Of a DNA stretch of 64,000 bases, positions 1-64,000 are shown one piece after another. The stretch covers positions 71,486,001 to 71,550,000 of the forward strand of contig OZ024740.1 in NCBI GenBank assembly GCA_964016885.1, in the 5' to 3' direction. The notes beneath the pieces are model-generated. The model saw only the letters and a program-made list of their open reading frames with translations, made no database searches and had not been told where the DNA came from. This DNA comes from Eledone cirrhosa (lineage: Eukaryota). The position numbers and the translations under genes were made by a program. Within the stretch, counting starts at the first letter, position 1. Each line of letters opens with the position of its first letter.

Positions 1-229
1 CCACCATAGTGACTTGAACTCAGCACTGCAAGCTCACCTCACATTTATTATACAGTGCTCCTGCTGTTTACAACAGTAACTCTACCTATTTCCTGACACC
101 AATTTACAGCTAGGTGGACCAGGTAATTGTGAACTGGTATATGAAACCATGAGAGCTGATTATACAACACCCTACCATATAGGTATATATAGATTTTTTT
201 TTTTTAAATGATCGACAAGTTTCCAGACC

Positions 230-430
230 TTCGCTTACCAAATAGGGTGGAACTTGTTGAATCAGACCAAGGAAACAATGTTTCCATTGCTGATACTATC
301 TAATGGTCACAACTGGCAGAAAGAGCAACATGTCTTGTTGAAGGACATAGGGCATCACCATGTCTGGGAATTTAACTTGCAACCTCACAATTGCAAATCC
401 AATTCTCTAACCACTAAGCCACGTACCTTC
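230..430 (-). mobile_element. degenerate tRNA-derived SINE
   Basis: Reverse-strand tRNA-head-like end (...ctctaaccactaagccac) and SINE-body-like tcttgttgaaggaca; recognised by eye only. Confidence 0.4.
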
Positions 431-659
431 ACTATATATCTTATATACAAAATAACTAGGGTTATGATGAGATATATTTAAATAGTCCATCTGCATGATT
501 CCTCTTCCAATGCTTCCTCTTCCATGGTAGTAAACCCCACCAGCTTCTATAAATGCTTTCCCACTGCTGGTGCCACGATAAAAAAGCACCCAGTGGTATT
601 ACAGGTGCCACAATAAAAGCACTTAATTTGCAATATAAAGTGATAATGCTGGTGCCACG

Positions 660-1370
660 ATAAACACATTCAGTCCACGACCTCCTTGCAGTGGGGGGTG
701 TGGGGGCATATTGTCTATACGCTTCAGCTTGTACCCATGGGAGGTCGGGTACTCTGTATTACTGCGTGATGCCAGAGGTCACGGTCGTGTGTCATCGCTT
801 TTGCAGCTAGCAGTGGTAGTAGTTGTAATTGGGTAAGGTCGGCTTTTATCACCTCATCCCAGGTCATCTTGGGTCTCCCCACTCCGCGGTTTCCATCGAT
901 TTCTAGTGCTCTGCACCTTTTTATGCAGCTGTCATCCTTCATACGCATCACATGTCCATACCAATGCAACCGCCTCTCCTGCACACAGCATTTGATTCCT
1001 CTTATGCTCAGTCTCTATCTCAATTCATTTATGCTTTGTCGTTCGCGTATATTACTATTACACATCCATCGGAGCATGCAGGCTTCGTTTCTCTCTAATC
1101 TACATAAGTCTTCCACCTTCAGCGCCCATGTCTCACTACCATGTAACATTGCTGTTCGGATACACGCATCATGCAGTCTGCCTTTCATTCTGAGGGAGAA
1201 GCCTTTTGCAGCTAGCAGTGGTAGTAGTTCCCTAAATTTCTTCCATCCCGTTCTTACCCTAGTTATTGTACTTTCTGAACACCCACCTCCGCTGCTAATT
1301 CGGTCACCTAGGTAGCAGAAGCTGTCTACTGTTTCTACAGAGCCCTCCCAGAGATTGGTGGTACTTGTTT
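660..1370 (-). mobile_element. RTE-clade LINE, 3' fragment
   Basis: Translation QERRLHWYGHVMRM...GRPKMTWDEVIKADL; closely matches 59830-60500 in the opposite orientation. Confidence 0.9.
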
Positions 1371-1669
1371 GAAAATAGATGTTAAATGGTGATGATGATG
1401 ATTTGAATGTTAGAGCATTTATGATTGCAAAAGTGACAAAGCAGTGTTAGATAACAGGCGTAATAAAAACTAGAGAATTTAGTTTCTCACTAAATAATAT
1501 ACATATGATAATATCCATATTACCGGTATCAGGTGATGTCCATCACTTCGATACCAGTAACTGATGTGGGTTGGTTGTTTTGCTAGGAGTGTTAGGGATG
1601 TATTTGATTTTTGCTTTGTTTTGATGTAGATTTGTTTACATTAAAGCAGTTGATGATCTCAGTTACATA

Positions 1670-1825
1670 TATGATGGGCTTTCACATAGTTTCCGTCCAT
1701 GAAATTCCACTCAAGGTATTTGTCAACACAAGTCTATGATAAAAGCCCAAGGAAACGCAGTGAGATCTAACTCGGAACCATGAGGTTACAAAGCAAACTT
1801 CTTAATGACACACTCATGCTTGTGC
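1670..1825 (-). mobile_element. degenerate SINE
   Basis: gcccaagg...gcagtgagatctaactcggaaccatg resembles a reverse-strand B-box SINE head. Confidence 0.35.
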
Positions 1826-1970
1826 TCATATTTCATTTAATATTAACCAAAACATTAGCAGGAAAATTTTCATTACATCATTCATTATTTGAATAAATTT
1901 ATGCATTTCAGATTCAGAAATAAATTGTTATACATCTATTTTGTGAATGTCTTTTGCTTTTCATATAGCC

Positions 1971-2171
1971 CAGGCATGTCAAACATGCGGGCTGCATGTG
2001 GCCCTTTACAAGCACACCTGCGGCCTGCATAAAGGTTTTTAAAGTGCAATCATGTTTTATCTTCGTAATATAAAATGAAAAAAATTAATTGTATTATGCG
2101 CAATTAGTTGTCTCCCTCAGACAACACGTGACCCATGTGGCCCTCGGGAGACCCTCAGTTTCACATGCCTG
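1971..2171. mobile_element. hAT-type MITE
   Basis: TIRs caggcatgtcaaac / gtttcacatgcctg; perfect 8-bp TSD atatagcc (1963-1970, 2172-2179). Confidence 0.9.
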
Positions 2172-2189
2172 ATATAGCCCATAACTTCC

Positions 2190-3360
2190 TACAAAATGGA
2201 GCAACCTCACCCAGGCCAAATTTGCCATTCCTCACACCCTCTGAAATTGCAATGACATCGTCATCAAACTGGCAGACAAGGGTGGTCCAATGGTAGTCTG
2301 GCGTGCTCACCTCTACATGACAAAGGCCTTACGATAGCTTCACCACCCTCTCTTCTAAGTCCCCTCCCCTCCGACCCCACCCCTCAATACCAGCAAAAAG
2401 TATCCTCTACTATCCGACACCTCGTCACCTCCTTCCTCCTACCTAACTCTGCCACCAACTTCATTGTCCGCACACCATGCACCCCCACAGCATCTATTTC
2501 CTCCCCCAAATCCACAAACCCGATACCCCTGGCCACCCCATTGTCTCCGCCTACAACTGTTTTCCACTGAACTCATCTCGCCATCTCGATTTCATTCTCA
2601 CACCCCTAATAACTGCCCTTCCCTCCCACATTTCCGATACCAACCACGCTTTCCACCTCTTTGACTCCTTTACGTTGCCACGTACCCCCCTCTTCACTCT
2701 AGATATCAAATCCTTTTATACTGTCATCCTCCACACCGATGGCCTACATGCCTTTCAACACTTCCTCGACCTTCGCCCTCCTCTCTACCCTCCATCTCCA
2801 CCCTCATCCACCTCGCCGAGCTGGTCCTCATCTTCAATTGCTTTTCACTCTCGGGTGAGTTCTATCAACAGGTTACCAGGATAGCCATGGGCACAAGAAT
2901 GTGTTCAGCTATGTTGAGGCTCAAATCCAAATCTTTTCCCAATACCCCAGCCCATCTCTGAGCTATACGGCCATTACATTGACGACTGTATCAGCGGCAC
3001 CTCACTCACCCGAGAACAGCTCGACCTCATTTCTCTCTTTCCTCTGCTCCTTCCACCCCACCCTCGACTTCACCACCTCCATTCACTTCCTGGACACCTC
3101 CATCTCCATCGATCCCTCACATCGCTCACTCATCACCTCTGCTTTATTTAAACCCACTGACTCCCACTCCTACCTCAATTTCACCTCCTCCCAACCCACC
3201 CACACTAAACTCTCCATCCCTAATCCCAATTTCTCCAATTCCGTCACCTATGCAGCCGAACCGAGTACTTTGAGGCTCAGGCCCTTTATTTGGCTGGCCA
3301 CATCACCCGGAGAGGTTACCCTCTTCCATTGTCCATACCACTCTCACCCGCACCTTTAAG
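2190..3360 (+). mobile_element. Penelope-like element reverse transcriptase, degenerate
   Basis: Motifs IKLADKGG, YFLPQIHKPDTPGHPIVS, LFTLDIKSFYT, IAMGT, KPTDSHSYL across frameshifts. Confidence 0.85.
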
Positions 3361-3420
3361 CGTGAATCTAATATAACAGTGTAAAATTGCTTCCTGTTTT
3401 GTTTGTTTCATTTATTAACT

Positions 3421-3520
3421 ACTAAACCATCCGTAACCCAACAGGTCACGGTCACTTCAAATTATCTTTTTAAAATCATGTTCACTTTAAAATAATTTTT
3501 AAATAATTAAAATATACACA
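3421..3520 (-). mobile_element. Helitron-like 3' end, degenerate
   Basis: Homologous to 57875-57970, which has a hairpin plus CTAG terminus on the minus strand. Confidence 0.5.
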
Positions 3521-3554
3521 GACATGTATATAATGTGAAATGAAACTGGAAGGC

Positions 3555-3597
3555 CCATATATATACATGTGTGTATGTATATATATAAATGTATGTA

Positions 3598-3648
<51 letters not shown>
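3555..3648. repeat. (TA)n/(TG)n microsatellite
   Basis: Direct reading. Confidence 0.95.
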
Positions 3649-3652
<4 letters not shown>

Positions 3653-3740
3653 GTAGAATTTCTATTTAAATTGTTGGGATACAACAAGCAAATATTTTTT
3701 ATAACTGATATAAAGCACTCAACAAATTATTGGAGTAAAA

Positions 3741-3955
3741 ATACGATATATTAACAAATGGAAACTATATTTATAAAACCATATTTATTTCATTATACAT
3801 ATTTCAAGGACACCAAGTTAAATTATGGTGTGCTTTCATCAGATAAAATATTTATATTATATTTTATCTGATGAAAGCACATCATAATTTAACTTGGTGT
3901 CCTTGAAATATGTATAATGAAATAAATATAGTTTCCATTTGTTAATATATCGTAT
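3741..3955. repeat. long near-perfect palindrome
   Basis: Arms of about 100 bp (3741-3850 vs 3859-3955) are reverse complements around a short AT loop. Confidence 0.92.
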
Positions 3956-3970
3956 ATATATATATATATA

Positions 3971-4470
3971 TATGAGGGCAATCCCAAAAGTAAGGTCTCC
4001 AAAGCGATGGGGACACAGAGAAACTGTTCGTACAGCTGTTGGCAACACTGTTGTGATTGGTGCTTCCTTCACTTCCAAACAAGCATCGGCGCGCTTCACT
4101 GGGATACTCAATCTTGGCTTGGCAGCCGTTGAGAATGGAGCCCCCGTTGAACGCTACCGCCAGGTGCGAAGTTCGCGCAGTTATTCGGTCTTTGAACGCA
4201 AAAGGCGTTGAACCGATTGAAATTCATCCCCAATTGATGGAAGTGTATGGACAGTCATGCATGGATGTCAAAAACGTTCGCAAGTGGTGTAGAGAGTTTA
4301 CAGCCGGTCGCACTGAAATTCACGATGAACAAAGGAGAGGGAGACCGTCAATTTCCGACGAGACAGTCGCAAAGGTTGAGGAAAACATGCGTAAAGATCG
4401 GCGGATCACTCTGGATGCTCTCTGCATTTTGGTTCCTGAGGTTTGCCGAAGCACCATCCACAGAAATTTT
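3971..4470 (+). mobile_element. mariner transposon, 5' fragment (TIR plus N-terminal HTH)
   Basis: TA-flanked tatgagggcaatcccaaaagtaagg end; EVRAVIR...EIHPQLMEVYG...VRKWCREF...DEQRRGRPS. Confidence 0.88.
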
Positions 4471-4519
4471 AATGGAAAAATTAATAATTTCCATTTTAGT
4501 AAAACAATTTATTCTTGAA

Positions 4520-5430
4520 GAATTTAACAATGAATTAATTTCAATCAATAGAATATTCGCCATTATTTTGAATCACATCTTGCCATTTATCAGATAGCTT
4601 GTTGATTCCTCTTAAGTAGAATTCAGCTGGTTTTGAGCTCAAGAAGTTTTCCTCAAATGTTTTCACCTGATCTTCTTGAGAACATTTTTTATATTCAGAG
4701 CATTTTGTAGAGAATGAAAGTGATGGAAATCACTTGGTGTAAGGTCTGGTGATTATGGTGGATGGGGTAGAAGAGATCAGCCTAAATCCAGTATTTTTTC
4801 CTGTGTGATTCTTGTTGAATTCTTTGCGTTATCATGGAGAAGCACAACATTTCTCCTGTTGACAAGTGCGGGGTGTTTTCTTAGAAGATTTCCATGCAGC
4901 TGTTGAGAGTATAAGTCTGCATTGAGTGTCTGATTGTGGTTTAAGAATGAATAATACCATGGTGATTCCACCATATACACAGCATAACTTTTCTTCCATG
5001 AAGCTCTGTCTTTGGGGTAGGCTGCAGAGATTTATCCTTGTCAGTCCACTGCCTTGTGTTGTACATTGTCGTAAAGGCACATTTTTCATCACCTGTAATA
5101 ATATTCTTGAGAAATGGGTCATTTCACTGCCTTGAAAGAAGACTTGTCGCTTTGAATATGCGATCTTCCTTATTATTCTCACTAAGTGTATGAGAAACCA
5201 AAACGCCCAGCTTGCTTACTTTTACTATCTTTTCCAAGTGCCGGCAGGTTGTGGATTGGGATGTGTTGAGGTCAAGTGCTAATTCTCAAGTACTTTTGCG
5301 CAGATTTCATTCCATCAATTCTCTTAAAGCATCTTGATTGAGGTCAGATGAATGTCCTGGTCTGGGTTCAGCTCTCAATGATGTATCCCCCGAACGAAAC
5401 TTTGAAAACCAGTTTCGGACTTGGTGGTCA
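4520..5430 (-). mobile_element. second mariner transposase, degenerate
   Basis: NHNQTLNADLYSQQL...RRNVVLLHDNA and a downstream P..PDL.PSDFHHF-like motif. Confidence 0.82.
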
Positions 5431-5434
5431 AGAT

Positions 5435-5763
5435 ACACAGGAAAATATGGAGCTGAAGCACCTTTCTATTAAATATAGGTTTAGAAAGGCCTTACAGGAT
5501 GCAATGGATGAAAGGGGAGACAAGTTACATTCATACAACATAGAAGACAATTGGAAATTTTTACATGTCAACTTATTGTGAACTACTGATGAAATTTATG
5601 GCTGGAGTAAAGCACCAGCCAGACAGAGGGTGACCTGGTGGTGGAACAGTACAGTGAGTAGAGCCATTAAAGCCAAGAGACTGACATGGAAAGACTGGAC
5701 AAATGGGGGTAGCAGATGCCTAACCAGGTAGCTAAGAAAGAAGCTAGATGACAGGTATACATA
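5435..5763 (+). mobile_element. RTE LINE fragment, left part, split by the Gypsy insertion
   Basis: EDNWKFL...RVTWWWN; sequence resumes at 18000 across the TSD cata. Confidence 0.85.
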
Positions 5764-6372
5764 TATAACGGCGGCGAAGATTCAAAACCGAATCTGAGCT
5801 CTCCCGCCTCTGGGGCAAGCCGTGGTAAGTTGTTTACGCTCAAGAGACTAACCCCTTGGGAGAGGCTAAACACAGGTCAGAGGTGTTTATGCCTGACAGA
5901 AAATAGGTCAGAGGATATATCCATCTTTCTGACTTGTTTACGCTTGGCAAACTAATCCCTTGGGAGACTCTAACCAAAGTTCAGAGGATATATCTATCCT
6001 TCTAGCTTTAACTCTTATAAATACAGGGGTTGTTTACGCCCCGACAGAAAAGGACAAGACAAGTCGCATTTACAAGCTCTCACGAAAAACCAGTCTGTCA
6101 CTTATTCTCACCTTCCTGGCTGATCGCTGACTCCTACTACTAAAACAAGCAAATATACTGATACGCACACGCATTCATAGTGAGTTCACACTGTTTGTAT
6201 TTTCACACACACCATTTCTGTTTATACATATTGTATCTTTCGGATACAGTACAAATTATATTATAACCATATTCTGTGATACTTGTATTTAAGTGGCTCG
6301 AGAGCCTCCAAATTATTGTACGAATATTTCGTGTTATCGATTTTATCATTCAATATTCAAATTGAATATTGT

Positions 6373-9300
6373 TATAGCGGAATGCTAGCGCGTATGAATG
6401 TAACAAGGAGACATGGTTTGTGTGTATAATATTTAATCAACAATTTAACAGTATAGTTGACATGTCAATGAATAAACGAAAGAATGAAGCAAAGTTAGTA
6501 GTTACCGTTTTGATTGCCAGGCAAACGCGGCTGGCAGAAGACGCCTGGCGAAGGCCAGGCGCCGGAAGGGCAAATGAGAGGGTAAGAACTTAAAGTTGTT
6601 AGTTTTATAGGGTTCTGACCGGAAGTTACAGAAAGGGTTCTACTTCCTGTCTAGATGGTGTTAATCTATTGGGGTTGTGAGTGTCACAACCAGGGAGACA
6701 ACGCCTGCTACATAACCTCCCGCCAGAATTTTAGAATATAAAAATCGAATGAAATATGTATGCAGCAGGTTGGCGAGAATGTTGTAACAGGCATGAAAAT
6801 TACGACAAAAAAAATAATGTTTGCAAAAATCAATGATAGATATCAAGGTAGCCAACCGCTCTTGGCCAGAGAACGACTGGACATCTATCTATCCATCACC
6901 CAAAGATACAATGTAATAAAGTAAGAGAAGAGCTCAAAGTTCAAATGTACAAAATATAGTTCACAGGTGTGCAATCACATGACAGCAGGAAAGAAAGTGT
7001 GTTCCAGAGAATGAATGCAGGTGGTTTCTGTTCTGTGGTATATCGTGAAATTTCCAACCTCCGAATGGATTTTCTCACAGGAAGAGTGCTGCAAAAATAA
7101 ATTCTCTGGCTTGTTCTGCTGGTTTTGGTTGTTGGTGAAGCTGTGTTGCTGTTGATGTCTCGCGGAGTGAGCGTATTCGGTGTTTAAATTCACAGTAAAA
7201 AAAAAAATTTTTTTTTCAGAAAAAATGAGTTGCGCAAAGTGTTAGAAATAACAGCCGAAGTTGATGGTCGATGTTGAGAATGCGTTGACCTGGAAGAGTC
7301 AAGAGGTCAGCGACCAAAGAAATAAGCATTCTGAATAAACGCGCAGTTTTCAACGGCAAATTTACGTGGTAAATTTTTAAACCGGCAAATAGGAGAATAT
7401 AGCTTAAGGCTGAAGAATCCTTGGCGAGAAACGTTATCTCTGGCGTGCGGCTATCTCTGTGAGTCAAGATATCTCCGTGAGTTGAGAATTTGTGCTGCCT
7501 ACACGTGCCAATACAAGGTTAAGTTAGGTTGAAAAAATAATATTTCTAACGCGCGAGAAAATGATAGTGCAAGTGTGAAAGTGACAATGATGAAAAAGAA
7601 AGGCTTCACTTAGCATAATTATTGGTGTGAACTTTTGAAAAAAAAACTTGAACGATGAAGAAAACGATGAAAAAAAAAGGCAATGGTTCATCGAAAATAA
7701 ATGTTCCTGTTGAAATGTTTTTAAAAAAAAAAATATCAAATTTCTTTTTTTTTTTGTTTTGAAAGTGTTCGTTGTAAGAAACGAGAAACATATATATATA
7801 TATCGTGGAATGCGACAGTTAGTTGATGCGTGAGAGAAAAAGTCTGTCTGAACGCGAATTTCACATGTGCGTGGTGTGTTCGTTTCTTGGAGAAACACAT
7901 ATATATATACAGCAAACTGCGACAGTTAGTGGATGCGTGAGGGAAAAAGAGTGTCTGCACGAAAGTTTCACATGTGCGTGTGTGCGTTTCTTTGACTGAG
8001 TATGTTCATAGTTTGTCAATAAATTTGCTGTGTATTCGTAATGTTACTCACACAACACCAGATTCTGCTATTTTTTCTTTTTTCGGGGTGACCACTTATA
8101 ACAATGAACGGCTGCGTGTTCGTATCACGTCAGGGTCAGGTCACCAATATATCGGGATACTGGGTTGTATGAATGTGTAGCGGTTGTCTCCCTTGTTTTG
8201 ATTGGGATCTAGACGGGAAGTGGAACCCTTTCTGCAACTTCCGGTCAGAGCCCTATAGAACTAACAACTTTAAGCTTCCTTTCTCTCTTTGCCTTTTCGG
8301 CACCAGGTCGAAGAGCCTCTCATTTGGCTCTGCCATTAATTTGGCCAACAGGCGCCTGGCCTTAGCCAGGCGCCCTCTGCCAGCCGCGTTTCCCTGGCAA
8401 TCAAAACGGTAACTACTAACTTTGTTTCATTCTAACATCTATCTTTGACATGTCAAGTATTCTATCTACCGTTAATTAAATATTATATACACAAACATTG
8501 TCTCGTTTTGTTACATTCATACAACCCAGTATCCTCGCTATATTGGTAACCCTGACGTGATACGAACACGCAGCCGTTCATCGCTATAAGGGTCACCCCC
8601 AAAAAAAGAAAAAAATAGCACATCTGGTTTTGTGAGTAACATTACGAATACACAGCAAATTTAGCGACAAACTATGAAAATACTCAAGGACACGCACACA
8701 CGCACATGTGGAATTCGCACAGACATACTTTTTCTCTCACGCATCAATTAACTGTCGCATTTCACCAATATATATATATATGTTTCTCGTTTCTTACAAC
8801 GAACACTTTCAAAACAAAAAAAAAAATTTCACGATATATATATATGTTTTTCGTTTCTTACAACGAACTCTTTCAAAACACACAAAAAAAAAGGGGGAAA
8901 TTTGATATTTAAAAAACATTTCAACAGGAACATTTATTTTCGATGAACCATTGCCTTTTGTTCTTCGTTTTCTTCATCGTTCAAGTTTTTTTTTTTTTTT
9001 TTTTTTCAAAAAGTTCACACCTATAATTATGCTGATTGAAGCCTTTCTTTTTCATCATTGTCACTTTCAAAATTGCACTATCATTTTCTCGCGCGTTAGA
9101 AATATTTTTTTTTCAACCTTGTATTGGCACGTGTAGGCAGCATAAATTCTCGATTCACTGAGATGTCTCTACTCACAGACAGCCGCACGCCATTTATCAC
9201 CAGGGATTCTTCAGCCTTAAGCTATATTCTTCTATTTGCCGGTTTATAAATTTACAATGTAAATTTACCGTTGATAACCGCGCATTTATTAAGAATGCTT

Positions 9301-10596
9301 ATTTCTCTGGTCGCTGGCCTCTTGACCCTTCCAGGTCAACGCATTCTCAACATCGACCATCAACTTCGGCTGCTATTTCTAGCACTTTGCGCAACTCATT
9401 TTTTCTAAAAAAAAAATTTTTTACTGTGAATTTAAACACCGAATACGCTCACTCAGCGAGACAACAGCAGCAGCAACAGCAATATAACAGCAACAGCAAT
9501 ACATCAACACAGCTTCACCAAAGCCAGAGAATTTATTTTTGCAGCACTCTTCCTGTGAGAAAATCCATTCGGAGGTTGGAAATTTCACGATATACCACAG
9601 AACAGAAACCACCTGCATTCATTCTCTGGAACACACTTTCTTTCCAGCGGTCATGTGATTGCACACCTGTGAACTATATTTTGAACTTTGAGCTCTTCTA
9701 TTACTTTTACTTTATTACATTGTATCTTTGGGTGATGGATAGATGGATGTCCAGTCGTTCTCTGGCCAAGAGCGGTTGGCTACCTTGATATCTATCATTG
9801 ATTTTTCCAAACATTCTTTTGTCGTAATTTTCATGCCTGTTACAACATTCTCGCCAACTTGCTACATATTTTCATTTCGATTTTTATACACTAAAATTCT
9901 GGCGGGAGGTTATGTAGCGGTTGTCTCCCTTGTTTTGATTGGGATCTAGACGGGAAGTGGAACCCTTTCTGCAACTTCCGGTCAGAGCCCTATAGAACTA
10001 ACAACTTTAAGCTTCCTTTCTCTCTTTGCCTTTTCGGCACCAGGTCGAAGAGCCTCTCATTTGGCTCTGCCATTAATTTGGCCAACAGGCGCCTGGCCTT
10101 AGCCAGGCGCCCTCTGCCAGCCGCGTTTGCCTGGCAATCAAAACGGTAACTACTAACTTTGTTTCATTCTAACATCTATCTTTGACATGTCAAGTATTCT
10201 ATCTACCGTTAATTAAATATTATATACACAAACAATGTCTCGTTTTGTTACATTCATACAACCTCAGTAATCTCGCTATAAATGTAACAGGGAGACATGG
10301 TTTGTGTGTATAATATTTAATCAACAATTTAACAGTATAGTTGACATGTCAATGAATAAACGAAAGAATGAAGCAAAGTTAGTAGTTACCGTTTTGATTG
10401 CCAGGCAAACGCGGCTGGCAGAAGACGCCTGGCAAAGGCCAGGCGCCGGAAGGGCAAATGAGAGGGTGAGAACTTAAAGTTGTTAGTTTTATAGGGTTCT
10501 GACCGGAAGTTACAGAAAGGGTTCTACTTCCTGTCTAGATGGTGTTAATCTATTGGGGTTGTGAGTGTCACAACCAGGGAGACAACTCCAGCTAAA
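6373..10596 (-). mobile_element. non-autonomous LTR element A (non-coding interior)
   Basis: 3' LTR 6373-6712; 5' LTR 8148-8175 plus 10285-10596; TSD ttgt; PPT ggcgggagg next to 6713; tRNA-Trp complement 8105-8146. Confidence 0.92.
8176..10280 (+). mobile_element. non-autonomous LTR element B, inserted in the 5' LTR of A
   Basis: LTRs 8176-8542 and 9912-10280; TSD aatg; PBS from 8544; PPT 9901-9909; interior homologous to A. Confidence 0.94.
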
Positions 10597-10772
10597 TTGT
10601 TATAATAAAATAAACTTTGTAACAACACAATCCTGGTATTATTCTTTACATTGAAAACCATCATACCAACAATTCATTCTCTCCACTTATCGTTACAACT
10701 ACACAAATATTCCGTTACAACCGGTGACCCCGTAAAACAGACACACAACCTTCTGATCATCCACTACAAACG

Positions 10773-11876
10773 ATGTCTCTAGCACACGACGATTCATCTA
10801 CGGCAGAAATGGTAGTCAGGGCGGCATTTACATTAAGAATTCCACCATTCTGGGTGCACGATCCAACACTGTGGTTCGCGCACATCGAAGCGCAGTTCGC
10901 ATCGAACCGGATCGTTACACATGTCATCGGTTCGATGTCTCCGGAGATTATGAATGAGGTTCGAGAACTCATTTTAGCACCACCCGGCTCTGTGTCATAT
11001 GACACATCTAAAACAACATTAGTTAAGCGGACGTCGGAATCGCAGCAGAAGCGCTTGCACCAGCTCCTTATATCGGAGGAATTAGGAGATAAAAAGCCGA
11101 CACAATTCCTAAGGCGAATGAAGCAGCTCCTGGGAGAAAATAAACTCCAGGATGAAATTTTCAAGCAACTCTTCCTCCAGCGTTTGCCTTCTGCCACACA
11201 AGTTGTACTAGCATCCAACAGGGAGTCCACCACCATAGAAGAACTCGCCGAGCTGGCAGATAAGATCATGGAGGTACCACATCCGCACTCAACTTTAGCG
11301 AATGTGACGCCAGCCGTACCTCCCACCAATCCTTTCCTTCAGCCCTCCAGTGCCACAGAGATGCCCAATCTACACCTGTTACTGGCACAGCAAGCAACAC
11401 AGATACAGGCCTTGACGCAACAAATTCAGGCCTTGTCACTGGGCAACCCTGCCACGCGTCGGTCCAACAGTCGAACTCGCCGATTTGATGGTCGCTCAAG
11501 AAGTCCGAGCGCATCTCGGGATTCACCAGAAATGTGTTGGTACCACCAAAGATTCGCGAGACGAGCGCGAAAGTGCAGTCATCCCTGTTCATTTGTCGAA
11601 TCAGGGAAACGACACAGCCAGAAACTGAATGCGACGGACGTTTCTGGCCCTCATAACCAAAGTCGCCTATTTTTCATTCAGGATCGCATCACAGGCACGC
11701 GTTTCCTGGTCGACACCGGTGCTGAAGTCAATATCATCCCCGTTTCCTGCGTTCCTAGAAAAAGGAGAGAGACACCAGCCTGTGAATCACTCACATATTC
11801 CGACCTAAGGAGAACAGTCCCTGACACTAAATTTGGGACTACGCCGCACTTTCCAGTGGGTATTCGTTGTGGCTAA
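10773..11876 (+). pseudogene. gag: Gypsy gag plus aspartic protease
   Basis: IPPFWVHDPTLWFAHIEAQF N-terminus, CWYHQRFARRARKCSHPC (CHCC) knuckle, FLVDTGAE protease; frame breaks after about 11780. Confidence 0.92.
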
Positions 11877-13148
11877 GCTGCCGACCCCTATTTTAGGAGC
11901 TGATTTTCTTCAGAACTTCTCGCTGCTAGTGGATCTGAAAATCCAACGACTCAGTGACAACTCCACTGGTCTCGCTGTGCGCGGAATAGCCGCTAGGACA
12001 GCCACAGTCAATCCAGTCATTTCACGATCGACAACAACAACCCGGCACAACCACATCATCAACAAACACCCAGACGTAGCTCGACCACTATTCAACGCTT
12101 GCCCTGTAAAACATGACGTCACACACCACATAAAAACACACGGCCCACCTGTCGCTGCACGACCTAGAAGGCTACCACCAGACCGGCTGAAGTCCGTCAA
12201 ACAAGAATTTCAGCACATGCTGGATCTCGGCATCATACGTCCGTCCAGCAGCAACTGGTCCTCACCCATTCACTGTGTACCCAAGAAGTCGTCGAACGAC
12301 TGGCGAATCTGTGCACTGAACAACTGCACCGTTCCTGACTCTTATCCAGTGCCTCATCTACAGGACTTCTCTAGCTCGCTGCACGGGGCTCGCATATTTT
12401 CGAAGCTCGATCTTGTGCGAGCTTACAATCAGATACCCGTTGAGCCCGCAGATATTCCAAAGACCGCCGTCACAACACCCTTTGGAATGTTCGAATTTCT
12501 GCGTATGCCTTTCGGTTTGCGAAATGCAGCGCAGACATTCCAGCGATTCATCGATACAGTCACCAGAGGTCTACCTTTTGTATACGCATACATTGACGAC
12601 TTACTGGTGGCCAGCAGCTCCGATGAAGAACATGAGAAACACCTGGATATCCTATTCACACGTTTGCGTGAATACGGAATTGTTATCAACCCCAGCAAAT
12701 GTGAGTTCGGAGTTGCGTCCCCTCATTTTTTGGGACACATCATTGACAAAGAATGGTATTCGCCCACTTAAGGAGAAAGTCAAATCCATCATTGATTTTC
12801 CACAACCAACATCTCTCCGCAAACTGCGAGAATTTCTTGGCCTGGTAAACTTTTACAGAAGATGTATACCCCACTGTGCAGAGACAGCCCAACCACTCAC
12901 AGATTTGCTGCGGCAGCGTACAACCAAAAACGCAAACATCAAGCTCGGCGAAAAAGAATGTACCGCTTTCGCTGAGTTGAAGAACATGTTGTCCGAGGCT
13001 ACAATGCTGAGTTACCCCAAACCTGACGCCCCAATGTGTTTATTGACTGCATCCGATTTCGGAGTTGGAGGTGTGCTTCAACAAGCGATTAAAACCCGCC
13101 GAAACTAAGTACAGCACATTCAGTCGTGAATTATTGGCAGCATACCTT
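11833..13148 (+). pseudogene. pol: Gypsy pol: RT and start of RNase H, frameshifted
   Basis: [57 protein letters not shown]. Confidence 0.94.
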
Positions 13149-15374
13149 TATAGCGCCCCCTAGACAGGAAGTAGCTGGAGTTACTTCCTGTTGAGGTTAC
13201 AGAACCTTCTTTGTGACTTCCGTCCAGGGAACTATAAAAGGAGAGAGCTGAAAGCTATCTCTCTCTCTTTTCACCTTTCGGCCATCCGCGTTCCGCCGAA
13301 AGTATACTCTCTCGCTTCCTGACTGTGAAAAGGTAAACACCTAACTTTCTTTCGTCGTGAAATCACTAGCCAACATGTAACACAACAACTTAATCACGGC
13401 CTGGCAACATCTCCGCCAGTAGACCGTGCCTCCTGAATTCCTTAATTCGTTGTTTCATCTCTCTTGGCATGTCAACTATTCAGCTCTACTCAGCTCAATC
13501 TTCGTAAATAAATATTGTACATACAAACCGGTGTAATGTTAATTGGTGACCCCGAGGAAAAAATAATAGGATCTGGTGTTGTGTGAATATGGAAAAAAGA
13601 AAATTAATTAGCAGTATTTCAAAAAGAAAAAATTCCTCTAACAACATTCCGCATGGATTTTTTCCTCCGAAATTGTCTACAACGAAAAATAGGAGTAATC
13701 TTTTTCTCAACAGCAAACAAACAAGAACAAATTTTGCTCTTCACCTCACCTGTTTACATCGTTTACATGTGTTTCACTCACTGGATATATCCTTCGTTCT
13801 TCTCACAACGAATACTCAAAAAAAGACTTGGACTCCTGTATTCTTTCTTATATTCAACATGTCAATTTTGATGAACATCACAGCTCGTTTACTCATTCAA
13901 CTAAGCCTTATTCGCTACTTTTTCATCACTTTCACAAAAAAATTAAACTCTCGCCATATTTGTTATACAAAGTGAATATAGCCTTTCATTCTTTTTCATC
14001 ATATTATCACGTTCACACAAATTTTTCAAAATGACCGCCACGACCTGTTCCACTATCATTTTCTCGCGCAATAGAAATATTTTTTTTTTGTTTATTCAAC
14101 TTGACTTTAACCTTGTTTCGGCACGTGTGTGGGAGCACACATCTCGACTCACTGAGATAACACACGCCATAGATAATGTTTCTTGCCAAGAATTCTCCAG
14201 CTTTAAACTATATTCTCCTATTTGCCGGTTTAAAAATTTACCACGTAAATTTGCCGTTGAAAACTGCGCATTTATTCAGAATGCTTATTTCTATGGTCGC
14301 TGGCCTCTTGACCCTTCCAGGTCAACGCGTTCTCAACATCGACTATCAACTTTGGCTGTTATTTCTAGCACTTTGCGCAACTCATTTTTTCTGGGAAACT
14401 TTTTACTGTGAATTGAAACATCGAATAGGTTACCTCACTCCGCGAGACAACAACAACACAGCTTCATCTTTGCTTTATCAACAACCAAAACCAGCAGAAC
14501 AAAACGCAGAGAATTTATTTTTGCAGCACTCTTCCTGTGAGAAAATCCCACCGCCTTCGGAGGTTGGGAATTTCACGTTGTACCACAGTCCAGAAACCAC
14601 CTGCATACATTCTCTGGAGGACACACTCTCTTCCTTGCTGTCATGTGCTTACGTACCTGTTAACTTTATTTTTGAACATTTGAACTTTTTTTAATAACAA
14701 TGTTCGAGCACGTTTCTTTGCTCCTTTGACCTCTTCTTTTAGGTTGATTACATTGTATCTTTGTGTGATGGATAGATAGATGTCCAGTCGTTCTCTGGCC
14801 AAGAGCGGTTGGCTACCTTGATATCTATCATTAATTTTTGCATGCTCATTTTGCTATTTGCTTGCTCATGTTTTGTTCATTCATGTTCTTGTACCTTTTG
14901 CCTTGCTCCTCGTGTTCTCGCTATAATGATTTCATTTGGTCATTCGACTTCTCTTCTGGGAGGGGAGTCCTGTAGCGCTCTCTAGACAGGAAGTAGCTGG
15001 AGCTACTTCCCGTTGAGGTTGCAGAACCTTCTTTGTGACTTCCGTCCAGGGAACTAAAAAAGGAGAGAGCTGAAAGCTATCTCTCTCTCTTTTCAGCTTT
15101 TGGCTTCTGGCCTTCGGCCATGCGGGTTCCCCCGAAGGTATACTCTCTCGCTTCCTGACTGTGAAAAGGTAAACACCTAACTTTCTTTCGTCGTGAAATC
15201 ACTAGCCAGCATGTAACACAACAACTTAATCACGGCCTGGCAACATCTCTGCCAGTAGACCGTGCCTCCTTAATTCGTTGTTTCATCTCTCTTGGCATGT
15301 CAACTATTCAACTCTACGCAGCTCAATCTTCGTAAATAAATACTGTACATAGAACCCTCAGTCACCCTGTTATA
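13149..15374 (+). mobile_element. non-autonomous LTR element C, inserted in the Gypsy RNase H
   Basis: LTRs 13149-13542 and 14971-15374; TSD cctt; PBS tggtgaccccga at 13544; PPT gggaggggag 14958-14967; removing it restores ELLAAYLAVKHF. Confidence 0.94.
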
Positions 15375-16870
15375 CCTTGCTGTCAAGCATTTTTGACACA
15401 TGCTAGAAGTCGTGTGTTCACGATATACACCGACCACAAACCACTAGTGTACGCGTTCAATGCCAAGCCTGACCGACACTCACCCAGGGAGGTCCGCCAT
15501 CTGGACTTCATTTCTCAGTACACTACTGATATTCGGTACATTAAGGGTGCCACCAACTCAGCAGCTGATGCCCTATCGCGCATGGAGCTTAACGCAATCC
15601 ACACCACTGCCACTATCGACCTCCAGAAGATTGCAGCGGATCAACAGAATGACGAGGAACTGCTGCAACTCCGGAAATCATCCTCGAAATTGCAGGAATG
15701 CCCGATGCCCTCTTCTTCGGGTTATATTTGGTGCGATATCTCCACAGGCCACGCGCGCCCATACGTGCCCCAGAAACATCGACGCGACGTTTTCTCGGCA
15801 CTGCATTCTCTGGCTCACCCTGGCGTCCGCGCCTCGCAGAAACTGATGGTTGCCCGCTTTGTGTGGCCCAATATCAACAAGGACACCCGCGAATGGGCTA
15901 GGAACTGTATCGCGTGCCAGAAGGCGAAAATTCACCGGCACATCAAAGCCCCGATCGGTTCTTTCGCAACACCTGATGCACGGTTCCAACATGTGCACAT
16001 AGACATCGTTGGACCTTTGCCTCCTTCTCAGAACTACACTCATCTTCTCACCTGTGTCGACCGATTTTCTCGCTGGCCAGAAGCTTTTCCCCTGACGGAT
16101 ATTACTGCGGAAACTGTCGCCAAAATGCTAGTGTTTCACTGGGTTTCGCGTTTCGGCACACCCGCGACCATCACTACGGATAGAAGACATCAGTTCGATT
16201 CGCACCTATTTACCGAGCTGACTCGTCTCCTCGGGTGAAAACACATCCGTACAACAGCGTATCACCCTGCCGCTAACGGCATGGTAGAACGCTTCCACCG
16301 CCAGCTAAAAGCATCTATCAAGGCTTACGAAGACTCCACTAACAGGTTCGAATACCTCCCACTCATTCTTCTTGGTATTCGTTCCACTGTTAAGGAGGGA
16401 ATCGGACATTCTCCGGCTGAAATGGTGTATGGCACCGTACTCACTCTACCCGGACAAATGATCGCTCCTGTTTCGCCACAAGAACTTCCAGACCCAACAA
16501 AATATGTGCACCGTTTACGGTCATCGATGTCACATCTGTCTCCTTCAGCCCCTAAACAAAAGCACGTTACTTCACACATACCAAAAGACATCGATACATG
16601 AACGCATGTTTTCGTTAGAAATGACGGTATTCCATCGCAACTTCGTCCGCCGTATTCCGGGCCCTATAAGGTGATACAGAAACGCCCTAAGTATTTCGTC
16701 CTTGACTTGAACGGTAAATGAAATACCGTCTCCATTGATCGTTTAAAAAAAAGCGTTGATAGAACAGGAATTGCCACCAGTACCCACCGTTTCTCCAGCA
16801 GACTCGCCAACAACTTTGCCCGACACACCAAATCTGGAAGAACAGTCCGATGGCCCACGCGATACGTACA
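15375..16870 (+). pseudogene. pol: Gypsy pol: RNase H end and integrase, with stops
   Basis: [14 protein letters not shown]...CIAC zinc motif, HIDIVGP, ITTD, NGMVERFH. Confidence 0.94.
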
Positions 16871-17283
16871 AGTTTATCGGGTAAGTACAAATTATGCATC
16901 TGGTCGACATTTCGGCTAATTCGTACATTTCAACGAATCGGCCTATTTCTGTGGTCATGAACTATTGCTACACACAAATCAATTAACTCTGTGCATCACC
17001 CACATCAAAAGAACATTTTTCCGTTTCTATGAAATGAACGAACTTTTAATCAACAAACTTTTTGTACGAACATTTTCAATTTTATGTAACATCACAGTAC
17101 ATTTTTCTGCATGTAAATTTCTTTTGCTTTGCATGTTTTCTTTCATTTCTCCTGTTTGTAAATGACTTTCATGTGTTTTTTTTTTTTACTGATTTTCTTC
17201 AACAACACACCTAGTCATACCTATCTTCATTTCACATGCACCTAGATCGTTCAATCTTAGCTTTCTCACTGGAAGGGGGGTAC

Positions 17284-17999
17284 TATAACGGCAGCGAAGA
17301 TTCGAAACCGAATCTGAGCTTTCCCGCCTCTGGGACAAGCCGTGGTAAGTTGTTTATGCTCAAGAGACTAACCCCTTGGGAGAGGCTAAACACAGGTCAG
17401 AGGTGTTTACGCCTGACAGAAAATAGGTCAGAGGATATATCCATCTTTCTGACTTGTTTACGCTTGGCAAACTAATCCCTTGGGAGACTCTAACCAAAGT
17501 TCAGAGGATATATCTATCCTTCTAACTTTAACTCTTATAAATACAGGGGTTGTTTACGCCCCGACAGAAAAGGACAAGACAAGTCGCATTTACAAGCTCT
17601 CGTCACGAAAAACCAGTCTGTCACTTATTCTCACCTTCCTGGCTGATCGCTGACTCCTACTACTAAAACAAGCAAATATACTGATACGTACACACGCATT
17701 CATAGTGAGTTCACACGCACCATTTCTGTTTATACATATTGTATCTTTCGGATACAGTACAGATTATATTATAACCATATTCTGTGATACTTGTATTTAA
17801 GTGGCTCGAGAGCCTCCAAATTATTGTACGAATATTTCGTGTTATCGATTTTATCATTCAATATTCAAATTGAATATTGTTATAATAAAATAAACTTTGT
17901 AACAACACAATCCTGGTATTATTCTTTACATTGAAAACCATCATACCAACAATTCCTTCTCTCCACTTATCGTTACAACCACACAAATATTCCGTTACA
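17284..17999 (+). repeat. Gypsy 3' LTR
   Basis: tataacgg...ccgttaca, preceded by the PPT. Confidence 0.95.
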
Positions 18000-19010
18000 C
18001 ATAGCTTGGAAAGAGGCTGAAAAAAGAAAGTTTACCAATGTCTTGCAATGTCAGGATCAGAGACATGAAATATCCTGCATTACAAGGCAGGGTGTCACTG
18101 TGAATCAGGATGTTGTTGGAGAAAAGTGTATTAGAAATGACACTGGTGCCCTTAGCACTACCAATGCTTAAAAGAGGCCTGAAAATGATACTATGAGAGG
18201 CTAATGAATGTAGTGAATGAATGGGAGGAAGAGAGACTTTCAATTTACTCAACAGGGTTCAACAATTGAAATTGACAGTTATTGGGTCAAAGGAGCAATT
18301 AAGGAGATGAAGAATGGTAAAGACGCAGGACCATGCTAAAAGCATTGAAAGAAGTAGGAACTGAACTAGTAATTCACATATTCAATCAGATATAGGGGGT
18401 CATACCCAATGATGGCAAAGCAGTACAATCATAAATTGCTACAAGGGTAAAAGTGATGCTCTAGAAAGAAGCAACAGAGAAATAAAACTAATGGATCAAG
18501 TTATGAAAGTGATGGAAAGAGTTCTAACATAGCAAATTAAGGAAAGAGTCAAATCAGATGAGATGCAGTTTTATGCCCGAGAAAAGTAGTACAACAACAA
18601 GAGAAGTTCCTAGTCAATAATAAGCTATTACATTTAGCTTTTGTTGATTTAGAAAAGGCCTTTGACAGAGTACCTTGATCTGTTATCTGGTGGTGCTTAA
18701 GAAAATTAAGTATAAGAGAGAGTAAAAAGTGAGTTCAGTTAGGAATTCAAGGTACATGTAGAAGTTCATTAGGGCTTGGTTCTCAGCCCACTGCTGTTCA
18801 TTATATAGTGTTCCAGGCCGTAACAGAGGAGTTGAAGACTGGCTGTCCGTGAGAACTTCTCTTTGCTCATTAACTGGTCCTTATAGCTGAATTCATAAAA
18901 GAACTAGAAAATAAGTTCTGAATGTGGTAACAGAAATTACAATCAAAAGGGCTGAGAGTAAAACTTAGAAAAAACTAAAGGGTCGGTAAGCAGGAAAGAT
19001 GACAGGATCC
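18000..19010 (+). mobile_element. RTE LINE fragment, right part, degenerate
   Basis: NCYKGKSDALER, LAFVDLEKAFDRVP, LSPLLF. Confidence 0.85.
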
Positions 19011-19395
19011 TTCTCTGTTTAAGGCTTTTAACATCTCAAGCTGAATCTCATCCTCCCCAGAGGTCTTGCCTCATTTGAGCTCTTTAATTGTTCTGGTAAC
19101 CTCAGTCTTCATTAGATTAGTCATTGCACCTTATGTATTTCAGAAGATGCTGATATAACTGGGTTTTGGAGATCAGCAAAAATGTAAATTAACAACAAAA
19201 ATTAAGAATAAAGAAAAGTTAAAACAAATGTAAGCTTAGTACATTTTATTATAAATAAACACACAGAAAAATAGGCAAGAAATAATTCTGAATTTATTGG
19301 TAACCTTTAAAAAAAAGCCAGAATACTAGAAGCAAGAAATTATAAAGAATATCTGGATTAAGTGGTTATTTTAAATATATGTACATAACATCACT

Positions 19396-21294
19396 TTAAC
19401 CTGTATGTGTTTTCATATGTCTATTTAGGCCAGAACTTTGAGAAAAGCATTTTCCACATATTTGACAGTGAAATGGCTTCTCACCTGTATGTGTTCTTTT
19501 GTGACTTTTTAAACCAGAAATCCGAGAAAAATATTTCCCACATACTTGACAATAAAATGGTTTTTCTCCTGTATGTATTCTGACATGCACCTTTAGATCG
19601 GATGTTTTGAGAAAAGCTTTGTCACATGTTTCACAACGAAATGGCTTTATTTCTGCGTGTACATAAACATGTTTTTTCAGTTCATTAAGCATAAAAAAGG
19701 ACTCCTCACATACTTTACAGGGAAATGGTCTTTCATGATTATGGTCATTTTCATGCAAACCTAATTCAGATTTTGTTGCAAAACTCTTACCACAAATAAT
19801 GCAAAGGCATGAATTTTCTTCCATATGAGCTATAGTGTCAGCTTTTAAATCAGAGGCTTTAAGGAACTTTTTGTCACATAATTGACATTGAAATTGCTTT
19901 GTGCTCTTCTCATGTCTTTTTTTATGAATACGTAGATTATAATTTGTAGAAAACTTTAGGCTACATATATCACATGGGTATGGTTTTTCTCCTGTGTGTA
20001 ATCTATTGTGTAACTTTAGAACAGAACTTCTTGTAAAATGCTTATCACAAACTTTGCATTGAAATGGTTTCTCTCCTGTATGTGTTTGGGTGTGCAAGTT
20101 TAAATTACAGCTAGTGGAAAAACTTTTGCCACATATTTCACAGTGATATGGTTTCTCCCCAGTGTGAGTTCTTGTATGAACCTGTAGATGAGAACTTGTA
20201 GAGAAACTTTTTCCACAAATCTCACAGGAAAATGGTTTTTCTCCAGTGTGTATTCGTTTGTGTAATTTGAGGTTTTGACTAGCAGAAAATCCTTTATTAC
20301 ATACATCACAATAAAGTAGTTTTTCTCCAGTGTGCTTTCTTGTATGTAATCTAAGTACAGATTTAGAGGAAAATTTTTTATCACAAGTAAGACAGTGATA
20401 AGGTTTTTCTCCAGTGTGTGTTTGAGTATGAAGGTTGAGGTTGTAATTTGTAGAGAAACCTCTACCACATATTATACAATGAAATTCCCTCTCACCAGTG
20501 TGTATTTTCTTGTGTACATCTAATTTATATGTTGTGTAAAAACTTTTATTGCATACCTCACAGCAATGTGACTTCTTACCACTATGGGTTTGTAAGTGCA
20601 GCCTTAATTCTGATTTTGTTGAAAATCCTTTCCCACAAAGTTTACAGTGAAAAGATTTTTCACCAGTGTGTACTTTTATATGCAAATTTAATTTATAGTT
20701 TGTTGTAAAACCTTTGCCACACATCTGACAAGAGAAAGGCTTTTCTCCTGTATGTGTTCTTGTGTGTATCTTCATTTCAAATTTCTCAGAAAAGCATTTT
20801 CCACATATCAAACAGCGAAATGGTTTTTCCCCAGTGTGTGTCCTAATGTGTCTTTTCAGAACAAAACTACTACAAAAATGCTTGTCACATAATTTACAAG
20901 AGAAAGGTTTTTCTCCTGTATGCGTCATCATGTGCCTTTTCAAATGTGAACAAGTTGGAAAACATTTCTTACATAGCTTACAAGGAAAAGGTTTTTCTCC
21001 AGAGTGTGTTTTATTATGTACCCTAAGAACTGATTTTCTTGCATATCGCTTATCACATAGTTCACATTGAAATGGCTTTTCTCCTGTGTGAGACCGCATA
21101 TGTATCAGTAGTTCGGATTTCTTATGGAACTTTTTTTCACACAATTCACAGCATATTCGCTTTGTTTTGTGTCTTTTTGTAGATATCATTTTTTTCTTTA
21201 TTAACACATTTGTTTTTGGAGTTGTTGGTTTGTTTTCATCCAGTTCCCCCTGGGAATCATTTGAAGTTACACTCAATGAATTTTTCTCTGTCAT
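19396..21294 (-). CDS. C2H2 zinc-finger protein, 632 aa, 21 tandem fingers (finger 16 degenerate), no recognisable effector domain
   Basis: Uninterrupted ORF of CxxC-x12-HxxxH repeats with TGEKP linkers; candidate splice acceptor ttttcag at 21715-21721; AATAAA near 19295 on the minus strand. Confidence 0.95.
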   Translation of the reverse strand: MTEKNSLSVTSNDSQGELDENKPTTPKTNVLIKKKMISTKRHKTKRICCELCEKKFHKKSELLIHMRSHTGEKPFQCELCDKRYARKSVLRVHNKTHSGEKPFPCKLCKKCFPTCSHLKRHMMTHTGEKPFSCKLCDKHFCSSFVLKRHIRTHTGEKPFRCLICGKCFSEKFEMKIHTRTHTGEKPFSCQMCGKGFTTNYKLNLHIKVHTGEKSFHCKLCGKGFSTKSELRLHLQTHSGKKSHCCEVCNKSFYTTYKLDVHKKIHTGEREFHCIICGRGFSTNYNLNLHTQTHTGEKPYHCLTCDKKFSSKSVLRLHTRKHTGEKLLYCDVCNKGFSASQNLKLHKRIHTGEKPFSCEICGKSFSTSSHLQVHTRTHTGEKPYHCEICGKSFSTSCNLNLHTQTHTGEKPFQCKVCDKHFTRSSVLKLHNRLHTGEKPYPCDICSLKFSTNYNLRIHKKRHEKSTKQFQCQLCDKKFLKASDLKADTIAHMEENSCLCIICGKSFATKSELGLHENDHNHERPFPCKVCEESFFMLNELKKHVYVHAEIKPFRCETCDKAFLKTSDLKVHVRIHTGEKPFYCQVCGKYFSRISGLKSHKRTHTGEKPFHCQICGKCFSQSSGLNRHMKTHTG

Positions 21295-22224
21295 GTCAGC
21301 ACATCAGAAAAGAATTGTTTTGTAGAGTTATATCTACACTTCATGTCAAAACCTACTTTCAGTATGTATTATTGAGGTAAATAATATCTGTTAAGAGAGT
21401 GGAGCCATTTGAAGTAGTTTAATGGGAGGCTATAACTTCTTGGAGAACACTGAAGCTAAGTGGATGCAATATATTTTGCTTTCATTTTTTTTTGCACTGT
21501 ATTAGCCAAGTAAGAGAAAAGAAAACCTCCCCAGGCTTCTGCCACAGAGTTGTTTGTTGATATCTTTCAAGAAAGAATGAGTAAAATGAAATTATGTATA
21601 TAGAACTTCTCCATCATTTGATGTACTTTGGATAAAACTACTGTTTTGGTTTAAAGTCATCTGTTTATTGAATAAAATTACTTCATTTTAAAACATTATT
21701 TCATAATCCACATTCTGAAAATACAAGAACACATTTTTTTAAAATCATTATTTCTAACACTAAGTGGATTGGTTTATTCAATTTCAAATGAAATTTAATT
21801 CTTACAATTCTGTGATTAGAAAATCACAAGATCAGCCTCAACTGACCTTATAAAGGTTGGAAGGGAAGAATGGCACCAACTTTAGACCAACATTTTCAAC
21901 AATTCAACTAAATATCTTACATTTTCAAGACTATTAGGATAGGGAACTAATATACATATAAACATATATAAGAAGTTTGATGCTGCAAGACAAAGAATGC
22001 ACAGTCCCTAAATATTAAGTATTTATATGTATGTAAGGTCCCATAACTCCTAATGGAGTTGTAGGGATGGCGTATTGAGATACAGCGTTTCTAGGGTGTC
22101 TTTTAAAAACTTTGCAGAGCCTATCTCCACTCCAGGTCTGAATACAGTGGCTTTCTTCCAGAGAAGGATAGAGAGAGTGACAGAAAGGAAGTGAGAAAGA
22201 GATATAGAGGAAGAATCGGCTCCA

Positions 22225-22375
22225 GTACTTGACTGGTACTTTTTTTTATCAACCTCAAATGGATGAAAGGCAAAGTTGATCATAGCAGGATTTGAACTCA
22301 GAGAGCAGAAAGCTGAAACGAATACTGCAAAGCATTCTATCTGACGTTCTAATGATTCTGTCAATTCGCCGCCAT
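22225..22375 (-). mobile_element. tRNA-derived SINE family (gcctttcatcc...gtcgataaa...agtaccag core); further copies near 23420, 32460, 33120, 38580, 40279, 41660, 47940, 49295, 51070, 52910, 53255
   Basis: B-box gagttcaaatcc followed by a shared core in more than 10 copies; core resembles the MetaSINE domain (from memory, unverified). Confidence 0.8.
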
Positions 22376-22862
22376 AAGCGTTTATATCGTACATCTAATT
22401 GATAGTGATAAAAAAGGTTAGATTAAAATATCTCAATGGCTTAAGAGTCAGAGGTGAGTGGATCCTGACGCATTGTTAAATAACAAAACTGATCAATCCT
22501 CTTCTCCCCTTAATCTCTACCAAGAAGTTAGTTGACCAGATAAACAGCCTAATCTCTACCCCCAAAAAGCCCCCAGCGGGTCTAATTTTATGACAACACT
22601 AAATACCTATGGATACATGACTCTATATATCTAATAAAACCTTGTACAGAAACTGAATTCTTTGGGCTAGACACTTGGTCAATTTTGAGGGGAAATTAGT
22701 TGACCAGATCAACTGCTGTAAATAGATGTCTGAAGGGTTAGGGGAAAGATAAGATGATCATAGGTCTGATTAATTATAGCTAATGATAATTTCGAACAAA
22801 TGAAGTAGGTACTATACGGTTGGACAGCCAGCTAAAAACAGCAGCCAAATTACATTCTACAG

Positions 22863-23031
22863 TAAGCATGTCAAACTGAGGGTCCCCTGAGGGCCACATA
22901 TGTGTTGTCTGAGAGTCACACACGACAACTAATTGCGCACATTACAACACATTTTAAAATTTTATATTACGAAGATAAAACATGCTCGCGCTGTAAAACC
23001 CTTTGTGTGGGCTGCATGTTTGACATGCCTG
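22863..23031. mobile_element. hAT-type MITE, same family as 1971-2171, inverted
   Basis: TIRs taagcatgtcaaac / gtttgacatgcctg; perfect 8-bp TSD ttctacag. Confidence 0.9.
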
Positions 23032-25199
23032 TTCTACAGCCCTTTTAAAAAAGGATTAGGTTGGTTAATATAGTCTTGAGTGCACTATGCCTTGGGTGAT
23101 CAGTATGGTCACAGCTGGAATGTTCGAACAGGGTTACCAACTATTGGTAAATTTTTTTATCAAATCCATGAGAATCTGAACTCAGAATACAGTGAATACT
23201 AACTAGAGGATAGGTTTTTGCATATGTAACGCGTGCGCGTCTATGAACACGTAAAGTCTTGTTTGAGTTGTAGGGGTGTTGTAGTGACACACGGCGTTTC
23301 TTGAGCTTTTTAAACGTGGCGGAGCACATCTACTATATCGGTCTGAACAACCGATTTCTTCCACTGAAGGAGAGAATAATAGAAAATAAGTGAAGAAATA
23401 TAGAGGAAGAATCGACACAATACTGAACAGGTACCTTTTTTTCATCAACCTCGAAAGGACGAAAGCAAAGTTTACCTCGGCGGAATTTGAACTCATATTA
23501 CACAGAGCCGGAACGAATACTGCAAAGCATTCTATCCAATGTTCTAACGTGTTTTTTCAATTTGCCACCTCAATGTAATTTTGTCGAAAAACTGTGATTT
23601 AATTGATATTATCCCTGCAATTAGTAAATGTCTAACCTATGCTAGTGTGAAAAAATTAAGATTAAACGATGATGATGATGAAAAATTCCCCCATGGATGT
23701 TTAACATTAAAATAACAACCAGGGGAGATAACTCCCAAAGTATCCATAAAGCAACATTTTCTGAAATAAAGATGAAAATGACACTCTTGAAGTGTTTTCC
23801 ATATTGTAGAGTAAATACTATTTTAATTTACCTTTGTCAAGTATTTGTTTAAATACAAAACAGAAAGCGCCAATAAGGTAGTTGTAGTAACTAATTGTCC
23901 CTCGAATCACACCTTAAAGAAGGAAAGACATGTTCGAGGACGAGATTCTTTCTTTTCTGGGACTCATATCTAACTACTTGTTTAGCTAATAATTTAGTGG
24001 ACTGCAATTGAATGCAAGTAGTCTGGTGTGGGGAAGTAAGTCGGTATCGGGGTAAAAATCAAATAAACCACAAATAAATATTTCAGTTAATCGATTAAAG
24101 AAACTAAGCGAAAATATACAACGAAAATACAAGCAACTTTAATTTCCGCTGTTTCATTCACTTTCATTTTATATGCATAGAGCGAAACTTCCACGAAAAA
24201 ACAAACAAACAAAAAGGCGGATGGTCTCGGCCGTTCAATCTGTTTACCCCCGGCTACAAATACATCTATATTAGAGAGATTGATGATTCGTTCACTTAAG
24301 TTCTATGAGTCCGCTCTGTCTTTATTGTGGAGTAATGATATTTAGGATAGAAATGTATGTTGTCTCTAATTGAAATATGATGCATTGTTTGTTGTGGGCG
24401 AATCTAGTTGACATACTGAGCTGAGGTTAAGTAGCTATATATAATCTTCACAATACACCAGGTATATAACAAGTTTTTCTTTATATTTACGTACAATCAG
24501 TCAGTCAACAACACGCCGAAACGAAACGAATCATCTTCTTTTAAACGTCACTGAAACTAATTTGATCATCCATTTTTCAATGGTGCAATTAATTCATTTA
24601 GAGCACAAAGGTCTAAAAAAATGTATCTATATGTTGATGCTTGGCCCAATACTTTTATCAAACCTGTTACAGCCACGGCCACAACCACCCCGTCTTTTTT
24701 TTATTTTTATTTTCATGCATAGTATATCTAGGACAACATTATCCTTCCATTTCAAAACGGAAATTTGGTTGTTCGCAGGACTACGTATATTGAGTATATA
24801 GATAAACAATACAAAAAAAAAGACAAAGAAAAACAAAAACAAATACCAAGACAAATACTTACATAATTTGTTCCTCTTTATAAAAATAACATATATTTGA
24901 AATAGTGTACAGCTAGGGACTACAAACTTTAATCTATCTTTCTGTGTAAATATATATAAATCATAAATATAAAGAGATGAAAATCATACATTAGTAGCTC
25001 TTCGGTTTAAAGAAAATAGGAAAATAAGAATTTGCAATTACGGTGAATAACGAAAACAAACAGTAACCAAAAGGATAACTGAATAAAATATTTCAAATAG
25101 AAAAATAATAGGCATTCATCAATAGATCTAAACTACTTTTAATGATGAATTTAAACATGAGAACAGGGGCTGATATTCTGGGGAAAGAATAAATCGATT

Positions 25200-25620
25200 A
25201 TATCAAGCGGGCTCTGGCTCAAATCGATATCCCTTCAGGTCTGGATCCAGCTAGGTTGTCCAGGGTTGATGGAAAGAGTCCAGATGATTTTACCTTTTGT
25301 TCCTTGGTAAGAGGTAGATGTCTCATTTGTGACACCACAATTAGCGACTCTTTTGCTCCTTCCCACATCCTGGATGCCGCGGTAAAGTATAAAATTCTAA
25401 AATACCAGGAATTATCGGCAAATTATTTTTTCCAGCCTGTAGCGTTCGAGACATTTGGAGGAGCTGGATCACTGACAATGAAGTTCTTGTCATCGTTGGC
25501 GGCTCGTCACACCGTGGTATCAAGAAATGCTCTTAATGAGGGTGCTTGGTTATTCAAGCGCCCTAGCCTCGCTATCACCCGTGGCAATGTTGCAAGTGTG
25601 TTGGCTTGTCTCAAAATCTT
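25200..25620 (+). mobile_element. CRE-clade non-LTR element, restriction-like endonuclease fragment
   Basis: DGKSPDD...CDTT...KYQEL...FQPVAFETFG...SLAITRGN. Confidence 0.8.
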
Positions 25621-25649
25621 TTTTTTTACTATAGGGATGGGTCTATATA

Positions 25650-27640
25650 AAGCATCCAGCCCTGGCTAGTAAGGGTTGGATGCTTTTTGTCGTGACACCA
25701 ACACAACCACTTTACAGTGTGGGCTGGGAGCATTGGTGGAGGTTAGCGAGGTGGGCATTTGGGTGTGAGTGAGGGGGTTGAGTGTTAGAATGTGTGAGGT
25801 AAATGGAAGGGGTGGGGTGGCGCACATTGGATGTATGCTTCAGCCCGTGCTCATGGAAGGTGTATGAAAGAGTGGGTGTAGGTGGTATATACTATATTTA
25901 TGCTTCAGCCTGTGCTTATGGGAAGGTGGGTCTTCTGTATTAATGCATAATGCCAGAGATCTTGGTCCTGTGTCATCACCTTTGAGAGGCGCAGGTGGTA
26001 AGGTCAGCTTTTATCACTTCATCCCAAGTCTTCCCACTCTATGACTTCCACCAACTTTCAGCGCTCTACACCTTTTTATACAGCTGTCATCCTTCATACG
26101 CATCACATGTCCATACCAGACTGCATCTGATTCTTCTTATGCCCAGTTTCTCTCTCAGTTCATTGATGCTTTGCCATTCATGTACATTACTGTTACACAT
26201 CCACCGGAGCATGCAAGCTTCATTTCTTTCAAATCTTTTCAAGTCTTCTGCACACAGTGCCCAAGTCTCACTACCATGTAACATTGTTGTTCGTATCATA
26301 TAGTCTGCCTTTTATTTTGAGGGAAAAGCCTTTTGTAGCTATCAGTGGTAGTAGTTCCCTGAACTTCTTCCATCCTGTAATCACTCTGCCTACTGTATTT
26401 TCAGAACACCCACCTCTACTGCTAATTTGGTCACCCAGGTAGCAGAAGCTGTCTACTACTTCTACTGAACCATCCCAGAATTTGATCGAGCTTGTTTCCT
26501 GTAATTGTTTGTTGCTTACTGTAAAGAACGAAGGTTTTACATGTAGCCGTTGCACTGAGCAATGCCATTTCCCCGAGGAAGATCAGAGCTCTGTTTTCTT
26601 TTCTCCTTTCTAGGACCTTAGTCTTTGTCAGGTTAACTTTAAGACCTTTTGTTTCTAGACTATGCTTCCAGGTTTGGAATTCTTTCTCCAATTCTGCCAT
26701 AAACTCAGCGATGAGTGTAAAATCATTCGCGTACAGGATTTCCCATGCACAACCGGTTTTAAACTTCTCTGTTATAGTCTGCAGCATGATAATAAAAAGG
26801 AGAGGGCTAAGAACAGAGCCCTGGTGGAAACCAATCTGCACGCTAAATTCCTCGATGTAGTCATTGTTAATCCTAACTTTGCTGACTGCTTTCCTCACCC
26901 ATTCCTAGTTTTCTAAGATCCCACCAGACGATCGCATAGGGGATTCTATCAAAAGCCTTCTCTAAATGACAGGTAGAGTGGCTTATGTTTAGCTAGGTAC
27001 TTCTGGAGCTGCTTCACAAGGAAGAGAGCATCTGTGGTGCTTTTACTTGGCACAAATCCAAACTGCATCTCATCTAGATTAACCCGATCACTAATCAACT
27101 CTGCTATAACTCTTTCTGTTCCTTTCATGAACTGGTTCATCAACTTGATGCCTCTATAGTTTCTTCTATCTAGTGCATCTCCTTTACCCTTGTAGCAGTT
27201 GACAACGATGCTGCGGTATGACACCATTTAGTATTACTTGGTTTACAATACATGTGGTTAAAGCGCAACCCACTGACTCAGATGATTTCAGCATCTCAGC
27301 ATTTATCCCCAATGGACCGACTAGTTTCTGGTTTTCATATCCTTAATTGACATACTTACTACACTGCTGCTGACTTGTACGGCTCGGCTCTCTGTTGTGT
27401 CCACTTGGGCTACTCTCTCTTTCTCCCATGCATTCTCCTAATTCTGTAATCTTTCATAATGGTCTTCCATGCTACTTTCTTTTCAGCATCTGTGAGGGCA
27501 AATGAACCTTTATCATCATGGATGCACTTCTCACCAATGATGTCACAATTTTCCCTAACGCACTGCCTCACAATCCTGAACACCTTACGTTTCTGGTCTT
27601 CACGCTGCAAAACATGCTTGAATTTTTTATCTTCTGCTTC
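25650..27640 (-). mobile_element. RTE LINE, 5'-truncated
   Basis: CYKGKGDALDRRNYRGIKL, HQGSVLSPLLF, YAND, WKKFRELLPL. Confidence 0.9.
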
Positions 27641-27825
27641 CAAAAGATATATATATATACATATATGTATACATACACATATATAGATACATACACACAC
27701 ACAGATATATAATGGTCTGAACCAAGGTCCATTGAGCTTATTTATTAAGAAATATGATCATCATACATATTAAATATGTATTGATACCTTAACATATATA
27801 AGTATATATACATATATATATGTTA

Positions 27826-27995
27826 TATATGTATGTATGTGTTCAACCATAAAGCACCAAAACTATGATGATCCCCAGCAGTTGACTGATGAGAAGGGAC
27901 TGTACTGTGTTTTGTCTGTTTTTCTATTGTCTTCACCCACAGTGTTTGATTAATTGTTTGATCTTAGCCATGCAGGACACTTTCAAATTAATATA
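27826..27995. repeat. unclassified ~160-bp TA-flanked repeat (X)
   Basis: Second copy at 62519-62675 and a short piece at 55062-55091. Confidence 0.75.
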
Positions 27996-28119
27996 TATTT
28001 AACTTTACACTGCCTGTGTTCTCTGTCTTCTTTCTTTCCTTTTCTCACTTACTTTCTCTGATCATTGTGCCCTGCAACATTATATAGATGATGCATGGCA
28101 GCTGATTTATTTTTTTCTC

Positions 28120-28896
28120 CAAGTGCCCCAAACTGGCCGAAATGAAGTACAGCATATTCGGTTGGGAACTTTTGGCAACGTTCCTCAGTCTGAGATATTT
28201 CCAGCACATGCTGGAAGGTTCTGTGTTCTCTAATTACATGGACCACAAACATCTCACATACACTTTATATTCCAAGCCTGACCACCACTCACCTAGAGAA
28301 GTGAACCAACTTGATTATATATCCCAGTATACTATGGATATTCGCCATATTAAGGGTTCAGACAACTCTGCAGCTGATGCCTTTTCTCGTGCACACTTAA
28401 GTGCACTGCACACCTTCGCTTCCATCAACCTCCGAGATATTTCCACCACCCAACAGACTGTAGAGCTCCTCAAACTCTGAAAATTTCCCTTTTCTTCTTC
28501 CTGTCTTTCAAACTCCTTCCTCTACCTTTTTCTCATGGTCGTATTTGGTGTGATGTATCTATGGATCAAGAACGCCCTAACACATAGACATTCGTTTTTT
28601 TCTGCTCTGCACAATCCTGGTGCAAACCCTACCCTGAAGCTAACAGCCCAGTTTGTCTTGGCTGGTATGAACAAGGATGTCAGGGAATAGGCCAGATGTT
28701 ATGTCCAGTGTCAGAAGGCAAACATTCACCACCATATCAGAACTACTCAGTGCACATTCGCAACATCAGATGCATATTTCCAACATGTGCCCATCGTCAT
28801 CGTCAGACCATTGCCTCCTTCTCAAGGTTGCATTCACCTTTTGACCTGTGTGTACAGATTGTCCAGATGGCCTGAAGCCATTCCCCTGTCAGATAT
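28120..28896 (+). mobile_element. older Gypsy RNase H/integrase fragment
   Basis: KYSIFGWELLA, DHKHL, IRHIKGSDNSAADAFSR; homologous to 15380-16100. Confidence 0.88.
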
Positions 28897-29662
28897 CTAA
28901 GGGGTCGGTAAGCAGGAAAGATGGCAGGATCCTGATCCCAGCAGGGAAATTGTCCTGCTCGATATGCAGAAAGGGAGTAGGTAGAAACTTAATATGATGT
29001 ACATAATGCAAATCTTGGGTACACAAGAGGTGTAGCAGGATAAAGTTAGACTAACAGAAAAGGAAGTCTTCATATGGACGAGATGCACAGGGGTAATTGA
29101 TGGAATGAACATCAGTGATATAAACCTTTTCCAACCACATGAAGGATCCATAGGAGACATTGATAGATTCTGCTACTCAGGTGACATAATTCACAGTGGA
29201 GGAGGGTGCTTTGAGAACATATTAGCAAGAATAATAATAGGATTGAATAATAGGATTGAAGAAGCTTAGAAAGCTATTCCCACTGTTAACAACAAAAGGT
29301 TTCTCCCTATGTACAAAATGAGAGCTGTATGACACCTGTGTGTGAAATGCGATGCTGTATGGCAATGAAACATGGGCTGTGATGGCAGAGGACATGCATA
29401 GACTGGTGAGAAATGAAGCAATCATGCTTCATTGGATGTACAATGTAAATGTGAGAGAAAGGCAGAGCTTGGCTGAACTGAGAGAGAAACTGGGTTTAAG
29501 AAAAATCAGAAGTGCAAGAGAGAAGACTGCGTTGGTAATGGTATGTGATGTACATAGATAATGATCACCGTGTAAAGAAGTGCCAGGAAATCCCAGTAGA
29601 AAGAAGCCACAGTAGAGGTAGACCAAGGAAGACTTGGCTGCAGGTGGTGAGAGCTGATTTCA
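28897..29662 (+). mobile_element. RTE LINE 3' fragment
   Basis: MLYGNETWA, ELREKLGLR, RGRPRKTW. Confidence 0.85.
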
Positions 29663-29739
29663 AATGCACACATGTATTTCATGACTCGTACACTGTTAAT
29701 TTTTGTACATTATTCTATGTATTATACATACACCTTTGA

Positions 29740-30480
29740 TGAGTTCTAATGCACCTGAGCACTGTACACAATAATTTCATTAAATTATATAAATAGCTGG
29801 GACTCACAGGGGAGATGTCAAAGGAACGCGGTGAGTGAAGAGATGTTGTGCTGAAAAGCCACCTGCCTTCCATCACACACAAATGCAGAACCGAGATACT
29901 CAAACTAATCCACTTGCTTGAAAGGAACTCCACTCACATGTAGAGTGCACTGCACAGGCTTCCTTGAGAGAATGAGAGTCTCAGGTATCACAGCCCGTAT
30001 TGTCATCCCTACCATGCAGCAATCCACAGCAAACTTATCAATTGCATGTCAGAGATCACCTTCTGATGAATTAAGTAGTACCATGTTGTCTACAAATTCT
30101 AGTCAACTGATCCTACACCTGCCAGTTTTGATATCACATCCAATCTGGCTGCACATGTCAATCCTGTTCATGAAGTTTATGTCCAGGAAAGGTGACAGTA
30201 TGCACTTTTGGTGGAGTCTGACATCTACATTGAATGGCTTCAACTTCGCCCCATTTATTTGAATACAATTACTGGGGCATTTGTATAGGTAATTCAAGGC
30301 AACAAGAAGCTGCCCATTGATTCCAAGCTCCTGCTGAACACTCCACAACTCCCATGGAATCTTGCCATGTTATTTGAGTTCTCTCTTTTTGAAAATTGGG
30401 ATTATCCCTCCTGATTGCCATTGCTTTGGTGCCTTTCCAGAAATCCAAGCCATCTGGCACATAAGAGTGAGCTAGAGAAT
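29740..30480 (-). mobile_element. different RTE-clade LINE RT fragment
   Basis: PFNVDVRLHQKCILSPFL...FMNRID and a degenerate FVDN catalytic motif. Confidence 0.7.
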
Positions 30481-31747
30481 ACCTCAATTTAACGCTTTTA
30501 ACATCTCAAGCTAAATTTCATCCTCCCCAGAGGCCTGGCATCATTTGAGCTCTTTAATTGTTCTGGTAATCTCAGCCTTCGTGAGATTAGTCATTGCACC
30601 TCATGTACATCAGAAGATGCTGTGTAATAGGGTTTAGGAGATCAGCAAAGAATTTTCTCCACCTTGCGAGGATGCACTGTTCTTCAGAGAGAAGAACCCC
30701 AGATGTATTTCTAACAGCAGGTGTGGAGGGTGACTTCTTATGAAGATAGCAGATGGTCTGCTAGAATACTTTATTTGCTGATCTCAAGTTGGATAACCAA
30801 AGTCATTTCTAAATCTTATTTTTATATTTTAAAAAGACAGACGTTTGTGTCTAAAGTATTGAATTACTAGCCCACGATTCACAAATCTCATATATATTCT
30901 GTTGTATCTCTCTACAGGAGATTGATTCATTCCATATTACCTTTGTTCACTTAACTTTTGTAAATAGAGTAAACAGTATGATTCAAGGAAATGAGTGCTG
31001 GTTTGCATTGGCAATTACTGGGTATAAACAGTTGTTAATGTAAGATTCTACCAAAATCATTAGACTTCCTTTTCTGCATGGCAAAATAATTTATTTCAAA
31101 AGAACAGTTGTGAATAGGCACTAAATTAGTGGTGATAAAAATGAGGGACAAGCTTCACAAGAGACACAATCTGAATATTTGCCAAAAACAGTTTTCCAAA
31201 TTTTACATTATATTAAATATGTTTCTCTACTGAGGTAATTTATGATGTATAGGCATCCTGAATTTATTCATTACATAAAACAATGCAATACCAATTAATT
31301 GTCAGTTTTGTAATTAAAATTGGTTTTGAAGTTATTTTATAGTTTGTATGGTTAACCATTTCATTAAACTTGTATGCCTTGGGGATAAGAGGAATCTAAC
31401 ATTTTATGACTGCAGCACAGCATTAGATTCCTCTTTTCCCCACAGCATATTTAAATTCACTGCATAATTTTTGCCAACTGAGACTGTCATAAGCTTCCCT
31501 AGACTCTCTTTTTTAACTTATACATGTGTGTATGTATTTATTAGTATATATATTCTACCATAGTACCTATAAAAATAATGGGGTTTATAGTGAAACAAAT
31601 TTTTAATCTAATTATTCTTTGATTATACCATTTTATGTAAATATGCTTGAATCCTCAAGTTTTCTTTGACTTCCTCCCACTGGTCACTCTGGCCAGCACT
31701 CTATTACATTTTACATACAATTGAATCAATTACAATAATTCTCTTCC

Positions 31748-32310
31748 ATCATCATCATCATTGTTTAACATCTATCTTCCACGCTAGCATGGGTTAGACG
31801 AGAGTTGTCCCACTTGAGGCAAGATTGGTCGGTTGACCGTGTCTCGCTCGTATAGGACTATCTGGCAGGTTTTCTATGGCTGGATGCTCTTCCTAACACC
31901 AACCACATTTACAGTGTTGACTGGGAGCTTTTTACCGTGTTACCTACATGGTCACATTACAGCGTGGACTGTTTTTTTGTCGTGACACCTACACAACCTC
32001 ATTAGTTTGGACTGGATGTTGTGGTACCAACATAACTTTACAGAGAAAGGGTGGTGTTGGTGGGAGTGGGAGGATGGAGTAGGGGTAGTGGGTTGGGGTG
32101 TATATTTGGTTAAGAGGTGCCTACTGACTAGGTTTCGCATTGTACATAGGTAAAACGGGTCTTCTGTATTATTGCGTGACGCCAAAGTTCTCGGTCCAGT
32201 GACATTGTCTTAGAGAGGTGCAAGTGTGTGAGGTCGGAATTTATCAAATTGTCCCAGGTTTTTCTGGGTCTACCTACTCCATAACTTCCATCAATTTTGA
32301 TTGCCTTGCA
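31748..32310 (-). mobile_element. RTE 3' end with (GAT)n tail; similar tails at 50698-50880, 52525-52880 and 57571-57815
   Basis: catcatcat...gtttaacgtcc.tcttccacgctagcatggg matches the 3' UTR at 56790-57230. Confidence 0.85.
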
Positions 32311-33534
32311 CTTTTTTATATTTTATTTAATCATTATCAAACACATATCCATCAAATTACGATTTTTTTTCTACTTATGCACCTAGAAGTGAATAAAAAT
32401 GAGTAAAGAAATTTATATTTAAATACAAAATTAAAAATATAAACTCCATGTGGCAGTAGATAGCACTAAAATATTCAATCTTGTTGGCTAACTTTGCCTT
32501 TCATCCTTCTTAGGTTGATGAAATAAGCACCAGCTACATATTGGGATTTATATAATGACTGTTTCCATTCTCCTTAAGATATCAATATGGCTGAACAGCC
32601 ATTAAATGATATCTCTGCTTCCTTTTACTGAAATTTCTTGGTACTTCTTCACCTAACAATCATCCATATGCATCATGTGCCCACACCAGCACAGTTTTCT
32701 CTCTTGCACACTACATCCAATTCCTCTTACACTCAACTTTTCTGTTAGTTCATTCATGCACATTAACAATTACACATGCATTAAAACATGCTTGCTTCAT
32801 TTCTCTTGAGCCTTCACATATCCTCCTCATTATAAAAAAAACAAATATACAGCATAATAAAGTCATATATTGGTTGAATATATGGATATGCCTTTCATGG
32901 CACAGATTGAATCTATTTTTAAGACAACAGTGAATCAAGTGTTGTATATTATAATTCCTTCTTTCCTTGGGCCCTCAACTCCTGTCTGAGTCATTGGAGC
33001 ACCATTGTGACATATGGTGTCAGTTTGGCATTGATTCCTTGTGAAGCCCAACTATCTCTAGGTCTGACAACTGATTTCTTCCAAAAAGAAAGAAAGAGAA
33101 ACAAATGAAAAAGAATGGACTCCAGTACTAGTCTGGTACTTGATTGATGAGATGAAAGGCAAAGTTGACTATGATGTGATTTAAACTGAGTGTGCAGGAA
33201 GCTGGAATGAATACCACAAAGCATTCTACATGATGCTCTAATGCTTATGTTAATTGCATTAGATGAAATATATTCTGACAAAATATAAATTACCAACCAA
33301 AATGAATTATCAAAAATTAAGAATAAAGAAAAGTTAATACAAATGTAAGCTAAGTTCATTTTATTATACATAAACACACACACAGAAAAAATATACAAAA
33401 AATACTTTCTTGTTTATCATTTTTAATATATAATCTTATAACAAAACATTACTTAGAAAATATCCCAACAGCATTAAGATAAGATTTTAGCAGCTGTTTT
33501 ATCATTTACATACTATTTTAATTTAAAAATATAT

Positions 33535-35815
33535 ATTTTTTTAAATAATTAACAAACATTTATTTACAATAGTTTATAACTCTCCCTATTAATCCGTATG
33601 GTGAGCAAATGGAGTCCCACGTGCTGGCCTCCCCACAGCCCCGGCGGACAGGATGGAGAATGCGTTTCCCAGGAGGATGGTAAGGGAGATGCGCTGGAAG
33701 AGCCATTCCAACTCGCGAGGTTCAAACCTGCAGCTGGCTAGCTCAGTACCTATGGCAGTGAATAGGTAGGTAGCCCTAGAGCCAAGGACACCAGAAGTCT
33801 CCATTGCCTTTGGCCTCCTCAGCTCGATGTGCAGCAGAACCTGAGTTAGTCGCAGACTGCACCAGTTTGCGGCTGGAGAAAATGTCGCTGCACGTGGCAT
33901 CCCAGACGAGGGGTTTGCCACCGCGGAATGGGAAGATGGTCATACCGTCTGGCCTTTTGCCATCCCCTCGTCCAGCTCCAGCTTGGAGGGGAAGCCTGCA
34001 GCATCCAAGCCATGCTTAACGACCTCGTTGATGGCAGCATGGCATGGAAGGCGGCCGGCACTGTGGTGACAGGAAAGCGGGTGGAGTCCGAAAGAGTCCA
34101 CGGTGGATCCACAGTGACATTTATGTGGCTCGCAGATCCAGAGTTCAAGCCTCAAGGAAACGCAGATGTGCAGGCTATCGTTATCCAGCTGCGTGCCAGT
34201 GGAAAAGGAGGGTAAGGCATGGAGCCAGGTACCACTATGGGGTTTGGAGGCTGCGCGAAAACAGGCAAGGCAGTGCTGGTCGAGCTGGCGCGTGAGCTTG
34301 TCTTAGGCCATGCTGCACTGGACAGCATACCATATGCTTTATGGGGACTTGACGTCAGCAGGGGAAGGAGGAGGAATGTCTACCAAGTGAAGTCCCAGCC
34401 TATCTCACATTCTCTGAACACAGAGGGTTCTATAGTGTTTAGTTGAATCCTGCTGACGAGGACGTGGCATGAGGTTACCGATGAAAGAAACGCTGGCAAA
34501 GCCAGCGAGATCGGGGACCGGAGGCCAAGACGCCAAATCTGATGTTGCATATCTCCTCAGCTGCCGCTTGGATACAAGTATCGAGGTCAGCGAGGAGAGA
34601 TGCGTGGCTGTAGCACGGAGCGCTGCGAAGGGTGTAGAGGAGCTTCGGCATGGCGAAGCAGTTCCTCATCAGGAAGAGAGCTGGGTAACGGTCGATCAAG
34701 CCCAGTCGGCTCACGAGGGTCTGGAGTTGTTGGAGCAGATGCCCGGCGAGTGGATCGGTGACCCGAGGATGAGGACATCCTCTTTGGAGGTTACCTATAC
34801 CTGGTGGAGAATGGACTGCACGTCCAAGATGGAGGCTGCAAAGCTCTCAGCATCATAGCTGACATTCCCCACTTCCGGCTTAGATGCGTTGACCTGGAGG
34901 CCAATTCCCGCCAGGGCAGGAACCACCAATTGAAGGTCATGGCAGACAGTCTCCACAGGCCCGCCCAGCATAGCATCATCCAGGTACCAAACGTTGAGAG
35001 GGGCTGTGATACTCCGGGCAATGTGGTCTATACCAAAGGCAAACAGGAGGGGGCCCAGAGGGTCGCCCTGTTGGACCCCAGTAGCCGAAGGTAAGACCGT
35101 GTCAGCAGCAAGGAGCATGCTTGGGACTCCATATGACAAGTAGACCAGCAGGTAGGCGGAGGGGGCTCAGCTGAGGCAGGCCTTGAGCAGATGGTCTTGG
35201 CGTATGCAGTTAAAGGCATTCCTCATGTCAAGCTTGACAATGAGGTGCCTGGAGTCTCTGGATGCCAGTTCCGGTGGGCAGCTATTGAAGAATGGCCTGG
35301 TTGCATGTGCAGCCCCCTCACATGCCAACACCCAATTGCACCGGACTAAACTCCTCACCCAGTTCAGGTGTTATGGACCTGCAGACCACCTCAGCAGCCA
35401 GTCTCCGGAAGACATTGCCCACAGCGATGGGGCGTATGCCACCCTTTTCCTTCCTGAGAGTGGTCAGGCTAGCCGAAGAAAAGAGGCCTCGGGCGTGAGG
35501 TTCCAGGGCGCCATGGATAAGCCTATTGGTAAGTGCCACAATAGCGCTCAGAAGGCGGCGCCCGACCTCAGCGGAGAGGGGGGATAGCAACTCCTGGAGG
35601 TGGCCTGGTCGGAGAACATCAGCACCTTTGCTGCTGCTAGCTGGGAAGGACTTGATGGGAGACATGTCTGCGTTGGAAGCCACAAGGAGCAGGTGGGGGT
35701 ATGGGTCAGAGGTCAGCGGGTGGCTCAGGGTGCTTGAGTTGCAAGGCAGCCATGACCTCCTTGGTGGGTTGGAGGACAGTGTCCTCTGAAGCAACCACTC
35801 TGACTGCAGCCTGAT
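33535..35815 (-). mobile_element. CRE-clade non-LTR retrotransposon, 5'-truncated and degenerate (RT, CCHC, RLE)
   Basis: GGIRPIAVGNVFRRL, KLDMRNAFN, GVQQGDPLGPLLF, WYLDD, CHCG..H...C, LFQRISLTILLGNA; GC-rich island with A-rich 3' end. Confidence 0.92.
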
Positions 35816-36036
35816 AAATGATATTTATTAGCTATCCTTTCCCTGAAATTTTGCATCATCCCGAATTTGAACATGGAACTTTTTTCCCAAAATCTTCTTA
35901 TTGTGTCCACAAGAGTGTCAGTTACAGACTTGGCTAGATGTGGTTCAACCACAGTTGAACAAATTGCTCTCCTTCCTCATGAAATTCAGCGGAGTCCAAT
36001 GCTCTCAATATCCTTTATTCTCAAAATAAAGGATAT

Positions 36037-37245
36037 TTAACCTGTATGTGTTTTCATATGTCTATTTAGGACAGAACTTTGAGCAAAGAATTTTCCACAT
36101 ATTTGACAGTGAAATGGCTTCTCACCAGTATGTGTTCTTTTGTGTCTTTTTAAACCAAAATTCCAAGAAAAGCATTTCCCACATACTTGACAACAAAATG
36201 GTTTTTCTCCTGTATGCATTCTGACATGCACCTTTAGATCAGATGTTTGAAGGAAAGCTTTACCACATGTTTCACAACGAAAAGGCTTTATTTCTGCGTG
36301 TACATAAACATGTTTTTTCAGTTCATTAAGCATAAAAAAGGACTCCTCACATACTTTACAGGGAAATGGTCTTTCATTACTATGGTCATTTTCATGTAAA
36401 CCTAATTCAGATTTTGTTGCAAAACTCTTACCACAAATAATGCAAAGGCATGAATTTTCTTCCATATGAGCTATAGTGTCAGCTTTTAAATCAGAGGCTT
36501 TAAGGAACTTTTTGTCACATATTTGACACTGAAATTGTTTTGTGCTCTTCTCATGTCTTTTTTTATGAATATGTAGATTATAATTTGTAGAAAACTTTAG
36601 GCTACATATATCACATGGGTATGGTTTTTCTCCTGTGTGTAATCTATTGTGTAACTTTAGAATAGAACTTCTTGCAAAATACTTATTACAAACTTTGCAT
36701 TGAAATGGTTTTTCTCCTGTATGTGTTCGAGTGTGTAAGTTTAAATTACAGCGAGTGGAAAAACTTTTACCACATATTTCGCAGTGATATGGTTTCTCTC
36801 CAGTGTGAGTTCTTGTATGAACCTGTAGATGAGAACTTGTAGAGAAACTTTTTCCACAAATCTCACAGGAAAATGGTTTTTCTCCAGTGTGTATTCGTTT
36901 GTGTATTTTGAGGTTGTTTCTAGCAGAAAATCCTTTATTACATACATCACAATAAAATAGTTTTTCTCCAGTGTGCTTTCTTGTATGCAATCTAAGTACA
37001 GATTTAGAGGAAAATTTTTTATCACAAGTAAGACAGTGATGAGGTTTTTCTCCAGTATGTGTTTGAATATGATGGATGAGGTTGTAATTTGTATAGAAAT
37101 ATCTACCACATATTATACAATGAAATCTTTTCTTGCTAGTGTGTATTTTCTTGTGTATATTTAATTTATATGTAGTGTAAAAACATTTATTGCATACCTC
37201 ACAGCAATGTGACTTCTTACCACTATGGGTTTGTATGTCAGCCAT
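36037..37245 (-). CDS. possible truncated 402-aa C2H2 protein (fingers 8-21) from a new ATG
   Basis: Open frame from MADIQTHSG to the same stop as the paralog; ATG context has A at -3 and G at +4. Confidence 0.5.
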
Positions 37246-37657
37246 AATTCTGATTTTGTTGAAAATCCTTTCCCACAAGGTTTACAGTGTATGTCTTAAT
37301 GTGTCTTTTCAGAACAAAACTACTATAAAAATGCTTGTCACATAACTTACAAGAGAAAAGTTTTTCTCCAGAGTGTGTTTTATTATGTATCCTAAGTACC
37401 GATTTTCTTAAATATCGCTTATCACATAGTTCACATTGAAATGGCTTTTCTCCGGTGTGAAACTGCATATGTATCAGTAGTTCTGATTTCTTATGGAACT
37501 TTTTTTCACAGGATATTCACTTTATTTTGTGTCTTCTCGTAGATATTATTTTTTTCTTCGTTGTTAACACATTTGTTTTTGGAGTTGTTGGTTTGTTTTC
37601 ATCCAGTTCCCCTTGGGAATCATTTGAAGTCACACTCAATGAATTTTTCTCTGTCAT
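36037..37657 (-). pseudogene. paralog of the 632-aa ZNF with a disrupted 5' part
   Basis: Same MTEKNSLS start at 37657; CGA>TGA at 37517-37519; finger 3 and fingers 5-6 deleted; frameshifts. Confidence 0.9.
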
Positions 37658-39254
37658 GTCAGCACATCAGAGAAAGAATTTGAAGAGTAAAAAGAATTGT
37701 TTTGTAGAGTTATACACTTCATGTCAAAACCTACTTTCAGTATGTATTATTGAGGTAAATAATATCTGTTAAGTGAGTGGAACCATTTGAAGTTTAATGG
37801 GAGGCTATAACTTCTTGGAGAACACTGAAGTTAAGTGGATGCAATATTTATTTTACACTGTATTAGACAAGTAAGAGAAAAGAAAACCTCCCCAGGCTTC
37901 TGCCACAGAGTTGTTTGTTGATATCTTTCAAGAAAGAATGAGTAAAATGAAATTATGTATATAGAACTTCTCCATCATTTGATGTACTTTGGATAAAACT
38001 ACTGTTTTGGTTTAAAGTCATCTGTTTATTGAATAAAATTACTTCATTTTAAAACATTATTTCATAATCCACATTCTGAAAATACAAGAACACATTTTTT
38101 TAAAATCATTATTTCTAACACTAAGTGGATTGGTTTATTCAATTTCAAATGAAATTTAATTCTTACAATTCTGTGATTAGAAAATCACAAGATCAGCCTC
38201 AACTGACCTTATAAAGGTTGGAAGGGAAGAATGGCACCAACTTTAGACCAACATTTTCAACAATTCAACTAAATATCTTTCATTTTCAAGACTATTAGGA
38301 TAGGGAACTAATATACATATAAACATATATAAGAAGTTTGATGCTGCAAGACAAAGAATGCACAGTCCCTAAATATTAAGTATTTATATGTATGTAAGGT
38401 CCCATAACTCCTAATGGAGTTGTAGGGATGGCGTATTGAGATACAGCGTTTCTAGGGTGCCTTTTAAAAACTTTGCAGAGCCTATCTCCACTCCAGGTCT
38501 GAATACAGTGGCTTTCTTCCAGAGAAGGATAGGGAGAGTGACAGAAAGGATATGAGAAAGAGATATAGAGGAAGAATCGGCTCCAGTACTTGACTGGTAC
38601 TTTTTTTTTTATCGACCTCAAATGGATGAAAGGCAAAGTTGATCATGGCAGGATTTGAACTCTGAGAGCAGAAAGCTGAAATGAATAAGGCAAAGCATTC
38701 TATCTGACGTTCTAATGATTCTGTCAATTTGCCCCCATAGGTATTTATATCGTATATCTAATTGATATTGAGAAAAAAAGGTTAGATTAAAATATCTCAA
38801 TTGCTTAAAAGTCAGAGGTGAGTGGATTCTGACGAGTTGTTAAATAATAAAACTGATCAATCCTATCCTCACCCTAATCTCTACCAAAAAAGCCCCCAGC
38901 GGGTCTAATTTTATGACAACACTAAATACCTATGGATACATGACGCTATATATCTAATAAAACCTTGTACAGAAACTGAATTCTTTGGACTAGACACTTG
39001 GTCAATTTTGAGGGGAAGTTAGTTGACCAGATCAACTGCAGTAGATAGATGTCTGAAGGGTTAGGGGAAAGATAAGATGGTCATAGGTCTACTTAATTGT
39101 AGCTAACGTAGTACTAAACAACTAATGATGTTTAACATTAAAATAACAGCCAGGGAAGATAACTCACAAAGTATCCCCAAAGTAACGTTTTCCGAAAATA
39201 AGGTCGAAGATGACACTCTTGAAGTGTTTTCCACATTGTAGAATAAATACTACA

Positions 39255-40039
39255 GGTAAACCTTAAGTTTCACGTCGGATATGAAATTTATTTTCATTTC
39301 GTGTGTGTTGAAACAAAAAAATAACATATTGAAACGTTTATTGCACCATATAAATTGCTCCAATGCAGTTTATCATCTCGCCAAACTTGTTGGCACCAAC
39401 TCTCTGCCGCCAAAGAAATTCTGCAATATACGATTGAAATAAAGCAGCGCTGGTACCATGCTGACGACGAAGCTTCTTCTTTGCACGCATCCACGTGTTC
39501 TCTATTAGCTGGGTGTGTACTTCAGGGTCCGCAGGATCTATAAAGATCCGTCCGTGCACAACATCATGAATGTAAATCCCACCTCCAATTTGATCCAGTT
39601 CAGCATACGAAGCCCAACCGTCGGAGATGATGCGGCTGCCTGGCAAAATCCAATGTTGAATAATGGGGAGGAGAGTGTCACGGCGTCGATTTAGGATTTC
39701 TACAAGGCAGCAGCGTCCAGAATGGCGATCAACAGCGCCAAAGACCCATGGCCTTGTCTCCGCTGGCCACGATGATACTTTCTATGGAAGTATTTGCTCT
39801 CGTCGATCGCCAGCCAGCCACTGTAACACAGACAGATTGTCACCGTGTATCGCAGGTATAAGAGTAAGAAGTGTAATATTCTCATTAAGAATGTCATTTG
39901 CATCCAAAACATCATCAACTAACGTAGTGCGAGCACGTAGTCGTCCAACCATTTTTTGTATTCAGATAAACAACAATATTCTTTAATGAATCGAAAATGA
40001 AAATAAATTTCATTTCCGACGTGAAACTTAAGGTTTACC
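39255..40039 (-). mobile_element. Merlin (ISXO2/IS1016-like) DNA transposon, internally deleted
   Basis: TIRs ggtaaaccttaagtttcacgtcgga / tccgacgtgaaacttaaggtttacc; TSD aatactaca/aatactact; IDES..HRKYHRG, ISDGWASY, HTQLIENTW; empty site at about 23815. Confidence 0.93.
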
Positions 40040-40713
40040 AATACTACTTTAATTTGCCTTCTACTCTTTTGTCAAGTATTGGTTTAAATACAAAACAGAG
40101 AGCTTTCTTATCAAATAAATCACTCGGGGAAAACATTCCACAAATAAATATTTCAGTTAATCGATTAGAAAAAAAAACACGGCGAAAATATACAACTTGA
40201 ATTTCTGCTGTTTCATTCACTTTCATTTTATATACATAAAGCGAAACTTATACATAGTATAAGCGAAATTTATACATATGAGTTCAAATCCCGCCGAGGT
40301 TAACTTTGCCTTTCATCCTTACGGGGTCGATAAAATAAAGTACCAGTAATGTACTGGGTGATTTGCTGGCCTTGTGCCAATAGTAGAAAAAATTATCTAT
40401 TATATATAAATTATTGATTTTATTTATTATATATTATTTACAATTTGCGTGTAGGCAGGTCTCATTGGAAATAGGGTTGGGAACGCTGAGGGTATTATGT
40501 GGACACGAGGGTGGGGGAGGGTAACAAAAAAAACCTGAGAACCTCTAAATTAGTGTTTACCCCCACCCCGGCTAAAAGACAACTCAAATATACCTATATT
40601 AGAGAGATGGACGATCGACGAATCGTTCAATGAGTGTCCGCCCTCACTTTATTGTGGAGTAATGATATTTAAGATAGAAATTTATGTTGTCTCTAATTGA
40701 AATATGATGCAGT

Positions 40714-41097
40714 TTTTTTTTTTCTAATATGGAAATAATTTTATTAATGCATAACCGTAACATAATATTACAAATAGAAAGAGAAAAAAAACACACACAA
40801 GCAGGTAATACACACATCTAGGACCACATACAACAAAAGTCAGGCGAAAGGGGCGGACAAACGAACCACTACCAGAGCAAAAGCTAATATCGCAAGGAGC
40901 ACTGGGAAACCTCTCTAATAATTTTTGAAGCAAGTCAGCGCGCTCGCAGCGTTACCTCGGGGGATACGCTGGAATAGCCAAGTGCCCTCACGAGCATCAT
41001 CAGTTACCTCGGTTAGGCAAGCCGCCAGTGAAGACAAGAACCTTGCAGTTAGCAGCCCAACATCCCTAAACGTCTCGAACGTCACAGGCTGGAAAAT
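40714..41097 (-). mobile_element. poly(A)-tailed retroelement 3' end, unclassified
   Basis: T-run at the left edge; absent at the paralogous site near 24385. Confidence 0.7.
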
Positions 41098-41235
41098 GTA
41101 GTTGGGAGAATCTAGTTGACATACTGAGCTGAGGTTAAGTAGTTATATATAATCTTCACAATACACCAGGTATATAACAAGTTTTTCGTTATATTTACGC
41201 ACAACCAGTCAGTAAACATGCCGTAACGATAGAAA

Positions 41236-41336
41236 GGCGATATCCAATTTTAGTGGACTAAATGCTGCTTACGTGCTGTAGTTGCTGTTTACTTCAATGT
41301 ATGAGGCTATTCCAACCACTAAAATTGGATATCGCC
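41236..41336. mobile_element. 101-bp MITE, probably Merlin-type; truncated copy at 42301-42380
   Basis: Perfect 21-bp TIR ggcgatatccaattttagtgg; TSD gatagaaa/gaaagaaa; empty site at about 24520. Confidence 0.88.
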
Positions 41337-42460
41337 GAAAGAAATCATCTTTTCAACGTTGCTGAAACTTTACCCTAACTTTGATCATCCATGCTAACTT
41401 TTCAGTGATGCAATTAATTTATTTAGAGCACACAAGTCTAAAATATGTACCTAAATGTTGTTGGTTGGCCCAATACCTTTATCAAACCTGTTACAGCCAC
41501 GGCCACAACCACCGCGTCTTTTTTTTTTTTTTTTTTTTTTTTTCTTCATGTATAGTAAGTATATTTAGGACATTATCCAATATATCCTTTCTTTTCAGAA
41601 CGGAAATTTGGTTGCTACTTCTCCTAGGACTACGTATGTTGATAAATAATTGTTTCTACTTTAGGCACAAGGCCAGCAATTACCCAGTGCATTATTGGTA
41701 CTTTATTTTATCGACCCCATAAGGATGAAAGGCAAAGTCAACCTCGGCGGGATTTGAACTCAGATCGTAAAGGGACGTAACTATGCTGGAAAGCATGGCG
41801 TCCGACCCTCTACTGATACTGCCAATCCACCGCCCTTTGTATGTTGATAAATAATACAAAGAGAAAAGAAAAACATAACCAAATATCAAGAAATAAAAAT
41901 ACTTACAAAATTTGTCCCCCCTTGTAAAAATAACATATTTGAGATAGTGTAGGAGGGCTACAATCTTGGATTTATCTTTCTATTGAGTCCTCCTTCAGTC
42001 CGCTTCAGAGTAGTTAGCGCAGGCGCATTGAATTCGCGTTCAACAAGTGCGATTTAAAAAGATTTTCAGTGCAAAGTTCTAATTGAATGTAAATAATATA
42101 TATAATAACGATATTAATTCAATTGTAAATTAAGGTGTGTATATAACGATTCGAATATAGCGAAGACTCTGGAGTTGTTTATATACATAGACAAACATGT
42201 ATGGGTGTTATGGGTGTAGAAATGTTTCCGCAGTTTTTAAACACGGTTTTTAAAAAAGTTTATTGTGACAGACATGCACACATTTCATAACTTTTCTTTG
42301 GGCGATATCCAATTTTAGCTGCCTAAATGCCGCTTACTTGCTGCAGTTGCTGCTTACTTCAATGTATGAGGCTATTCCAACAAATTTACATTCCCCCTTT
42401 TTTTAGCCGTTAAAAGAAATATAGATTTATTTATTTATTTATTTTTTGCGATTTATTTGC

Positions 42461-42905
42461 CACTGGGTCATAGATTTCTTTATTTGCCCCTTTTTTGTTT
42501 GTTTGTTTGTTTTTTTGCGATTTATTAGCCTTTTGGGGTCACACACACCCCCGTAGAAAGTGTGCGACCTTTCTGCCAGGGAGCACAGAGAGAGGGGGGT
42601 GCTCCCTTCTTCTCTTACCTGTACAAGCCGATATAGAGAGATGGCCCACTTACACGGGCAATTATTGCTACTTTCACCCATCTTTCATGGAATTGGCTGG
42701 GACTTAGCAATAATTGCCCGTGTAAGTGGCCCATCTCTCTATATCGGCTTGTACAGGTAAGAGAAGAAGGGAGCACCCCCTCTCTCTGTGCTCCCTGGCA
42801 GAAAGGTCGCACACTTTCTACGGGGGTGTGTGTGACCCCAAAAGGCTAATAAATCGCAAAAAAAGAAACAAAAAAGGGGCAAATAAAGAAATCTATGCCC
42901 CTGTG
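42461..42905. repeat. ~200-bp-arm inverted repeat (fold-back)
   Basis: 42469-42670 is the reverse complement of 42705-42897 apart from one substitution and a gttt slippage; 34-nt spacer. Confidence 0.95.
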
Positions 42906-43260
42906 TTGCGTCCTCGCAGAAACTCAATGATAGAGTCGAACAGTTCAAAGAAGTGAGTGAGGCACTTGCCCTTTGAAAGCCACCTCACCTCATTATGAAG
43001 GAGCAACTTGACGAATTCTTCGTCATTATCTTGGCACAGTTGCCGGAAAATTCGTTCATTGAGGGAATGCCATTTGATAAAATTGATGACATCAATGGCC
43101 ACCTGCAAGGACTTTCTCAGCGGCCAAGTGTTGTCGATGAATGACACAATGAACAACAAATACAGATAGATTTTCTCTCTTCAGAAGAGTGACGAAACCC
43201 TTATGTTGGCCGGCCATTGCTCTTGCGTCATCCATGACACATGATACAATGTGTTGTAAG
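42906..43260 (-). mobile_element. hAT (Charlie/Buster/ZBED5-like) transposase fragment
   Basis: HCVIHRQHLAA, VINFIK..SLNERIFRQLC, LLLHNEVRWLSKGKCL. Confidence 0.88.
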
Positions 43261-43268
43261 TAGTTCAA

Positions 43269-43630
43269 GATGTATGTATTACCTGCTTATGTATTGCATG
43301 TGGTCCCAGCTGTATGTATTACCTGCTTGTGTGTTGTATGTGGTCCTAGATGTGTGTATTACCTCCTTATGTGTTGTATATGGTCCTAGATGTATGTATT
43401 ACCTGATTATGTGATGTATATGGTTCTAGATGTTTGTATTACCTGTTTATATGTTGTATGTGGTCCGAAATGTATGTATTACCTGCCTGTGTGTTGTATG
43501 CGGTCCTAGATGTGTATATTACCTCATTATGTGGTCCTAGATGTGTGTATTACCTACTTTATGTGTTGTATGTGGTCCTAGATGTGTGTGCTACCCGCTT
43601 CTGTTTTTTTTTCTTTTTTTATTTGTAATA
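43269..43630 (+). repeat. 40-bp minisatellite, about 8.5 copies
   Basis: Unit gatgtgtgtattacctgcttatgtgttgtatgtggtccta. Confidence 0.92.
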
Positions 43631-43868
43631 TTATTTATACAATAGGAAATAAAATAGATCTACATAGTGTTAACTCGTTACGGTTGAGTCAATAATATCA
43701 GTGAAGGAAAGACAAGATTCTAACTGGCTGCGCTCAAAGTGTTCTTGACCCAGTTGACTGTGGGTTTTTCCATTATTATGGTCTCAATTGCCGATTAATC
43801 TCTAGACACTCCTGCACACCTGCGGTCAGACTATAGTTATGCTGGCTGCATGCTCATTCAAATGCATT

Positions 43869-44244
43869 TATAACAGCGACACTGGGTTGTATGAATATAA
43901 CAAGACACTCTGTTGTATGTACAATATTTATTTAACAAGGTTGAGCTATGTAGAGCAGAATAGTTGACATGCCAAGAGAGATGAAAGGATGAATTAAAGT
44001 TATTTGTTACCGTTTTGAAGTCATCGCGTATTAGACCAAGAGGTCTTTACATTACCATGTTCAGGTTGCCAGAGAGTATACCCTCTGGCAGAACGCGCCT
44101 GGCCGAAGGGCCAGGCAGGTTAAAAGAGAGGGAGACAGCTTTCAGCTCTCTCCTTTATAGGGTCCCTGGACGGAAGTGACAAAGAAGGCTCTGCAACCTC
44201 AACGGGAAGTAACTCCAGCTACTTCCTGTCTAGAGAGCGCTACT
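43869..44244 (-). mobile_element. solo LTR related to elements C and A/B
   Basis: Minus strand starts .gtagcgctctctagacaggaagtagctgg (as at 14971) and ends ctgttata; no clear TSD. Confidence 0.88.
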
Positions 44245-45929
44245 GATGATGTGATCGTAACAAAGGAGGCAACTCTTGCTACACATTCACTCTGGCTGTC
44301 TCAAAGACATACAAATATGGCTTATAAAACTTACCAAAGTAAAGAGCCTTCCTGTGTCGCCCAAAACTCCAAACGCCACCCCCCTAACGCCCCTTGCTCC
44401 GAAATGCCCCCCGGGGGTGCATATGCCCCCCCCCCCCCGTTGAGAACCTTTGATACAGTACATAACAGCAAGGAAGCTGTGTTGTCTAAGAGAAGAGGCA
44501 GATGACTGAGCGTGGTTAAAATGCAGATGGAAGAATTGATGTCGGGCCCTTGTCAGAGGGACGAAGTATTTTTTGCTTAGTGCTACACCTCACTACTCTT
44601 TTGAGCAACTCAAAGTGATCCTTCCCTTCCGGGAAACCAGAGTTGAATGACCCAAAGAAAAACTTATCTCATTTAACCTCAAGTTGGCCAGCCTCTCCAG
44701 ACCATTGATGTCAACCTGAGATAAAGAGAAATAGCAGCCAGATCTCATTTGGGGGGTCAGTATGTGCGAAGAGATTTCGCTACATATATATATCGTCTAA
44801 TTAAAATTTAATATATTTAACATGTATGTGCGGCCTTAGGGTTCTGGGCCCAGTTATGGTCATCACTGTATAGTGGATGAGCAGTTTCAATACTGGCCTC
44901 TCATCGGGCGCCAGGACAAAATTACGAAAAAAAACCGTTAGCCCACTAAATTTGTTTTTAATACAAATTTAGTGGGCTCACGCTATTTTGGCAAGTGCAG
45001 AGGCGAGACAAATGCTTCAGCGATGAAGTTACAAGAATATTCAAACATGTCTGGAGTCGTTTTCCGTATTTGTTCCGAAAATGGTAAATAAAATTAAAAA
45101 AAATTATTATTATTATTTACTGAAATTTATAGGTTTTCACCCCTACCGTTTATCAATTTCTAGATAGCTTTATAATATTTCATACATGACATATGTTAAT
45201 TCTAACTTATCAAATTATGTCTTACACTATTCCACCTTGTCCCACAACCTTGTGCAGTGAAATTCAATTAGGAATCGATAAAATAAATACTAGTAACAAA
45301 AGTAATTCAACTGACTACATCTTTAGTACAACTTAGCACTTGGCTGTTGATGCTCTGTGAGAACAGTAACTAGAGCTGATTAGAAAAAATTCAGTTGTTT
45401 TCCGTACTCAACTCGAAGTTATGGTAGGAGATTGAACTCAGTGTTGTGTTGTATTTGTTCCGAAAATGGAAAAAAAATCGTTATTATAGAATATAATATA
45501 ATGTTGTTATAATAAAAATAATAAATAAATAATATTAAATGATATCGATCTCCCTCTCTCACGTTCATCTATTTCTAGTTCGATTTTAATGTGTTCCAAG
45601 TAATAAATAAAGGGAAAGTAATTATTTAGTCTTTAATAGTTATTTCCCTTTAGACAGTGACGCTTCACAATTCTAAAGGAGGGATCCTGAGTAGAGTGGG
45701 AGGGTGGGTAGTGACCTCAAAGTGTTAGGATTTAAGATAAGTGGAGGTGATCAGAGATAGAATAGGGTGGAGGTGTACACTGATTCTGAAAATAGCAACT
45801 ATGAGGGCTGTGGTTGTGGCTTGTTGGGGATATGAAAGGAGTAAGATGTGCAGTGATAAGGAGGATAGCTACTAAGAGGTGATAGTGGGAGGTAAGGTGG
45901 CACATGGACGAGTCAGGTTTGGTTTTAGG

Positions 45930-46625
45930 TCCACTTCTCCATGGTTGCATGGGTTGGATGGGTTCTTATTAGCACAGCTTCCCTCCACTTGTAGTGTTCC
46001 TTCGTTATCTCTTCTGTTGGGTGCAGCATTTTGAAATCAACTATAACTTCCTTTGCCCAGGTTTTTTCTTGATCTCTCTCTACTGCAAATTCCTTCCATT
46101 AGCATCTATTGGCATTTCTTCACCTAGTGATCATCATCCACATGCATCACATCTTCATACCAACACAGTCTTTTCTCTTGTACAAGTACACATCCGATTC
46201 CTCTTAAACATAACTTTTCTCTTAGTCCATCCACATTAACATTGCACATCTAATTGAGCATGCCCCTTCATATCTTTCCAACCTCCATATATCTTCTACA
46301 TTTACAACCCATATCTCATTGCTATGCAACATCACATTTTTCATGCAGGCATCATACAAACTAGTATTTGCTCAAAGAGAAAATCACTTTGTTGTCAGCA
46401 AAGGCAATAGCTCTCTGAATTTTTTCCAGCTTGTTATTATTTTAATTACAATGCTTTCAGAGCAACCACCTCCACTGCTAATTTGGTCACTTAAGTGACA
46501 GAAACTATCAACTACTTCTATGATACTTTCCTAGGATTGGAAAAAAAATTCACTGTTACTCTCACTGCAACGGCCACATGCGAAGTCTATCTTTTCTGTT
46601 AGCCTGCCTACAATCCCACTATGCC
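45930..46625 (-). mobile_element. old RTE LINE 3' fragment
   Basis: Degenerate match to the DQISSGGGCSE / WKKFRELLPL region and the tail. Confidence 0.7.
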
Positions 46626-48399
46626 TCAGCCTGGGTGGTTCAAAACAATATGATTTATGTTCAGATTGAAGAGCTTTAAGTCAGTAATTCAGAAGTTGTA
46701 GTGGTTCAGTGAATGAATCTGCCAAGTTGTCAATATACCTTTTGTGTGTGTGTGTGTTTGTGTATGTGCGTGTGTGTGTGTGTGTATGCGTGTGCGTGTG
46801 CGTGTGTGGCAGCACCAACTTAGGTCTTACATGTGCTTTGTGGAGAATCAGCAATCAATCAGAGCTGAAGTATTTTTTCATGCTAAAGAGAAAGGCTAAA
46901 CTATGGGGTGTAATATTAGGTATGTTAAATATGGCAGATAGCCAGGAAAGATAATTAAAGTTTGTAATATTTAGTATTTGTTAAATTGTCTTAGTTGAAT
47001 GTTATTCAAGACTAGAGAGGATTAGGTACGTGGATACTTCCTTAATATAAGGAATAATTGTGTCACTTACAAATATTTATGGGAATTGTAAAATTTTCCA
47101 CTTTCAATTTGCCAGCAGTGGCTCCTGATATATATATATATTATTTTTAAAAAGTTAGGAAACATCTTCAACCTTGTCAATGCTTTTCAATCAAGTAACG
47201 GATTTATTTCAAATTTTCTCAGAGGGTTCAGACATATGTCATGACATGGAAAATAGGATTCCTGTGGAAATTCTGTAGGTAGCTTCCAGATTATTCCATA
47301 ACTCAGCATTACCCTCCAATATTCTCGATGCATACTCTTTGAATGGTTAATCATACAATTTTACAATTCAAAGAAAGAAACATACTTTTTAATAATATGG
47401 TGAGCCTCATAATACATGGGGTAGTTGTATCATTGGGATACCACTGCATCTTTTCCCCACAACTCTCCAAGATGAAGTGCACACTACTATTTATTTATTC
47501 ATTTAATCAAGTTAAAAGTCCGTATAATTAGTTATTACAGACAAGGAGAAGTATCACATACCACTTCCAATAAAGAAACAAAAATAAGAGAAAAAAATCT
47601 GTCAGTTTTCAGTGTTTCTGCTGTTTACAGCAATAATTTGTTCTTAAATTGTATTATTGTAGTCGATATATTTTATTTCTTGTGTGATCAGGGTAAATCA
47701 CATACTCAAGGGTTCATCATCATCATCATAATGAACACTTACTCACTTGCATTCTCTGGTCATACTGTATCAGGCACGCCAACGTTCTTTTGCCTACATT
47801 CTACACTACAGTGACTGTGAAACAGCAATTCACAAGTGAGTACACATAACCGAATCAACACCACAACACATCATCATCTCAACCCAACAGTTAACACATT
47901 ATAACAAGACCACTTTAACAATTCGGTGAATCCACTAGACTGAATTGGTATTATCAATATATTTTATGAAGTATGAAACTCAAAGTTGACTTTGCCAGGA
48001 TTTGAACTCAGACTGTAAAGAGGTGGAAACAACTGCTGCAAAAATGTATGTCCACTGCTCTAATGATTTGTTTGATGTTTGCATGTTAAGGCTATATTAT
48101 CTAATATGTGCTTCCATCTTTTAAGACAGTACTGTGTGATGTGATATGAGGAAGTTTTAGCTGCTAATTCCAGCAGGTCAAGTGCACCAGAGTACATGGT
48201 ATGGACATGTATGGTGTGTGGTGTGTAACAAAATGTAGTAAGAAATCAATAAAGCATATGAAAAAAAGTCTAAGAATATTTTCACCTCATAAATAAGCTG
48301 AATTAGCCCTGAAATAATTTCAGAGAGTCTCTACTGAAGACTTGTTTAAACCATTTTAACATGGAGGAGGGGTGGGTGACAGACATTCAGACAACAACT

Positions 48400-48700
48400 A
48401 AATGATAATGATGATGATGATGGCGATAATGGAGGTGGTTGGTCGTCGTTGTGGTGGTGTTGGTCATTGTTGAGGTGGGAGTGGTGATGGAGGTGGTGTT
48501 GGTGTTGGGAGTGAGGATGTTGTTGATCGTGATGGTGTGGGTGTTGGTTGTGGTAGTGGTGGTGATGGTGGTTTTGGTGATGATGATGATGGTGGGTGGT
48601 CATTATGTTGTTAGTGGTGGTGTTGACGATGATGATGATAGTGATGGTGGTGGTGACGGTGGTGGATGGTTGTTATGATGGTATTGTTGATGTCTTTGAT
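48400..48700. repeat. (GGT/GAT)n low-complexity tract
   Basis: Direct reading. Confidence 0.9.
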
Positions 48701-48946
48701 GGTTAGGTCTTTTTCCTTATTTGGTCATGATTCCTAATATCACCAATTTGTAATGTTAACAATATTGTACAAATGATAATAAAGACAGGTTTGTTGAGTT
48801 GAGCCAGTTGAAATTCAAACTACTTCAATAAAGAGGGCTGGTGAATTTGAGAAATAATCAGAAAAAAAATCTACATTTATGTATATATTTTATAATTTTT
48901 CAGACTTTTTATTAATGGAGACATTTCTTGGAGCTAGTATGATTAT

Positions 48947-49139
48947 TACCATATATACTCCAATATAATATGAGGAATATGTGACAAAATAATCGATGGT
49001 AAAATGGTGGGGTTGGCTTATGTTCACCATCTAAACATTAGTGTGTTGATTAGTTGCCTCAGCTTATAAATGGGGTTTGAATTTTGCCCATTTCTCAGAC
49101 ATAAAATAGGGGTTGGCTTATATTTGAGTATATACAGTA
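48947..49139. mobile_element. pogo/Tigger-type MITE
   Basis: Ends taccatatatactccaatataa / ttatatttgagtatatacagta with TA flanks. Confidence 0.7.
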
Positions 49140-49532
49140 ATTTGTTAAGTACCGTAAGTTCATTAAATCTTAACTATTCTCAATAATTCACAAGTTTTCA
49201 TACGTGTGTATATGTATAGAGGAAAATTATGCATCTGTGTATATATTTAGTACATGTTTTACTGGAATATAGTAATATTGTTTTTTTAATTTAGGAACAA
49301 GCCCAACAAATATGTAGGAAGAGCAAAGTTGATTAAATTAACCCCAGTACTTGGCTAGTACTTTATTTTATCAACCCCTTAAGGATGAAAAGCAAAGTTG
49401 ACCTTAAAAGGATTTGAATTTAGAAAGTAAGAATCAGAACAAATACAGTGATAATATCTGATGCTCTATCAATTCTACCAATCCACCATTCTTGGAATGT
49501 ACTAATATTAGTAGCTATTGGTCTATGTATAG

Positions 49533-49676
49533 CAGGGGTCAGAAACATGTGGACTGTGGACCACAAGTGAGTCACCTAAGTTTTCTTTGTGGGTCTCAGA
49601 TTTTTTAAACTTTTTAAATGTAAGACATAATATACTGTACATGTGGGCCATTACAAAAAGAAATTGCTCCTCCCTG
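49533..49676. mobile_element. old hAT-type MITE
   Basis: caggggtc...cccctg-like ends; decayed 8-bp TSD atgtatag/atctaaag. Confidence 0.6.
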
Positions 49677-50696
49677 ATCTAAAGAGGCATATTAACAAAA
49701 ATAAGTATACTGTCAGAGCAAGCAGACAGATAGAAAGATAGAGAGACAAACAGACAGACACACTCACATTCATGACTACATTGTTGATATTATCTAAATT
49801 CTAAATGAAAGAGCCTTGTTTCCTATGGGTATTGTTAGAACTGAACAAGGCAGTCATACAGATCCAACAGTTGATCAGAGTTAAAGAGAAGAGAAACAAC
49901 CAATATTTATGTTGTTGTTGTTGTTTAGTGGCTGGTCAACCATGAACAGGTAGACCTATGATCAAAGATATTCCATATGTGAACATCCTGTTCTTTTAGG
50001 GATATTTTGGACTACATTATCCAATGTGTGTTTTTTCCATTTTTTAATTTGGTAGGGTGTGATTTGAGGGAGATTTGGTTGTTATTTATAGCAGGAGTAT
50101 ATAGAGGCTCTTTGTTAGCTTGTCATATGCTATCCTGTTGACAGTGTATTGAGGGCTAGATAGTAGCTCTGAAACATTGCTGAATTTAGAATTAATAAGA
50201 TCTTAAGTTATGTAAAGCTTAGATATCTCTTGTTAAAAATTCCATTAAAAGATCTCACAAAAATTGAAAACATCTTTTAATTATCTAAGGCCCTAAGCTG
50301 TAGCTTGTTTAGCTTATGCTAAAATTTAGCATTTCTCTGAAACAATAACCACTGCACAGAAAGTATTTGAACATCTATCTTGCTGAAGTTTATAGGCATA
50401 AAAATGTGTCATCTTGTTACTGAACTTGAAAATAGATGTGGAATGTAAACTGATACAAATTTCTGATATTTAGCAACTTTAAGCGAATATAATATTGTTG
50501 TTAATTGAGAAGACTAAATTATGGATATCTAAAAATATCAATATAAAAAAGATAAATGCAGTATTTTAATGGTATAAACCTGCCATGGGCAAACTGCGGC
50601 TTGCTTGGCTTTCTGAATGGCATGCCTAATTAGAAATTACCATGAACATTTTTAGTAATGCGGCTTACCGTATGATGAACCACATTCCATGCAGCC

Positions 50697-50727
<31 letters not shown>

Positions 50728-53700
50728 GTTTAACGTCCATCTTCCACGCTAGCATGGGTTTGGACGGGAATTTTCCCACTTGAGGCAAGATTGGTTGTCT
50801 TGCTCGCATAGGACTGTCTGGTGGGTTTTCTACGGCTGGATGCCCTTCCTAACACCAATCACGTTTACAGTGTGGACTACACTGCTTGTAAAAGGGTTTC
50901 CCATGCCTAATATAAATCAGATTAAAAACCTATCAAGACTTCTGACATACATTACCCACTAATGCCTTTTCTAGGGTTCCTTTATGTAACCCAGGAACCC
51001 TAGAAAAACACAAAATAAATACAGAATAAACAAAGCCAAATCGAAAACATTAACTATATATTAATTTCTACTTTTGGCACAAGGTCAGCAATTATCCCAG
51101 TGGATTACTGGTGCTTTATTTTATCAACATTGCAAGGATGAAAGGCAAAGTTAACCTCGGCGGTATTTGAACTCAGAATGTAAAGGGGCGTAACTTTATG
51201 CTGCAAAGAGTTACATTAACTATATAATAACAACTTGTTAAAGAATACTTCCAAAGTATTACCTCCTCATCGAGCATATGATTGTTAAGAATCCTGAAAA
51301 AATACTGACCACCTGTAAACAAACAGAGACTGAAATGAGCCAACAGTAGAGGCCTATGTGGTTGCTCAACCTGCTAGAAGTAGCAACCAAATCACACCCA
51401 AATCATATCCTACTGTCATAAAAAAAGAAAGCAAGGCAAAATGTTTTAAAACAGCTTTGTATTATAGAACAAGGGACAGTTTGGTATTGAATGGGTTAAA
51501 CAGCTTAAACCGTGATTCTATTCAGATAGTTTATCAAATGTTCAAATGATATGAAAATCAGTGTACTCATCATCATCATCATCATTTTCCATGATAGCAT
51601 GGATTGTCATTGGTCATCACAGTCTCAGTCAGTTCTTATTTAGAGCTACTGCTCTCCTAGATTTGTCTAGTTTGTGCATTCCCATTTTTGGCATAGCCTT
51701 GACAGTTGGGATCCTTTCTTAATACCAAGCCTTTTTCAGAGAGTACATATGTATGTGTGTAAACACACCTACACTCTCACCCACCCGATGATAATGATAA
51801 TGATATTGACATGATATAGATTAACATATATGTACATATTATAAGTTGTATACTCAAGTAAGTGTGAATAAATGTGAGCTGATATTTTGTCATGATGCCT
51901 TCACTTATTTTCTCCAATAAATAGTTATTGGGTCTTCATTTGGAATTAGAATAACCTGTAATTCTTGTTAGAGTAAATACAACTAGGTTGCTTGAATAGT
52001 CAAGTATTTTACAATCAACTAACTAGATTATCATCATCATCCATCCACATTTCCCACTAGCAAGGATTGGATAGGTTGTCAACGAACCAGGTTTATTTTC
52101 TTAAAGCAGAGGTACTGACATCATGATGGGCCAGGAGTCTGCATCTCGCTTATGTTCCTGCTCCCTAAAAAGTGATCAGATAGGTTGCCAGCCCATGATT
52201 CACTTACATATGATCCTGTGCCCTACATTTTATTGTGACAACAGCACTAGGGAAGATATTTTTTAAGTTTTTTAATGCATTTTCAAACTTCCGAGACAAA
52301 TGGGGAGAGATTGAGAAAGAGAAAGGAGAGAATGTGGCCTCAAATCTGAGACCTGGCTTGAATGGTTACAACAGAATGTACTCCACTAGAAGCACTCAAG
52401 GGCCAGATGAAGGTGATAATCTAAGCAACAGATTATGTCTACCATCCATACAGGTCACAGGAGGATTTGAACTCAGAATGCAAAGAGCTGGAATAAATAC
52501 CACAAAACATCTTGTATGATGATGATCATCATTTAACGTCCATTTTCTACACTAGCATGGGTTGGATGGATTTGTCCCACTTGAGGCAAGATTGGTCGGG
52601 TGACCGTGTCTCATTCATATAGGACTGTTTCTGGCAGGTTTTCTAAGGCTGGATGACCTTCCTAATGCCAACCACATTTACAGTGTGAACTGGGAACCTT
52701 TTGTTGTGTCACCTACATGACCACCTTACAGTGTGGGTTGGATGTTCTGTGGTACCAACATAACTTTACAGAGAAAGGGTGGTGTGGACGGAAGTGGGAG
52801 GATGGAGTAGGGTATGTGTGGTGGGGTGTATATTGGGTTAAGAGGTGCCTACTGACTGTAGGTTTAAGTTCATAGGTAACTAGATTATCAATTCCACTAA
52901 TCCACTGCCCTTAATTGGTACTTTATTTTATTGACTCCAAAATGATGAAAGGCAAGGCTGACTTTGGTGGAATCAAGGATAACAAGAAAGTTAATATTTC
53001 TTAGTCTAAACACACCATTCTCAATACCCCAGATACTGCTTCACATTAGCTATGCCCTAGACATTTTCTCTGCTAGTGAGTTATGTATTGATAAAATGAT
53101 GAAAAAAGAGTTGTGGCTGAAGATACAAAACAACAGTAACAACTGGAAAAAAAAAGCCTTTGCATTGGAGTTTTAACAGTGATAATGGGAGATGTAACCA
53201 CAATTGATTATATTATTTACAAAAATAAGTAAAGAATCATTATTTACAGAAAACTACAGCAGTGGATTGGTTGTATTGGCAGAGCATCGGATAAAATAAT
53301 TTGTTGTATTTAGATATGACTTTCTACATGCTAAGTTCAAATCCCTCTCATGTCAGCTTTGTCTTTCATCCTTCTGGGGTCAATAAAATAAAGTATCAGC
53401 TAAGTATTGGGGTAGATATAATCGACTTTCTCCTTTCCTTAAATTGCTGGCTTTGTGCCAATGCTATAAAAAATTATTATATAAAGACATATAAAGACAT
53501 ATTAAAACAAGTAACAAACGATATTGTTTTTTTTTGTTCTTCTTTTTTTGTAAATTTATAGAACACACCTCTGGTTTTCAGTGGGAAAAATTTTATTCCT
53601 CGTTTTTTTTTCATGTGCTATCAACTAATATAATCTCCAAGATGCTCACAATCGACTTTTTTCCCTGGAAAATGGTGTGGGTGGGATATCCTTTCCCAGA

Positions 53701-53954
53701 TAACTCCCTAAGCCCACTTCTGAGTTTTCAATAGGATTTTTCTTTTTGCATGTTATCCACAAATATGACCTCCAAACCAGTTGGAAATGACTAAATATGT
53801 AGCAAGAAGTGGGTGAAAAGACCATCAGAGTTTCGCAGATCAATACACCTCTCATGTTTGGGGGAAAATACTTAAGATAATGTTTATCATTGAACAACCA
53901 ATCAAGAGATACAACACAAAAATTTGCTAAAATTTAATTTTGAATTATGAGTAA

Positions 53955-56900
53955 CATGGGCTGGGTGGAGTAGGAATCATGTTAGCAGAAAAAGGGGTAG
54001 ATAAGGTAATAGATGTAAATAGAGTGAATGACAGAATAATTAAAATAAAACTTGTCCTAAATAGAACTACTGTGACAATAATATCCGCGTATGCACTCCA
54101 ATCCGGACTGCCTGGCGTTATAAAAGACAGATTCTATGAGTCGCTAATGCTCACTACCTCCCAAATAACCAACAGTGACTACATAATTATTGCTGACGAC
54201 CTAAATGATCATGTTGGACAACATTGTGATGGCTATGACGGAATCCATGGAGGCTATGGGTTTGGTACTAGAAATGAGGAAGGCTCCAGAATCCTGGAAT
54301 TCTGTGACGCTAATAACCTAACTATCTGTAACACAAACTTTAAAAAAACGAGACATTCACTTGATCACCTATAGATCAGGGGAACACGCCAGTCAGATAG
54401 ATTATATCCTTACCAAAAGACGTGACAGAGTGTCTGTTGTAAACACTAAATCCTCCCCCATGAAGAATGCACCTCCCAACATAGCCTCATAGTTAGCGAC
54501 CTCATAGTCAGGACGAGACGTACTCGACAACAGAGGAGGACTACCCTAAGGAGAAGAATATGGAAGTTAAAGGACCCCACAGCCAGTAACAAATTTAAAA
54601 GCATATTACTTGATGCTTTTGACAGTAAGGAAGAGCAATTAGAGACATACAATATAGAGGAACAGTGGGAATTCCTGAAAGCTAACCTGCTGAAGGCGAC
54701 AGATGAAATCTGTGGCTGGAGCAGACCTATAGGCAGGAGGAGAGTAACGTGGTGGTGGAGCAGACCTATAGGCAGGAGGAGAGTAACTTGGTGGTGGAGC
54801 AGACCTATAGGCAGGAGGAGAGTAACGTGGTGGTGGAGCAGACCTATAGGCAGGAGGAGAGTAACGTGGTGGTGGAGCAGACCTATAGGCAGGAGGAGAG
54901 TAACTTGGTGGTGGAGCAGACCTATAGGCAGGAGGAGAGTAATGTGGTGGTGGAGCAGACCTATTGGCAGGAGGAGAGTAACGTAGTGGTGGAGCAGACC
55001 TATTGGCAGGAGGAGAGTAACGTGGTGGTGGAACGGTAAGGTGGCGGAGTCAATCAAGGCGATATATATGAATGTATGTATTCGACCACGATAGTCTTCC
55101 CCACATATTTCCAGCAGTGCAAGTTAAAGGTAGTATAAGTAAGGCAATCAAAGATATGAAGACAGGCAAGCAGCTGGGCCTTCGGAGATAGTTGCTGAAA
55201 TGCTGAAAGCATCTAGAATGGTGGGACACACTATGGTCACCCGGATAGTAAACCAAGTCATACAGAACGGAGTCATACCAAATGACTGGCGTAGCAGCAT
55301 CATAATTAACTGCTACGCCCTAGATAGGGGAAACTATAGAGGCATTAAATTAATTGACCAGGTCATGAAGGTCACAGAAAAAGTTATAGCGCAACTAATC
55401 AGAGAGCAAATTGATCTAGACGAAATGCAGTTTGGGTTTGTGTCAGGTAAAAGTACCACAGACGCCCTTTTCCTTGTACGACAACTACAGGAGAAGTACC
55501 TAGCTAAAAGTAAACCCCTATACTTAGCCTTTGTTGACTTGGAGAAAGCCTTTGACAGAGCACCCCGTTCGATTATCTGGTGGGCCCTTAGAAAACTAGG
55601 TGTTGATGAATGGCTTGTGAGAGCTATACAAGCCATGTATAAAGAAACAGTCAGCAAGGTTAGAATTAACAACGAATATAGTGAAGAATATAGCGTAAAA
55701 GTTGGTGTTCATAAGGGCTCTGTCCTTAGCCCCCTCCTATTTATTATTGCCCTTCAGGCTATAACAGAGGATTTCAAGATCGGCTGCCCATGGTAACTTC
55801 TCTATGCAGATGATCTAACGCTCATAGCTGAATCGATGGCTGAACTAGAGAATAAATTCCAAACATGGAAGCATGGCCTAGAATCAAAAGGCCTTAAAGT
55901 TAACTTGTCTAAGACTAAAGTTCTAGTATGTAGGAAGGAAAATAGGGCACAGGTCCCCTCTGGGAAATGGTCATGCTCAGTGTGTAGGAAAGGAGTAGGC
56001 AGAAATTCCATTTTATGTCCCAAATGCAAAGTATGGGTGCATAAAAGATGTAGTGGGATCACAGGTAAGCTATCTAAGAACGTAGATTTTAAATGTGGCC
56101 GGTGCTCAGGTGCAATAATTAGCAAGTGCTCACAGGATACTAGCTCCTTCTATTGCTCAGATGGCTCTATAGAAATAGTGGACACTTTCTGTTACATGGG
56201 TGACAAAATCAGCAGTGGTGGAGGGTGCTCTGAAAGTACAGTAGCCAGAGTCAGAATGGGATGGAAAAAGTTCAGAGAGCTTATACCACTATTGACCGCT
56301 AAAGGTTTCTCTCTAAAAATGAAAGGCAGACTGTATGCAGGCATCATACAGTCTGCCTTTCATTTTTAGAGAGAAACCTTTAGCGGTCATTAGTGGTATA
56401 AGCTCTCTGAACTTTTTCCATCCCGTTCTGACTCTGGCTACTGTACTTTCACTTAGTTCATTTATGCTTTGCTGTTCACGTATATTACTATTACACATCC
56501 AGCAGAGCATGCATGCTTCATTCCTCTCCAGTCTGTGCAGATCCTCTGCACACAATGCCCATTTCTCACTGCCATGTAACATAGAGAAATTAGGAATAAG
56601 AGGGATCAGATGCTGTTTACTCGAGAGAAGATTACATTGGTATGGTCATGTGATGCGCATGAAAGACGACAGCTGTATAAAAAAGTGCAGTGCGATCAAA
56701 ATTGACGGAAGTTATGGAGTAGGCAAACCCAGAAAAATATGGGATGATTTGATAAATTCCAATCTTACACACTTACACCTCTCTAAGACAATGTCACTGG
56801 ACCAAGATCTTTGGCGCTATGCAGTAATACAGAAAACCCGCCTTCCTAAGTACAAAACGAAACCTACAGTCAGTAGGCACCCCCATCCCACTACCCCGGC

Positions 56901-57230
56901 TCCCCCACCCCACCCCCATCAACACCACCCCTTTCTCTGTAAAGTTATGTTGGTACCACAACATCCAGTCCTAAATAAATGTGGTCATGTAGGTGTCACA
57001 ACAAAAAAACACACAGTCCACGCTGTAATGTGGCCGTGTAGGTAACACGGTAAAAACCTCCCAGTCCACACTGTAAACGTGGTTGGTGTTAGGAAGGGCA
57101 TCCAGCCATAGAAAACCTGCCAGAAAGTCCTATACAAACAAGACAACCAATCTTGCCTCAAGTGGGACAATTCCCGTCTAAACCCATGCTAGCGTGGAAG
57201 ATAGACGTTAAACGATGATGATGATGATGA
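53955..57230 (+). mobile_element. RTE LINE, near full length (APE, RT, 3' UTR), internally rearranged
   Basis: APE motifs IISAYA, DLNDHVG, RNEEGSRILEFC, QIDYIL; RT FVDLEKAFD and YADD; (GAT)n tail at 57214-57229. Confidence 0.93.
54717..55032 (+). repeat. 39-bp tandem repeat, 8 copies, inside the RTE ORF
   Basis: Unit tggagcagacctataggcaggaggagagtaacgtggtgg; single copy at 58103-58145. Confidence 0.95.
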
Positions 57231-57874
57231 AAGACAAAAAACTTCTCGAGATAAGACTAGGTGAATTACATGCAGAGAATGTAGGTAAACAAGAAATCTT
57301 TCTGTTTATTATGAAAAAAAAAGTGTATGAAGTATTTCAAGCATTTATAAAAAATATGACGTGCTTACAAAATTTACAGACAAGTTTATACAAATTTATA
57401 CAAATTTAGACAAGTTTATATAAGAAAAAAAAAAAAAATGCATTAATTTGCATTAACAACCAATTTTTCTAATGAAGTTTTATTATGGCCTATTTTCCAA
57501 ATTTTGGGTGTTCATCATCATAAATGCTGACAAAGTTGTATTCCTTGTATATTTATGTATATATATATATCATCATCATCATCATCGTTTAACGTCCATT
57601 TTCCACGCTAGCATGAGTAGAAAGGGCTCTCTTTGAGAGGGATCTGGTTGGGGGACTGATTTGCTCATTCAGAACTGACTTGGCTTGGTTTCTACAGCTG
57701 GATGCCCTTCCTAACAACAACCACATTTACAGTGTGCTGGGTGCTTTTTGCTGTGTCACCTACACGACCACTTTACAGTGGTGTGAAATGGATGCTTTTT
57801 GTTGTGACACCTACACTGTCTATTGCTTCTACCGAACCTTCCCAGAATTGGATATATATATATATATATTTATA

Positions 57875-57970
57875 CTAGATCAACGGTGACCCGTTGGGTC
57901 ACGTTCGCTTAAAGATACTTTCTGAAAATCGCGTTCACTTAAAAATAATTTTTAAATAATTAAAATATAC
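57875..57970 (-). mobile_element. Helitron 3' end
   Basis: Minus strand gtgacccaacgggtcac hairpin followed by CTAG|T. Confidence 0.7.
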
Positions 57971-59358
57971 AGTAATAAATTTAAAAGCATATTACTTGAG
58001 GCTTTTGATAGTAAAGAAGAGCAATTAGAGTTATACAATATAGAGGAACAGTGGGAATTCCTGAAAGCTAACCTACTGAAGGCGACAGATGAAATCTGTG
58101 GCTGGAGCAGACCTATAGGCAGGAGGAGAGTAACTTGGTGGTGGAACAGTAAGGTGGAGGAGTCAATCAAGGCCAAAAAGCAGGCTTGGAAAGTATGGCG
58201 GGATGGGGGAAGTAGAGAAGACTATCAAGTGGCCAGGAGGGAAGCTAGGAGACAAGTGTACTTCGCAAGAAGGGAAGCAGAGGAAAGAAAGTTCAAGCAT
58301 GTTCTACAACGCGAGGACCAAAAACGTGAGGTGTTCAGGATTGCTAGGCAATGTGTCAAGGAAAACCGTGATATTGTCGGGGAGAAGTGTGTCCTTAATG
58401 ATGATGGTGTACTTGCCATCACTGATGCTGATAAGAAGGTAGCTTGGAAGTGTCACTACGAAAGGCTACTAAATGAGGAGAATAAATGGGAGAAAGACAG
58501 TCTCCCCCACATCGATCCAATAGAGGGAGCAGCAGTGCAAGTTGAAGGTAGTATAATAAGTAAGGCGATCAAAGATATGAAGACAAATAAGGCGGCTGGG
58601 CTTTCGGAAATAGTTGCTGAAATGCTGAAAGCATCTGGAACGGTGGGACACACTATGGTCACCCGAATAGTAAACCAAGTCATACAGAATGCGGTCGTTC
58701 CGAAGGACTGGCGTAGCAGCATCATCATTAACTGCTACAAGGGTAAAGGAGATGCCCTAGATAGGGGAAACTATAGAGGCATTAAATTAATTGACCAGGT
58801 CATGAAGGTCACAGAAAAAGTAATAGTGCAACTAATCAGAGAGCGAATTGATCTAGATGAAATGCAGTTCGGGTTTGTGTCAGGTAAAAGTACCACAGAC
58901 GCTCTTTTCATTGTACGGCAACTACAGGAGAAGTACCTAGCTAAAAGTAAACCCCTATACTTAGCATTTGTTGACTTGGAGAAAGCCTTTGACAGAGTCC
59001 CACGCCCCATTATCTGGTGGGCTCTCAGAAAACTAGGTGTTGACGAATGGCTTGTGAGAGCTATACAAGCCATGTATAAAGAAACAGTCAGCAAGGTTAG
59101 AATTAACAACGAATATAGTGAAGAGTTTAGCGTAAAAGTTGGTGTTCATCAGGGCTCCGTCCTTAGCCCCCTCCTATTTATTATTGCCCTTCGGGCTATG
59201 ACAGAGGAGTTCAAGACCGGGCATCGATCCGTAGAAAACCCGCCTGACAGTCCTATACGAGCAGGACAACCAATCTTGCCTCAAGTGGGAAAACTCCCGT
59301 CCAAACCCATGCAAGCGTGGAAGATGGACGTTAAACGATGATGATGATGATGATGATG
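57970..59358 (+). mobile_element. RTE LINE with an internal deletion joining mid-RT to the 3' UTR
   Basis: ORF 58154-59341 is RTE up to EEFKTG (59220), then 3' UTR and (GAT)n. Confidence 0.92.
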
Positions 59359-59390
<32 letters not shown>

Positions 59391-59410
59391 ATATATACAT
59401 ACATACATAC

Positions 59411-60760
59411 ATCTTCTTAGCCCCCTCCTGTTCATCATAGTCCTGCAGGCAATAACGGAGGAGTTTAAGACCGGATGCCCATGGGAACTCCTGTATGCTG
59501 ATGACCTCGCACTTATAGCTGAATCTATGGTAGAACTAGAGAAGAAATTCCAAACTTGGAAGCAGGAACTAGAAAGAAAGAGTCTCAAAGTCAACATGAC
59601 AAAGACTAAGGTCCTTGTAAGTAGACGAGAAAACAGAACCCAGATCCCCTCAGGGAAATGGCCTTGGTCAGTATGTAGGAAAGGTGTAGGTAGGAACTCC
59701 ATTCTCTGCCCCAAATGCAAAAAATGGGTACACAAGAGATGTAGCGGGATCTCAGGAAACTTAATTAAGAATGTAGGCTTCACATGCAGCAGCTGTGCTG
59801 GGACAGCAAGCAGCAAACAGCCACAGGAAACAAGTACCACCAATCTCTGGGAGGGTTCTGTAGAAACAGTAGACAGCTTCTGCTACCTAGGTGACCGAAT
59901 TAGCAGCGGAGGTGGGTGTTCAGAAAGTACAATAACTAGGGTAAGAACGGGATGGAAGAAGTTTAGGGAACTACTACCACTGCTAGCTGCAAAAGGCTTC
60001 TCCCTCAGAATGAAAGGCAGACTGTATGATGCGTGTATCCGAACAACGATGTTGCATCGTAGTGAGACCTGGGCCCTGAAGGTGGAAGACTTACGTAGAT
60101 TAGAGAGAAACGAAGCCTGCATGCTCCGATGGATGTGTAACAGTAATATACGTGAACGACAAAGCATAAATGAATTGAGAGAGAGACTGAGCATAAAAGG
60201 AATCAAATGCTGTGTGCAGGAGAGGCGGTTGCGCTGGTATGGACATTTGATGCGTATGAAGGATGACAGCTGCATAAAAAGGTGCAGAGCACTAGAAGTC
60301 AATGGAAAACGCATAGTGGGGAGACCCAAGATGACCTGGGATGAGGTGATAAAAGCCGACCTTACCCAATTACACCTCTCAAAGGCAATGACACACGACC
60401 GTGACCTTTGGCGTCACGCAGTAATACAGAGTACCCGACCTCCCATGGGTACAAGCTGAAGCATATAGACAATATGCCCCCACACCCTCCCACTGCAAGG
60501 TGGTCGTGTAGGCGCCACAAAAAAGCACCCAGCACTCACTGTAAAGTGGACGTGTAGGCGCCACGAAAAAGCACCCAGCACTCACTGTAAATGAGGTTGG
60601 TGTTAGGAAGAGCATCCAGCTGTAGAAATCAAGCCAAATCAGTTCCTGTATGAGCAAGGCATGGTCAGCCGACCAGACACTGCCCACAACAGGACAACCC
60701 GTCTAACCCATGCTAGCGTGGAAGAACGGACGTAAAACGGTGATGATGATGATGATGATG
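59411..60760 (+). mobile_element. RTE LINE 3' third, frame intact
   Basis: LSPLLF, LYADD, PHD-like Cys/His domain, ERRLRWYGH, 3' UTR and (GAT)n tail. Confidence 0.93.
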
Positions 60761-60781
60761 ACATACATATATATACATATG

Positions 60782-62410
60782 TATCATCGTCATCACTGTT
60801 TAATATTCATTTTTCCTTGCTAGCATGAGTTAGATGAGTTGTCCTGTTGTGTAAAATGCCAGGTCAGGTGACGATGCCTCGCTCATACAGAACTGGTTTT
60901 GGCTTGGTTTCTACAGCTGGATGCCCTTCCTGATTCCAAACTGATTTACAGTGTGTGCTGGGTGCTTTTTGTTGTGACACCAACATGACCACTTTTCAGT
61001 GTGGGCTGTCTGCCTTCCATTTTCAGGGAAAAGACTTTTGTAGTTACCAGTGGTAGTAGCTCCCTGAACTTCTTTCATCCCATTCTCACCCTGGCTATTG
61101 TACTTTTGGAGAACCCATCTCAGCTGCTAATTTAGTCAATGTCTACTGAACCTTTCCAGAATTTGATAGTGCTTGTTTCCTGTGGTTGTTTGCTGCTTAT
61201 TGGTCTGGTGCATTGGCTACATGTAAAGCCTACGTTTTTAGCTAAACTACCTGAGATCCCACTACATCTCTTGTGTACTCATAGTGTGCATTTGGGACAG
61301 AGGATGGAATTTCTACCTACGCCTTTCCTACTGACAGAGCAAAGCCATTTCCTTGGGGGATCAGGGCTCTGATTTCTCTTCTACTTACTAGGATCTTAGT
61401 CTTTGTCAGGTTGACTTTTAGACCTTTTGTTTCTAGGCCATGCTTCCAGATTTGGAATTACTCTTCTAATTCTGCCATAGACTCAGCTATGAGTGTAAGA
61501 TCATGCACATACAGGAGTTTGCATGGACAGCTGGTCTTAAACTCCTTTGTTATAGCCTGAAGTATAATAAACAGGAGAGGGCTAAGAACAGATCCCTGGT
61601 GGATGCCAACCTGCACACTAAATTCCTTGCTATAGTCGTTGTTAATCATAACTTTGCTGATTGTTCCCTATACATGGCTTGTACAGCCTTCACAAGCAAC
61701 TTATCTACTCCTAGTTTTCTAAGAGCTCACCAGATTATGGCATGAGGGACTCTGTTAAAAGCTTCCTCCACATCAAAAAAATACCAGGTAGGTACTACTC
61801 CAGTAGCTGCTACACAAGGAAGAGAGCATTTGTGGTGCTTTTACCTGGCACAAATCCAAACTGCATCTTATCTAGATTAACCCAGTCCCTAATCAGCTGT
61901 GCTATAACTCTTTTTGCTCCTTTCATGACCTGGTCCATCAGCTTGATGCCTCTATAGTTTCCTCAATCTAGTGTATTTCCTTTACCCTTGTAGCTGCAGC
62001 ACCAATCATTCGGTATGAATCCATTTAGTATGGTGTGAACCACTGACCCAGATGCTTTCAGCATCTCAGCAACTATTGCCGGTGGACCAACTATTTTTCT
62101 GGTCTTCATATCCTTAATTGCCTTACTACACTGATGCTGACTTGTACAGCTGGGTCTTCTATTGGGTCCACTTGGGGTAGGCTCTTTTTCTCCCATGCAT
62201 TCTCCTCATTCAGTAATCTTTCATAATAGCTCCTCCATGGTACTTTCTTTTCAGCATCTGTGAGGGCAAGCATGCCTTTATCATCATGTACACACTTCTC
62301 ACTAATGACATCACAATTTTCCCTAACACACTACCTCCCAATCCTGAAAACTTCATGTTTCTGGTCTTCACACTACAAAACATGCTTGAATTTTTTATAT
62401 TCTGCTTTCT
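60782..62410 (-). mobile_element. RTE LINE, degenerate and internally deleted
   Basis: HQGSVLSPLLF, YVHD, YKGKGNTLD; tail near 60782. Confidence 0.87.
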
Positions 62411-62451
62411 GAAGACACACACACGCACACACACATACTCACTCATGCGCG

Positions 62452-62487
<36 letters not shown>

Positions 62488-62673
62488 CATATATATATAT
62501 GTTATACATATATGTTATATATGAATGTATGTATTCGACCATAAACCACAAAAACCATGATACCTTCCAGCTGTTGACTGAGGAGTGCACTGTGTTTTGT
62601 TTGTTTTTCCATTGCCTTCACCCACTGTGTTTAATTTATTGTATGATCTTAGACATGCAGGACACTTTTTCAA

Positions 62674-62740
<67 letters not shown>

Positions 62741-63235
62741 CTAGCAGCAGTACCCAGCGTTGCCTGGGTAGGTAAAATAATACCTGCTTTGATGAAAAGG
62801 TGTTGATCTTAGCGACTGCTTCTTGATGACTCATCTATGGCCACACACAGGCCATGCGGAGGAGGGTGGTGATGACCTCTATCACTGAGAAACGCGGGTG
62901 ACTGACGATGTTTATGCGTGTGTGTGCATGCGTGCAGCGTTCCACAGAAAGTAAAAACTATCAACATGTGTGAGTGTGTGCGTGTGTGTAAGTGCACGGG
63001 TACGTGTGTAAGTTTGCGTGCATGTGCGTGTTTCCATGCATGTGTACGTGCGGCGTTCCACAATCGCCACGCAGTTTATCTGTCTGTGTGCCTGTCTGTC
63101 AGTCTAACATACACAGAGTTGTGAAGGGAGTAAATTAGATAAGCATGTTATCCATATCCCTATTAATTTGGCATTTGTATAAACCATTTCAAGTAAATAG
63201 GGACCTTTTTTACATTGACGGACAATTTTTATATT
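62741..63235 (-). mobile_element. non-autonomous Helitron, minus strand
   Basis: Minus-strand 3' end tacccaggcaacgctgggta hairpin then ctgctgCTAG|T; 5' end uncertain. Confidence 0.7.
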
Positions 63236-63240
63236 AATTA

Positions 63241-63599
63241 TCTATATCTATATCTACATATAATATAAAAGATTGGAACTTCCATCATCCTTTTGAGAAA
63301 CGTGGAACAACCACGTCTATGCAATGATACACGTTTTACAGTCAGGCAGAAGATGAACCATCTCCTAGCGGTCACTATTCTAGGTGGGAGCACATAGAAT
63401 TGTTCATATACTATGCACAAACGGTACAACGAAGAATGTGGTATATCTGGAAGATTTTTAAAATTGTTTTTTGTATCACACAGACACCACGGACTCGCCT
63501 CAAACTGTAACCAGACAAACATCCAATACAGTCATTTTCTCTTTTACCTGTCTTCTCTTATCATCTGTTTACCCGGGCGAAGCTGGGTACGTCAGCTAG
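63241..63599 (+). mobile_element. non-autonomous Helitron carrying a Pif1 helicase fragment
   Basis: A|TCTATA start; hairpin cccgggcgaagctggg then CTAG|T; KIGTSIILLRNVEQPRLCNDTRFTV at 63269-63345. Confidence 0.85.
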
Positions 63600-63744
63600 T
63601 ATATATATATATATATGAAAAAAGACTTCACTTGTAGTTCTAAACAATTTGATTTAATTTTATAATATAATTTTACAATTTAGTTTTGTAGAAGATCTAC
63701 AAAACTAAATTGTCTGTATATATATAAAATTAACTATGTCTTCC

Positions 63745-63847
63745 ACATCATCATTGAAATCATCATAATCATTGTCATCATCATCGTCATCATCATCATC
63801 ATCATCATTGTCATCCTCTTCGTCATCATCCACAACATCATCATCCT
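63745..63847. repeat. (CAT)n microsatellite
   Basis: Direct reading. Confidence 0.9.
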
Positions 63848-64000
63848 CTGGGAAGCTTGATTGACACAGTATGCAACATAAAGCTAGGATGGCACAGTAT
63901 GGCAATGGTGAGATATGGTGGCAAAACAAGGCATTTCGAAGCTAGGTTGCTGCACTATGGCACACTATGGGACTGGGGAGCTTCAGTGACACAGTGTAGA

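Follow-up and report, generated by a model that had tools for sequence, protein, structure and literature searches.

Aberrant proviruses recovered in retroviral vector studies include some in which an over-long copy of the primer tRNA was joined by faulty second strand transfer; these tRNA inserts are known as single laboratory events and are not known as germ-line families. In HIV-1, according to the available text of PMC8599865, only 18 nt of the primer tRNA are copied before synthesis halts, m1A58 being the plus-strand stop, and a second stop occurs before position 54; read-through does occur, and products that pass 54 are described there as unable to integrate. Opposite m1A, reverse transcriptase (RT) places wrong bases as well as the correct T, with incorporation of both dATP and dTTP (PMC4787781). 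In mouse ETn/MusD elements, the commonest primer-binding site (PBS) carries two mismatches to the primer and revertants are scattered, and the available part of PMC7472051 describes neither a copy longer than 18 nt nor a duplicated tip or PBS. Helenus, Ajax and Cassandra TRIMs are non-autonomous LTR elements with small-RNA-derived sequence, namely a tRNA-like, promoter-like piece inside both LTRs, and animal Helenus has 4-bp target duplications (PMC10886601, available sections). The CsRn1 clade is marked by a tRNA-Trp PBS, a 4-bp target duplication and a CHCC Gag motif; in the available text of PMC2582038 on this clade, no over-long or double PBS was found.

Here we describe a locus of Eledone cirrhosa, contained in a window of 64,000 nucleotides (71,486,001–71,550,000 of OZ024740.1), together with searches of the 3.0-Gb genome. 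The window holds two members, A and B, of a retrotransposon family (family 1, or the A/B family) that resembles the mouse elements in having a commonest PBS with two primer mismatches and scattered revertants. The setting resembles that of Ty3 and Ty1, as given in the available part of PMC5371799, in the Ty3/gypsy grouping, the short native PBS (11–12 nt here) and the parental PBS being mostly kept. Unlike HIV-1, 30 of the 31 distinct over-long copies identified here extend past base 22 and were integrated, and the longer copies of families 1 and 3 were amplified. A, B and the related element C differ from the CsRn1 clade in being non-coding. Whereas the tRNA-like piece of Helenus, Ajax and Cassandra lies inside both LTRs, that of the A/B family is a 3′ fragment in antisense orientation, confined to the leader and external to the LTR. 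A Helenus-type TRIM was therefore rejected: the tRNA-like part is absent from all 79 scored 3′ LTRs, and L197 is an exception of other origin.

The nested elements and their leaders

The features, in window coordinates, are as follows.

5764–17999, + strand: host element, probably a CsRn1-like Ty3/gypsy element; coding frames broken; holds A, B and C
6373–10597, − strand: element A, inserted in the host 5′ LTR
8084–8146, − strand: double-PBS leader of A, layout as in B; base 19 at 8123; 5-nt duplication in PBS1
8176–10280, + strand: element B, inserted in the 5′ LTR of A
8176–8542, + strand: 5′ LTR of B, 97.9% identical to 9913–10280
8544–8561, + strand: PBS1 of B, 18-nt complement of the mature tRNA-Trp 3′ end including CCA; differs at bases 5 and 10
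8562, + strand: base 19, facing A58 of the tRNA; A in place of the T predicted from the genes
8563–8575, + strand: presumed read-through copy of tRNA positions 57–45; 13/13 identical to the gene
8576–8580, + strand: filler of 5 nt; pattern searches gave no source
8581–8590, + strand: second LTR (U5) tip (8581–8588) and ancestral AG spacer
8591–8600, + strand: PBS2, the ancestral short PBS, decayed; same downstream internal sequence as the PBS of the single-PBS relatives
9913–10280, + strand: 3′ LTR of B, purine-rich tract just before; no tRNA copy inside
10722–10758, + strand: host leader, with 11-nt Trp PBS and native box (10749–10758)
13151–15375, + strand: element C, inserted in host pol; single-PBS relative; target duplication CCTT
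13544–13555, + strand: the only PBS of C, 12 nt

The host element has all three marks of the CsRn1 clade, namely a PBS of tRNA-Trp type (11 nt), a flanking 4-bp target duplication (CATA) and a CHCC Gag motif, which makes it probably CsRn1-like; its broken frames match DUF7041, RVT_1, RNase H, H2C2 and rve in Pfam. A and B are non-autonomous LTR retrotransposons, each with two LTRs, a PBS, a purine tract and a target duplication. In B, the duplication (AATG) is at 8172–8175 and 10281–10284, and an exact 4-bp duplication, as in animal Helenus, is found in 62 of the 70 scorable copies of the A/B family. With the host frames as queries, tblastn gave no match to gag-pol coding sequence in A or B, and the longest frame of B had no Pfam match. 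The LTR ends at 8176–8182, 10274–10280, 5764 and 17999 read TG...TA, TA...TA or TA...CA and not the usual TG...CA. A solo LTR akin to those of A, B and C lies at 43865–44243 (−).

The leader of B is an antisense tRNA copy that starts from the CCA end directly behind the LTR and is longer than 18 nt. With the genomic tRNA-Trp(CCA) gene L053, CCA end added, as reference, 8544–8575 is identical to the tRNA complement at 29 of 32 bases, the match ending at 8576; the three differences fall at bases 5, 10 and 19 (8548, 8553 and 8562, respectively), the last being A instead of T. The CCA complement is present in the leader copy and is encoded by none of the 13 tRNA-Trp genes. An earlier note on this window, made from the letters alone, had described the succession of LTR, tRNA-Trp copy of about 32 nt, second tip and second PBS-like site in B, the same layout in A and a single short PBS in C, all of which we recover. 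Two details of that description need amending: A in place of T at base 19 is correct but is not the only mismatch, B differing at bases 5 and 10 as well, and the second PBS-like site does follow the tip, although the copy in B lacks its first T and it is the first PBS of A that carries the 5-nt duplication.

We sought a single tRNA gene behind both PBS1 differences and discarded this source, L049 and L040 carrying one difference each. Neither ARAGORN nor Rfam reported a tRNA in the window or the leader. For an LTR ending in the filler and tip of family 1, 230 matches were obtained against 74 in the control, and none of the 20 inspected was clear, most being unrelated DNA, with one near match in the family LTR L295; for an LTR ending in the tip of family 2 (see below), one pattern match and one control match were obtained, with no clear donor. 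A fold-back source for the filler would draw on 4 nt complementary to the tRNA copy, but its 3′ base would be unpaired. A hairpin of PBS1 with the decayed PBS2, acting as an anti-PBS, was likewise set aside as weak (z = −2.84 for B, with 6 of 200 shuffles as good, and z = −1.70 for A). The common G-to-A changes in PBS1 (8548 and 8554; two sites only) are both in a TGA context, which a deaminase acting on minus-strand DNA might leave.

Base 19 in the genome and in independent tRNA copies

A 21-nt core pattern was searched across the 3.0 Gb with either A or any other base at base 19. The core with A was found at 564 places and the core with another base at 41 (33 T, 8 G and 0 C; all inspected); the reversed control patterns gave 0 in both cases, which argues that these matches are not due to chance. 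Of the A matches, the first 100 were examined (98 fetched, the other two being A and B themselves). Of the 33 T matches, 16 are genes or resemble genes, another 16 are CCA-bearing copies that follow the LTR-like ends of other families and one (L338) is ambiguous, with no A/B-family member among them; seven of the eight G matches are family copies. Among exact-core copies of the family (n = 571), base 19 is A in 564, G in 7 and T or C in none. All eight A matches that are not followed by G are family copies, so that no tRNA gene with T58 is found among the genome-wide matches to the core, and the 13 distinct Trp genes called by ARAGORN, which were collected via A58 patterns, all have A58. The reading in the earlier note presupposed A58 in the genomic tRNA-Trp genes and a family in which most copies lack the predicted T, and both premises hold. 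In contigs from three sequencing runs that cover the locus, every alternative letter at 8562 stayed below the 5% threshold; at 8548, G was present at about 22% of the depth in one run.

Genome-wide, PBS matches mostly stop after base 18: among the first 100 of the 262 matches to a 14-nt PBS pattern, which barred C at base 19 and returned copies that are not independent, 77 extend as far as base 18, and T follows at base 19 in 9. A cluster at G000:C4:277.40–277.44 Mb (L044–L052) contains tRNA-Trp genes and decayed copies; by anticodon, some of its members are assigned to Leu or Ser.

To compare base 19 among separate origins, we used a pattern open at this base, with T before the PBS excluded, and collapsed the 75 resulting rows into 22 events (T in 16, A in 4, G in 2). 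Errors are concentrated opposite position 58 across these independent events, although the numbers are small: 6 of 22 are wrong at base 19 compared to 8 of 244 at bases 23 onward (Fisher p = 0.0003; p = 0.0016 without family 2; p = 0.027 if, in addition, the host group is treated as one event). The six changes are transversions without exception, with a template-sense spectrum of 4 T, 2 C and 0 G. Wider searches, in which T events were sought more extensively than A or G events, yielded 31 distinct events in Trp-primed families, 22–49 nt long, with T in 25, A in 4 and G in 2. Sixteen of the 31 end at bases 37–42, around G37, five of these ends being set by the host box. In eukaryotic tRNA-Trp, G37 is methylated. 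One copy, L033, is wrong opposite both 58 and 37, and its error at position 37 was counted as background.

In the host gypsy family, a 40-nt tRNA copy is present in one of the 30 closest copies, the other 29 having no full tRNA copy and keeping the native leader; four more such copies were added for a tree. The tree gives five separate gains, 5 changes being required by starred branches; base 19 is T in three of the gains and A in two, and all five landed on the native box (10749–10758 in the window) that is complementary to tRNA positions 46–37. Native imperfect boxes, complementary to the tRNA variable loop and anticodon stem and lying about 20–37 nt after the PBS start, are seen in several Trp-primed families (10722–10758; L267, L276, L277, L280 and L289), and such a box may be either an old read-through fossil or a two-part primer site.

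Two further families carry over-long copies. Family 2 is a young 5.75-kb coding gypsy family (L228, at G000:C1:13258500–13268400, and 40 other places), with an independent double-PBS leader in which the 18 nt are followed by an A, a further three matching bases, a tip of foreign origin and then the original PBS. The double-PBS form occurs at 41 places and the single-PBS form at 4, one of the latter being a 14-fold tandem array at G000:C3:346.96–347.03 Mb. The 22-nt end of family 2 would fit the second stop before position 54 given in the available text of PMC8599865, as weak evidence, because a length of 22 nt was built into the pattern and an identical sequence might also arise from a short repeat. 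Family 3 (L094, L110, L065 and L320–L341; 16 loci) has a 29-nt tRNA-Trp copy, with the correct T in all, shortly before a start codon.

Descent of the A/B family and the priming site

The A/B family, with about 570 copies, is young (median LTR identity of 98.8%; at least 99% in 37 of 79). At 86 places, this LTR end is followed by just one short PBS, and most of the 30 inspected are relatives with the same internal start. A tree was built from 900 internal bases of 113 of 134 rows (21 failed the anchor pattern, and 7 long-branch rows are unreliable). In this tree, single-PBS copies are basal, followed by double-PBS copies with the AG spacer, an exact PBS1 and an intact PBS2, and then by a derived clade (100% support) with a T spacer, two PBS1 mismatches and a decayed PBS2. 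A is already present at base 19 in the basal double-PBS copies. Mapped on the tree, the double-PBS label requires 6 changes (23.9 in shuffles), of which 2 are forced, mostly via long-branch rows; hence, a single origin is argued by the identical junction and not by the tree. In the basal double-PBS copies (L069, L081 and L105), the second tip is identical to the element's own LTR end, both tips being the same 10 nt, which indicates that the second tip is the element's own U5 end. The 571 exact-core copies and the basal position of the single-PBS relatives fit the proposal in the earlier note that the double-PBS leader propagated as a subfamily.

In all 79 scored elements, a set that omitted L197, L208, L213 and copies with no scorable second LTR, the 3′ LTR ends before the tRNA copy, which suggests that PBS1 primes. 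L197 consists of three units, and its 3′ LTR includes the tRNA copy and the second tip, with a perfect 4-bp duplication after that tip; thus, priming from a downstream unit is apparently possible, and integration can use the copied tip as its end. L213, with two matches 1737 nt apart, was considered as another 3′ LTR with a tRNA copy and proved to be a tandem element. Triple-PBS copies (L197, L208, L225 and L226) have a tandem leader unit of 46–47 nt.

PBS1 is exactly complementary to one of two tRNA genes in 14 of 91 derived-clade matches, which are scattered over the tree, suggesting that the tRNA copy is inherited in a minority of cases (about 15% of the sample), whereas for Ty1 and Ty3 the available parts of PMC5371799 and PMC7472051 report that it is not inherited. 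The last 20 nt of the LTR (8523–8542 in the window) form a hypervariable U5 tip: LTR pairs differ by 6.9% here vs. about 1% further in, that is, about seven times more. This divergence fits a 5′ tip derived from another template, which is the substrate that tip duplication would require; alternatively, initiation may be error-prone. In L073, L312, L281 and L282/L174, an A/B-family leader is fused at the PBS to the LTR of an unrelated family; the two run in line or head to head, and the junction follows exactly 18 nt. Such joins likely reflect co-packaging and offer a lead to the partner that mobilises the A/B family.

Origin of the leader and alternative explanations

Taken with the published behaviour of m1A58, these observations make it likely that the 32-nt leader copy arose by RT read-through of methylated A58 and that its over-long end re-annealed at the LTR tip. 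Under this scenario, plus-strand synthesis would have run 14 nt past the usual stop, with A placed opposite position 58. The over-long 3′ end, unable to pair behind the 12-nt PBS, would have re-annealed near the U5 tip of a minus strand still carrying U5 and then been extended, duplicating the tip and the old primer site, after which the new 18-nt site would have taken over priming and the old PBS decayed. The earlier note had likewise proposed an aberrant second strand transfer that captured a modified mature tRNA, and this proposal gains support from the lack of a matching T58 gene, the 0 of 571 family copies with T, the tree order and the repeated errors at base 19; the plus-strand origin and the transfer onto a U5-bearing minus strand are deduced from their products. 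Base 19 is fixed, while bases 1–18 revert in a minority of copies, because primer copying can rewrite only those 18 nt and base 19 is the first one beyond them. The T majority among events would fit mixed incorporation at m1A, and under-methylated tRNA would fit it too. Several observations count against read-through with re-annealing. The correct T is seen in 25 of the 31 distinct events; the two G events imply template-sense C, whereas C is low for m1A followed by A (PMC4787781); the 5-nt filler is unexplained by the proposed transfer; and yeast Ty1 and Ty3 are reported, in the available text of PMC5371799, not to inherit the tRNA copy. Moreover, the A/B family represents one founding event, so that, from the family alone, an ordinary founder mutation at base 19 is possible.

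Such a mutation is the core of one alternative, by which an unmethylated tRNA was read through, T was copied correctly and A arose later in the founder lineage. The correct T in 16 of 22 evenly searched events and at all 16 family-3 loci is what this alternative predicts, and the family did later fix other leader changes (bases 5 and 10 and PBS2). Nevertheless, A is already present in the basal double-PBS copies with no T among 571, T-to-A recurs in two separate host-family events and no T-to-C transition is found at base 19, so that we regard a founder mutation as quite improbable. Selection of the long match as a two-part primer site, pairing with the T arm and variable loop and leaving base 19 free because methylated A cannot pair, would leave the duplicated LTR tip and PBS unexplained; furthermore, a free base should vary, yet it is A in 564 of 571 copies, and PBS1 itself has two mismatches in most copies. 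Such selection therefore appears unlikely, although it could add to read-through with re-annealing and has several points in its favour: the predicted duplex is −56.1 kcal/mol for 32 nt vs. −28.0 for 18 nt, native boxes complementary to tRNA positions of about 37–50 exist in the host family and one other family, and Ty1 and Ty3 use two-part sites (PMC5371799, available text). The double form also outnumbers the single one (at least 571 vs. 86 pattern matches, and 41 vs. 4 in family 2), but these counts come from patterns of unequal strictness, and bursts of a single lineage need no selection; the leader samples, moreover, were chosen by exact match to the second segment.

Finally, a piece of a tRNA gene, pseudogene or tRNA-derived SINE could have been captured as DNA, or by a template switch to another RNA, given that tRNA-Trp gene clusters and decayed copies exist in this genome (L044–L052). 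The copy, however, begins with the CCA complement and lies in antisense at the exact end of the LTR, an arrangement that every other event shares, and T58 is absent from the gene-like matches; this origin is already largely refuted and appears extremely improbable.

The chemistry involved is already known from HIV, and every step has a precedent, that for tRNA inserts in aberrant proviruses coming from older work on retroviruses. In the literature that we searched, in which older subscription papers are thinly covered, we found no report of an inherited over-long or double PBS with a position-58 error, of germ-line families so founded or of a genome-wide tally. Whereas read-through in HIV is treated as a dead end, about 30 germ-line integrations and three amplified families, one of them coding, are seen here. 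A genome with about 30 separate read-through events likely keeps a fossil record of tRNA modifications. It is a natural data set on how often a tRNA-copied plus strand is inherited in LTR retrotransposons and on how the enzyme of a retrotransposon itself behaves at m1A58 in vivo, and any assembly can be mined for PBS length and base 19. Far more tentatively, Trp-primed gypsy elements might routinely inherit over-long plus-strand DNA via native boxes, with double-primer leaders being favoured and the genome forming a library of RT signatures, a generalisation that we consider doubtful. If it is true, the library would show stops and errors at 58 and, at 37, a stop with one error, while family 2 would add a possible stop before 54, and tRNA modification states would be readable from genome assemblies alone.

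Elsewhere in the window, two long frames of 84-nt repeats lie within a duplicated segment (19396–21303 and 36037–37281, −) and, judged from the period alone, are likely C2H2 zinc-finger arrays.

Follow-up and report, generated by a model that had tools for sequence, protein, structure and literature searches.

PBS heteroduplexes have been used as markers in retrovirus and Ty1 genetics, and yeast Ty1 has a hot spot of change that is one or two bases wide and lies at the U5/PBS border. Work on this border that appeared under Gabriel et al. in PNAS in 1996 and Mules et al. in MCB in 1998 reportedly describes the hot spot and links it to heterogeneous RNase H cleavage and to non-templated additions. 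According to the relevant passages of two published accounts, the first strand transfer can take place between two RNA molecules, whereby R/U5 of one is joined to U3 of the other (PMC6894440, PMC3187697), and copying of the plus-strand PBS from the tRNA belongs to the standard scheme as outlined in the second of these (PMC3187697). The recombination scheme for reverse transcription, as drawn in the Fig. 2 legend and text of one account, yields two identical LTRs (PMC6894440), and LTR dating takes both LTRs as identical at insertion (PMC9744471).

Retrotransposons in a 64,000 nt stretch of the Eledone cirrhosa genome (hereafter the window) and their relatives elsewhere in that genome resemble these systems and also differ from them. 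The family has the mosaic make-up known from recombination between co-packaged RNAs of retroviruses and LTR retrotransposons: U5 moves apart from U3 and the interior, and whole U5 haplotypes pass between copies and subfamilies; at the family level, the same U5 haplotypes occur with different bodies and linkage between blocks is low. However, the two LTRs of a copy are often not identical: the last 31 alignment columns are discordant in 30 of 67 pairs, including 6 of the 21 pairs with identical bodies, and at least a third of insertions have LTRs with unequal U5 ends, the form of the PBS predicting which ones do. As with the retroviral PBS heteroduplex, PBS forms coexist, which is expected if each cycle remakes a mismatched duplex, but here the mismatch appears to pass the 18-nt PBS into the last 25–55 nt of U5. 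Like the Ty1 hot spot, the family may have an excess of changes next to the PBS that stems from reverse transcription and affects the 5′ LTR side; the patches found here, however, reach 8–11 and 16–20 nt into U5, many of the differences are haplotype swaps, and the phenomenon is of genome scale. Full-text literature searches returned no description of PBS-predictable unequal LTR U5 ends, which would be a variant of known retroviral-type recombination.

Four elements in the window, termed A, B, C and D, each possess two LTRs and a 4-bp TSD. The outer host element, D, is on the + strand. Its 5′ LTR is in two parts, of which the first (5764–6372) begins TATAACGG and follows the TSD CATA at 5760–5763; the second (10601–10719) ends in CCGTTACA and is followed by a PBS-like sequence, GGTGACCCCG. 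The internal region of D (10720–17283) has gag (DUF7041), RT, RNase H and integrase, with a coding region interrupted by frame changes and by the insertion of element C. The 3′ LTR (17284–17999; TSD CATA at 18000–18003) is uninterrupted, and empty sites for A are visible in it.

Element A (6373–10596, − strand) is nested in D, with the TSD TTGT at 6369–6372 and 10597–10600. Its 3′ LTR (6373–6712) is 340 bp long with the outer U5 tip at 6373–6397, and its non-coding internal region (6713–8147) has the PPT at the 6713 side and a tRNA-Trp-type PBS with a spacer T at the 8147 side. A small internal duplication is present in this PBS, at about 8119–8146. The 5′ LTR of A is the reverse complement of 10285–10596, its main part (minus-strand start TTTAGCTGGAG), joined to that of 8148–8175, the last 28 nt, which hold the inner U5 tip; the two parts are separated by the insertion of element B. 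The latter (8176–10280, + strand; TSD AATG at 8172–8175 and 10281–10284) has a 367-bp 5′ LTR (8176–8542) with a variable U5 tip at 8518–8542. A putative poly(A) signal, ATTAAA, is at 8475–8480 and a GU-rich stretch at 8498–8512; the presumed U3/R/U5 limits of B are placed by motifs. The PBS region of B (8544–8575) is 32 nt long and complements the 3′ end of the genome's tRNA-Trp apart from three mismatches, at positions 5 and 10, which mark the non-canonical family form, and at position 19. A non-coding internal region (8576–9912) carrying the PPT, GGCGGGAGG, at 9901–9909 leads to the 368-bp 3′ LTR (9913–10280; outer U5 tip at 10255–10280). Element C (13149–15374, + strand; TSD CCTT at 13145–13148 and 15375–15378) is nested in D; its 5′ LTR (13149–13541) starts with TATAGCGCCCCC and ends in the tip GGTGTAATGTTA, its PBS, TGGTGACCCCG, starts at 13544, and its 3′ LTR (14971–15374) starts with TGTAGCGCTCTC and ends in the tip CTCAGTCACCCTGTTATA.

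A, B and C are non-coding derivatives of a tRNA-Trp-primed Ty3/gypsy-type retrotransposon. The PBS sits 1 nt past the LTR end and was assigned on the basis of a tRNA-Trp gene in the same genome (L176:1443–1516). An ORF search of 6373–10596 found no ATG-initiated frame of at least 90 aa. The 3′ half of the B internal region has its match in coding relatives downstream of their integrase gene; two of these relatives (L073 and L065) have an integrase ORF (Integrase_H2C2, rve) followed by the 3′ interior of B, the PPT and the LTR start. The 2.1-kb size, the 340–400-bp LTRs, the lack of an ORF, the 4-bp TSD, the tRNA PBS and the PPT, as well as the PPT, LTR start and 3′ interior held in common with coding relatives, are all features of non-autonomous, LARD/TRIM-like deletion derivatives of Ty3/gypsy elements. 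The elements differ from these in that most LTRs end in TA (CGCTATA) and not CA, as the initial annotation had stated. Canonical TG...CA termini are absent from nearly all copies, which have TG...TA instead (TGTAGCG...CGCTATA); CA-ended LTRs are rare (the 5′ LTR of L013 and both LTRs of L102).

The 5′ and 3′ LTRs of each element in the window were aligned pairwise and the alignments split into start, middle and last 25 columns, with bodies of about 300–370 columns compared for A, B and C. The pair of A differs at start positions 2, 7 and 10, at 3 of about 296 middle columns and by 7 substitutions in the last 25; that of B has 0 start, 2 middle and 3 last-25 differences, and that of C has differences at 3 of the first 12 columns, at 36 in the middle (two indels, of 17 and 8, among them) and at 11 of the last 25. 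Tip enrichment is absent from the D pair (1, 30 and 1). From these alignments of A, B, C and D, the strings and mismatch counts first reported for the LTR pairs of A, B and C are correct.

Across the genome, loci were chosen by exact motifs. The B-family sample consisted of 110 loci, of which 38 were dropped as having no two recognisable LTRs or TSD; a further 5 of the 72 remaining pairs were removed for having no TSD, which leaves the 67 pairs that have perfect 4-bp TSDs. The same rule removed 10 of 40 loci from one further sample and 18 of 40 from another. The mismatch rate along these 67 pairs is non-uniform with a peak at the U5 tip, the density being 0.22% in the first 20 nt, 0.36% at 21–110, 0.89% at 111–340, 2.06% at 341–371 and 6.88% in the last 25. 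In cell counts, the last 25 columns have 91 mismatches in 1322 cells (6.9%) and the remaining columns 188 in 21961 (Fisher odds ratio 8.6, p = 1e-44). The same comparison in 14 A-type pairs gives 45 of 350 cells vs 100 of 4155. It had been suggested that both LTR tips are hypervariable, and this holds for the U5 end; family-wide, it does not hold for the LTR start, as the first 20 nt of B-family LTRs, with 3 of 1340 cells mismatched, are as stable as the body. The corresponding value for the A type is 12 of 280 cells vs 2.4% in the body. The window copies A and C do show an excess of differences at the LTR start.

No other non-repetitive part of the element comes close in variability to the last ~25 nt of the LTR, beside the PBS. 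A 15-nt interval at the tip has 53 haplotypes among 72 copies, with a median of 6 for intervals of the element and 30–44 in poly(A) runs. Nearest neighbours have about 11 differences in 1852 other columns, yet differ at 2–5 tip positions. The variation is limited to two patches flanking the conserved motifs CAGTA and CGCTATA; 29 pairs differ in the patch nearest the PBS, and 1 pair differs in the next patch alone. Mismatch tracts have their anchor at the PBS side and thin out inward, and in L042, L089 and L066 they run from columns 257–344 through to the LTR end. Changes in the last 7 nt are confined to the 5′ LTR in 5 copies and to the 3′ LTR in 1 TSD-flanked copy (L034). Tip discordance is found in roughly 30–45% of intact copies, very young ones included, and the unequal-tip pattern is common to hundreds of copies in the genome.

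The PBS occurs as a tRNA-exact form (60 genome hits), as the two-mismatch family form (294 hits) and as hybrids, and tip concordance follows this division. Among the 67 copies, none of the 9 with an exact tRNA-Trp complement is discordant vs 34 of 58 others (p = 9e-4). Independent samples with matched ascertainment gave at least 2 tip mismatches in 3 of 30 copies with a canonical PBS vs 8 of 22 others (p = 0.037), and, with body mismatches limited to 2 or fewer, 1 of 24 vs 5 of 12 were discordant. Combined, the discordance is 3 of 39 for the canonical PBS vs 34 of 80 for other forms (p = 1.0e-4), and for young pairs 1 of 33 vs 21 of 56 (p = 2.2e-4), although canonical-PBS copies may differ from the others by traits besides the strand of origin.

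On balance, the U5 ends of the two LTRs appear somewhat more apt to have been unequal already when the DNA copy was made, by way of a heteroduplex over the PBS and U5 that stems from unlike RNAs. RNAs of unlike copies would be co-packaged in one particle, and minus-strand strong-stop DNA primed on one RNA would carry the U5 of that RNA. Later, the minus strand may run past the PBS of its template RNA into residual U5 RNA; given such an overshoot into leftover U5, the 5′ cDNA end would become a heteroduplex at plus-strand transfer. Its plus strand would consist of the tRNA-copied PBS and the donor U5, and its minus strand of the RNA-templated PBS and the recipient U5. Replication or repair after integration would then resolve the two strands, with plus-strand descendants having the canonical PBS and matching LTRs and minus-strand descendants keeping the mismatched family PBS and a 5′ tip that differs from the 3′ tip. 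Over many generations, and with copying errors at the template end, the tip could be shuffled and diversified at a much higher rate than other parts of the element. We infer both the overshoot and the heteroduplex from genomic copies; since the mismatch reaches into U5, the minus strand would have to copy past the PBS.

Exchange of tips between co-packaged RNAs, one of the mechanisms offered by the initial annotation, has the support of the tip haplotypes. In window element B the 5′ U5 is of the L108 type and the 3′ U5 of the L110 type, and both complete haplotypes are carried by other copies on both LTRs. In three elements with A-type LTR bodies (L160, L166 and L169), one of the two LTRs, but not the other, has the most common B-type tip. 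One-sided alleles are found again elsewhere in the genome for 3 of 4 of those on the 3′ LTR and 1 of 5 of those on the 5′ LTR. Linkage between LTR, U5 and interior is low (r2 0.03–0.05 vs 0.15 within blocks), which indicates that the B family recombines. In a nearest-neighbour test of whether the 5′ tip tracks the interior lineage, 5 discordant copies agree and 3 show the reverse, and for these three the heteroduplex model has to assume a further template switch close to the leader.

Another proposal of the initial annotation was error-prone synthesis near the primer. As the main cause, i.e. errors made over the ~20 nt that follow tRNA priming and a second time when the plus strand reaches that template end, with RNA exchange secondary, it is unlikely, but copying errors at the PBS/U5 junction probably contribute in addition to the heteroduplex. 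The variable zone, of about 22 nt, adjoins the primer, and 58 of 68 tip alleles are found in a single element. Of these, 30 are one change and 15 two changes away from a shared allele, with a broad substitution spectrum and 19 indels, and such private changes are most frequent 8–11 and 16–20 nt from the U5/PBS border. Two copies (L012 and L031) have rare tip alleles that occur on their own two LTRs but at no other place in 3 Gb. Of the one-sided 5′ alleles, those of L088, L079, L045 and window element A (4 of 5) are unique in the genome; for A, the 24-mers of the outer tip (3′ LTR) and the inner tip (5′ LTR) each occur once. Because of these one-sided and both-LTR private alleles, new mutation, or absent parents, must be invoked besides exchange, and the parents of young insertions may indeed be missing from this individual. 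However, strong-stop errors are expected on both LTRs, and therefore error-prone synthesis alone fails to account for the discordance and its link to the PBS; many discordant tips are, moreover, complete haplotypes of other copies. The D family, whose PBS-like sequence matches the same tRNA-Trp, shows no tip hypervariability, and 18 of 30 D-family LTRs have the same last 16 printed bases.

It is improbable that the tips changed mainly after insertion, whether through a mutational hot spot or through conversion of LTR ends by other copies or free strong-stop DNA. Discordance does grow with body divergence (6/21, 9/27, 8/11, 4/4 and 3/4 by rising class; Spearman 0.38), and part of it could therefore arise after insertion. 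U5-anchored tracts would also fit nested strong-stop DNA donors, all of which share the U5 end, and a foreign or private allele can sit on the 5′ or the 3′ LTR. But the pairs without a mismatch in 365 body columns that differ at the tip already do so at 1–4 positions, the differences are multi-site haplotype swaps, and conversion should ignore the PBS form, whereas discordance among the young pairs goes with it.

Assembly artefact, ordinary decay and end repair all fit poorly. Mutagenic repair of cDNA ends at integration, which had also been put forward, is hardly credible: the outer U3 start has 3 changes in each of window elements A and C, and in the C-type copies L116, L120 and L128 it differs from the inner LTR near positions 8–11, but symmetry between both ends would be expected, the B-type outer U3 start is as stable as the body, and in the sampled copies the PBS-adjacent inner tips are as variable as the outer ones. 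An assembly or polishing artefact at repeat borders is most improbable, for although the elements are high-copy repeats and the window tips are known from the assembly alone, rare alleles are identical on both LTRs of one copy, 67 of 72 pairs have perfect 4-bp TSDs, the variation is restricted to two patches, and dependence on PBS form is not expected of random error.

A wider reading of the heteroduplex model can be offered tentatively. Perhaps insertions unequal from birth are routinely produced by minus-strand overshoot, the PBS form records the inherited cDNA strand, and the 20-nt U5 tip is a fast-evolving, freely exchanged module; the excess of mismatched-PBS lineages over tRNA-exact revertants, five to one, might then be due to selection against exact PBSs. 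The tip pattern would provide a genome-scale readout of the priming RNA, of the minus-strand run past the PBS and of the inherited cDNA strand, i.e. of reverse transcription steps otherwise studied only in cell-culture vectors. PBS form set against LTR concordance would be a simple marker of the inherited strand, applicable wherever the PBS of a family mismatches its tRNA.

It should be pointed out that the early warning of bias in LTR-based dating was justified. In the 67 B-family pairs the 56 columns at the U5 end, which make up 14% of the alignment, contain 131 of the 282 mismatched cells, and otherwise identical pairs have up to 4 differences; ages would therefore be overestimated unless the U5 end is masked.

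Positions 5760–18003 contain a nest of four LTR retrotransposons. The outermost, element D, is on the plus strand, with a 5′ LTR in two pieces (5764–6372 and 10601–10719) and an intact 3′ LTR (17284–17999); its LTRs read TATAACGG...CCGTTACA and the target site duplication (TSD) is CATA. D is a Ty3/gypsy-type element whose interior carries gag (DUF7041), RT, RNase H and integrase (Integrase_H2C2, rve), with frame changes that interrupt coding. Element A (6373–10596, minus strand, TSD TTGT) lies within the 5′ LTR of D, and its empty site is visible in D's 3′ LTR. Element B (8176–10280, plus strand, TSD AATG) lies within the final 28 nt of A's 5′ LTR; because B inserted there, the inner tip of A is found at 8148–8175, remote from the remainder of its LTR. 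Element C (13149–15374, plus strand, TSD CCTT) is located in the RNase H region of D.

A, B and C are ~2.1–2.2 kb apiece and have related interiors, and A and B contain no ATG-initiated reading frame of at least 90 aa. In all three a polypurine tract (PPT) precedes the 3′ LTR and a primer binding site (PBS) is found 1–2 bases beyond the 5′ LTR. Coding relatives exist (L073 and L065): downstream of an integrase reading frame they share with B the 3′ half of the interior, the PPT and the start of the LTR; thus A, B and C are non-autonomous deletion derivatives. Placement of U3, R and U5 is by motifs only: a TATA-like box near LTR position 75–82, ATTAAA at 8475–8480 and a GU-rich stretch at 8498–8512. 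Unusual relatives were also seen. One of them, L211 (G000 C1:259614000-259623530, element at 4835–9226), is derived from the coding partner by deletion and measures 4.4 kb; its PBS is reduced to 8 nt and joined directly to an 878-aa open frame, its two LTRs have the same tip, and in place of a 4-bp TSD its flanks carry a duplication of 15 bp and a further 8 bases. Head-to-tail LTR-interior arrays are present at G000 C2:47390705-47401421 (L147–L153), C7:65387200-65396397 and C14:21370171-21464595, with periods of ~1.67, 1.8 and 5.7 kb, and three single copies (L026, L086 and L035) have a PBS instead of a TSD after the 3′ LTR.

The two LTRs of each element in the window were aligned pairwise, and differences in the start, the middle and the last 25 columns were counted apart. 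The A pair differs at positions 2, 7 and 10 of the start, at 3 of ~296 middle columns and by 7 substitutions in the last 25 (the alignment output shows 8, one spacer base having been included). The B pair shows 0, 2 and 3 differences in the three segments, the C pair 3 in the first 12 positions, 36 middle columns including indels of 17 and 8, and 11 in the last 25, and the D pair 1, 30 and 1. The tip strings and counts that the initial annotation had given for A, B and C are thus correct.

The family of B provided the main sample. A search with B found 29 further full copies, and a 26-mer over the PPT and LTR start had 413 exact genome matches; among the 100 matches listed, 80 of the 93 new ones were taken. 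The resulting 110 loci include 72 with two full B-type LTRs 1.5–2.1 kb apart, 67 of them with a perfect 4-bp TSD; the other 38 loci, left out, are of other LTR subfamilies or lengths, truncated, or longer coding relatives. In the 67 TSD pairs the mismatched cells amount to 0.22% in columns 1–20, 0.36% in columns 21–110, 0.89% in columns 111–340 (two long indels included), 2.06% in columns 341–371 and 6.88% in the last 25 columns. The last 25 columns compared with columns 21–371 give a Fisher odds ratio of 8.6 (p = 1e-44); in this sample the mismatch rate along the LTR, proposed earlier as a check, is far from uniform. Thirty of the 67 pairs are discordant, i.e. their 5′ and 3′ tips are unlike, within the last 31 columns. 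Even among the 21 pairs that have no mismatch in 365 body columns, six are unlike at the tip, four of these at 3–4 positions.

The A-type family behaves similarly: in 14 TSD pairs there are 45/350 tip mismatches vs 100/4155 in the body, and no pair is free of tip mismatches. The effect is weaker in the C-type family, where one tip is common to most copies and the raw count of 38/225 includes two of nine pairs with wrongly set ends. The family of D shows no comparable tip variability, with 18 of 30 LTRs identical over the last 16 printed bases. The unequal LTR tips are thus confirmed. The initial annotation had called both ends of the LTR hypervariable; this holds at the U5 end but not at the LTR start, which is stable in B's family (3/1340 cells) and shows at most weak variability in A's (12/280). 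The effect is therefore a property of the U5 end in this group of elements.

The B-type LTR ends in ...ACATTCATAC, patch 1, CAGTA, patch 2 and CGCTATA, followed by one spacer T and the PBS. Patch 1 occurs as AACC, ACCC, AACCC, AACCTC, ATCCC and other forms, and patch 2, of ~4 nt, as TCCT, ATCT, CCCT, TTCT, TTAT and others. In 15-nt windows over the entire 2.1-kb element, the tip window has 53 haplotypes in 72 copies, compared with a median of 6 and with 30–44 for poly(A) runs. Copies that differ at ~11 of 1852 non-tip columns are unlike at 2–5 tip positions. The 144 LTRs carry 68 tip alleles, 58 confined to one element; from the nearest shared allele these are one change (30), two (15) or more (13) away. 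The changes are located in patches 1 and 2 and are of every kind (C>T 25, T>C 11, A>T 11, A>G 8, A>C 8, C>A 7, and 19 indels). The conservation of CAGTA and CGCTATA within this variable zone suggests that selection acts on them, and CGCTATA is presumably the integrase recognition end.

Several simpler regularities did not hold. A fixed rule, with a TATCC form on the 5′ LTR and a TAATC form on the 3′ LTR, was apparent in the first 29 copies and failed in the unbiased sample. The tip hardly covaries with the rest of the element (mean r2 0.03–0.04). An 8-mer shared by A's outer tip and the complement of the tRNA-Trp D-arm, noticed by eye and post hoc, was judged compatible with chance, and tRNA templating of that tip was rejected. 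A short-R model with transcription starting at the conserved CAGT was dropped because the sole poly(A) signal is ~50 nt upstream of CAGT; polyadenylated retrocopies of the LTR, sought to map the RNA 3′ end, gave 0 matches.

Many discordant pairs consist of two complete, known U5 haplotypes, including linked markers 30–50 nt upstream of the tip. The haplotype of B's 5′ LTR is that found on both LTRs of the copy L108, and the haplotype of its 3′ LTR is that on both LTRs of L110. Three further copies (L160, L166 and L169) carry the commonest B-type tip on an A-type LTR body, on one LTR only. These findings support tip exchange between co-packaged RNAs, one of three mechanisms suggested at the outset. 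Tracts of mismatch have their anchor on the PBS side: 29 pairs are unlike in the patch nearest the PBS, and a single pair in the next patch alone. Tracts reach the LTR end from as far as column 344 (L066), 269 (L042) and 257 (L089), and of five pairs discordant at a polymorphic block near column 140, four are also unlike at the tip. Recombination occurs everywhere in the family, with a mean r2 of 0.16 inside the U3-R block vs 0.03–0.05 between U3-R, U5 and interior.

Exact whole-genome matches were also counted for individual tip strings. One-sided 3′ alleles have 3 (L105), 3 (L011), 4 (L002) and 1 (window A) matches, and one-sided 5′ alleles 9 (L040) and 1 each (L088, L079, L045 and window A). 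Rare alleles present on both LTRs of a copy have 2 (L012, its own pair only), 2 (L031) and 4 (L059, in two elements). The family thus both imports alleles that already exist and acquires genuinely new ones, although the parents of the apparently new alleles could instead be absent.

The PBS of these elements is complementary to tRNA-Trp, whose genes in this genome terminate in ...GCGTGTTCGAATCACGTCGGGGTCA. The majority PBS (TGGTAACCCTG...) has two mismatches to the tRNA, and its 32-mer context has 294 genome matches. A minority form (TGGTGACCCCG..., 60 matches) is the exact complement, and there are also hybrids. In standard reverse transcription, as outlined in PMC3187697, the tRNA serves as template for the plus-strand PBS and the genomic RNA as template for the minus-strand PBS. 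If a heteroduplex covers the PBS and the adjoining U5, descendants of the plus strand are predicted to have an exact PBS and identical 5′ and 3′ tips.

In the first sample, U5 discordance of any degree was seen in 0/9 copies with an exact PBS and 34/58 with another PBS (p = 9e-4). Further, independent samples of both PBS classes were drawn by a common criterion, a 32-mer over the LTR end and PBS. For the exact PBS, 40 of the 60 matches were used, leaving out seven already sampled, 12 of 13 in a C14 array and one ~46 nt from another; 30 passed, and 10 had no second LTR or TSD. For the other PBS, 40 new loci were taken among the 100 matches listed, of which 22 passed and 18 failed. At least two tip mismatches were present in 3/30 exact-PBS and 8/22 other-PBS pairs (p = 0.037), one of the eight (L259) having a wrongly set end; among the three discordant exact-PBS pairs, one is a case of 7-nt duplication. 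For bodies with no more than two mismatches the counts are 1/24 and 5/12 (p = 0.010). The pooled samples give 3/39 vs 34/80 (p = 1.0e-4), and young pairs alone 1/33 vs 21/56 (p = 2.2e-4).

It is inferred that the unequal tips stem from a PBS and U5 heteroduplex formed in reverse transcription of unlike co-packaged RNAs. Each particle would hold two RNAs, in many cases from copies that differ. The minus-strand strong-stop DNA, started on RNA 1 and bearing its U5, would jump to RNA 2; such intermolecular transfer is established for retroviruses, and reviews place it first among the steps of recombination in LTR retrotransposons (PMC3187697, PMC6894440). At the 5′ region of RNA 2 the minus strand would copy the PBS and, as an overshoot, any U5 RNA spared by RNase H. 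Plus strong-stop DNA, made up of U3, R and U5 of RNA 1 and the tRNA copy, would then anneal over PBS and overshoot with mismatches, and the minus strand would go on along this template. The 3′ LTR would be a homoduplex with RNA 1's U5, and the 5′ LTR a heteroduplex over the PBS and a variable, PBS-anchored length of U5. Segregation or repair after integration would have one of two outcomes: a tRNA-exact PBS with concordant tips, or the PBS of the RNA with discordant tips. Such a heteroduplex would explain why mismatches form a gradient and are anchored, why haplotypes are swapped, and why discordance is associated with PBS form. New patch alleles may arise at the overshoot end, by non-templated additions or mismatched-end extension, or in the first bases after priming. 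Against it stands that, by nearest neighbours, the 5′ tip matches the interior lineage in five discordant copies but the 3′ tip in three; for these three a further template switch close to the leader is required.

Error-prone synthesis after priming, another of the original suggestions, is a possible contributor. As the sole cause it would explain the private alleles, but it leaves the discordance and its tie to the PBS unexplained. Conversion after insertion, e.g. by free strong-stop DNA, may contribute and is consistent with PBS-side anchoring, but is at odds with the dependence on PBS form at matched youth. Tip discordance grows with body divergence (Spearman 0.38, p = 0.001); this follows in part from tracts that extend into R, and post-insertion change may add to it. 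Assembly error at the tips appears very unlikely, as rare alleles recur on both LTRs of a copy, TSDs are intact and the pattern is tied to PBS form. Four runs with the same species label, consisting of short low-coverage contigs or RAD-seq reads and compared with 8100–10400, contain the family at high depth, but in pieces too short to tie a tip to this locus. Mutagenic end repair at integration, the remaining early proposal, does not explain the data, since the inner tips are variable and B-type copies have a stable outer U3 tip.

A heteroduplex at the PBS is classical. Ty1 reportedly has a mutational hot spot at the U5/PBS border, which is the nearest parallel to these tips. Mosaic LTRs via intermolecular strand transfer, and pervasive within-family recombination, are described in PMC6894440; the explicit endpoint of the scheme presented there is two identical LTRs, whereas the pairs described here are unequal at the U5 tip. 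The literature search turned up no account of LTRs that differ from birth, although the subscription retrovirology of the 1980s–90s was mostly outside its scope and may hold an earlier description. The combination of mismatch extending into U5, 30–45% of LTR pairs unequal at the tip, and a PBS form that predicts inequality was not found described in the literature searched. LTR dating, as set out in PMC9744471, assumes two identical LTRs. The early warning of a dating bias is borne out, in that the last 56 columns carry 131/282 mismatched cells in the 67 B-type pairs, and the last ~50 nt should be masked when these LTRs are used for dating.

Several features of the PBS region should be pointed out. 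The B-type region 8544–8575 is complementary to 32 nt of the tRNA-Trp 3′ end (tRNA gene L176:1443-1516), beyond the usual 18; besides the PBS mismatches at 5 and 10, the sole difference is at position 19 (A in the element, T in the tRNA complement). This position corresponds to tRNA nucleotide 58, a methylated base at which plus-strand synthesis normally stops, and the difference looks like an old primer read-through with misincorporation, fixed in the element. The two-mismatch PBS outnumbers the exact form genome-wide in the same 32-nt context, though each cycle should remake the exact form; the explanation is either preferential retention of the minus-strand version or a smaller number of descendants from copies with an exact PBS. 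The PBS of A (8119–8146, minus strand) reads TGGTGACC then TGACCCTGACGTGAT, a small internal duplication of the PBS start, as if tRNA-copied and RNA-templated versions had been joined out of register. In the leader at 8576–8605, ~45 nt past the LTR end, the LTR-end motif is repeated (CATCGCTATA) and is followed by AGGGTCACCCCC, which is able to pair with the PBS start, and then by a long A-rich purine run; the segment may form a leader hairpin.

Other repeats are found elsewhere in the window. Two blocks of 84-bp tandem repeats with their flanks are duplicated ~16.3 kb apart at 94–99% identity (19395–21141/36036–37510 and 21486–22783/37847–39106), which looks like a segmental duplication. There are also 40-bp and 39-bp tandem-repeat arrays and another repeat pair ~3.4–3.7 kb apart, at 79–95% identity (43209–43573/54639–55106 and 54584–56059/57970–59750); the repeat pair may be a further LTR element. 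A short repeat of ~100 nt, with a tRNA-like box (GGATTTGAACTCAGA), is present in six copies, at 22221, 23416, 38584, 41683, 49343 and 51096, and is probably a SINE family.
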